64,000 nucleotides of DNA from positions 24,650 through 88,649 of the forward strand of contig JAWQFM010000019.1 in the NCBI GenBank assembly GCA_033442325.1, given 5' to 3'. Origin of the DNA: Salpingoeca rosetta. Lineage: Eukaryota; Protista; Choanoflagellata. Each line of letters opens with the position of its first letter. Positions within the stretch are counted from its first letter, which is position 1. The notes beneath the pieces were generated by a model that saw nothing but the letters and a program-made list of their open reading frames with translations, ran no database searches and was not told the origin of the DNA. Both the position numbers and the translations under genes were made by a program. Shown here in pieces: positions 1 through 64,000 of this stretch.

Positions 1-1608
1 TCGCTGACATCGGGACCGCCATTGGCGGTGCGATAGTGCAGCGGCGTCTCGGGGCAATGCGTTCTGGTCACAGTGGTGGTTGTGATGATGGTGTTGATTG
101 TGGTGATGATGGTGTGGTGAGGCGCAGGGATGAAAGTGCATAGAAGGAGTGTTGGGAGACACATGTGACGAACCGTTGTTCACACACACACACACACAGT
201 CTTATGTACTCATGCACACGTTTACATTTTCTCATGCACAGACCTGAATTCTTGCACCTCGTACACCTGCTGCTCGATTTGATGCCAGGTGACGTTCTTC
301 TCCTGCTTGAGCTGTTTCCTGCGCAGTTTTGACAGCGGCATCAGGCCGTACTCCTTGATGAAGTTCCTGGTGGCAGTGGTGGTGGTTGATGGCGGCGGTT
401 GTGGTTATCGTGGGAGTGACACGCACACAAACACAATGATGGCGTGGTGTTGATGTGAACGGGAAATCATGAGCATGTGCATCAAGACCTAGCGTCGTCA
501 CTCATATCAACGCAACAGCCCCCCCCCACACGCACACCTCTCTGGATCCATGCTTGGGTTTGGGTTGTGGTCCTCGCATCGCTGGTTGACGGCATTTTCG
601 CGCTTCTCAAGCGTCTGCGCATCAGGGAAGAGAGAAGGTAGGGACAACGTGGTGTTCATCACTTGAATGGAGATGAAGTGACGCGTGTGTGGTGGCAGTG
701 AAGCAAGAGAAAGGACCCAGCAATACGCACACATACACACACACACACACAGACTGACCTTCTGTTTCTCTAGGGTGGCCTTGAGGTCCAAGAGTTGTTG
801 GCGGTACTGCGGTGTGAGCTCGCCTGCTTGCTGCAGAATGTCGAGGAGGGGTCCTTTGTCCCATCCGTTGGCATGCACCACCGCTGGCTGTGGATGATAG
901 TGAGACAACAAAGGATGAGGTCAGGTGACTTCGGGAGAGGGTGGAGAAAGCGACAAGCATTACCCAACCACACCACACACATGCAGCCACAGAATGTCGG
1001 TTGCTCACAGAGGTGTGCGTGGCCTGGTTGTGGATGCGCCCATCTCGCACAACGACATCGCGTTTGGCGGAACCTGGACATCCAAATGAAGCAGCCGTCA
1101 TCATGCACATTATGGTACGCATGAGCAGTGTCCCATACTCACAGCGACAACCACACCCACACCCACACACGCGCGCGCACACCCACGCGCGCACACACAC
1201 ACACAACCACACACACACACACACACACACTCTCTCTCTCTCTCTCTGACCGAAGAGCGTCTGGAAAAGAACGGCTTGGTGATCGATGCGAAACGCCTTG
1301 TTGTCCAGTACAACCGCCTGTCGTGGCGCGTGCACGAGGGCAAGGATTGAGAGACGTGCGGCAGTGCAATTATAGCAACGCAAGTCACAGCAATGATGAA
1401 TTCAACAACCAGTCGGCAACACGACTCTGCGGACCTTGATCAGTTCTCCCTGATCATCACAGCAATCAGACTTGTGGTGGATGGCAATCACATCGTTGTA
1501 CAGATGCAAGATGTATCCAAGATAGCCTGGCAAGCAGGGAGGAGGGGTTGGGCAAATGTGTTGGTAAAGCGCATGCGCGTGTGAGATGCATGGCACAGCT
1601 CATCAAAC

Positions 1609-1648
<40 letters not shown>

Positions 1649-2343
1649 CGTACCCATGTACCCTCCGCTGTTTGGATACGGGTAGTGGCCAACGCTGCTT
1701 GATGGTGGCATCTCCGTCGCCAGCTCGGGGTTGGGCCAGCAGTTGACCTGGGGCGTGATGGTTGCAGTTGTGCGCATGCAAGGACGTGCGATGTGGGTGT
1801 CGGGAACAACCAGTGTCACACATACACACATACACACGCACACACACACGCACACACACACGCACACACACACACACACATATACAAACAGCCGCACCTC
1901 GGCACTGACGACCATGGGGGCGTTCATGGATCGGAACGTGTCGATGAGTTCGTCCTCTTCGGCAAACACAAAGCTGTCAAACGAATCCGTGAAGAGAACT
2001 GCACAGAGGATGGCAAAGTGACAGCGAGTGATGAGTGATGAGGGGTGAAGTGTGCGAGCGGAGTCCATCAGACATGAGTACGATACCGCCACAACACGCA
2101 CGCACACACGTCATACGCATACAAACAACTGGTGGTCGCACCCATGTCATAATCGTCCTTGTACTTAAGCAGTGTCTCCCTGACTTTCTTCAGTTTCCAG
2201 CCATACCCTGCAGTGTGAGCACAAGAAGAACAGCGGCAACAAAACTGTGAAACAACATCGCGCGCACGCACACGCACACGCACACACACACACACACATA
2301 TATATATATACGCACACACACACGTAATACGCACACACACACA

Positions 2344-2394
<51 letters not shown>

Positions 2395-3949
2395 AATACG
2401 CACACACACACACGTACCCTTGAAGAATTCGCCCTCTCCCGCCACGAGCAGCTTCTTGCCGATGTTGCCAACGCTCTGCTCCGTCAATTCAATAAAGGGT
2501 TCCCGATGAGTGGCAACCTGGTCGGCAATTGTTCGCGATTGGTGTTTCCCCGAGTTGAGTGCGTGCGTGGGTAAGTGGGTGAGTTCAGTGAGTGAAGGAC
2601 TGTTGCTCGAACACAGACACACAAACATACAGGCATACAGACACACAGACACACAAACATACAGACACACAGACACACGCGTCACTCACTGTCATGACGA
2701 GAAGCCGCGGCTTCACAATGCCATCATCCCAGTAGCGAGCGTCCCGCATGTCCAGGGAGGTGTCGCCTCGCAAGCGGGCTGTGGTGTAGCGTGCACGTGT
2801 GCGTACGGACAGGGATAAGAGCAATCAACACACAGACACACATACACAGAAATAGAAACAGAAACAGCTCCACACACACACACACACACACACATACATT
2901 CACACACACATTCACACACGCACACGCACACACACACACACACACACAGGAATACAAGTGTGCACCTGCAATCGGTTCGAAATCAATCTCCGACTTGGCT
3001 GCAAGTTTAGCGGCGTAGTCTGCCGGATATTCGCCGTCATCAGGGCCGTGAAACGATGACGTCTGATCGTGTTGTGTCTTGGAGGACGAAGCCACAGGTC
3101 GTGGTTGCTGTTCATCCTGCCGCGGTGCGTCCCACTCCACCACAACCGGCTTGGACGTGGACTCTGTGTCAGCCTCCGAATCCACAACACACTCACACTC
3201 CTGTCGCAGATCGCAGTGAGAAGCAACAGCAGCAATAACAGCGATGAAGCTTGGTATCGGGAACAAACGCGTGCACGCATGCATCGCGCGCTGGCACATT
3301 CACACCAATGCGCATCCACGCGATTTAAACACACACAGACAGGCAGACGCAGATACAGATATACACACACACGCAGACACAGACACAGGCTTGCACAGAC
3401 ACACAGACACACAGACACAAAGGCACACACACACACACACAGACGCAGACACACACACAGGCACGCACAGACACAAGCGCGCTCTCTTTCTCTCGCTTGC
3501 TTTGCACTCACTTCACATGTGGTGCGGAAGCCATGGACAACCTTGCCGGTGGTCTTGTGCACCCCAGAAGCGCACAATCCAATGCACTTTGGTCTCTCCT
3601 CCGGGCACTGCCATTTACATCACAGCAATTACCACAGGGACCCATGTCCCAAGTCAGCAAAGCGCGAGGCGGAAACAACAAGCACCCTCAGTTCATGCAC
3701 AGGCACAGCTCCCAGCGCAAACCAGCAGCGCAACGGCATGGCACGCACCAGACACCGGTTGGGCCCGCTTGGAACAGCGCCACGCGCGCTGCAAGGAGTT
3801 GCAGCATCAACCTGCCTCTCGCCAGCCAACGCCAACACCATCAGCAGCAGTGGCAGCACTGCCAACACCGCCACCGTCACTGCTGCTGCTGGTGCTTTCC
3901 TTCGTCTCCTTGTCGGTGTTGCCCGCAGCGGCACCATCATCATCGCCAT
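1..3949 (-). CDS. Multi-exon secretory-pathway glycosyltransferase with a PLOD/LH3-type GT domain and an N-terminal Cys-rich module; 3' end runs off the window
   Basis: Spliced peptide has a signal/anchor (MAMMMVPLR...[13 protein letters not shown]), a Cys module ([14 protein letters not shown]...GFRTTCEECEC), then [15 protein letters not shown]...[20 protein letters not shown]...[13 protein letters not shown]...VVSAEVNCWPNP...[12 protein letters not shown]...DDQGELI...[11 protein letters not shown]...PAVVHANG. These match the PLOD GT motifs LLVxTVAT, FTDSYD, SAExxCWP, NSGGF/YxG, DDQ and VxHGNG. Confidence 0.8.
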
Positions 3950-4069
3950 CAGCTTTGTTGTCCTGCTTCTTGTTCTTCAACCGTCGCGCCGTTGTTAAAC
4001 GCGCATCAAATCAAAAATCACCACCATAATCTTTTTTGTTGTGTTTGGCGCCGTTGCAAGAGGACGACG
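3950..4069. promoter_or_regulatory. Putative compact bidirectional promoter between the PLOD-like GT and HIRA
   Basis: The divergent start codons are only about 120 bp apart and the spacer lacks CA/TG microsatellite. Confidence 0.6.
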
Positions 4070-6111
4070 ATGTTGTTTGGGCGGCTGGACTGGCTGTGGC
4101 ACGATGGTGAGTGAGCAGTGGTAGTGGTGCATCGTGTGTGTGTGTGTGTGCGTGCATGTGTGTGCGTGTGTGTGTGTGAATGAATGTGTGTGAATGTGTG
4201 AATGAATGTGTGTGAATGTGTGCATCAAATCATGCACGTCTCCCATGTCTCCCCCTCTTCCTCCATCTCCTCTTCCCCTCCTCTCTGGCATTGGTCCATG
4301 TGTTCATCAATAATCACACGGTCTGTCGTCGCCTTCGCGTCGCCAGGGCGTGCACCCATCTTCTCCCTCGACACAAGTTGTGACGGGGATCGCCTCGCAA
4401 CCGCCAGTCAAGGTGCGACCGCCAGCCAGACAGGGTTCCTTGCACGTCTGGTTCTGTTTCTGATGATCAGCCTTGAGCCATCACCTTTTCCGTCTCCGCG
4501 CTTGTGTCCTCGTATACTGACCCATACCAACCCCACATCCCGCTTCATGGCATGACGCCGCCCCAACATCCTGACGTTGTGACATACATATGACCACATG
4601 TGTCACCTGGTTTCCCCAGATGGGATCCGCTTGTGGCGAGCAAGCTGCATTGGCAGCCCTGATGCGACCAGGAAGCGTGCAGCTCTGTCGTTCATGTCGG
4701 CCCATGAAGGTAAGGTAGTGTGAGCTGTGTGCCCCCCCCCCCTTTACCCAGGATTGTCTGCCACAAAAGCACACGCTCAAGTGCCGGCTGCTTTCTGTTT
4801 GCGCGCTGCTGTGATCTCATCCACCTCCGCCCTTCGCCTCCGTTTCTCAATCACCCCTCCCCCGGCCCAACCAGGTGGCGTGAATGTTGTTCGCTGGAGC
4901 CCGAAAGACCCCATGCTGCTAGCCTCTGGTGGTGTTGACCACACAATCATTCTTTGGACCCAAGGTCAGTGGTGTATGCGTCTGCGTGTGTGTGAGGGTG
5001 GTGTGGTGTGTGAGGGTGTGTGGTGTGGTGTGGTGTGTGTGTATGTGTTTGTGAGGGTGTGGTGTGTGTGTATGTGTTTGTGAGGGTGTGTGTGCGTGTG
5101 TGAGGGTGTGTGGTGTGGTGTGGTGTGTGTGTGTATGTGTGTGTGTGTGCTCTCATCAGCTCTTGTGCCGCTCTCCATGACGGCACAACAATGTCGTCTG
5201 CAGTCCAAACAAAACCCACCAGCACATTCTCACACTCATGAATGCCATGACTTTGTGACACATCGCGCCCACCCTTCGCTTCACCCCGTTTCCACGGCAG
5301 AGGACGAGGCGTCGGCGTCCTTTGGAAGTTTGGACGGCCCCAGTGTCGAAGCGTGGCAGCCAGCAGCAACATTGCGCGGGCACACGGAAGGTCAGGGCAC
5401 TGCTTTTGTGCAAACCAGCAGCTGTTGCTCAACTGAGGGACACGGGTGTCATGAATTCCTTGCTCACATGGCTGTTCGGGCGGTGGCGCTGGTGGGATGT
5501 GCTGCGGCAGATGTGCTTGGGCTGGCGTGGTCGCCGGATGGGGACACCCTGGCGTCCTGCGGCGTCGACAACATGGTGCTGGTCTGGTCCACAGACGGCT
5601 TGCTGCTCCACCAGCTCTCTGGCCACAACGGCCACGTCAAGGGCCTGGCGTGGGACCCGTGCCTCAAATACCTCGCATCGCAGGTGCACGCACATGCCCA
5701 TATTTGCGCGGTTATTGTGCATGCGAACATGTGTGTGTGTGTGTGTGTGCGTGTGCGTGTCTCTGTGTGTATGTGTGTATTTATGTGCGTGTATGTGTGT
5801 GTGTATTTATGTGCGTGTATGTGTGTGCGTGTATGTGTGTGCGTGTGTGTGTGTGTGCGCGCGCGTGTGTGTGTGTGCGAAAACACGCGGCATCACTCGT
5901 TTGTTCCGAATTGCATTTGTTTTTCTGGCTTGTTGGCGCTAAATCACCTCGACTCCAGCAATTCCCAAGCTCATGCTTTGCTTGATGTGCGCGAGTGTGG
6001 TGGGCAGGGTGACGATCAAGTCATTGTGTGGAAGACAGACGACTGGACCCCAGCCGCACACATTGACAAGCAGCTGCGCGATGTATGCACTCGTGCTTGT
6101 GTGTGTGTGCT

Positions 6112-6148
<37 letters not shown>

Positions 6149-6368
6149 TTGTATTTGCGTGTGTGGTTGCGTGTGGTGGTGTTGTGTGTTGGTGTTGTGT
6201 GTGGTTGTGGGTACGTGTGTGCGTGTCTTTGTCTTTCGCTGGCCCTTGTCTGTGTGCATTTAAGGTGTGCACGTCTCACCTCACCGCGTTGCTTTGCCAA
6301 GACGACGGGCACGTGCTTGTTCCTCCGTTTGGACTGGTCCACAGATGGCACGTACCTTGTCGCAGGTC

Positions 6369-6399
<31 letters not shown>

Positions 6400-6502
6400 G
6401 TGTGTGTGTGTGCGCCATGTGCATATCTCCGTTCTTATTGCATGCCTGCACGTGCGCGTATATGTGTATCTCACCAGTCCTCACCGCTCAACCCCATCCC
6501 CC

Positions 6503-6594
<92 letters not shown>

Positions 6595-7394
6595 TTCGCG
6601 TGTTCACGACCAGTGAACGGCCGGAACAACGATGTTCCCGTGGCCATCTGCATCGCTCGACAGGTGGGCAGACACCACGCGTGCTGCCTGCGTTGAGTCG
6701 CGTGCTTCGGTGTTCGCAGCGTTTGCAGTGTTGACCTTCAGCCTGCCCACCACCTCTCACCTCACCTCATCCCATCTTATCTCATCCCATCTTATATCTC
6801 GGCGGTGGCAGGAGATGACACGCGAATTCGATCTCGTCGGACACACGCGCGCCGTCATGTCTGTGGTCGGTCGCCTGTGCTACTGTGCCTTCATTGCACA
6901 CATGTCATCACACCCTGTCTTGCTTGCATGTGACACCAATGTGCGAGCATACCTCTCATCCTTCAACCACCATCGCCATCTCCAGCGATCATCGCCCGTC
7001 ATCTACGGCGCTCCCGACACACACGCAACGCGCTCGTGCTTCGCTGTCGCCGGCACAGACGGCACACTCTCGTTCTGGGTACGCAGCAACAAACTTGTGA
7101 TGGTGTATGTCGTGTACGTGTGCATGTGTGAGCATATGAGCGTGCACATAAGCGTGTGTGCATGTGCGAATTTCTGTGTGTGTAGTGTGTGTGTGTGTGT
7201 GTGTGCGCGTGGTGCTTGCGAATGCTCACATACGGGCATAACAACTGAATTTGCTTGTCCACTGCTGCGTGTGCGTGCGTGCAGGTGACGGGTGCCAAGC
7301 GCGCGTATGCTGTTGTTCACGCTGTTCTGGAGGGCCACATCGTCGACATTGCATGGGACAAAACAGGTTGGGTACAGCATGAACTGATGCACTT

Positions 7395-7473
<79 letters not shown>

Positions 7474-7711
7474 CTGAGGTGATCTGCAGTGGCTCAGTTG
7501 TAGTGGTGGTGCTGTTGCTCTTGTCATGTCACATGGCTGTTGTTTAAACTGATGTGAGCATAGTACTGCCCATTAGTTCACCCCAACGTGTGCATCTGGT
7601 GGTGCTGTGCCAGGAACAACGGTGCTCGCATGCTCTGCTGATGGCGACGTTGCGTGCGTTCGATTCAGCAGCAGCGAAATCGGAACCCCACTCCCCAAAG
7701 CAGCGCTCACA

Positions 7712-7765
<54 letters not shown>

Positions 7766-10657
7766 GCACACGCACAAGCACACGCACACACACACGCAAG
7801 CACACGCACACACACATGTGCATGCATGCGTGGTTGTCTTTGTGCGTGAAGTAAGAGAGTGTCGTACCGCAACACCGCCCATCTCCGCGACCTGTTCACG
7901 CATACCACTGCGTTCGTGTCCACTGCCAGGGCGCGTGCTGCCACGACAATGAGTGCCAACGGCGACGGAGGATCGGATCTCGGACTGTTGACGGCAGCGG
8001 CTGTTGCACTGCAGCAGAGGAGCAACGGGGAAGCAAGCGCCACCACACCCAGTCACTCGAGCACAGCAGCTGCCACAGCTGTTAGTGGTCAAGGTGGTGG
8101 TGTTGATGGCGATCTTGGTGGTGACGACGACGACGGCGACGACGACGACGATGACGATGATGATGATGACGACGATCTGGTGGTGAAGAAGAAGACGAGC
8201 CGGAATCTGTCGCGTTTGACGATCACAGATGATGATGACGATGACGATGATGACGGTGCCGCCAATGGCAGCAGCGCAGCAGCTGGGGGTCGTGGCGACG
8301 CGCTGGCCAAAGCCATGGCGCGGTCCATGACCACAGGAATGGCCACGGCATCACCGCAGCACACCATCGGCTTCTCTTCGCCGTCGCCAGCGCAAACCAC
8401 AACCTCGTCAGCGTCATCCACATCAGCATCAGCACGTCGCGCCCCCCAGTCGGGTGAGGCAGCACTGCACGCGCGTGGGCCCGCTTGTTTTGCGTGCGTG
8501 TGTGCGTGTGCGTGCGTCTGTGTGTCTGTGTATGCGTGTGTGTAAACGTCAGTAGTAGTTTGAATTCTACATTCAACACAAGTTGGCTTGCAAACTGATT
8601 CGTAGCTACTTGCCCCTCTCATGTCCCCCAACCACCATATGTCTGATCGCCATCCACACCTCCACCACCGCCAGCTGCTGGTGTGCAGAAAGAGAGTCGG
8701 ACGCGGACGGGGCGGCGTCGCATTGCGCCCATCACGCGCCCGTCAGCCGCCATGACGGCTCGAAGGTTTGCTGCGAGCATGAGATGGCTGATGAAAATTG
8801 GGCTGTGCGTGGGCTGTGGGCGATTGGGGCAACACCGCGTTGTTGGTGATGCTGTCAACACTGGCACACCGAACCGCACGCTCGTCTCACTCGTTTTGCT
8901 GCTTCTTCTGCTGGTCAATTTTCACACTTTCACAGGCGAAGCACGCCCTTTGGCGAGGTGAGCATAGACCCTTTGATGTGCTCCGCACCCAACTTGCACA
9001 CGAAAACACACACATTCACACACATTCACACGCATGTACATGTGTGCAAACAGGATGAGCCTTATTGCTTCAACTCACTTCCCTTGTCTGTTCCCGCTTG
9101 TTCCTGCTCTCTGCTATGCTGCGCATCAGTCGCCGATAAAGCGTGCTCGACACGAATTGCGGCCGCCGCAGGGCTTTGAGCTCGTCGACGCGTCCATATC
9201 ACTCGGGGCCGCACTCTTCCACCCGAAACACGACACGTCAAAGGTCTGCTCACCACGGCGTGTGTGTGTTTGTGTGTGTATGTGTGTTGTGTGTTGTGTG
9301 TGTATGTGTGTTGTGTTTTGTGTGTGTATGTGTGTGCGTGTGTGTGTGTGCATGTGTGTGTCAATGTTGATGCAAATTGTGTGCGCGTGCATGTGTGTTT
9401 TTCCCATTGCAGCACACTCACACGCCATCACACACCATCCTCGCCCCAAATCGCCCTTATATCTGTGCAGGTGCTGCCTGCGCTTGGAACGGCGTCGCCT
9501 GTGCGCAACACAACGTTCTTCCTCCCGTCCTCGGCAGCGGCAACGAGGACACGGCACATTCGCGTGCAGAACAAGCCGGTGTGATGCACTTGTCAACAGC
9601 GAGAGTGCGCGTGTGCATGTTCGTGTGACTCTGTGTGTGTGTGTGCGTGTGTGTGTGTGTGTGTGTGCCTCTGTGTGTGTGTGCGTGTATGTGTAACTTT
9701 GTAAGCGTGGGCAATGGTGTAAGGAAAGCGTAAACGGCAACGGTGCATGTCATTCCTTTTCTGTCCATAACAGCTCATTTCATGGCATGCATTGGGTCTG
9801 CACTGCAGAAGCGACTTGACGGCTCCCTGGCACTGTATCGCGTCGTGTGCGTGGAGCAACCCCAATCCACACAAGCGGCACCAACAGCGTCATCAACAAT
9901 ATCAACAGCACCAACGGCACCAACGGCAGCAGCAGCAGCAGCCGTGACTTCCTCCACGGGACCTGGCGATGTGAGGGAGGTGTGGAGCGTGCCACTATCG
10001 CTGCCGTGTATTGCTGCTGTCGGCAGCGAGCGTCACGTGTGCTGCGCAACAACAGACGGCTGTCTGCACATCTTCTCCGCAGCCACGGGCCTGCGGTGTG
10101 TTGATGTGACGTGTGTGGTGCTTGCTGGCGGCTTTTACATTCTCATTGTATGCATATATTTGCATGTGTGCGTGTGTACGTGTGTGTTCATGCTGTTTCG
10201 TCTTCTCATCCCAGGCTTTCTCTCCCCTTGTCATTCTCATACTCGTTCGTTGTGATTGCGACCACGCCCACCGCTACACCCGCACGGTTTCCACTCCCTA
10301 GGCTGCTTCCTCCCATGTTTGCCGGAAACGGCGTTGCTGTTCTGCGTCTCGCTGGCGATCATCTCCTGGTCATCGACTGTACCGCCCGCCTCTCCGTCTG
10401 GTGAGCACAACGCAACGCATCCCAGTTGGGTGTGCAGGCATGCTTTGTGTGATTTCGTTTCTGTTTTGTTTGTTTTTGTTTGTTCCGGTGTTTCGAAGCC
10501 GTTGTAGGTCACGCCCGTGTCTTTGGTCTCTGTTTCAGGAACTTGAACAAAGGCTGCATCGTACTCCACGCCATCGACTTGTCAGCATTGTGTGCACGTA
10601 CGTCACACACACGTAGCTGGCATCTCAGCTGTGAGCCCACAAGCACCCAATAGCACC

Positions 10658-10706
<49 letters not shown>

Positions 10707-10713
10707 CCAAGAG

Positions 10714-10745
<32 letters not shown>

Positions 10746-10981
10746 AGCACCCATTCAAAGGCATGCACGTGCCCAGGTTCACAGGTTGGTTGTGCCACTG
10801 TTGCCACGTGTTGTCTTCTTGCATCAGGTGCACGTGCATTGCATCAGGAATTGGTGGACGCGGCGTATTTGGCCTCGGGAACAGCAGTCGTGTTCTTCAA
10901 GAACGCACAGGTGAACACGGATGCACCCCGAGATGCTGCGCCATGCCATACGATGGGTGACTCTTGCCTCATCACCCTCTC

Positions 10982-11064
<83 letters not shown>

Positions 11065-11678
11065 CACGCCGCCCTCTTCCCGCTCATCCTCTGACACGTG
11101 TGTTTGTGTGTGCTGCATCAGGGCGTGAGCCGCGTGTATGCGTGGCAGCCCGCGCTGGGTGCGTGGGTGCTTGTTGGCGATGCTGGGTCTGTGCTGCACC
11201 TCCTGAGCCACCGCCAGAGCCTGCCCGCCACCCCGGACACATCGCACGCCATCGGCAGATTTCGTCCGGCCCTCGCTGTCTCAGATGTGCACGTACGTCA
11301 CCCATGTCATGATGTCACACTTGCCTGCATGCATTTGTGCAAAGCAAGCTCCTGTAGCTCACCGTGCGTATGCTTGTGACTGTGCGTGTTTGTTTTATGT
11401 GTGCATATGTGTCTGTGTCTGTGTGTGTGTGTGTGTGAACAGCGCCGCTTTCGGCGAACGCCAGCGCGTCAGCACTTGAACGCAATCAACGCTGCAACCG
11501 CCGCCGATAAGGTGGGCACACATCTGCTGCCAGCACTTGAAGCAGCTCTTCGTGGTTTGCTCGCAGCACAGCAGCAGCAGCAGCCGCAGCAGCCACCGCC
11601 GCACTCGCCTATTCCACATTGCCTTTGCTTGCTCCTTTCTTCCTCCTTCCTGCTTCGTCTCTTTCTTGTCCAACTTAT

Positions 11679-11753
<75 letters not shown>

Positions 11754-12756
11754 ACGGCACCACGACACGACCAGGCTGCGGCGACGTGTGAGCACGTGCT
11801 CATGTGTTTGGCGGCGGCGAAAGCGCTGGATGCACAGGAGGATTTTGATGCTTTCGTTCTTCAATACGCAAAGTGAGCTGTGGTGTCCCTTGCAGAACGC
11901 ACAACTTGTCATGCTCACCGCAACAACGATGTGCGCACGAATCATCAGTTCCACGTGTGCTCACTCCCTAGCACGCATGCATGCGTACATCGCACTCCAC
12001 TCACCCATCCCTCACCACCACCATCATCACCACCATCGCCACCACGACTGCCACCGCTGCTCAGGGCTGCCGTGTCGTCTGGTCCCGGCACGCGTGACTG
12101 GAACGCGCTGGGGGTGCTGTGCTCGCATCTGTTTGGCGACGCACCTGCTGCCGACCTGGCAGAGAGCCCGTTTGTTCTCAACAGCGCAGACACGCACGCA
12201 CGCCACAAGCTCCTGAGAAAGGTATTGGGGGGAGGTTGCGGTGTGATGTGTTGGCGGCCTGTTGTAACGTGGGATGTGTGGTGTGGCGGATTTTGGTGTG
12301 GTGGGTGGGTGACATGCCACCAGCTCTGCACATTGAAGCACATGTATGCACTGACCCATGGGGTTGCCACCTGCGCCACATGGCTCTCTTCAGGTGCTGG
12401 AGGTGTTTTCGACGACAGCGGCGCTGCAACCGATGGTTGAAGACTACTTTGCGGTGAGCAGACACGTGCAACATGTGCAGGGCACATGTGCAGGGCATGG
12501 GTGGAGTGCTCACATGGAGACAATGGCAGCCACGCGTGGAGAAATAGGCCGATTGACACGAGCGATAGACACACACACACACACACACAGAGAGACAGAC
12601 ACACACAGACACAGACACACAGACAACAGACACACACACACAGACACACACACATGCCGGTTTGCTCACTGCGTGTCTGTCCTCCCCCATTCACTGCAGC
12701 GCTTGGAGAACAGCGAGACGACGATGAACGGGCACGCAATCACCATCACAGACTAG
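4070..12756 (+). CDS. HIRA: Histone H3.3 chaperone HIRA/Hir1 (WD40 repeats, B-domain, C-terminal Hira domain), about 20 exons
   Basis: Exon 1 [13 protein letters not shown] (donor gtgagt) joins [23 protein letters not shown]40 segments include [48 protein letters not shown] and [10 protein letters not shown]. The ASF1-binding B-domain [14 protein letters not shown] lies at about 8690-8740. Stop TAG at 12754-12756. Confidence 0.9.
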
Positions 12757-12805
12757 CTGATATCCTTCTCACTCCTCTCTCCACCTCCCTGCTTCTCGTG
12801 TAAAC

Positions 12806-12862
<57 letters not shown>
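12806..12862. repeat. (GAT)n trinucleotide microsatellite in the HIRA 3' region
   Basis: Perfect gat tandem run. Confidence 0.95.
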
Positions 12863-12863
<1 letters not shown>

Positions 12864-13296
12864 GTACTGTACTTCTTCACTTGTCGTCTCAGTACATAAA
12901 TACTGGTCTTGTTGTATCGTTTATTGATTGGCCTGCTGCTTGCAGAGGTCTGCGGCGCACACGTCAATCGCATGCACACGCAGAGAATGCTCATCAACCA
13001 GAAACAAAGCAGCGATAGCCGTCACACTTAAAACCACGTGTGAACGAGATGCTTGCATGCACGCACGTTCACAGAAACAAGGACAAGATTGGAACGCCAT
13101 CACAAAGGCACAGGAAGGGGTAACGCATGAAGAGAGAGAGAGAGAGAGAGGGGGCGCCGAGAGCGTGTGCATTGGCGTGTTGGTGCGTGTGTGCGCGCCT
13201 TGCTAAGCACATTCACCCCACGCACTCATACACATGCATGCACGCATGCACGCATACCAACACGACACAAGTCAGCAGCAGGGAGTGTGTGGTTGC

Positions 13297-14571
13297 TCAG
13301 TGCTTGTGGTGCCCGTCGTGGTGGTGGTTGTGGGTCTGCTGCTTGTGCTTCTGCGCCCAGGAGTGGAGGATGACCTCCTTCGGGTACGCCGTGCCCTTGA
13401 ACTCGGGCAGCTTGAAGGCGCGCGTGACGTACGCCTGCGCTTCGGGGGCGTCAGGCGGGATCTTGTACTTCTTCGCGTTCTCCAGCACGGTGAGGGCGTG
13501 GTAGAGCTTGGGGATGAGGGCGCAGTCTGCGCGGGTCGGGTGGTCGGCCGACAGCCAGGGGTGCTGGATCGAGTCGAGGTACTCGTGCAGCTCAACCATC
13601 ACCCGGTCAAACGCTACCTTCTTCTTGCTCTCCTTGTTTGCCTCCTGTGGGTGTGTTTGTGGGGAAGGTGTGTGTGTGTGTGTGGAGCAAGCAACACGAC
13701 AACGTGTGCGTCAGTGATGATGGAAGACCAAAAGTTCAGCCTATGCACGCAAGCAAGCACTAGCAAACATGCAGGCACACAAGCAAACATGCAGGCACAC
13801 AAGCATGCATGTACGCGGCTGGCCTCCCAAGCTCAAAAGCACGCACACACACACACACACACACACGCACACACATACACACATGCACACACACGCACAC
13901 ACACATGCACACGCACACAAAGCACACACACACACACATGCACACACCTCGTTGAAGTAGTATTCCTTGAAGACGCTCATGATGTCCTTGCAGACGTCCA
14001 TGGAGACGTCGGTGCAGGTGAGGTCTGGTTCTGCAGGGGTGTGCTTCTCGAGGTAGTCGATGATGGCCTCAGAGTCGGCCACAACCTTGTCGTCAACCTT
14101 GACGACAGGCACAAGCCCGGCAGGCGCCATGTCCATGAACCAGTCAGGCTTGTCCTTCATGTTGATGAAGGTCTCCGTGTGCTCAATGCCCTTGAGCTGC
14201 AGCCACATGCACACCTTCTGGCAGAAGGGGCAGTCGCCGCGGCTGTGGCCATCCTCGGCCGCCTGCAGTGTATTTGTGATGTGCATGGGTGGGGTGGCGA
14301 GGGTATGTGAGGTTCCGTGGACAACACACAGGTGCAGCAGCATCGTGATGTGGTGATCATAAATGTGTGATGATGAGACGTGATGATGAGACGTGATGAC
14401 GATCACACCAACAACGCCAAAAGCACAGAGAGAGACAGCAAATACACACACACACACACACAACAGAGGGGCTGCGCTCGAATAGAACAAAAGGCTTCAG
14501 GGGAGAACACCAGGCTCCCAATTCACAGTGAGCTGGCTGACCTTGACGTAGACTGTGATATCGTGAGGCAT
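13297..14571 (-). CDS. GST-fold dehydroascorbate reductase / CLIC-like protein with CPFC active site, 3 exons
   Basis: MPHDITVYVK | AAEDGHSRGDCPFCQKVCMWLQLKG...KPDWFMDMAPAGLVPVV...VADSEAIIDYLE | ...TRADCALIPKLYHAL...VILHSWAQKHKQQTHNHHHDGHHKH*. Confidence 0.85.
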
Positions 14572-14910
14572 TCTCGCTGCTCTTGGACGTGTGCTTCTGC
14601 TTCTTCTTCCTTTTCCTTGGCTTGCTTGCTCGCTTGCTCGCTTTATTGTTGCTTCTGCTCTGGCTTGCTCGTCGGTGGTGGGTCGGATAAATGCAATGCA
14701 ACCCAAACAGCACACAGCCGTGAGTGTCACACTCAGTGATGTGTGTGCAACTTCCTTCGCTCGCTTGCTTGCGGCTCTTGCTGTGCTTCTTGCAGTGTGT
14801 CATCAAATCACGGTTGCAGAAGCAACCCCCCAGCTGTTGCTCACGTCAGCAATTCCATCACTATCTTTCCCAGTGTCGTGTCGTATATTGCATTTGACGA
14901 CAGCATAACT

Positions 14911-15967
14911 TTCGCGTAGCAACGAAAGCAGAAAGCATCGCGCCGCTGCCAACCACCACCACACAAGCAATAGTGCCACCACCACGACCAGCCTCGACAG
15001 CGCAGAGCGACGATGACCGAAGCAGTCCAGGCGGTTCAGGCCGCCATCGCCCTGCGCCGTGTTCGCGTCGATGAGCACTTCCGTGACTTTGACCCCCTCC
15101 GAGCCGGGCGCATCACCCCGTCCCAATTCCTCAGGTGTTGTGTTGCGTGCGGTGTTGCGTGTTTTGTTGCGTGTATTGTGTGCTTGAGATGTTGTGTGTG
15201 TGTGGTAAGGTGTGTTGTGTTGTGTTGTGTTGTGTTGTGTTGCGTGTTGTATGTGTGTGTGTGTGACATGGTGTGTGCGTTGCGTGTTGTATGTGTGTGT
15301 GTGGTTGGTGTTGTGCGCGCGCTCGTGTGTGTAGTCTTTGCTGCTCTCATTGTTGATACTTGCATGTGACGATTGCGTCCATGTGCTGACAACAAACCCA
15401 CTTGGTTACACCACTACGCTGTACTGATTCATTCACACATTCGCGTAGCAACGAAAGCAGAAAGCATCGCGCCGCTGCCAAACCACACCACACAAGCAAT
15501 AGTGCCACCACCACGACCAGCCTCGACAGCGCAGAGCGACGATGACCGAAGCAGTCCAGGCGGTTCAGGCCGCCATCGCCCTGCGCCGTGTTCGCGTCGA
15601 TGAGCACTTCCGTGACTTTGACCCCTCCGAGCCGGGCGCATCACCCCGTCCCAATTCCTCAGGTGTTGTGTTGCGTGCGGTGTTGCGTGTTTTGTTGCGT
15701 GTATTGTGTGCTTGAGATGTTGTGTGTGTGTGGTAAGGTGTGTTGTGTTGTGTTGTGTTGTGTTGTGTTGCGTGTTGTATGTGTGTGTGTGTGACATGGT
15801 GTGTGCGTTGCGTGTTGTATGTGTGTGTGTGGTTGGTGTTGTGCGCGCGCTCGTGTGTGTAGTCTTTGCTGCTCTCATTGTTGATACTTGCATGTGACGA
15901 TTGCGTCCATGTGCTGACAACAAACCCACTTGGTTACACCACTACGCTGTACTGATTCATTCACACA
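14911..15967 (+). repeat. Direct tandem duplication (about 529 bp unit) of the 5' region, exon 1 and intron start of the EF-hand gene
   Basis: ttcgcgtagcaacgaaagcag...gtactgattcattcacaca occurs at 14911 and again at 15440. Copy 2 has a 1-nt deletion in the exon (gactttgacccctcc vs gactttgaccccctcc). Confidence 0.9.
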
Positions 15968-17569
15968 CTCACACACGCACACACACACACACGCTCACCA
16001 CCAACTCGCACTCACCACCAACTCGCACTCACCACCAACACATCCATCAACCAACACATGCACACTCAACACAACATCAGGTGCTTGGACCAAGTGGGCG
16101 TGCGCCTGAGCGAGGAGCAGCGGGAAACGCTGCTGAAGCAGTACGACACAGGCGACGGCCGCGTCAACTATCGCCAGTTTGTGCAGGACGTGTACAGCGC
16201 CTTCACCCGCACCAACCTGGAAAAGGCGCCTGCGGAGAAGCCGCCAACGCCCGACCGCGCCGAGACGTCGCTCATCGGCGCGGCCGCGCGCTTCGGATAC
16301 GACGACCCGGAGATGGAGGATCTCTACTTTGAGCTGCGCGACATCATCCGCAAGCACTGCAAGACATACGGCATGTCCGTTCGCTCCGCGTTCCAGGAGT
16401 TTGACAAGGTCAACAGGGGCATCGTCACCCCAGCACAGTTTGAGCGCAACCTCCCCGCGCCCAAGGACATTGAGCCCTTCCACGTCAGGGTGAGCCCCAC
16501 TGCCGTGCGTGCGTGTGTGTTGGGGGGGGGAGGGTTCTTGTGCGTGCATGTGTATGTGTGCATGTGTATGTGTGCATGTGCATGTGTATGTGCATGTGCA
16601 TGTGTGTGTTTGGGTATGAATGTGACGGTGCGTGGGTTCTTGTGCACCTTGCACAGCTGCAGCTGCGTTGGTTTTGTATGAACCGCCTCCGTTTGCTGGT
16701 GTGCGTTTGTTGTGAGCATACATTCCACCATTGCTGTGCTGACACTGTCAACACCACTCTACCCTCCACACTGCGTTCCCTTCATGTGCCCGTCACCTGC
16801 CATAACCGGCTGCAGGTGATTGCCAACCGCTTTCTGCAGGACAACAATATGGTCAACTACCTCGCCTTCCATCGCGACGTGGAAGGCATTGGCCCCGAGC
16901 AGCCACTCGGGTACGGCCCACCACACACATCTATCGTGTCGCAGAACTCGTACACAACAGCAGGCGCAGTCATCTGCGTCTCAGCACACACACACACACA
17001 CACACGCACACATACACACACACGCACACACGCACACAGCACACACACGCATATACATACACACATACATACATACACAGGGTTGCACACACCTGTCTCT
17101 CACCTCCTCCTCCTCCCCGCATCCTCGTCATCCACTTCAAACCCCCCCCCCACACACACACACACGACAGGTTCCGCAACACGCTGCGCAAGAGGGAGAT
17201 GGAGGACGTGCCTGGTGCCGGCACCATCAGGGCGGCCAGCGCCGACGACGTGTTGCGAGAGCTGCAGGTTGCCTTTCACAAGACGCGCGTGCGCCCCGTG
17301 GAGTTTATGCGGGATTACGACAAGCTCAACTCGTCTTGCATCACGGCAAACCAGTTTGAGTGCGGCCTGAGCCTCGCCTGCTCCGCACCAGGTGCTGTTG
17401 TCGACGTGGTGGTGCATCGTGTGCCGTGGGTGTCGGTTGGACCATCGTGGGTGGCTGGATGTGTGGAAAGGGGGAGGGGGCACGTTGGCGTGGTGAAGCA
17501 CGCCATTGCAACCCGTGTGACTGAGACACACACACACACACACACACACTCACTCACGAGGTGATCTTC

Positions 17570-17655
<86 letters not shown>

Positions 17656-20600
17656 CGGGGTGCGGCTGACGCGGGAGCAGGTGAATGCGCTGGTGGAGCG
17701 GTTCAGAGCACCGGACGGGCGCGTCAACTACAGGCAGTTCTGCAAACAGGTTGACGAAGGTACGCACACACTCACACACACACACGGCAGACGGCGATTG
17801 TGATGTGCACAGTGGTGTCATTGTGTCACGCGAGTACTAGTTGTTCTTGTTTTGCTTCTTCTGATGTCTACACGCGCCTCGCCCCACCTCACCTCACTTC
17901 CTCCACTCGCCCATCGTCATCATTATCACCACCACCACCACCACCACCACCACCACCACGGCAGCATTTGTGACGGGCAAAGATGACGATCTTGTCCGGG
18001 ACCCGCTTGCGTCTGTGCCGACGCGCACGCGAAAGGACATTGTGCGGGACGAGAACGAGCTGGCAGGGGAGGACGAGGAACGCGTGCAGCTGGTGCTCGC
18101 CGCCATCAAGCAGCACGTTGACGAGCGAAACCTCGACCTGTATCCCCAGTTCAGGGACTTTGACCGCCGCCACGGCTTCACCAAGGGCGTGACGCGCGCA
18201 CAGTTCCGGCGGCTGCTCGACCTGACGCTGGGGCTGCCGTTGCAGGAGAGGGACGTGGAGTTGGTGTGCGACAAGTACACGAACGCAGCAACGGGACACG
18301 TCAACTACCACAAGTTCATCGCGGACGTAGACGAAGATTCGAACCTGAAGCCGCAGGAGCAACTGTACTTTGACAAGGCCAGCATCGCCAACTTCAAGAC
18401 GATGAAGGATGTCGATGCAGAGCGAGAGGAACGCATGGCAGACCTCGACGAAGCCATTGCTATGCTCAAGCTCAGGTGAGACCACACGCCCTCATGCTCC
18501 TGGCTGCATGGACTTGTGCTGACAGTATCGTGCGCGTGATTGCATTTCCTTCTTCGTCTGTGATCGTGTGTTTGAACATTGTGTTCATGCACCACCACCA
18601 TCAATTTTGCTTGTTGTCGAGCCACGTTCGTGCGCGACTGAAATGCATCTACAACAGCCATCCCTCACATCACCACCACCACCACCACCACCACCATCAC
18701 CACCACCACCATGTTTGCTGTCACTGTCAGGGTTGTGGAGCGATCACTGCGTGCAGCGGAGTATCTGCGGGACTTTGATCGACTGCGCAAAGGCCTCATC
18801 ACCGCCGCCCAGTTCAAGACGGGCGTCAAGGCAATGCACCCAGACATGTCAGAGGTGCGCCCCTCACATCGTGCTTGTGCTCGTGTGTGTCTATGTGTGT
18901 GTGTGTGTGCTTACTTGTCTCTATGTATGTGTGCATGTGTGTATTTGAACATGTGTTTGTACTGTTTGTTCGTACGCCCAAGCGTCAGCGTTCATGTGCT
19001 TACGCCTGAATCATGCGCATCTCCTCCTCCTCTCCCCAACTCCCCCCCCCAAACTAGGATCACCTGAATGCGTTGACTGCTGCGTACACGGACACGACGG
19101 CAGCACCGCCAGCAGTCATTGCCTGGCGCCGGTTTGCGTCGGATATGGACGACCTCCTGCTCCCCACCAGAAACCTCGAGAAGGCGCCAACCACGTGCGG
19201 TGACTGAAGTGGCGAGAAAGGATACAGAGGGGGAGGGGAGAGGAGGGGCAAGAGAGACAGATGGTTCACATGTAGCTTGTGCGACTTGTACGAATCAAGC
19301 ACACGACAAGTGGGTACCCTCTCACGCTCACACGTTCACTCACGTTCACGACCGCAACAATTTGCCGCTGATGATGGGGTCTCATTCCGTGTGATTGTCT
19401 GTTCCGCTGTCTGTTCCGCTTTGCCAGGATGACGCGACCGGAGACAGAAGTTGTTCGGGAGGTGCAGGACGCCACGCAACAGACACCGCGCACAAAGGGT
19501 GTGTATTGCGTGGGAGGGTTGAAGAAGGGTGCATGTGCATGTATGTGTGCATGTGTTCATGTGTTCATGTGTTCATGTGTGCATGCGCTTGTGACAAGTT
19601 TGGGTGAGATGCGTTGCTCATATCCATATCTGTTGCTGCTGGCTTCATCAGGGTTTGATGAGCAGTCGCTGGATGAAGTTGACGAAGCAATGGAGTCCAT
19701 CCGCTTCCAAGTCGCCAAACACGTACGTCAAACACACACACATGCGCACATGCGCACATGCTCGTGCATGCACACTTGCTCTCGTATCGCTAATCTGGTT
19801 GTGCGCGCGTGTGTGAATGGATGTGCAGAAGCTGCAGCCGAAGGACTACTTGAAGGATTTTGACCGGCACAACAAAGGCAAAGTAACGGAGCAGCAGTTT
19901 GCACAGGCGCTGGATATGGCCCGCATCGTCCTCACCCCGCGACAGGTGAAGAGCAATGCACGTGTTGATCCTGCCGTGACCGTTGTTCATCGTTGTCTGC
20001 TGTCTGACTCCAATATCGTGTGTTCTTTCTTTCTTTGTTTGCCGATTCTCTGTTATTGTGTCCTCACACACCCATCTCGCTCATGCTGTCACACCCCTCT
20101 CCACATTACGACTACAACGCGCCAGGTGCGGCTGCTGCAGCTGTACTTTGGACACGACGGGCTCGTCTCGTATCGCCTCTTCCTCAACGACCTTGCCCCA
20201 GCAGCTGCGCTCGCAAACCTCACACAGAACACTCTCCGCGGTGTCAAGGAGGTGCGTATGATAGCGAGTGTGTGTGCATGTGCCTGTGTGTGTGTGTAAG
20301 CGAGTGTGTGTGTGTGTGTGTGTGAGTATGTGCAGATGTCTCTGTGTGTTTGTGTGTTTGTGTTTAAGTGTGTGTGTAAGTGTGTGGCTACAGGGGAGTG
20401 AGGGAACACCATCACTGGCACCAGCCCCTGCCATCATGCCCTCTTCCACGTTCATCGTCGCCACCATCGCCATCATTGCGACTGCCAGGTTGAGACGCGG
20501 CGGAATCAGTTCCGGGACAAAGACGACGGCGCGGACCTGGAGGAGACAATGGAGAAAATCAAGCTCGCGGTATTGGCCTGTGCTTTTCGTGCCGCTGTTG

Positions 20601-21629
20601 GTGGTGATGATAGAGGAAGGGCGATGTAGTCTGTTGCAACACACAGAGAGAGAGACACACACAAGCACACACAAACACACACAAGCACACAAGCACACAC
20701 ACACACACACGCACATACGCACACGCACGCAGGTACAAAGGAAATGCCTGTCCCCTCGTCATGCCCCATTGCTCATGCCTTCCTCCCCCATTTCCACCAA
20801 ATGCCTCACCAGGTTGCCCAGCGCCGTATCCGCATCATCGAACACATGCGCGGGTTTGACAAGTTGCGTAAGGGCCGCGTCACCGTGCGCGCGTTCCGCT
20901 CTGCGCTGTCCATGTGCGGGCTGGAGCTGACGCTGCCGGAGTACCGGGCACTTGAGAGCGAGTACGCGGTACCCGAGGTGCCGGAGCACGTGAACTACGT
21001 CAAGTTCTGCCGGGAGGTGGACGCCGTGTTTGGCGCCACAGACCTGCACCGGGAGCCGACGCTGGAGAGCCAGCAGTTCATCCCGCCAATGGACATTGAG
21101 GTGGAGGCGAACACACGCAAGATGGCGGGGGAGGAGAAGAACGTGGCGGAGGAGGTGCTGATGCACGTGGCGCGGATTGTGGACGAGAGGGGTGTGGCCA
21201 TGAACGACGACTTCAAGGACTACGACCGCGTCAACAGGGGATCAGGTAAGGGATTATGATGTGATGTGATGTGGTGTGGTGTGGTGTGGTGTGGTGTGGT
21301 GTGGTGTGGTGTGGTGTGGTGTGGTGTGGTGTGGTGTGGTGTGTGGTGTGGTGTCATGTGTGGGCCAGGCGATGCCTCTGCTTGTCTCACACATGGCGTC
21401 TCACACTTTGCGTCTCCACAACACCGCCGCCACTGCAGTGACACGGTCCCAGTTCCAGCGAGTGTTGTCTGACCTACGCCTGACGGACGGCGTGAAGCAG
21501 TCGAGCGTGGATGCGCTCATGAACATGTTCCGGGTCCGCGTTGGTGGACAGGAGAACGTGCACTACCGCCGGTTCCTGACCCAGGTCGACGCCATCTGCG
21601 AAGACCTGCACCGCGCACCGGCCCAATGA
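15013..21629 (+). CDS. Multi-EF-hand protein with eight EF-hand-pair modules, FAP115/CFAP115-like candidate ciliary protein
   Basis: Eight recurring loops: DFDPLRAGRIT, EFDKVNRGIVT, DYDKLNSSCIT, DFDRRHGFTKGVT, DFDRLRKGLIT, DFDRHNKGKVT, GFDKLRKGRVT, DYDRVNRGSVT. Each is followed by QF/AF and then a VNY/VSY/VHY-type second loop. Stop TGA at 21627-21629. Confidence 0.75.
21265..21352. repeat. (GTGTG)n pentanucleotide intronic repeat
   Basis: gtggtgtggtgtggt... tandem run. Confidence 0.9.
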
Positions 21630-21979
21630 TGCCAACACGTCATGGGATGGCATGGGATATGGAATGAGGTGGGGTGGTGGGGATGGATGTGTCTGGCGCT
21701 TGTTTGTTGTCAAACACTCTTCTTCGTCTGTGTTGCACATCAGCAACCCCAGGCTGTACGTGAGTGCGAGGGGGTAGGCGTGCGTGTTTCATACGAGTGA
21801 TTTTGTTCTTGCATCTTGCATCTTGCTTGCCAACTTGCTGTCTTTTCTCCTTTTCGCTTGCGTTGTTGTGCTGACATTCACTTGGTGGTTCGATTATATG
21901 TTAGCAATTCCACAACACACACCCACAGCGACAGCGACGCACGTGCGTGAAACCCTAGCACACATACACACACACACAT

Positions 21980-22011
<32 letters not shown>

Positions 22012-22051
22012 GCACTCACAAGCATTCACACGCATACACAAGTGTGTGGAA

Positions 22052-22367
22052 TCAAGCGGTGTCGTTTGCGCTGGATGACAATGTGGATGGTTGTGATTGA
22101 TAGAAGTTGTGGGTGATGGCGTGTTGAATGCACTGCAGAATGATGTTTGTTTCCTGCCGGATTTCCGTGTCGAGCAGCTGACAAAGCAGAGGAGGCGATG
22201 GTGGCGATGGTGGCGATGGTGGCAGATGTGCGTGCGTGCGTGTGTGTGTGTTGTGAAATGGTGAGGTTGATCAGGGCAGCGGCGTGGGTGTGGTAGGAAG
22301 TCAAGGTGGCATTAAAAACACGCACGCACGCACACACACACACACATACACACGCACACACACACAC

Positions 22368-22460
<93 letters not shown>

Positions 22461-23545
22461 ATTCGCAGGAGGGTGGGTTTGTTGACTGTGGTCTGGATGA
22501 GGGATTTGCTCTTCTTTGGCGGCAGTGCATTATCATTGTCGTCAGCGTGGCGGCGGTGTTGGCGACGACTGCGCTCGTGACTGACAGCTCCTCCACCACC
22601 ATCACCATCACCACCATGGCCACTGCTGTTATCGTCGTTGTTGTATTTCGGCGGGAGGGGCGGGGCCACATCGCTTCGGCACTCATCTGGGACAGCAGCG
22701 CCTGCAGTGAGGGGTTGAGGACCATCGGATGGGTCACGCGGAGTGGTATGAAAAGGTGATGTCATCAAAACAGGGTCAAACAGAGGAGAAAGGGGCAGAG
22801 AGAATGTGTGAGAATGTGTGAGAATGCGTGCGCATGTGTGAGAATGTGTGCGCATGTGTGAGTGAGAGAGACATGTGCATCCAAACACACAAGCACACTA
22901 CACACCCACACCCGCACCCACACTCACACAGAGTCACAGTCACACGCATAGTCACAGTCACAGTCACAGTCACACACACTCTCTCACCCCCCCCACACAC
23001 ACACACAGAAGTGCAGTACCGTCTGCATCTGTGATGAGCGCGGCCGCGTCATATTGAATAGAGGCCACGAGCTGCGTCGCCGCCTCTTCCGGCAGCGGTG
23101 CAACACGCGGACCTGTCGACCGCCCAACGACTCGCCCTTTGCCCGCATATCTGCAATCATCGACACACCGGGCGCAGTGGTTTAGGGTGAGGATGAAGAG
23201 GATGGACGCTGAAGCGGTGAGCATGTGCACGTCATAAGTTGAACGAAGCAGCCGCAGTCGCAACAAGTATCGGGAAGAAGCAACACGAGCGGCAGTTTTA
23301 AGCATGTCATGACTGCACTGCATGCCCTGCACACGTGTTCGCACTTGAATTCGGTTGCGCGGGCCACATTCCCGCTCTGCTCCTTCTCCTGCTCCTGCTG
23401 CTGCTTGCGCTGCATGTTGGCATCCGTGGGGTAGTTTCTATTGCAGCAGTGTATGTGGCGAGAACAGATCAACGGGATTGGCTGCAGCATCGAGCAAGCG
23501 CTGACGAGCAGGTACAAAACAAAAAGCAAACGAAAATGTACATGT

Positions 23546-23611
<66 letters not shown>

Positions 23612-24101
23612 ACACACACCAACAGCAGTGCTTACTTGCGTCGTGCTGCACGCCACTCCTCAATCTCCTTCGGGTCGTACTTCCACTGCTTCTTCCCGCC
23701 CCCACCGCCGCCATCGCGATTCACCGCGGCGGCTGCAAGCGCCTCCTCATCAACGTACGCTGCATCGCCACCATCCCCGTTCCCATCGTCGTCGCTGTTG
23801 TTGTCGTCATTGTCGTCAGAGCTTGAATCTGTGTCGCTGCCGCCAATTCCAAGGATGTTGGGAGCACTCTTCTTCTTCTCCTTGCGAGGCTTGACGCTGG
23901 TCAAGGCTGCACTGCTGCTGGAGGCACTTGTTGATGCGCTTGTCGACGCTTGCACAGCAGCTGCGGGCAACGTGTTGGTCGACGAGGCGATTTGGCCTTG
24001 TCGTTGGTCTCGCTTGCGCTGCTGCTGTTGCTTGCGACGAGGCTGATTTCTTCGTCGCTGGTTATTTGCTTGTCGCTGCTGCCCATGCTGCTGTTGGTAA
24101 C

Positions 24102-24162
<61 letters not shown>

Positions 24163-24750
24163 AAACTGTACCCCACCTGCTGTGGGCCACGCCTGAAAGG
24201 CCTGATGCTGCGGCGTCTGTTGCTGCGTCATCGGTTGTTGTGGCATCTGCTGTTGCTGCTGTAATTGCTGTGGCAAAGGCATGAGGCCAGGCTTTGCTGG
24301 TGTGGGCGGCGTCGGCATGAGCCCTTGTCGACCCGATGTCGAGGTTGTCATCGGCGCACCACTCATGGGTGTTGGAACAAACGCCGCAGCATATCCCATC
24401 GGCTGTGGTTGCGGTGGTTGCGATGGCACGAACGTTTGCGGTTGCTGTGGTTGTGATGACACAAACGGCTGCTGCTGCACCATCATGAACGGCTGCTGTG
24501 GTGGCTGCTGCAGCTGCTGCTGAGGTTGAAGAGGCTGACCAAACTGCAGTTGTTGGAATGATTGCTGTGGCTGTTGGAACATCCGCTGCTGTTGCTGTTG
24601 GAAGCACGGTTGTTGCAGATGATGATGCTGCTGCTGCTGGAGCTGGTGCTGTTGCTGCAGATGTTGACCACCGCCTCCCATCAACCCACCACCGCCCGTA
24701 CCACCACCTCCCATCAACCCACCACCGCCACCACGCATCGCACCCCACAT
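22052..24750 (-). CDS. NUFIP1: NUFIP1/Rsa1-like box C/D snoRNP assembly factor with a Gly/Gln/Pro-rich N-terminus
   Basis: The PEP-type motif DPKEIEEWRAARRK|NYPT and the C-terminal KPTLLRM|LLDTEIRQETNIILQCIQHAI match the two conserved NUFIP1 blocks. Stop on the minus strand at 22052-22054. Confidence 0.75.
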
Positions 24751-25106
24751 CGTGTTCGTCTTCTTCTTCGTCGCAGCGTGGGTGCAGAAAATTTGTGGTA
24801 TTTTCCAACAATCGCCAAGACTTTCGTCGCGTCATCGCCGGTTGGTGTGAAAGCTGTTTGTGTTTGACCACGCATGGATGCGACAATGACTGCAGCGTTC
24901 TGTCAACATCACGCCTTGTTGCTTGCTTGCTTGCTTGCCAATTGAATGCCCTGCCCGTCACCAGCCTCCTGCATCTCTTTGACTGCCTTGTTCACTCGTG
25001 CTGCTTGAAATGGAATCTCACGTGGAACGTCATCACTGCAGAAATAAGTGGGAAACAACCCTCCAACCCACTTCACCGCTCACGCACACGAACATACAAG
25101 CACAAA

Positions 25107-26359
25107 ATGGAAGAGGAGGAAGAGCATGCGCAAGCGGTGGCCGAGTTTCGGCGACTTCTCCCAGCGAGAACCGGCAGTGACAGTATACCACATTCGTCCA
25201 ACATAGCCCCGCTCGACCGTACACAACTGCTCGCTCTCATGGCCAACAGCTCAACCCCTGTCACATTCACATGGAAAAAATCCGTACGTGGGTGTGCGTT
25301 TGTATGTATGTATGTATGTATGTATGTGTGTTTCTGTGCTCGTGTGTGTGCGTGCGTGCGTGCGTGTGTGTTTGTTTGTTTGTGTGTGTGTATACACATG
25401 GTTGTGTCTATAATGTGGAGCTGAATGTCATCTGTTGCCACCCTCGCGTGTGTGCACCTCTACACCTTTGCATGACTGCCTTTTGTTTTCACACATTACA
25501 TGTGTGCACGTTGCGTTGCAGGTGCTGCAGCTGATGCACTACGCTTTTCTTGGTGTTGCCACGGCAAGGGATGGTGAGTCAGCACTGGAACCCATCGCAT
25601 CGCAGCCTGAGATCAGTGTCGTCGCACAAATACATACACACACTCTCACTCACACACACACTCTCTCATGCACTCACTCGCTCGCTCGCTCTCTCACTCA
25701 CTCTCACTCACACACTCACTCACTCACTCACTCACTCACACTCACACACTCACACACTCGCACATTTACTCTCACCTCCAACTTGCCTACGCTTGCATTT
25801 CATGCGATGGGTGTTAGATCTCGAGTTCTGCGGTGGTGGTCGCGGCTCTGGTGCAAAGGGAATGACATACAGTGACGATGACGCCAGTGATGCTGATAAT
25901 GATGGTGCTGGGGACGCCAGTCGCGGTGCAAGAAGAAGGCCGAGTCGGGTGAGCAGGCGCGGGAGTGGCAGCGTTGGAGATGCCAGTGCCGTCAATGACA
26001 TTGGAGGGCACGGTGATGGCGACGACGACGAAGACGATGCACACGTGCCCCTGTTTCGCCTTCCTCCTCCTGTACCCCCATCAGCGATTGATCCCATCCT
26101 CGAGGTGAGTGCGTGTGTCTTAGTGCGTGTGTGTTTCTGTCTCTGTGCATGCACGCGTGTGTTACTACTTGACGCACGCTCTCGCGGCTGTGTCACATCG
26201 TCCCCCCCCCTCTCTTGTCTTCCCCACACCACTCCATCCCACCGCCAGCTCGGGTCGTCGCTCGCGTCTGCCGGCGTGGCGATGCGGTCTGGCCTCTCCG
26301 CGGCCACGGGTGTCTTCGGCAGCCTCGTCCTCGGCGCAGGTCCGGCAACAGAAGCGGGG

Positions 26360-26400
<41 letters not shown>

Positions 26401-26402
26401 TG

Positions 26403-26445
<43 letters not shown>

Positions 26446-26449
26446 GTGT

Positions 26450-26480
<31 letters not shown>

Positions 26481-26992
26481 CGTGCGTGTGTGTCTGTGTG
26501 TGTGTGTGATTGATGAGGGGTTCCTTTGTGAAACTGAAGCTTATGTTGTCAACGCCATCACGATCACCATTTTGTAGGATCGACGTTTGGGCGAGCAGCA
26601 ACGACGGCGGGCTCAACACTCGTCTCCACCATCAGATCAAACCTCGTGGGTGCACGCGGCGCTTGCACACACACACACACACATACACACATACACATAC
26701 ACACACATATCTCACACACACAAACGTACATGTGCGCATTGTCCTGCTCACTGCTGTTTGCTGTGTGCACATGTCATTCGTTCGCTGTTCAGGCGGCGCT
26801 GCATCGGTTACGCGAGCGGTCACAACAATCGCGCGCAGGGAACGAAGGTACGGGCAACAACTGTGATGGCGATGGTGATGAAGACGACAGCGATGATAGT
26901 GGTGAAGCATTGTGACCCCCGGTCATGGCATCACGTCGTGCCCGAAACGGGTGGTGTCACACAAATGCTCCTTGTTCTCACCCATCACATCA

Positions 26993-27073
<81 letters not shown>

Positions 27074-27700
27074 GGTCGTCGTTGCCAACAGCGCTTGATC
27101 TGACGCCCGAGGAACAGGCCGTGCTGGATGCAAAGTTGGCGGAGATGGAGAAGGTGTTGGAGGAGGAACTGAAGCAACTGCAGGAGCAGGAAGTTGATAT
27201 CTATGTACGCAACCATACGCAACGTCATTGTTGGCGCGATGATGCGATGCAGATGTGCTGCACGGCTGCGACACGTGCTTGGGCCCCTGTTCGTTTTCTC
27301 TCCTTATTCACCCCTGCCTCTAATTCCAACCACCACCACCACCACCATCACTGCCTGGTGCGCAGGTAGAGAAGTTCACGGAGGCGATGGAGATGTCGCG
27401 CAAGTTGGCTGAGATGGAACGCGTCATGCAGCAGAAGAATGAGGAAATTCTGCTCCAGCGCGAAATTGTTGCGCTGGAGATGGAGGAGAATCGACTCAAC
27501 CCGGAGCCCGACGACTCGCGTGCCGAGCTCTCAGGTGCGCTCTCACGATGGTCGCGGTCATGCTCGTGGTGGATTGCTGGCGTGTGGAAGAGTAGGGGGG
27601 GGGGGGTTCTTGGGGTGTGTGTGTGTGTGTGTGTGTGCGTTCCTTGCATGGCAGCGTACTCACAACTCCTGGAATGACGTGTCATTGCGTGTACAGTGAT
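25107..27700 (+). CDS. Hypothetical multi-exon protein with acidic linker and C-terminal coiled coil; 3' end uncertain
   Basis: MEEEEEHAQAVAEFRRLL... exons have canonical splice sites. The C-terminal LDAKLAEMEKVLEEELKQLQEQE...MEMSRKLAEMERVMQQKNEEILLQREIVALE is heptad-like. Confidence 0.55.
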
Positions 27701-27749
27701 CTTCCGCCGCGCCTGGACCTTGGCCAGTTCTTGTCCTCGTGAACGAACG

Positions 27750-27796
<47 letters not shown>

Positions 27797-28138
27797 CTAC
27801 ACGACACGACACAAACACCACATAAGAACGTCTGTGTACATATGAGCATACCCCGAGTTACCTCCAATACTTTTTGCAGTAAACGCTAGACATGATGAAA
27901 GCTCTCGTACAGTTCAAATGGAATGGAGCGTAGTGCTGGAACACGTTTTGTTGGAACGTGCCGTTGAAAACAGTTTGGTTCTGTTTAATAAGTGTTCTGA
28001 AACAGCACAATGAAACGGCTATCTATCACTACACGCTATAAGTACACATGCACTTGTAACACAATGGCCATATTGGAGTGTTGGTGCCATCGCGTCGTGG
28101 AGGCGAGTTGCGTTGGTGTTGGTGGTCCTTGCTGCACG

Positions 28139-30031
28139 TCACTGTTACGTATCATGCACACAATCGAGAGTGAGGCAACATCATATCCCGCGTCGCAGGC
28201 AAGCACACACATTCACACATACAAGACACATGAACACACATAAACACACGCACATGCACACACACACATGAACACACCTGCACACCTTCACACACACATA
28301 AACACACGCATATGCACACACACATGAACACACCTGCAGCTTCTTTGGCTGGAGTGCAATGTCGAGGGCGTGTGCCCTTTGTTTGTTTGGGCAGAAGAGT
28401 TCTTTGATTGCGTAATGGATGGTGATTGCGACGAGAACAAAGGCCACCACGCCCGCCGTCATCAACCACGCGGGATCAGCCGCCGTCAGCGGTGGGATGT
28501 CGTCCCAATACTGACGCGAATGGAGGGTGAGTGGAGGGAGGGTGGTTGGGGTGAGTGAAAGCGTGTGTAAGTGTGTGCATGTGTGTGCATGTGTGTGCAT
28601 GTGTGTGCATGTGTGTGCATGTGTGTGCATGTGTGTGCATGTGTGTGCATGTGTGCATGTGGAAAGGGGGGAGGAGAACCAATGTGCACATGCACATGTG
28701 TGTGTGTGCGCGCGAACCTTGTATGCGATGAGATCTTCGGTGATGAGGATGAGCCCGACCATCGAGACCTGCTGGCCCATCTTCTTGCACGTCCTGCAGC
28801 AATCACAGCCACGCACACAGGTACGAAGGAGATATCAGACAAAGGCGCAGGCACGGAAATGACAACTCAACCACAGTCAAACAACAGCACAACATCACAC
28901 ACTCACACACACTCACACATACAGACACACAAAACACACACACACACACTCACCTACCCACAGACACACACACACGGTCCACAGTCCAGAGCGGGCCACG
29001 TACGGGTCTGTGATGTACGCGTTGAGTTCTGCGACGGCAACGGGGGCGGCGCACCCCGCGAACAGCAGCCGGTACACGTTGAAGCTGTCACGATGGTGAA
29101 ATGTGGTGACGTGAGGGGTTGTGAGGTGAGGTCAACAAGGATCATGTCAGTCAGCGGCGCACTTATGTGCGATGTGTGTGTGTGTATGTGTGTGTGTTTG
29201 TCTTTTCGTGTGTGTGCATTAACGGTGGTGATTTGCACACCTGTGGTCAGCAGGGATCCAGAGCGTGGACTTGAGATAAAACGCGTTGAGATCCGAACAG
29301 AGCATCTGGTGATCAGAACGCATGAACGAGGGAGGAAGTGAGTTGTGGGGACGTGGTACAATGAACACAACACGCACACACACACATGCACACACATGCA
29401 CACACATGCAAACACACACATGCACACACATGCACACACACACATGCAAACACACACATGCACACATGCAAACACACACACGCACACATGCAAACACACA
29501 CACACGCACACATGCACACATGCACACATGTACAGACACGCAAAACAAAGCACAAACGCAACAAACACGACCACTTGTATGCAACGTGTTCCCACCATCC
29601 AGATTGCAAAGAGCGTGACGAGCCAGTGCTTGAGGTCGCGGTACGGGCCCCACTGGAAATTCGTCCATGCGTACGGCGAAAACTGCGCAATTGCGCGCAT
29701 CAGCTTGCCCCTGGTGACGACGACGAGGTGATAGTGGTGGTGTTGGGGATGGTGAGTGTTGGTGGTGGTGGTGGTGGTGGTGGTGGTGGTGGTGGTGGTG
29801 GTGGTGTGGTGGTGGTGCCGTGAAAGGGAACATGCAAGCTTTGGGCGGCGCATTGCATGCGCACTTAAATCACAGCGGCTCACAAACAAACACAGCAACA
29901 CCGCTTCCCACACCTTGCAGTCGGGATCTTGTTGATGCCGCGCCAGCGGTACTCCTTCATCTCGAGATAGCGGCAGAGCAGCAGCCCAACCGCAATCCCG
30001 CCCCCGTTGCACACGATAAAGTCCAGCACCC

Positions 30032-30077
<46 letters not shown>

Positions 30078-30757
30078 GGTAGCGTGAGTTGAGGGAACCT
30101 CAAAAAAGTACACACACGCACACACACACACACACAAGCATCAGCATGTACACATGAACAACGCCGTCACACAGGGACACCATGTCAACAAGAAGAAAGG
30201 CATGTGGTGTTGCTGAAACTCACGTGGTCCCACCAGCACTCGCCAAAGTTTGGCAGCTGAAACTCAAGCATGTACTCAAACAGCTCAAATGCAAAACTGC
30301 ACACCTGTCGTGGTGATGAGGTGACGGGGGATGAGGTGACAGCGCACGGAACAGGCACAAACTCACTCATGGCAGTGTTTCACGACAGCCTTTGTCTGCC
30401 CAACACAAACAACTACAGTACGCCACGTATTTACAATCTCACACATCCACCACCACCACCATCACCACACAAACTCCACAACAAAGCAAACTGCTCACAC
30501 CCTCACACGCTGTTACCATCACTTGGACCACGTACCAGGAGAATCTTGAGGTTCCTGAAGGCGAGTGCCTTGACAACCCACCCCAATGCGTGCGCAATCA
30601 CAAAACGATCCATCTTTTGGAGAAAGTTTGCGTAAGGGTTTCCGGATGGATGGTCCGGAACATAAATACGACAGTCGTCAGCATACGTCTGCTCAGGCAA
30701 CTTCTGGCCTGCAGTGTTGAACGCACGGTGTAGTGGCGTCGGTGGTGGTGGTGATGA

Positions 30758-30791
<34 letters not shown>

Positions 30792-31441
30792 GGTGGTGGT
30801 GGTGGTGGTGGTGGAAGAAGGCGAGGTAGGGTGAGGGGTCACGTTGGTGATTATTGCACGGGGCACGGCCGTGATCTGGTCCTGCACAAGCCCACAAACG
30901 GCAGCGGCCGTGCATGTGTCGTTGATCAGTCTGAGTCCATCCCCATCCACACACGCCCACACCACCATGACGCCCCACCGAGATTTGGGTCGAGGAACTT
31001 GAGCGCCCGGCGGCCGTCCTCTGGTTTCTGCAGCGAAGCGTGTGCACACACACACACACATATGCAGTGAGAAGGCAAGGAGTGGTGGCGGCAGTGTGTG
31101 TGTGTGTGTATATGTGTGAGTGAATGAGTAAGTGAGTGGGTGAGTGTGTGAGTGTGTATGTGTTTGTGTGTTTGTGTGTTTGTGTGAGTGAGTGTGTGTG
31201 TGTGTGTGTGAGTGCGTGCATTTGCTCCGTATGGACAAGGAGCAGTACTTCGATTCGCTGCCGGTTACCTGGAAGAGGATGAAGAGGAGCCCCATCTCAT
31301 AGAGGACAGATGCGCCCAACACCAGCCGCCACACAACTGCACACAATCACGATAACACGGGAGAGGTGGCGTGGTGGTTCAACGTGAGGAACAACCAACA
31401 CATGACTCTGAAAACATATTGCATACATCTGAGCACAGGTT

Positions 31442-31517
<76 letters not shown>

Positions 31518-31828
31518 CGCGTACACACACACACACACGCACACACACACACCGCACAGGCTGATCAATGAGCACGGCACCATGCGTGTGTGAGCACACG
31601 ACGCAGCATGTCACGCTTCTGACCAGGATGCGGGCGGATGAACGGGCCATCGTTGAACTGCATGGCAGCCTGCACCAGAAAGACGCCACAAGCAACAGCA
31701 ACACCACTGCACGCACAGAGGGGGCGAGGGTCGGGCGTGAGTACATGCTACGCTCTTACTGCCAATCCAAGCCGATCGATCATACAAGGAAAAGAGCATT
31801 CATAGCCACACACACGCATGCATACACA

Positions 31829-31864
<36 letters not shown>

Positions 31865-32302
31865 CACACATATTGTCTCTCTGTTCTCACCGCTGTGCAT
31901 TGATGGACGAGTCCTCGTCATCGAGGAAGAGAGCCATGTAGACGACAGCACACACGACCAGCGTCAGCACCGTCACAACATGGGGGCGCCTGTCATGGGC
32001 ACAATGCAGGTTGTGTGTCGAGTCAGCGTCACAGGAGAGTGGTAGCTCTGTTTCATGCTGTTTGTCACGCACATGCACATCCACACTCCCACGCGCTCAG
32101 TTTCACCACGTGACAACATACCAGAACCAAGACTGCGAGCCATCATCCTCAAAGTTTGTGTTGTGGATTTTGAAGCGGTAGGGTCCCTGTCACAGAGAGA
32201 GAGTGTGTGTGTGTATGCGTGTGTGCGTGTGTGCGTGCGTAAGTGTGTGTGAGTGAGTGGGAGAGACGTACACACACACATGCACGCACACACACACACA
32301 CG

Positions 32303-32333
<31 letters not shown>

Positions 32334-32522
32334 ACGCACACACACACGCACACGAGCAACCTGGTGAGAATGTTTCTGCGCCCAGCCACCTCACCCCCCG
32401 CCATCAGCCAGGACTCATACCTGGGACACAAAGGCCGTTGCCGTTGCATCGTTCAGGCTGACAGCCCGTTGGCGCGGCTGTCGCGGCTGCCTCTTCCGCT
32501 CGTCCGCGGTTGCAGCAACCAT
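28139..32522 (-). CDS. PTDSS2: Phosphatidylserine synthase (base-exchange type), PTDSS2-like; 3' end approximate
   Basis: [11 protein letters not shown]|[84 protein letters not shown]|[30 protein letters not shown]. Confidence 0.9.
28571..28638. repeat. (GTGTGTGCAT)n decamer tandem repeat in a PTDSS intron
   Basis: About six consecutive gtgtgtgcat units. Confidence 0.9.
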
Positions 32523-32979
32523 GTTGTTGTTGTTGTTCGCTGCAGGTGCGAGTGGCGCGCTGTCGTCGTCGCTGTTGCTAGCTTCGCCAGTTTCACTCCC
32601 TTCTATGACTCTCTGTGCGCTTGTTTGCTTGCTCGCTCGCTTGCTCGCTTGTTGATTGATTTGAGAGTGTGCACGTCCCACAACAACAGCAACACCAACA
32701 CCAACACACCGCAACACCAACCGCGCACCCACGTGTTTCGTTTGTGTTTCGTGAGCTGCGTGTCCTTGTTGCGCGTTGCTGCCTCTTGCCCAGCAAGTAT
32801 TGTAGATAATTGGCTTATATCTTCAACAATAATTCCACATCCACCCTCGTGTGCGACAACGCTGCTTACACAGCTCGGCATTTTCACACAGCAATCAACA
32901 CACAAGACGTGTAACCACCACCAGCCAGCATCCACATATCCCACACCACCATCACCACCTCAAACGCCAAGCACCAGCC
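32523..32979. promoter_or_regulatory. Putative bidirectional promoter between PTDSS2-like and SARS1
   Basis: The divergent ATGs are about 460 bp apart and the spacer contains a GCTT/GCTC repeat at 32620-32651. Confidence 0.55.
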
Positions 32980-37097
<4,118 letters not shown>

Positions 37098-37256
37098 ACT
37101 GTGCCATGCGTGCAGCAACACAGGGCAGTGCGATGATGGATGGTGGATGTGTTGGGATTTGCTTGTTGCGTTCGATGCGTTGGACTGCGCCTGTGTGCGT
37201 GTCACGACACCATAAACGGTAGTGGTGAGGACTGCCACACAACGAAACACAACGAG

Positions 37257-44453
<7,197 letters not shown>

Positions 44454-44853
44454 GAAGAACAGAAACGAGACGATAACAGCGATGACATTGGGCTGATTCG
44501 TGGGCGTGTGTTTGATGTCTGTTGCGACACCTTGTACCGTGTTCGTGTACGTATTTGCTGGGTGTTCGTTCATGGATTTAATTGTGGACGGTCGTAACAT
44601 CAAACACCACGGCAATCACATGGCGGTGGTGAAGAGCACAATGGATGAACAAAACTGTAACATGATGAAAGGACAAAAGTGGAAGCCGTGCCAGCTTGAC
44701 AGTGGCAATTGTCAACGCACGTGTGTTCACACACACACACACACACATGCACGCACACACGCATACACACACATGCACGCACACACGCATACACATGCAC
44801 GCACACACGCATACACACATACAAATGCACACATACAAATGCACACATGTCCT

Positions 44854-45556
44854 TTACTGCGTGACTGCGACTATGGCGACGGCGAATGGGCTGAGGAACA
44901 CGACGTTGTTGGTGACGGTTTCGCTTCTCGGCGGGCCATCGCCGCTCTGGAGATCAACAACGCGCATGTGTGTCGCGCCCATCACCCGCGCGCTCCCGTG
45001 CACATTCGATTTGTTCACGACCAACACCTACCAAGTTGAAGCAATGACGGCAGCGCAACGTCAGCAACACAGGCACAGTGTGACCCTTGAAGAAAAACAA
45101 TGTACACACACGCGCACACACCATGCACACGCACACACACACACGCACACACAACAACAACCCTGCCTGCCTCACCTTCTTGTGACCGCCCTTGGTGACG
45201 TACGCCTGCGCATACAGGTCTGCATCACCCGGGTAGTCCGGCGGCCGCGCAAACCCGCCGCTGTCACGCGTGCATGCTGCCTGCACCACAAGGTCCTTGT
45301 ACACGCCGTAGCACGGGTCGCCAAATGTCGGGTACGAGGCAACAGTGCACGCACGCTTGCCTTTGCACATGGCGGTGACAATGGCAGTCGTGTTGCTCGC
45401 ATCGCATGCGCCCGTTTTGTAGTGCCCGCATGTTCCGGTCGGTGTTCCAAACGAAGCGAACGTGATATTGGTGATGACTGCATCGTCTTCATGACACATC
45501 AGCGATACATTTCCATACCCAACATGCCCGTCCACCTGGATGGATGGATGGATGTG

Positions 45557-45633
<77 letters not shown>

Positions 45634-46412
45634 GTGATTTGACACTCGTTTGCGCAAGAGTGGAAGTACCAGCACTGACAGGCAATTTGCAACCATCATA
45701 TCCACCACCAACAACCAGGCGTGTACCTTTGCACAGAGCGGAGAGTGTGGTGTCGTGCTCATTGTCGTGTGCACCAACTTGTCACCTGGCGCAAGCTGCC
45801 ATCCACGCAAGCCGCATGTCACGCACGCACAGCACTCGTGAGCAACAGTGGATGGTGTATGGAGTCGTACGCGTGCATGTGCACATGATGTGAGGTCACG
45901 ACGTGTGTGACGTGACGTGCAATAACTCACCTCCTCAATCATGAGCTTCAGCACCCAATACCGCGCATTCCCTGTGGTTTTCACACATGGATGCCAAGGT
46001 GAGAACAACAAGCATAAATGCCAAACAAGCGCCATTAGTCACGTCGCATCACATCACACCAAAACACCCCACTGTACCCCCGCCATCACTTTCACGATCA
46101 CCACACCCCAATCACGCCCGCCACCGCCACCACCACTACGACCTTCGCCACTTGTCCAGTTGAGCATGGAGACAGACGGGTACTGCGGGTCTGGGATGTC
46201 CCATTCTGGAATTGGCGGCGACCCGGCAAGCTGCGATTCCCCAAGCACCTGATGCAATCGACACGCGGTGTTGGGGTGTTGGGGTGTTGGGGGGGGGGGT
46301 GTTGGGTTGGGTTGGAAGCAGCAGTGTGAAGCAAGGGCTCGGACGAAATTCAGTCGCGCAAGCATACACCACTACCGGTGCATTCAAGCACACACACATG
46401 CACAAAGGCAAC

Positions 46413-46488
<76 letters not shown>

Positions 46489-47506
46489 CTACGCAACTAC
46501 ATACGCGAGCACACACACACACATTCATACGCGGGCGCGCACACACACACACATATGCAAGTCAACTACACATGCCCGCACGTCGAGGCCGAGTTTCGTC
46601 GTTTCAGGGACGAGATAGGCATACATGGCGGCGGCGGCGTTCCAGTAGATGCGGGGCGGGACGGGGCTGGTGGGGTCGTTGTCGTCTTGGTCGCGCGTAG
46701 TTGGGGTTGTCCATGATAATCGCATGTGAGGGGCGATCCAACGAGAATGACGGCAGTGTTCTGCATTGTACAGGCGTACACACGCACATACATATGTACG
46801 CACGGCACGCAAACACACACCACACGCGCACGTTCACCGTTACATCATTCTAGCACACGGGGGCAGGGGCTCACGTGGGAGGATGACGCCGGTTTCATCA
46901 CACGAGAGTTTCGTGTTGGGTGAGAGCTGGGATCGCAAGTGCGCAATCTTCTCCAGCTGCTGCAGGAACTGGTCTGCATCGCTGCAACAAAAGGGGGGAG
47001 GATGGGGGCAATCGAGCAAACGGTGCATACGTGGTGATGCACGCAATCGCAGGCGATGTGTTAGTCACAGCACACGCATGCAGAGCAAAACAGTCGAGGA
47101 CACGACAACAGAGAAGCACACACACACACGCACACACGCACACACGCACACACGCGCACACGCACACACGCACACGCACACACGCACACACACGCGCACA
47201 CACGCACACGCGCACACAGATGCACACCCGAAAAACGACGTGTATGTATCTGGGTCTGTTCTGTTTGTGCAAGAGGCGTAAAAGTGGAAAGAGACGTAAT
47301 CGAGGGGCGTGTCTGGTGCGTGGTTGCTGTGGTTGAGGAATGACGCAATCCAATCAAGCGGCTGCCCAGATGCTGCAAGGCCAACAAACTTCAGCCTAAT
47401 GATGGTCGTGGTGGTGGTGGTGGTGGTACATGGGTTGTTGTCGAGAGAAGAGAGGTGGATGTGTGCAACACAACACGATGGTACACGTGTAAACGCCTCC
47501 ATATCC

Positions 47507-47578
<72 letters not shown>

Positions 47579-48343
47579 ACCTGTGGTTTGGGTCGGCCTG
47601 GCGTCGGATTTCCTTGACGACGGCGTCATACTGAAAAGGACAGCAAGGGAACGAGCACGTGCGTGTCAGAACAGTGAGACAAAACACATCCACAACACAA
47701 TGCGCCTTTGGGAAACAAAAACGCAGGGCACCACCTGCCTGTCTGCTGCGATGTCATCTGAGCAAAAATGCCTCACCTGTTTGTTGTACTGCTGAGCGTT
47801 AAGGCCGTGGCACCCTTGTGGTTCATTGAACACCTGCACGTGAGTGAGCAGTGCGCAGTGACAAGGGATGAGTGCAACGAGGAGACGGTGGCCAGCCCTC
47901 ACAGGGCTCAGTCAAAGGCGCCACGCTCACACAGCACACAAGCTACACGCTAGCAACACGGCACGCAAGCCACACACAACAACACGACACGCAAGGAACG
48001 TGCTATCAACACGATACAGCCCAGACAACTGTGCCATAAACTGACCTCCCAGTGGGTGAGGTTGTACTTGGGACCGCCGGTGTGGCGCGTGCCGTATTCG
48101 TCGACAAACTCGCCGTTGGTGAGCCAGGAGAGAAGGCGCCCATAGTATTCTGCCACGAGCCGCGTCGTGTTGGCACGAGCATTGCCTCGCGGATATCCAA
48201 AGTCTGCCGTGTTCGGGTCAGCAGGGTAGTCCCATTTCGGCGTATCATACTGAAGTGTGAATGTGCAGGGAAGAGCATGATGTGGCCTTGGGGTGAGCAC
48301 ACAGGAATCATTGCAAAACCATGATGGAAGACGCGCACATGCG

Positions 48344-48382
<39 letters not shown>

Positions 48383-49220
48383 GCGTTCACGCACACGCAC
48401 ACGCGCACACACGCGCACACACACGCACACGCACGCACACGCACGCACACGCACATGCACGCACACGCACATGCACGCACACGCGCACACACGCACATGC
48501 ATACACGCACCATCCAGGTTGGCTGTGTGCTGAAGTTTGGAACGACGGTGTGACCCTTGCGAAGCGTGGCATTCATGACGAGCTCGAGCTGTGGCAGGAT
48601 CCACTCAAAGTTCCACGATGTGGTGTTGGTCGCGGCGTTTGGCGGCTCAAGCTCAGCCACACCGACCTTTGGATATGGGAACCACGGCACGTACCTACGA
48701 AGATCGCGCATTTGTGTTGCAGTTAAAGGTCAGAGCGTGGTGTGCAAATCAGCCGCGTCAACACGTGCAGGACGGTTGCGGGGAAGATACAGTAGAAAAC
48801 ACGAAGCACACACAAACACACACACTCTCTCTCTCACAAACATACACACACCCATACACACAAACACACACACCCATGTACACGCCCATACACACACCCA
48901 TACACACACCCAATAAACAGCCCATACACACACCCATACACACACCCAAGCACACAAAGACGCGCGCGCGTGTACCGAACAAGGTCGGCGTTGAGGGCGG
49001 CGAGGCTCTCCCCTGCTCGATGGGCGACTGGCGAGGTGGCTGGGTTGAGAATGGGATTGGCCACAACTTGCAGGGTTGTTGTTGTGTTTGACACGGCCAC
49101 CACACGGCTCCAATCCACCTCCACTATCCCCGCTCCGCTCACCATCACCACCAGGCCAGGCGCAGCCAACACCACCACCATCGTGGCAAGGAGGTTCATC
49201 TTCCAAAGCGCCATTCTCAT
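44854..49220 (-). CDS. Secreted clan GH-A glycoside hydrolase (GH39-like) with a SUEL/Gal-rhamnose-binding lectin domain
   Basis: Signal peptide; [11 protein letters not shown]; [18 protein letters not shown]; acid/base WEVFNEP; [10 protein letters not shown]; putative nucleophile SCDETGVI. The SUEL domain reads [14 protein letters not shown]...CKGKRACTV...[18 protein letters not shown]. Stop TAA at 44854-44856. Confidence 0.75.
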
Positions 49221-49521
49221 CCTCTTCCTTTGAGGTCCAAACGATGATGTACACACCGTGCACGCGCACTGACATTCACGCATGCACCAGCCAGTGGATC
49301 AACCCACAAGCACCACTGCTCTGCTGTTGCTTTCCTTTGCTTGCTTGCCCAAAACGCGTCCTTCCTTGTTTGTGTTTGCGTTGTTGGCGATTGGTTGGAG
49401 ATTTGTGTTAATTTTCGCCTGGCTGCCAACACAACAGCCGCAAGCATCTCGTCATCAGCACGCCACGCACAAGCACACACCACCAACACCATCATCGCCA
49501 GCAGCCTCTGCGTTTGCCGTC

Positions 49522-50713
49522 ATGTCTGGGATGATGAACAAGGGCGGGCGGATTGTGGAGCAGCCACGGGACTTGATGCGAGCACAGGTGGCCATGCGGC
49601 CCCATGTGTTGAGTGAACAGTGGCGCCAGAAGAATCCAAACGCAGCCAGTACAAGCATGCCGCTCAACGCGTACGTGGCCGAGTGGCAGTGGCACACCGG
49701 CACCATCTCAGCACAAGCAAACGCCGAGCCAGTTCGAGTCACAAAGGGGTTTCAAGGTGTGTGTCTGTGTGTCTGTCTGTGTGTGTGTCTGTCTGTCTGT
49801 GTTGTCTGTGTGTGTGTGCCAGTGTGTACCTGCATCTACGTGTCTGTCTGTCTGTCTGTCTGTGAACAAGTGAACCAAAATGGCTGCCTTTCCCTGTGTG
49901 GGCTGCTTTCTTCACCCTGCTTTCTTCACCCTGCTTCTCCTCACCCTGCTTCTCCTAACCCTGCTGTCCATCTCCCTGCTGCCCATCATTCATACCTTAG
50001 ACACGGCCACGAACGGAATCGCTGCGGGTGAAATTCTGCTTCTTCACGCCAAAGTCAAGGACCGAAACATGATGTGCCAAGACGTGTATGGTCACCGCTT
50101 CGTCATTTCACTCGCGTGCAAGGCCCCATTCGTAAAGGTGCGTGCGCTTAGTTTCATGACCGTGAACACCCCTAGCTCTTTTGCGTCAGCGTTGCACCTG
50201 ATGTGAATTGGGCGTGGCGACAACGCTTGTGCCTCATGCACACACACACGCCCAAGCGCACGCGCGCACACATATGTGCACACTTCAACAATACCCCCAC
50301 CACCACCTGGCCACGCTCACATGCCCTTGACACCACTTGCTCTGCACAGCTTGCGGTGAACCTGGGCATTGCGCCCAAGGAGTGGAGTAAACAGCTGCCC
50401 GTTCTGTCACGCGACCCGCACCCGCGCCCCATCACGTCCTTTCTCAAGCGCGACGGAACCCTGGTGCGATGCACGTGCGAGTTGTATACACGACTGTGTG
50501 TATGTGTGTTCAACACTTGCCTTCTTCGCCGCAGCCATTCATTTCCCCCCCCCCACTGACTTGCTCACGTGCGTTTACATGTGTGCTCACACGACTCGAT
50601 TGCAGGACGAACCCATCGCCGTCGCGCTCGCATCTGAGGTGACGAACCGCGGTGTGGCAAAGGCAAACTGCATCGTCTTCCTCAGGTCCGTTGTGTGTGT
50701 GTGTGTGTTGTGT

Positions 50714-50756
<43 letters not shown>

Positions 50757-51374
50757 GTGTGTGTGTGGGCGTGTGTGTGTGTGTGTGTATGTGTGTGTGT
50801 GGGCATGCGTATGGTCGTGGATGAGTACATCCACAGCTGTGTGTGGATGCTTCCGTACACGTGCTTCCCATCCCCTGTTTGTCAACTCACACCACCCCCA
50901 TTTCTCGACCAATTTCCACGCCTCTCCTCCTTCATGCTCATGCCGCATTTCTCCCATGGCATTTAGCGTAAACAACGACGCCATAGTCGTCTGCTCTTCG
51001 CAACGCGAGGTGAGATGCAAGGAGGCACACGACCATACGATCACATAAGCACAACCACATGCACGCAACCGCACACAGACACACATATGCAAAGAAATGC
51101 AACCCGCTCGTCGCTCACCCACGATAACGCGTGCTCGTGCCCCCTTCCCCTTTTTATCGCCACCTCCATCATCACCACCATCACCACCATCAGCCCCAGC
51201 ACGCTGCCTCGTCGCCCAGCCTGATTGCACTTCCGCTGGATGCAGATGTGCGCGTGTGTGCGGTGCCGCCGTCAGAGGCGCATCACGAGTACGACGTGAG
51301 CTGGGGCACAGACTACGACGTCACCGTGGTGCGTGCACACAAAACGTAACACATGGTGTATTTGTATGTGTGTG

Positions 51375-51441
<67 letters not shown>

Positions 51442-51736
51442 ATGAAATTCCCCATGCACCGTTGCTTCTCTGGTCAACACTGCTCTTGGACCATTATCAT
51501 GTTGTTCCTTAATTGTCGTTGCAGCCCATTGTCTCACATTCACATGTGTGTGTGTGTGTGTGTCATCAGGGCGCCGTCTCTGACTCGGATCTGCGGAGAA
51601 TCGGACATCGCATCCACTCCGACGCGCAACTTAGCATCAACAGCCGCATCCAAGCCGCCACCAAACGCCGCCCGCGCGCTAGGCAGCAGGTGCGCATCCA
51701 ATGCGGAGCAAATCATGATGAACAAGGGAGTTGTGT

Positions 51737-51786
<50 letters not shown>

Positions 51787-52797
51787 GTGTGTGTGTGTGT
51801 GTGCTTGTGTGTGCTTGTGTGTGTGTGTGTGCGTGAGTGCTTACTTTCCAGTACATTGACTAATATGCCGTCTTCCTCCACCACCACCACTACTACTCCA
51901 CCAAATCACCACCACCACCACCACCACCACCACCAGCAGCAGCAGCAGCAGTCGCCCTCGGGTCCGCGTCGCGCGTCGTCGAGCGAGGACGTGAGCCGCC
52001 GCCCCCGCTGGTCCCTGTTCGGCGGTGATCGCGATGGCGGTGATGGTGGTGGTGTTGATGGCCGCACACGAGGGAAGAAGAAGAACAAGAAGGGCGCGCG
52101 CAGTGGCGGCGATCAGTTCCCGCTGCGCAGCTACCCCTCCGCTGGTCAGTTGCAGTCCGGTGGTCAGGCAGGCCGCGTCATTGCCCTCCCACCGCCATCA
52201 TCCTCATCCTCACACCACCACCACCACCACCACCACCAAGCAGCGCCACTCGCGTCGCCATCGTCAGCGCCAATGCGAGGCCTTCCACCATCCAATACCA
52301 ACAACCACTGGGGCGACGACGACGATGACGACGACGATTATGTTCGCCCTGTGCCGCTGGCTGGGCGGTACGCGAGTGCTGATGACCTGCTCACGTCGGA
52401 TGGATACATGGCACCGCAGCACCTGCCACGAGGGGAGGCGGAGGAGGTGTACTCTGTCGCCAACATCAACACCAGCGGTGTGGACCCGTTCAAGTACAAC
52501 AAGACGGCGCACGCACATGCCAACAGCAGCACCAGCAACAGCACCAGCAACAGCAGGAGTCAACGGGCCGTGCCACCCCCTGCCAGCAGTCGCGTTGGCG
52601 GTGGCGATGTGGCTGCTGCTGTGGGCGGAGTAGCGCCACCGCCACCGCCAGCATCGCGTGCTGCTGTCCCGCCGACGCTTCCAAAGCGCACACATCAGCA
52701 GCAGCAGCAGCAGCAGCAGCAAGGCGGTGGCGATGAGGAGGAGTTTGGGTTTGGTGCTGGCACCATGGACCTGAACAGCCAGTGGCGCTGCCAATAA
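49522..52797 (+). CDS. Putative CABIT-like domain signalling adaptor with a disordered Tyr-motif/Pro-rich C-terminus, 8 exons
   Basis: Spliced [57 protein letters not shown]...[11 protein letters not shown]...[12 protein letters not shown]. The tail contains [21 protein letters not shown] and PPTLPKR. Confidence 0.6.
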
Positions 52798-53355
52798 TGA
52801 TGATGACGACGACAACGACGACGTGTTGCTGCAGTCGCTCGGCACAATGCAGCTTGGAGAACGGATGGAGCGTCCACCGCCACGAAAACCGGAACACATT
52901 TACGGCGTCACTTGCACAGAAAATGACACATGCGTGTCTTGTTTGTCGTGTGTGTGTCTGTGTGTGCGTGTGTGCGTGTGTGCGTGTGCGTGTGCTTGGT
53001 TGCTCGTTTGTGTCGATGTCTGTGTCTGTGTCTGTGTGGACGCGCCGGTGTGCGTTTGCGTGTTTGTTGTCTGTGTGCAATTCCTTGGGGCCATTCTTAG
53101 GATGTTTTCGATGTGCTGTGCATTGCTTTTGCTCGATTGTGTTAACCCATACATTTTGTTGTGCACAAGCATGCATGCGTGTGGTCTGGCCACCGATTTC
53201 CTTTGTCATCATCAATAGATTCTAGCTCTAATCGCGTCACAGCATTGACACAACCCACCCACCAATATATGAGCGTGGCATCTCAAAGCTCGCGCGTTCG
53301 CATGTGTTCGGTCATTGCAGAGGGAAGAGCACACACCACACGTTTGCATTGCCAG

Positions 53356-54315
53356 TCACTCCTCACCGTGCAATTCGCTCAAGAACGCGTCCATGTCATC
53401 ATCGTCCATTGCCGCAACTTCGCTCGCAATCCCGCCCTCATCAGCACTTGTATCACCACCATCCCCAGTCTTTGTATCAGCACCACCAGCGTCATCCCCA
53501 TCATTGCCATCGCCACCACCATCATTGTCGTTGTCTTGCTTCGTTGGTTTCGCGACTGCTGGGACAGTGGCTGCTGTGGGCGTTGGGATGAGAGGAGTGG
53601 ATTCTGATCGTGGCACATCCTCCACATGTTGTTGTTGTGGTGGTTGTGGTGGTTGTTGTGGTTGTGGTGGTTGTGGTGGTTGTTGTGGTTGTGGTTGTTG
53701 TGGTTGATTTCCTGGTGCCTTGTCTGGTGCCTCCCTTTGCTGCTCCTGCTGCAGCGGCGGCTGCTGTTCCGTCAAGTTCACCAACGCCTCTGCCACACTT
53801 CTCTCACTCTCGTCACCACTGTCACCCGCTGGTATGAGGGGTCTTGCCATATCCAGCGATGCCAGCCGTCGGAAAGGGTGCGCCGGCTTTCGTGGCGACC
53901 GCAGCACACGCGATGGCGGCTGTGGCGCTAACAAAGATGATGATGACGATGGTGGTGGTGGTGGTGGTGGTGCGTGCGGCACGGCTGCTGCTGCGCTGTT
54001 GGTGCGCGAAGCAGCAGCAGGTGCTGGCATTGGTGACGCCAGCATGTCAAACGCTGGGCGGTTGTGAAGTGAACAGGTGGTGAGCAATCAGGCAGAGCCA
54101 AAGGCTTGTGTGTGTCTGTGTGTGTGTGTGTGTCTGTGTGTGTGTGTGTGTGTGTGAGTGTGTCTGTGAGTGTGTGTGTGTGTGTGCCCTCCTCACCGCC
54201 CTGAAGGAGTTCTTCCGCTGCCGTTCCAATCAAATCCGGCTCATTGCGCAGCGCCTGCACGTAAATGTGCGGTTGGCGAAAGGGACGATCACTTCGCCAA
54301 ATACATAGAAATCTG

Positions 54316-54392
<77 letters not shown>

Positions 54393-55357
54393 CACACGCA
54401 CACGCACGCACGCACGCACACACACACACACACATACACACACGCACACACACACACACATACAAGCGCACGCGCCAGTACTCACTCCAAGACGGCGAGG
54501 AGCTCGTGGACGTTCTGGATGAGCTGGCACGCGAGACTTGCTCGCCCAAACTGGGCCTCGTGATCCTCCTGCAGCCGCTCTGTGTGGCAAGTTGCATGGG
54601 AAGGGGTATGGGAGAGAGCGTAAGTACGCGCGTGCATGCGCTTGTGCAGAGGCACGATCCCTCGGCACGCATGGACACCCGCTTCCTTCGCAACGTGAAA
54701 ACAGACCTTTGCGCCACATGGCGTGGTGCTCATTCAGGACCAACTCAAGCACACTGCAATCCGCATCATATGCCTTGAACTCCAGCGACTGCATCCCATT
54801 TGGGCACACGCACGCGCATTGTGTGTGTGTGTGTGAGTCGACATTTGGGACATCAGCGAGAGCAAAGGATGATGGCACATACTGCTTCGAGCACATGATC
54901 TTGCGATACAGGGGCAAGTTGTCACAAACAAAGCAAAGGCTGCACAAAGGCGACACGCACCTCGACGTATTCTTGGTAGCTCGAGGGAACAGCGTCACGC
55001 AGAGCTCTCACGTCCGCTTCGACGTCGTTGCCGTCATCGTCCAGCTGCTCGCCACTCCGCAACGCGTGCTCTGCACTCGCGAACGGCGCGGATCATCCGC
55101 AGTGAGCTAAGGTACACAGGAAGCAGCCATAGCAGAAGTACTGGGAGTCTCCGTACACACACGTACACGCACACACGCGCGCACGCACGCACGCACACAC
55201 ACCTACAGACAGACTGACCTCTGACGATGAACTGCGAGAGTGGTAGCGCTGCGGTACCGGCGACTCGATGGCGTTGCCTCCACCGCTCCTGCTCCTCCTC
55301 CACAGCATGGCTTCGTCGCTCCCTCTGCTGCCCATCAGCACCACCATTGCGCACCAT
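53356..55357 (-). CDS. Hypothetical multi-exon protein with Pro/Gln- and acidic-rich C-terminus
   Basis: Probable exon 1 MVRNGGADGQQ...SQFIVR joins EHALRSGEQLDDDG...YQEYVE. The terminal exon reads RPAFDMLASPMP...DMDAFLSELHGEE*. Internal exons are uncertain. Confidence 0.5.
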
Positions 55358-55549
55358 TCTCCCTTCTCCTTCCACACCACGCCACCCTGAACACTGCAAC
55401 AACACGAGCAGCACCAGCACCAGCACGAGCAGCAAGCTGTGTGTGTGTTGTCCTTCCTCCTGCACTGTCTTCTTCTCTGTCTTTTCTTCTGTCTTCGCCG
55501 CCGTTTTTTTGGCGCACTGCTTGATTGACAGTTGACGATAACAACAAAG

Positions 55550-55850
55550 ATGGGTGGCAACAGGAAGGGTGGCAAGCACGGCGGCCACAAGAAGGGCGGT
55601 GAAGAGGATGACAAGCCCAAACAGCAACAGCAACAACAGCAACAGCAGCAGAAGCAGCAGCAGCAACAGCAGAAGCCTAAGAAGAAGCGGCTGTCGTCTG
55701 CTTCCAGTGACTTTACACCGCGACCAGCAGCACAGCTGTCTGGGCATCGGTTATCAACGGTGCGCCATGTTGTTTGTTTTGGTTTGGCTGTGTGTCTGGC
55801 TGTGTGTCTGTCTGTGTCTGTCTGTGTCTGGTGTGTGTGTGGTGTGGTGT

Positions 55851-55884
<34 letters not shown>

Positions 55885-57779
55885 TGTCTGTGTGTGTCTG
55901 TCTGTCTGTCTGTCTGTGTCTGGTGTGGTGTGTCTGTCTGTCTGTCTGTATGCGTCTGTCTGTGTGTGTGTGTGTGTGTGTTTCTCGCCTCCTTGCCCGC
56001 TTGCCCCCCCCCATCTGTCTGCCTACCTGCCTGCCCCTTTCTTTGTCCCTCCATCTCTGCCCATCTGTCTTGTGGTGTTGACAAACGCTTTCTGTTGCAT
56101 CTCTGCTTGCCCGTCTGCACAGGACCTGGATGATGAGCCACCGACACCATCCCCGACCAAAACTCTAAGGTGCAACAACATTTAATTGGCATGCAGCCGC
56201 CCTGCTGCTCTCCCTGTGCTTCACTGGCGTCACGATCATGCGCACGCTCACTCACTCACTCACTCACTTACTCACTCCACTCACTCACTCACTCACTCAC
56301 TCACTCACTCACTCACTCACTCACTCACTCACTCACTCACTCACTCACTCACTCACTCCACTCACTCCACTCACTCACTTACACTCATCGATCGCGATTA
56401 CTCTTCTCTTGTGCAGACGCCAGCGAAGCCGCCACCTGTCTGCGTCTGACGATGTGTTTGCAGAGGAGGACGAGTTGAGCAAAGACCACCGCTCGCTGTC
56501 CATTCCTCCCGACGCGTTTGCGTTTGGAGACGACGATGACGGTGAAGCAAAGGATGGTCGGTCGAGGCCCGAGCACGGCAAGACAGATGAAAGGGCCGAC
56601 ACGGGCTCCAACGCCCTTGCCCCTCCGAGTGCCACCATGGAGGAGTATTATGAGCAGCTCACACAGTACATTGCACACGACGCAACGTGCGACCTCACAC
56701 NNNNNNNNNNNNNNNNNNNNNNNNNNNNNNNNNNNNNNNNNNNNNNNNNNNNNNNNNNNNNNNNNNNNNNNNNNNNNNNNNNNNNNNNNNNNNNNNNNNN
56801 NNNNNNNNNNNNNNNNNNNNNNNNNNNNNNNNNNNNNNNNNNNNNNNNNNNNNNNNNNNNNNNNNNNNNNNNNNNNNNNNNNNNNNNNNNNNNNNNNNNN
56901 NNNNNNNNNNNNNNNNNNNNNNNNNNNNNNNNNNNNNNNNNNNNNNNNNNNNNNNNNNNNNNNNNNNNNNNNNNNNNNNNNNNNNNNNNNNNNNNNNNNN
57001 NNNNNNNNNNNNNNNNNNNNNNNNNNNNNNNNNNNNNNNNNNNNNNNNNNNNNNNNNNNNNNNNNNNNNNNNNNNNNNNNNNNNNNNNNNNNNNNNNNNN
57101 NNNNNNNNNNNNNNNNNNNNNNNNNNNNNNNNNNNNNNNNNNNNNNNNNNNNNNNNNNNNNNNNNNNNNNNNNNNNNNNNNNNNNNNNNNNNNNNNNNNN
57201 NNNNNNNNNNNNNNNNNNNNNNNNNNNNNNNNNNNNNNNACGGGAAGGAACCATACGGTCACCCTTATCTGATCTTCCCCTTCCCTTCAAACGTCACCCC
57301 CAAAGGGCCATTCTATCCCGCCCTTCGTTTGTTATTTGGACAGATCGCAATTGCATCAAAATTACTGACAGCGGTCGCGAGTCCTGACTCCCCGATGCAC
57401 TATCAAAGTCGTAACGCCCAGTCATAAGCGTGACGCTCTACACGCACACTATGAGAGTGAGTGTGTGTGCCTTTGTGTGTGTGTGTGTGTGTGAGTGTTT
57501 GTGTCTGTCTCTGCCCACGTGTGTGTGCACAGCGACCGTGTGTGTGGGTGTGTGGGTGTGCGTCAGTGACGTGTGTGCAGTAGGTATATGTGAGTGTGAG
57601 TTCGGGTCTGCATATGTTTCGGTGTTACTCTTTAACTCTGGGTGTGTAGGTGGTCTTCTGAGTGTGTGTGGGTGGGTGTGTGTGGGTGTGTGGGTGGGTG
57701 TGTGTGTGTGTGGGTGGGTGTGTGTGGGTGGGTGGGTGTGTGTGGGTGTGGGTGGGGGTGTCTGTCCGTCTGTCCGTCT

Positions 57780-57830
<51 letters not shown>

Positions 57831-59186
57831 CGTCTGCCTGTCTTCCTTTCACCTACGTCGCTTCCCCCCCCCCGGACACACACCATTTCTCTCGCCCCCT
57901 CCCCGCCACTCTCAGGCAACGCGGCGGCACAGCATGATCTGCACTCTCTCAATGCCGAGACGGTGAGCGCCGCTGATGTTTTGAATGGCAATGGCCTCAA
58001 ATTTGCTCTGTTGTCATCTTTTTACCACACAGCGTGCCATTGCGCAATAACGTGGCACACCAGCCTGACTCACGTTCAACCTCACACTTTCACGTGCTTG
58101 TCATCGTGCACAGTTGTGTCTGCGCTGCCTTCCCGATCCGGAAAGCAGAAGCAGAAAGGATCCTCCGGACACAAAAGGAAAACAGAGCAGCAGCAACAGC
58201 AGCAATCACGGCAAAGGAAAGGGGAAGGGGAAGAAGAAAGGGAAACACACTGCAAAGGCGAATGAGGAGCACAGCACCAACGGAAGCGGTGGTGGTGGTG
58301 GCGATGAAGGAAGTGGAGTTGTTAAGACAGGGACAGATGAGGCAACGTCCACAACAGCGTATGAGACACGCACATGCGCACTGTTTGCGCTGGCGCACCT
58401 CTCCTGCAACAGCGAGGCAGCCCAGTGGCTAATTCAACACAAGGTGGGATGGCTGAATGGGGAACACGGCCCACCGCCACTTGGCGATGCATGTAAAATG
58501 GGTGTAATTGTGCTATTGCTCGCCTTACTACTTTCACGCACTCACTCATGCACTCACTCATGCACGCACGCACGCCACATTCTTATCCCTTGCTCGTCGC
58601 GTGCACACGGCACGTCAGGGGTTTGAGCGGTGTGCAGCCATGGTGGACGAGAAGACCGAGAACGAAACGCGTTTGGACTACGCCTTTCAGACATTGTGCA
58701 ATCTCATCACACACGCAAGCAAGGACCAGCTTGCCGGCCTGTCACCAGCCGTGCGTGCGCACGTGTGTTCTGCGGCGCGCAACGCACTTTGGAAGACAAT
58801 TCGCGTGTTGAATTCGGTGGGTGGTGGCAAGGAGAGGAACGCACAGAGGCACCAAGCGAGTGTGTTTGTCTGTCTGTCTGTCTGTGTGTGTGTGTGTGTC
58901 TGTCTGTCTGTTTGTGTGTGTGTGTGTGTGACATTGTTGTACATGAACCGTCAAACTTGTGTCGCGTGACATTGCGGCAGTGACAATGTGCTCTGCGCAC
59001 ACGAGTGACTGTTGTTCCTCTTTCTCTCGCTTGCACTCACGACGTCACACCACATCGCTACAATTGGTCATCTGTGGTTGGATTGTATTGCGCCCGCAGG
59101 CACGTGTTGTCCTCGCACACCTCAGCCCAAGTACCGTGGAGCGGTGGGCGCAGTGGACAGCAACGCTCGGCACACGGTGGCTCTGA
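55550..59186 (+). CDS. Hypothetical protein with basic/low-complexity N-terminus and helical (ARM/HEAT-like) C-terminus; interrupted by an assembly gap
   Basis: MGGNRKGGKHGGHKK...KPKKKRLSS. Later exons TRTCALFALAHLSCNSEAAQWLIQHK and RLDYAFQTLCNLITH resemble ARM helices. Last exon ...LGTRWL*. Confidence 0.5.
56246..56386. repeat. (CACT)n tetranucleotide intronic repeat
   Basis: ctcactcactcact... run before the acceptor at about 56416. Confidence 0.9.
56701..57239. other. Assembly gap (N run)
   Basis: Continuous Ns. Confidence 1.
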
Positions 59187-59701
59187 CACACGTGCTTGCA
59201 TGCACATGTTTGCCTGCAAGCAGCGTCATCACCTCTGCTGTTTGTACATAGAGACGTGCCACAATGCTTTCTCCCATGCCTTCGTCATCATTTGGTTCCA
59301 TGTGTGTATGGTGATTTCAGTAAACCAACCCGCCAGACGCATGCGCGCGTGTGCATGGCAGTTGTACTTGAGTGTTGGTGGGGATGGAGAAGGTGAGAGG
59401 AGGGGTGAAACCGAGAGGAAAACACGCACAAACAGTCTCACACGCATACGCACACAAAGCACGCACAAACGTAAGGAAGTAAAACACTGATGGTGGTGTG
59501 GAATAAATGAGATGGAGCAGAGCAAGAAGCAAGTGAGCGCAGACAATAAGCGCAGCAACGCTGCAAATGCACTGAGTGGGTATTGGGATGGTTGGTTGAA
59601 CGGGTGGTACGAAGAAGCAGCGTGCATGAGTTGGCGTAAATGAACCGTGTGAGAGAGTGCAGGGTGTTATCGCGACGATTTGGTTGAGGCGAAAGCTGTG
59701 C

Positions 59702-60884
59702 TTAAGCCTCGTCCTCCTTCTCCTTGAGCAGCTTGATGCCCTTGTACAGCGCGCAGATGATCTCCGCCTCCGTGATGCAGAAGCGCGCGCGTGGCGAGAT
59801 GTCGCACACACCGCCCTCGCCAATCGGCGTGTGCTCTCCGCCAATCCCGCGCACGCTCAGCCCAAGCGGCTTGCACACCTCCTTCGCCTTGGCATCTGTC
59901 CCGTCAGCCGTCAGCTTCGGAAGCCCAATGTGCACGCTCGCGCGCATCCCCGTGCCCAGGTTCGTCGGGCAGCTCGTCACAACGCCGTAGTCTGGCGACA
60001 TGGCAAACGACAGGCCCTCAATCCCGCTCACAACATCAAGCGCCGTCTTGAGCCGGTCAAACACGTCGTTCAGCACCGTGCCCTTCTTCATGCACATGAT
60101 GCGCAGGTGGTCCTCCTCGCCAACCCAGATCACAAACCCGCGGTCCTCAGACACGTAGCACCCGCGCCCGTACGGCCAGTCAGACGCAATGCCCGCGCTC
60201 GCCAGGTACGGGTCTGCCGCCATGTCCTTGAACATGATGTGGTCCGCCACCAGCTGCTTGTACTCCTCATCGCTGATCTTGTCCGGGTGCCCGGGCGTCA
60301 GCGAGTTGTACCCGCCCCCGTACTCGGGCATTGCCTTGAGCTTCTCAAACGCCTCGCACATCTGTGTCCCATGTGTGCCATGTGTGCGCGATGTGTGTAA
60401 TGTGAGCGTGGTGTGAGTGATGTGTGTGTGATGTGAGCGATGTGTGAGCGAGCGAGGAAGAGAGTGGGGTGGGGGCGAGGTGAAGCAGTGAGGGCTCACG
60501 CATCAGAGTATGAACGCACACGCATACACACATGCACATGCACATGAACATACACATGCAAACACAAACACACACACACACACACCTTCTTCTCGAGGCT
60601 GACGCGGTCCTCCTGCGTCATGGCGCCTGGCAGTGGGAAGTCAGCAAGGTTGCGTCCAACGCGCACGCGCATGCTCAGGGCTGGCAGCCCAAGTGCCGCA
60701 AGGTCGAGCTTGCCGCCCTCAGGAAGGCCCTCAACCCCAGACAGGTCCCAGCTGTTCACGTGCTTGGCATCCTCGGCAACGCCGTGGTAGTCCGCAATCA
60801 CCTTGCTGAAGAACGGCTTGAACCGGTCGTAGTCCGCGGGCTGCATGGCGTCTGTGTCGCGCCGTTGTGCACACGTGTGTTCGT

Positions 60885-60923
<39 letters not shown>

Positions 60924-61546
60924 TGTGTGTACGTGCATGTGTGTGTGCGAATGCGTGTGTACGTGTGTGTGTGAGCGAGTATGTGAGGGGACGCATGCAC
61001 ACGTGGGCGAGAGAGAAAGAGAGAGAGTGTGTGTGTGTGTGTGTTGAGGCATACGCAACAGCAACCAAGCAACATCACGGCCAACGCAAGCCCAAACACG
61101 CAGCAGCAAAACACAACATAGCATGGCTCTGCGCGCGCACGGTGTTGTCGCATCTACTCACAGCAGCCCATGGAGGAGTCTGGGTTCTCCAGACCGCTGC
61201 GGCAGCACTGCACAAGCGCCTTCTTCTCGGCATCCCCAAGACCCTGGAAGTACCCGGCATCAAAGTGCTTGGCCATGCGGTTCTCCGGCTGCTCCTTGCG
61301 GATCTTCTCAACCGTGCTCACAACACCCTCGTCGCTGCTCAGGTCAGCGCCGCCCTCCGTCGCGTCCTCCTTCTCCTTGGCAGCTGCCGGTTCCGCCGGT
61401 GTTGGTTCGGCTGGCTCAGGCGCCGACGCCGGCGCCGCAGAAGCTTGCTCCTCTTGCTTGAGGGGTTGCTCCACCTTGTCCTCCTGCTTAGGGGCCTGGT
61501 GGGCCGTCGTGGACTCTCCACTCTGCTTGGCGCATGCGTTTCCCAT
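59702..61546 (-). CDS. Phosphagen (ATP:guanido) kinase, arginine kinase-like, with N-terminal MGNAC acylation motif, 3 exons
   Basis: SGLENPDSSMGC|YAMQP, IADYH, SMRVRVGRNL, DWPYGRG, WVGEEDHLRIM, TSCPTNLGTGMRASVH, VRGIGGEH, CDISPRARF. Confidence 0.93.
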
Positions 61547-61806
61547 CTTGCTTGCTTGTTCCTCTTCTGTCACTTGTCGCTTGTGGCTTCGTGGTGTGGC
61601 TCTGCTGCTTGGTTCGTGAATGGCTTGTTGTGCAGTGGCAGTGTGCCAGTTGTTGTTTTGGTTTCTTGCTTCGATTCCATCGAATCTTTCTCACAATACA
61701 GAATTCTTGTTGTGTTTGGGTTTTTGCGCACTTTTCCTTCCAAAGCAATCAAGTCCTTCATCTCACGTTCACTGACAAGCAAGCAAGCAAGCCGACCTCA
61801 ACCATC

Positions 61807-62912
61807 ATGGCTATCCCTGTCATTAACGTGGCCCCAGGCCTGTGGTTTTACGGTCAGTGCGTGTCGGTGGCCTTGTGTGCAACACGGTTGGGTGCAACGC
61901 TGTTGCTGTTTCCTTCAGCATGTTGTTCTGCCTGCACCTTCACACGGGAGCTTGTTCACTGTCTGCGTTGTTGGCTTTTGTTCTTTTCTTGGTTTTGCAG
62001 TGACGGCCGCCATTGTTGACTTCATCACGGGTGCCTTGTGGTACGGTAAGCTGTTTGCTCACCCCTGGGTGCGCGCCATGCGGCGTGACAAGAACAGTGC
62101 CCGCTGGCCTGAGGACTCCAACATGTCCATGGCGGCGCCCATGCTCTTCTCCCTCCTGACCTCCTGCGCCCAGGTCAGTTGTGTGTGCATATGTGTGTGC
62201 GTGCGTGCGTGTNNNNNNNNNNNNNNNNNNNNNNNNNNNNNNNNNNNNNNNNNNNNNNNNNNNNNNNNNNNNNNNNNNNNNNNNNNNNNNNNNNNNNNNN
62301 NNNNNNNNNNNNTGTTCTCTTCACGCCGCCAACACACCAAATTCACCTTCACGCAAGCGTCACTGTCTCCACCCCACCACCTCATTGTTGTATATTGTGA
62401 ATGCATGTCACCAGGCCTACTTTGTCGTGCATGCGATGCCGCACCTCCTGTACGGCATCAACGGCGTCCACCGCATTGAGGCTTCCCAAGACAAGGCCGT
62501 GCTTGGCGTCTTCTGGCTCTTCACGGGCTTCCAAGCCCTCCACACCATCGAATCCGCGGTACGCAGCCGACAGACTGACACAAGCACAGACACACACACA
62601 CACACACGCCTGTCTCTGTCTCTCTAGTGTTGGGTCGTCTGTCTCTGATGTCTGCAGTCTCCCTTCATGCAACTCACTGCATGCATGTGCTCGTGCACTC
62701 ACTCACACCTTGCCCGTCTCCCGCTTTGTCTTGCTGCCACTCTTCCCCTCTTATCCTCCCCCCCCCCCAAAAAAAACAACAACAACAACAACACCAAACA
62801 GCTGTGGTGCGATCGCCCACTGACCGTGATTGCGGTCGACCTTGGGCGCAACCTCGTGCGCATCCTCTCCACCACTGGCATTGCCATCGCTTTTGGCATC
62901 TACGACCAGTGA
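61807..62912 (+). CDS. Small multi-pass membrane protein, DUF1761-like, 4 visible exons
   Basis: MAIPVINVAPGLWFY|VTAAIVDFITGALWYGKLFAHPWVRAM... carries the GALWY..LF..W signature. About four hydrophobic segments; ends IAFGIYDQ*. Confidence 0.6.
62213..62312. other. Assembly gap (100 N) inside an intron
   Basis: Continuous Ns. Confidence 1.
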
Positions 62913-63173
62913 TGTCTGTTACCAACCCGCCACAAACAGCGTGACGCGAGTGAGCCGTGGAGTGTGAGTGACGTGACGTGAGCCACGGACTGAGCTGAGC
63001 GGACAGTTCTTGCACTCTCCACCATCTTTGTAGCTTCTCTGTTTGCCCTGTGGAAATTTTGTTGGTATTGTTACCAAATTTCTTGCCTTCACCAACACCC
63101 AATACAAGCCACCAAGCGCAGAGCGCAGCAGCTCAGAACACACAGCAAAGCGCACACAGCCACACTTGCAGCC

Positions 63174-63944
63174 ATGAAGATGTTGAATGGGGCGCTGGCG
63201 TCCGCCATCTTCTATGGCGTGTCGTCACTCGCCATCATGGGCGTGAACAAGATGGTCCTCACAGGATACGCGTAAGTGATAGTGAACATGTAGCGAGAGA
63301 TCAGCACGGGCAATGGCGCGGTGTGACAAGCACAAGGTGCATGTGCATGTGTGTGTATGTGTGTGATGCCTGCTGCTCCTTGTTGGCTCATGGCGCATCA
63401 CACTTGACTGCAACTGCAACACAACAGATTCCCTTCTGCGTCAGTGGTCGCGTTGTGTCAGATGGTGCTGACGATCCTGATCCTGCCGCTGGCAAAGCAG
63501 TTAAAAATCATCGAGTACCCAGACATCTCTTCAAACATCGTGCGCAAGGTGTGTATGAGTGTGTATGTGTGTATGAGTGTGTATGTGTCTGTCTGCGTGC
63601 GTGCGTGTGTGTCTGTCTGTCTGCGTGCGTGCGTGTGTGTCTGTCTGTCTGCGTGCGTGCGTGTTTGTCTGTCTATCTGCGTGCGTGCGTGTGTGTGTGT
63701 GCATCTGTGTGTGTATTTACGATTTTGTGGTTCTTGCTGTTCTGAGTGCGTCTTGGCTTGTCTGGGTGGCTGCACGCCTGTCTGCCACGCACACGTTCCC
63801 TCAATGCACAACACATGTCGCATCTGCCTCACCACCGCGTGCACTCCCAGGTGTTCCCGCTGCCGCTCCTTTTCCTGGCCAACCTGGTGACGGGCCTTGG
63901 TGGCACCAAGCGCATCAACCTTCCCATGTTCACCCTCCTTCGCC

Positions 63945-63985
<41 letters not shown>

Positions 63986-64000
63986 CTGTCTGTCTGTCTG
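63174..64000 (+). CDS. SLC35D: Nucleotide-sugar transporter of the SLC35D1/D2 (fringe connection/SQV-7) type; 3' truncated by the window edge
   Basis: [24 protein letters not shown]|[12 protein letters not shown]...IIEYPDIS...RK|[32 protein letters not shown]. Confidence 0.88.

What the first reader, a model, noticed from the sequence alone, without database searches (positions are those of the whole stretch)
49522..52797. Candidate pre-animal Themis/GAREM-type adaptor: CABIT-like domain, Grb2-type PxxPxR and phosphotyrosine docking motifs
Seen: once spliced, the N-terminal half is a beta-rich globular region with the pattern PVRVTKG-x8-GEILLLH-x7-MCQD-x3-HRFVISL-x4-F, then VVCSS...[12 protein letters not shown]. 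The last exon is disordered and carries acidic-preceded tyrosines ([12 protein letters not shown] about 52315-52350, DGYMAP about 52400, EEVYSVA about 52441) and SH3 ligands ([23 protein letters not shown] about 52669). Known: CABIT domains, described from animal Themis, GAREM and Serrano, have a similar P-x-V-x-V...G-x-x-L-x-L/I-H...I-P-L...F pattern, and in Themis/GAREM they combine with a Pro-rich Grb2 site and pTyr sites linked to SHP phosphatases. Inference: this may be a unicellular holozoan member of that module, which would place a CABIT-Grb2-phosphatase signalling system before animals.
Basis: partly seen in the sequence, partly recalled or inferred. Interest (0 to 1): 0.8.

Follow-up and report, generated by a model that had tools for sequence, protein, structure and literature searches.

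The report
Choanoflagellate CABIT-domain adaptor-like protein
This expressed gene of the choanoflagellate Salpingoeca rosetta encodes a very divergent CABIT domain, the fold of the animal signalling adaptors Themis and GAREM that papers call animal-only, followed by a disordered tail whose docking motifs are plausible but unproven.

Summary
The stretch 49522-52797 (+) is the eight-exon gene PTSG_07280 of Salpingoeca rosetta, 574 aa. My exon coordinates translate exactly to the database protein. Spliced transcript contigs from two studies and stranded RNA-seq confirm every exon, including the LIALPLD exon.

The CABIT reading is supported, but indirectly:
- The protein itself gives no Pfam CABIT hit, and only five relatives exist among 1.84 billion representatives.
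- Three of those relatives carry choanoflagellate labels: Choanoeca perplexa, C. flexa and S. urceolata.
- Two relatives have a C-terminal SAM domain, the GAREM layout. One of them, of unknown organism, passes Pfam's CABIT cut-off (28.4 bits against 24).
- Family profiles link all members at E 1e-12 to 1e-23.
- A good AlphaFold model of the relative that passes the cut-off matches CABIT clusters at TM 0.56-0.61 over the whole domain; everything else scores 0.29 or less.
- Its partial neighbours among solved structures (FeoA, IdeR, an integron cassette protein, Hck SH3) are the kinds reported for the THEMIS CABIT2 crystal structure.
- Language-model features place all three tested members with CABIT.

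The tail motifs (acidic tyrosines, two PxxPxR/K sites) exist but are only weakly enriched and weakly conserved. Binding to Grb2 or SHP is inference only. Papers from 2024-2026 still call CABIT exclusive to metazoans, so this moves its origin before animals.

The parts
49522..49756 (+). Exon 1 (residues 1-78 plus one base). The start codon is the first ATG in the transcript. Ends inside the PVRVTKGFQ strand of the domain.
   Evidence: Spliced translation equals P0001. Transcript contigs cover 49425/49437-49753, and the reads show RNA from the + strand.
50001..50137 (+). Exon 2: the first SH3-like unit of the CABIT-like domain ([10 protein letters not shown]...MCQD...HRFVISLAC118KAPFVK), including the Cys that is invariant in the family.
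   Evidence: Contig pieces cover 49999-50135, and a GT..AG joint 50135>50348 is seen in reads and contigs. Alignments A1-A3 show Cys118 invariant. An environmental fragment, P0003, is 61% identical here.
50350..50463 (+). Exon 3: linker with short helices inside the domain ([16 protein letters not shown]...), including the invariant Trp136.
   Evidence: Contig pieces cover 50348-50462, with a joint 50462>50605. Alignment A2.
50606..50685 (+). Exon 4: the strand-helix element [12 protein letters not shown] and the start of the long hairpin (ANCIVFL).
   Evidence: The 133 nt of the transcript contig between pieces 50462 and 51203 equal 1 + 80 + 43 + 9 nt, which fits exons 4, 5 and an exon 6 start at 51194. 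Exact translation.
50967..51009 (+). Exon 5: [10 protein letters not shown]208SSQRE, the long beta strand with the VVVC cysteine. That Cys is conserved in the S. rosetta and Choanoeca proteins and is Met or Ala in the SAM-bearing relatives.
   Evidence: RNA depth in bin 50912-51035 and zero depth in the flanking intron bins. Alignment A1.
51194..51328 (+). Exon 6: [25 protein letters not shown]..., the last strands of the domain.
   Evidence: Contig pieces cover 51203-51328 in X4 and X6. The acceptor at 51194 fits both the contig length and the annotated protein.
51570..51689 (+). Exon 7: C-terminal helices of the domain and the basic stretch KRRPRAR.
   Evidence: Contig pieces cover 51570-51689. 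Helices are predicted in both models.
51937..52797 (+). Exon 8, including the stop codon: a disordered tail of about 285 aa, only 14% hydrophobic. It holds:
- Gln, His and Asp runs;
- PSGPRR (residue 295) and RRASSS (299);
- the basic cluster KKKNKK (334-340);
- Tyr423 (D8-YVRPVPL), Tyr445 (DGYMAP) and Tyr460 (EEVYSVA);
- PPTLPKR (534).
   Evidence: Translation and motif scan. RNA contigs cover 51963-52185 and 52250-52686. No Pfam family matches.

Best explanation
PTSG_07280 is a transcribed Salpingoeca rosetta gene for a cytoplasmic scaffold or adaptor-like protein.

Shown or strongly supported: residues about 55-290 form one very divergent CABIT domain. This is the two-subdomain, mostly beta fold with an SH3-like unit that is known from animal Themis and GAREM. 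The rest of the protein, about 285 residues, is a disordered tail.

Inferred mechanism: as in Themis and GAREM, the CABIT domain would act as a protein-protein interaction platform. In Themis it clamps the C-terminal SH3 domain of Grb2 and engages SHP-1. The tail would supply short linear motifs:
- class II SH3 ligands (PSGPRR, PPTLPKR);
- acidic-context tyrosines (Tyr423, Tyr445, Tyr460) that become SH2 docking sites once phosphorylated by one of the many choanoflagellate tyrosine kinases;
- a basophilic RRxSS site.

The gene belongs to a small choanoflagellate family. Two relatives carry a C-terminal SAM domain, the GAREM architecture: one from S. urceolata and one of unknown organism. The S. 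rosetta and Choanoeca branch has no SAM domain.
For: Gene and expression:
- Exact exon model and protein identity.
- Spliced transcripts in two studies and stranded RNA-seq.

Family:
- The exhaustive HMMER search of 1.84e9 representatives finds only five relatives. They are Choanoeca perplexa (E 1.2e-15), C. flexa, S. urceolata, a Logan transcript and an ENA fragment.
- With the search space set to the full 1.84e9 proteins, a profile of P0001, P0002 and P0004 hits P0005 at 9e-24 and P0006 at 8e-14. The reverse profile hits P0001 at 4e-12.

Link to CABIT:
- P0005 scores 28.4 bits on PF12736 against a cut-off of 24 and also carries SAM_1/SAM_2. P0006 has a weak CABIT hit (E 0.02) plus SAM.
- ESM Atlas features for the N-domains of P0001, P0002 and P0005 score 0.91-0.92. 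CABIT clusters make up 24-29 of the 40 hits, and the next set of hits scores 0.80 or less.
- The Atlas's own model of P0001 matches CABIT clusters at TM 0.47 over residues 40-290, against 0.31 or less for others.
- My independent but poor AF2 model of P0001 still has a CABIT cluster as its best shape hit (TM 0.40 against 0.27 or less).
- The AF2 model of P0005 is good (pLDDT 73, pTM 0.58). It matches CABIT clusters at TM 0.56 over 175 aa and TM 0.61 over 194 aa, the latter a mollusc SAM+CABIT cluster. Others score 0.29 or less.
- Both models show the same order of secondary-structure elements.

Partners and tail:
- Homologues of Grb2 and Shp2 are reported in Salpingoeca (PMC7260276).
- The tails of P0001 and P0005 align weakly, starting at DYVRPV / EYMQPV (score 68 against 47 +/- 7 for shuffles, P about 0.01).
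Against: - P0001 itself has no Pfam CABIT hit even at E <= 10, and no animal CABIT protein appeared in its HMMER search at E <= 1e-3.
- The family profile finds no solved structure by sequence.
- The P0001 model is of low confidence (pLDDT 46), and its TM scores stay under 0.5.
- Pfam's local match in P0005 maps the N-terminal unit to profile positions 165-233, a register I could not reconcile with the whole-domain shape match.
- I could not identify which Cys, if any, corresponds to the conserved CABIT cysteine.
- P0005, the one relative that passes the Pfam cut-off, comes from an unknown organism.
- Tail motifs: acidic tyrosines are not enriched in P0001 (P = 0.20). There is no YxN, PxRPxK or PxxxRxxKP motif, motif positions are not conserved, and S. 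urceolata P0006 has no tyrosine or PxxP motif in its linker.
- There is no evidence of phosphorylation or binding.
Confidence: 0.78

Rival explanations
1. A choanoflagellate-specific domain built from two interwoven SH3-like or Tudor-like barrels. It would resemble CABIT only by convergence or through very ancient common ancestry of SH3-like folds, and would serve another role, for example as a nuclear Tudor-like reader with a basic nuclear localisation signal.
For: - No direct Pfam hit for P0001.
- Foldseek finds partial matches of the P0005 model to the hybrid Tudor domains of KDM4A/B (prob 0.5-0.77).
- The Atlas structure rows include SGF29 Tudor and KDM4C.
- The family profile brushes Crk SH3 at E 0.4.
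- A basic KKKNKK cluster sits in the tail.
Against: - The Tudor, SH3 and FeoA matches cover only 55-85 residues. The CABIT clusters align 175-194 of 235 residues at TM 0.56-0.61, twice the score of any other family.
- P0005 passes Pfam's curated CABIT cut-off.
- CABIT fills 24-29 of the 40 feature hits for three members.
- The SAM fusion reproduces the GAREM architecture.
- The same SH3, FeoA and IdeR neighbours are reported for genuine CABIT2.
Confidence: 0.12
2. A genuine CABIT-domain protein whose tail is low-complexity filler. It would not be a phosphotyrosine or SH3 docking adaptor. The CABIT domain would do something unrelated to Grb2 or SHP in choanoflagellates, and the adaptor role arose only in animals.
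For: - Tail motifs are at or near chance level (P 0.03-0.2) and are not conserved by position.
- P0006 has none.
- The tail is dominated by Ser, Gly, Pro, Ala, Gln, His and Asp runs.
- The biochemical role of CABIT is unsettled even in Themis.
Against: - Three of the four full-length relatives have acidic tyrosines plus at least one PxxPx[RK] in the tail.
- The tails of P0001 and P0005 align better than shuffles around the [DE]Y[VM]xPV motif (P about 0.01).
- Grb2 and Shp2 homologues exist in Salpingoeca.
Confidence: 0.35
3. An annotation artefact: a chimeric or mis-spliced model that joins an unrelated N-terminal gene to a low-complexity ORF.
For: The last exon lies inside a 566-aa open frame that runs through intron sequence. 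The exon 7/8 junction sits in a CAG repeat, and the transcripts have one CAG fewer there.
Against: - Single transcript contigs in two studies run from exon 1 into exon 8 (49437-52185).
- The intron bins have zero RNA depth.
- Choanoeca P0002 has the same layout of domain plus long tail.
Confidence: 0.02

Closest known systems
GAREM1/GAREM2 (FAM59A/B): single CABIT domain, proline-rich Grb2 sites, Tyr sites for Grb2/SHP2, C-terminal SAM
   Same: - A single N-terminal CABIT-type domain followed by a long disordered region with PxxPxR/K and acidic tyrosines.
- Relatives P0005 and P0006 add the C-terminal SAM domain, which gives the full GAREM layout.
- The best shape match of the family is a mollusc SAM+CABIT cluster (TM 0.61).
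   Different: - PTSG_07280 has no SAM domain.
- Its domain is about 235 aa, against about 344 aa predicted for GAREM.
- Sequence similarity is too low for a direct HMM hit.
- No binding data exist.
Themis/Themis2: tandem CABIT1-CABIT2, PxRPxK proline-rich sequence, disordered tail (PDB 9i3p)
   Same: - A mostly beta domain with an SH3-like unit and extended hairpins.
- The neighbours among solved structures (FeoA, IdeR, 3g1j, Hck SH3) match those reported for CABIT2.
- A proline-rich, basic segment directly follows the C-terminal helices of the domain.
- A disordered tail.
   Different: - One CABIT domain, not two.
- No PxRPxK or PxxxRxxKP motif.
- Themis clamps Grb2 SH3C between two CABIT domains, which a single domain cannot do in the same way.
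Hybrid (interdigitated) tandem Tudor of KDM4A/B; FeoA and the IdeR/DtxR SH3-like domains
   Different: These cover only about a third of the domain. There is no sequence signal and the biological contexts are unrelated.

Membership tests
CABIT domain (Pfam PF12736) | Direct match of the protein itself to the family profile | tested here: inconclusive
   P0001, whole, as 1-290 and in pieces, gives no PF12736 hit at E <= 10. A missing HMM hit does not exclude a distant member.
CABIT domain (Pfam PF12736) | Sequence homology to accepted CABIT proteins, direct or through intermediates | tested here: met
   The chain runs P0001 to P0005, then P0005 to PF12736.
- P0001 to P0005: phmmer E 1.9e-4 in 1.84e9 proteins, and family profiles at 4e-12 to 9e-24.
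- P0005 to PF12736: 28.4 bits against a cut-off of 24.

Weak points: the Pfam match is local (residues 17-78 against profile positions 165-233), and the organism of P0005 is unknown.
CABIT domain (Pfam PF12736) | Fold: two interwoven, mostly beta subdomains, one SH3-like and one with extended beta hairpins | tested here: met
   - P0005 model (pLDDT 73): TM 0.56-0.61 to CABIT clusters over 175-194 of 235 residues, and 0.29 or less to others.
- P0001: the Atlas model gives TM 0.47 and my AF2 model TM 0.40, with CABIT best both times.
- Both models are beta-rich, with two 16-17-residue hairpin strands and the same order of elements.

For P0001 itself the models are of low confidence. No solved Themis structure was in the PDB copy searched.
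CABIT domain (Pfam PF12736) | The conserved buried cysteine (Themis Cys152 / Cys413) | tested here: inconclusive
   Two candidates exist:
- Cys118 (DCP), invariant in all family members;
- Cys208 (VVVC), which is Met or Ala in P0005 and P0006.

No residue-level alignment to Themis or GAREM could be made, so equivalence is open.
GAREM-type adaptor | C-terminal SAM domain | tested here: not met
   No SAM hit in P0001. SAM_1/SAM_2 are present in the relatives P0005 and P0006.
GAREM/Themis-type adaptor | Proline-rich Grb2 SH3 ligand | tested here: inconclusive
   Two PxxPx[RK] sites (295 PSGPRR, 534 PTLPKR) are present, P = 0.03 against shuffles. There is no Themis-type PxRPxK and no PxxxRxxKP. 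Binding cannot be tested with these tools.
GAREM/Themis-type adaptor | Tyrosines that are phosphorylated and recruit Grb2 SH2 or SHP phosphatases | not testable with these tools
   Candidate sites are Tyr423, Tyr445 and Tyr460 in acidic context. P0001 has no YxN, and enrichment is not significant (P = 0.20). This needs phosphoproteomics and pull-downs.
Themis family | Tandem CABIT1-CABIT2 | tested here: not met
   There is only one globular domain. Residues 291-574 are low-complexity, 14% hydrophobic, and match no family.

The most novel reading that the evidence does not exclude
The CABIT domain, and the GAREM-type layout of CABIT, docking linker and SAM, arose before animals, in the common ancestor of choanoflagellates and animals. 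There it already worked with Grb2-like and SHP-like proteins in phosphotyrosine signalling. PTSG_07280 would be a SAM-less descendant that can be studied genetically in S. rosetta.
Probability: 0.3. Interest if true: 0.7.

Novelty: new member of a known kind. Interest (0 to 1): 0.6.

Why it matters
Structural papers from 2024-2026 still describe CABIT as found exclusively in metazoans (PMC13381594; bioRxiv 10.1101/2024.10.01.616165). No held paper mentions CABIT together with choanoflagellates.

A choanoflagellate CABIT family, some members with SAM, moves the origin of this poorly understood fold to before animals. It also adds a scaffold class to the pre-animal phosphotyrosine toolkit.

The biochemical role of CABIT is debated even in T cells. 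S. rosetta is a simple organism in which genes can be manipulated and which has a single CABIT domain, so the ancestral partner could be tested there: Grb2-like SH3, an SHP-like phosphatase, or something else.

The divergent sequences would also sharpen CABIT profiles. Current Pfam misses this protein entirely.

Tried and rejected
- Pfam scans of single exons, of the whole protein and of halves found no CABIT for P0001.
- Three word-index protein searches, including one with a family alignment, returned only the protein itself.
- Sequence and profile searches of the PDB found no Themis, only sub-threshold Crk SH3 and gelsolin.
- Foldseek against the PDB gave nothing significant for either model. 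The library, with releases up to 2026-04-08, appears to hold no CABIT structure.
- Three attempts to deepen the alignment from JGI metagenomes failed. The single-protein scan and the Choanoeca-pair scan found no relatives.
- A test for an internal repeat between the two halves of the domain was not significant (hhalign E 0.22).
- My first splice guesses were corrected against the protein and the transcripts. These were an exon 6 acceptor at 51200 or 51220 and an exon 8 acceptor at 51852.
- I could not fetch any animal Themis or GAREM sequence, so no direct profile-profile comparison or residue-level alignment to CABIT was made.
- I could not find out which organism P0005 (Logan SRR28720658/59) comes from.
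Full report
**What is there.** The window is Salpingoeca rosetta genomic DNA. The last exon retrieves the 574-aa hypothetical protein PTSG_07280 at 100% identity (P0001).

I rebuilt the gene from GT-AG sites and corrected two acceptors against the protein. Eight exons, when joined, translate exactly to P0001:
- 49522-49756
- 50001-50137
- 50350-50463
- 50606-50685
- 50967-51009
- 51194-51328
- 51570-51689
- 51937-52797

The finding's start and end are the start and stop codons.

**Expression.** Transcript contigs of 1257 and 1267 nt from two different studies (X4, X6) carry exons 1-8 joined, including the LIALPLD exon. The lengths of the unplaced contig segments fit exons 4 and 5 and the acceptor at 51194. 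Two stranded RNA-seq runs (X21, X22) cover the exon bins, give zero depth in the intron bins, and have the read orientation expected of a + strand RNA. Transcripts carry one CAG fewer at the exon 7/8 junction, which is either an alternative acceptor at 51940 or a repeat-length difference. The frame is unaffected.

All are present, with two small spacer miscounts. The N-terminal 290 residues are 32% hydrophobic. The last 284 residues are 14% hydrophobic and consist largely of Ser, Gly, Pro, Ala, Gln, His and Asp runs.

**Is the N-half a CABIT domain? Direct tests fail.**
- Pfam gives no PF12736 hit for P0001 at E <= 10, whether whole, as 1-290 or in pieces.
- phmmer against PDB sequences finds nothing.
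- The word-index searches find only the protein itself.

**The exhaustive search finds a small family.** The HMMER scan of 1.84 billion representatives finds five relatives and no more:

| Protein | Source | Length | E-value |
|---|---|---|---|
| P0002 | Choanoeca perplexa | 513 aa | 1.2e-15 |
| P0003 | ENA metagenome fragment, 61% identical to exon 2 | 113 aa | 2.1e-08 |
| P0004 | Choanoeca flexa fragment | 186 aa | 1.2e-05 |
| P0005 | Logan transcript, organism unknown | 489 aa | 1.9e-04 |
| P0006 | Salpingoeca urceolata | 396 aa | 3.6e-04 |

They align over about 200 residues. The consensus is VRV.KGF.G....S.AAGDIL.L......D....C.D..G....IS.DCP..FV ... W ... PLP.VVAL..EV ... DC.VF.....Q.VVVC ... 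P.LL.LP..A.V.V.

With the search space set to the full 1.84e9 proteins, a profile of the three SAM-less proteins hits P0005 at 9e-24 and P0006 at 8e-14. The reverse profile hits P0001 at 4e-12. Homology within the family is secure.

**The link to CABIT comes from the two SAM-bearing members.**
- P0005 scores 28.4 bits on PF12736, above the curated cut-off of 24, and has a clear SAM domain at its C-terminus.
- P0006 has a weak CABIT hit (E 0.02) and SAM.

CABIT, then a linker, then SAM is the GAREM architecture.

**Three further lines agree.**
- *Language-model features.* ESM Atlas features put the N-domains of P0001, P0002 and P0005 with CABIT clusters. Scores are 0.91-0.92, CABIT takes 24-29 of 40 hits, and the next set scores 0.80 or less.
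- *Shape.* The Atlas's own model of P0001 matches two CABIT-bearing clusters at TM 0.47 over residues 40-290, with 0.31 or less for the rest. My AF2 model of P0001 is poor (pLDDT 46), yet its best Atlas shape hit is again a CABIT cluster (TM 0.40 against 0.27 or less). The AF2 model of P0005 is good (pLDDT 73, pTM 0.58, five concordant models). It matches a chordate CABIT cluster at TM 0.56 (175 aa) and a mollusc SAM+CABIT cluster at TM 0.61 (194 of 235 aa). Nothing else exceeds 0.29. The two AF2 models share the same order of strands, long hairpins and helices.

The PDB copy searched seems to hold no Themis structure, so no direct superposition was possible.

I put the probability that this is a genuine, very divergent CABIT domain at about 0.8.

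**Open points on the domain.**
- Pfam's local match in P0005 maps residues 17-78 to profile positions 165-233 of 255, while the shape match is whole-domain. This may be a cross-match between the two SH3-like units of CABIT or a register problem. An internal repeat is not detectable by sequence.
- I could not decide whether the invariant Cys118 or the partly conserved Cys208 corresponds to Themis Cys152/Cys413.
- P0005's organism is unknown. The choanoflagellate origin of a CABIT+SAM protein therefore rests on S. urceolata P0006.

**The tail.**
- P0001 has three acidic-context tyrosines: 423 D8-YVRPVPL, 445 DGYMAP and 460 EEVYSVA.
- It has two PxxPx[RK] sites: 295 PSGPRR and 534 PTLPKR.
- Against shuffles of the same tail these give P = 0.20 and P = 0.03.
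- P0002 and P0005 show similar content. P0002 has EEYGFLPDYNNL and PPTPPER. P0005 has GEYMQPV, EEEYEYVPL and PAVPPR. P0006 has none.
- Only the P0001 and P0005 tails align better than shuffles (68 against 47 +/- 7, P about 0.01), starting at DYVRPV / EYMQPV.
- P0001 has no YxN, no Themis-type PxRPxK and no PxxxRxxKP.
- An RRxSS site directly after the domain is shared by P0001 and P0002.

The motifs are real and compatible with an adaptor. They are neither strongly enriched nor conserved by position.

**Mechanism.**
- Shown: an expressed protein with one CABIT-type domain and a long disordered tail.
- Inferred from family knowledge: in Themis the CABIT domains and a proline-rich sequence clamp Grb2 SH3C and engage SHP-1 (PMC13381594). 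GAREM uses proline-rich sites and tyrosines for Grb2 and SHP2. Homologues of Grb2 and Shp2 are reported in Salpingoeca and Monosiga (PMC7260276).

The most likely role is a scaffold in phosphotyrosine signalling. I give the adaptor mechanism itself about 0.4.

**Novelty.** Papers from 2024-2026 state that CABIT occurs exclusively in metazoans. No held paper combines CABIT with choanoflagellate terms. The database entry for PTSG_07280 carries no domain. This is a new, distant member of a known family in a lineage where the family was not recognised. It moves the family's origin to before animals.

**Earlier notes of this scan.** They hold only the same first-reader note and unrelated SHP2-motif leads elsewhere in this genome. 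None was used.

Noticed in passing
window 49757-49864, 50692-50801, 51363-51439, 51739-51839: Four of the seven introns of this gene carry long (TG)n/(GT)n or TGTC-type microsatellites, all in the same orientation. A similar array lies in the 3' flank (52931-53038).
   Followed up: partly
window 49498, 50011, 52606: All RNA runs differ from the reference at three places: an extra CAG after 49498 in the 5' UTR, G>A at 50011 (synonymous, Thr82) and G>A at 52606 (Asp512Asn). These are strain differences or reference errors.
   Followed up: partly
window 51937-51962: Transcript contigs carry 23 nt where the annotated exon 8 start gives 26. That is one CAG (Gln) fewer, from either an alternative acceptor at 51940 in the CAG run or a repeat-length difference.
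   Followed up: partly
P0001 residues 295-305; P0002 residues 252-263: A basophilic RRxSS(E) site directly after the domain is shared by the S. rosetta and Choanoeca perplexa proteins ([12 protein letters not shown] / SPYRRRSSEP). It may be a Ser kinase or 14-3-3 type site. Both proteins also end in an acidic FGxG motif.
   Followed up: no
P0005 (loci L001, L002) and P0006: Two relatives combine the CABIT-like domain with a C-terminal SAM domain, the GAREM layout. P0006 is from Salpingoeca urceolata. P0005 is from Logan transcript contigs SRR28720658/59 of unknown organism.
   Followed up: partly
P0003 (ENA contig of 691 nt): An environmental fragment encodes a 46-residue stretch 61% identical to exon 2, embedded in a mis-called ORF. 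It probably comes from a close relative of S. rosetta in a metagenome.
   Followed up: no
model of P0005:1-235: The CABIT-like model partly resembles the interdigitated hybrid Tudor domains of KDM4A/B (Foldseek prob 0.5-0.77, TM by target 0.5-0.6). This hints that CABIT's two interwoven SH3-like units share that kind of strand-swapped topology.
   Followed up: no
window 37257-44453: Another first-reader note on this window describes an ADAM17-like sheddase gene upstream. I did not examine it.
   Followed up: no
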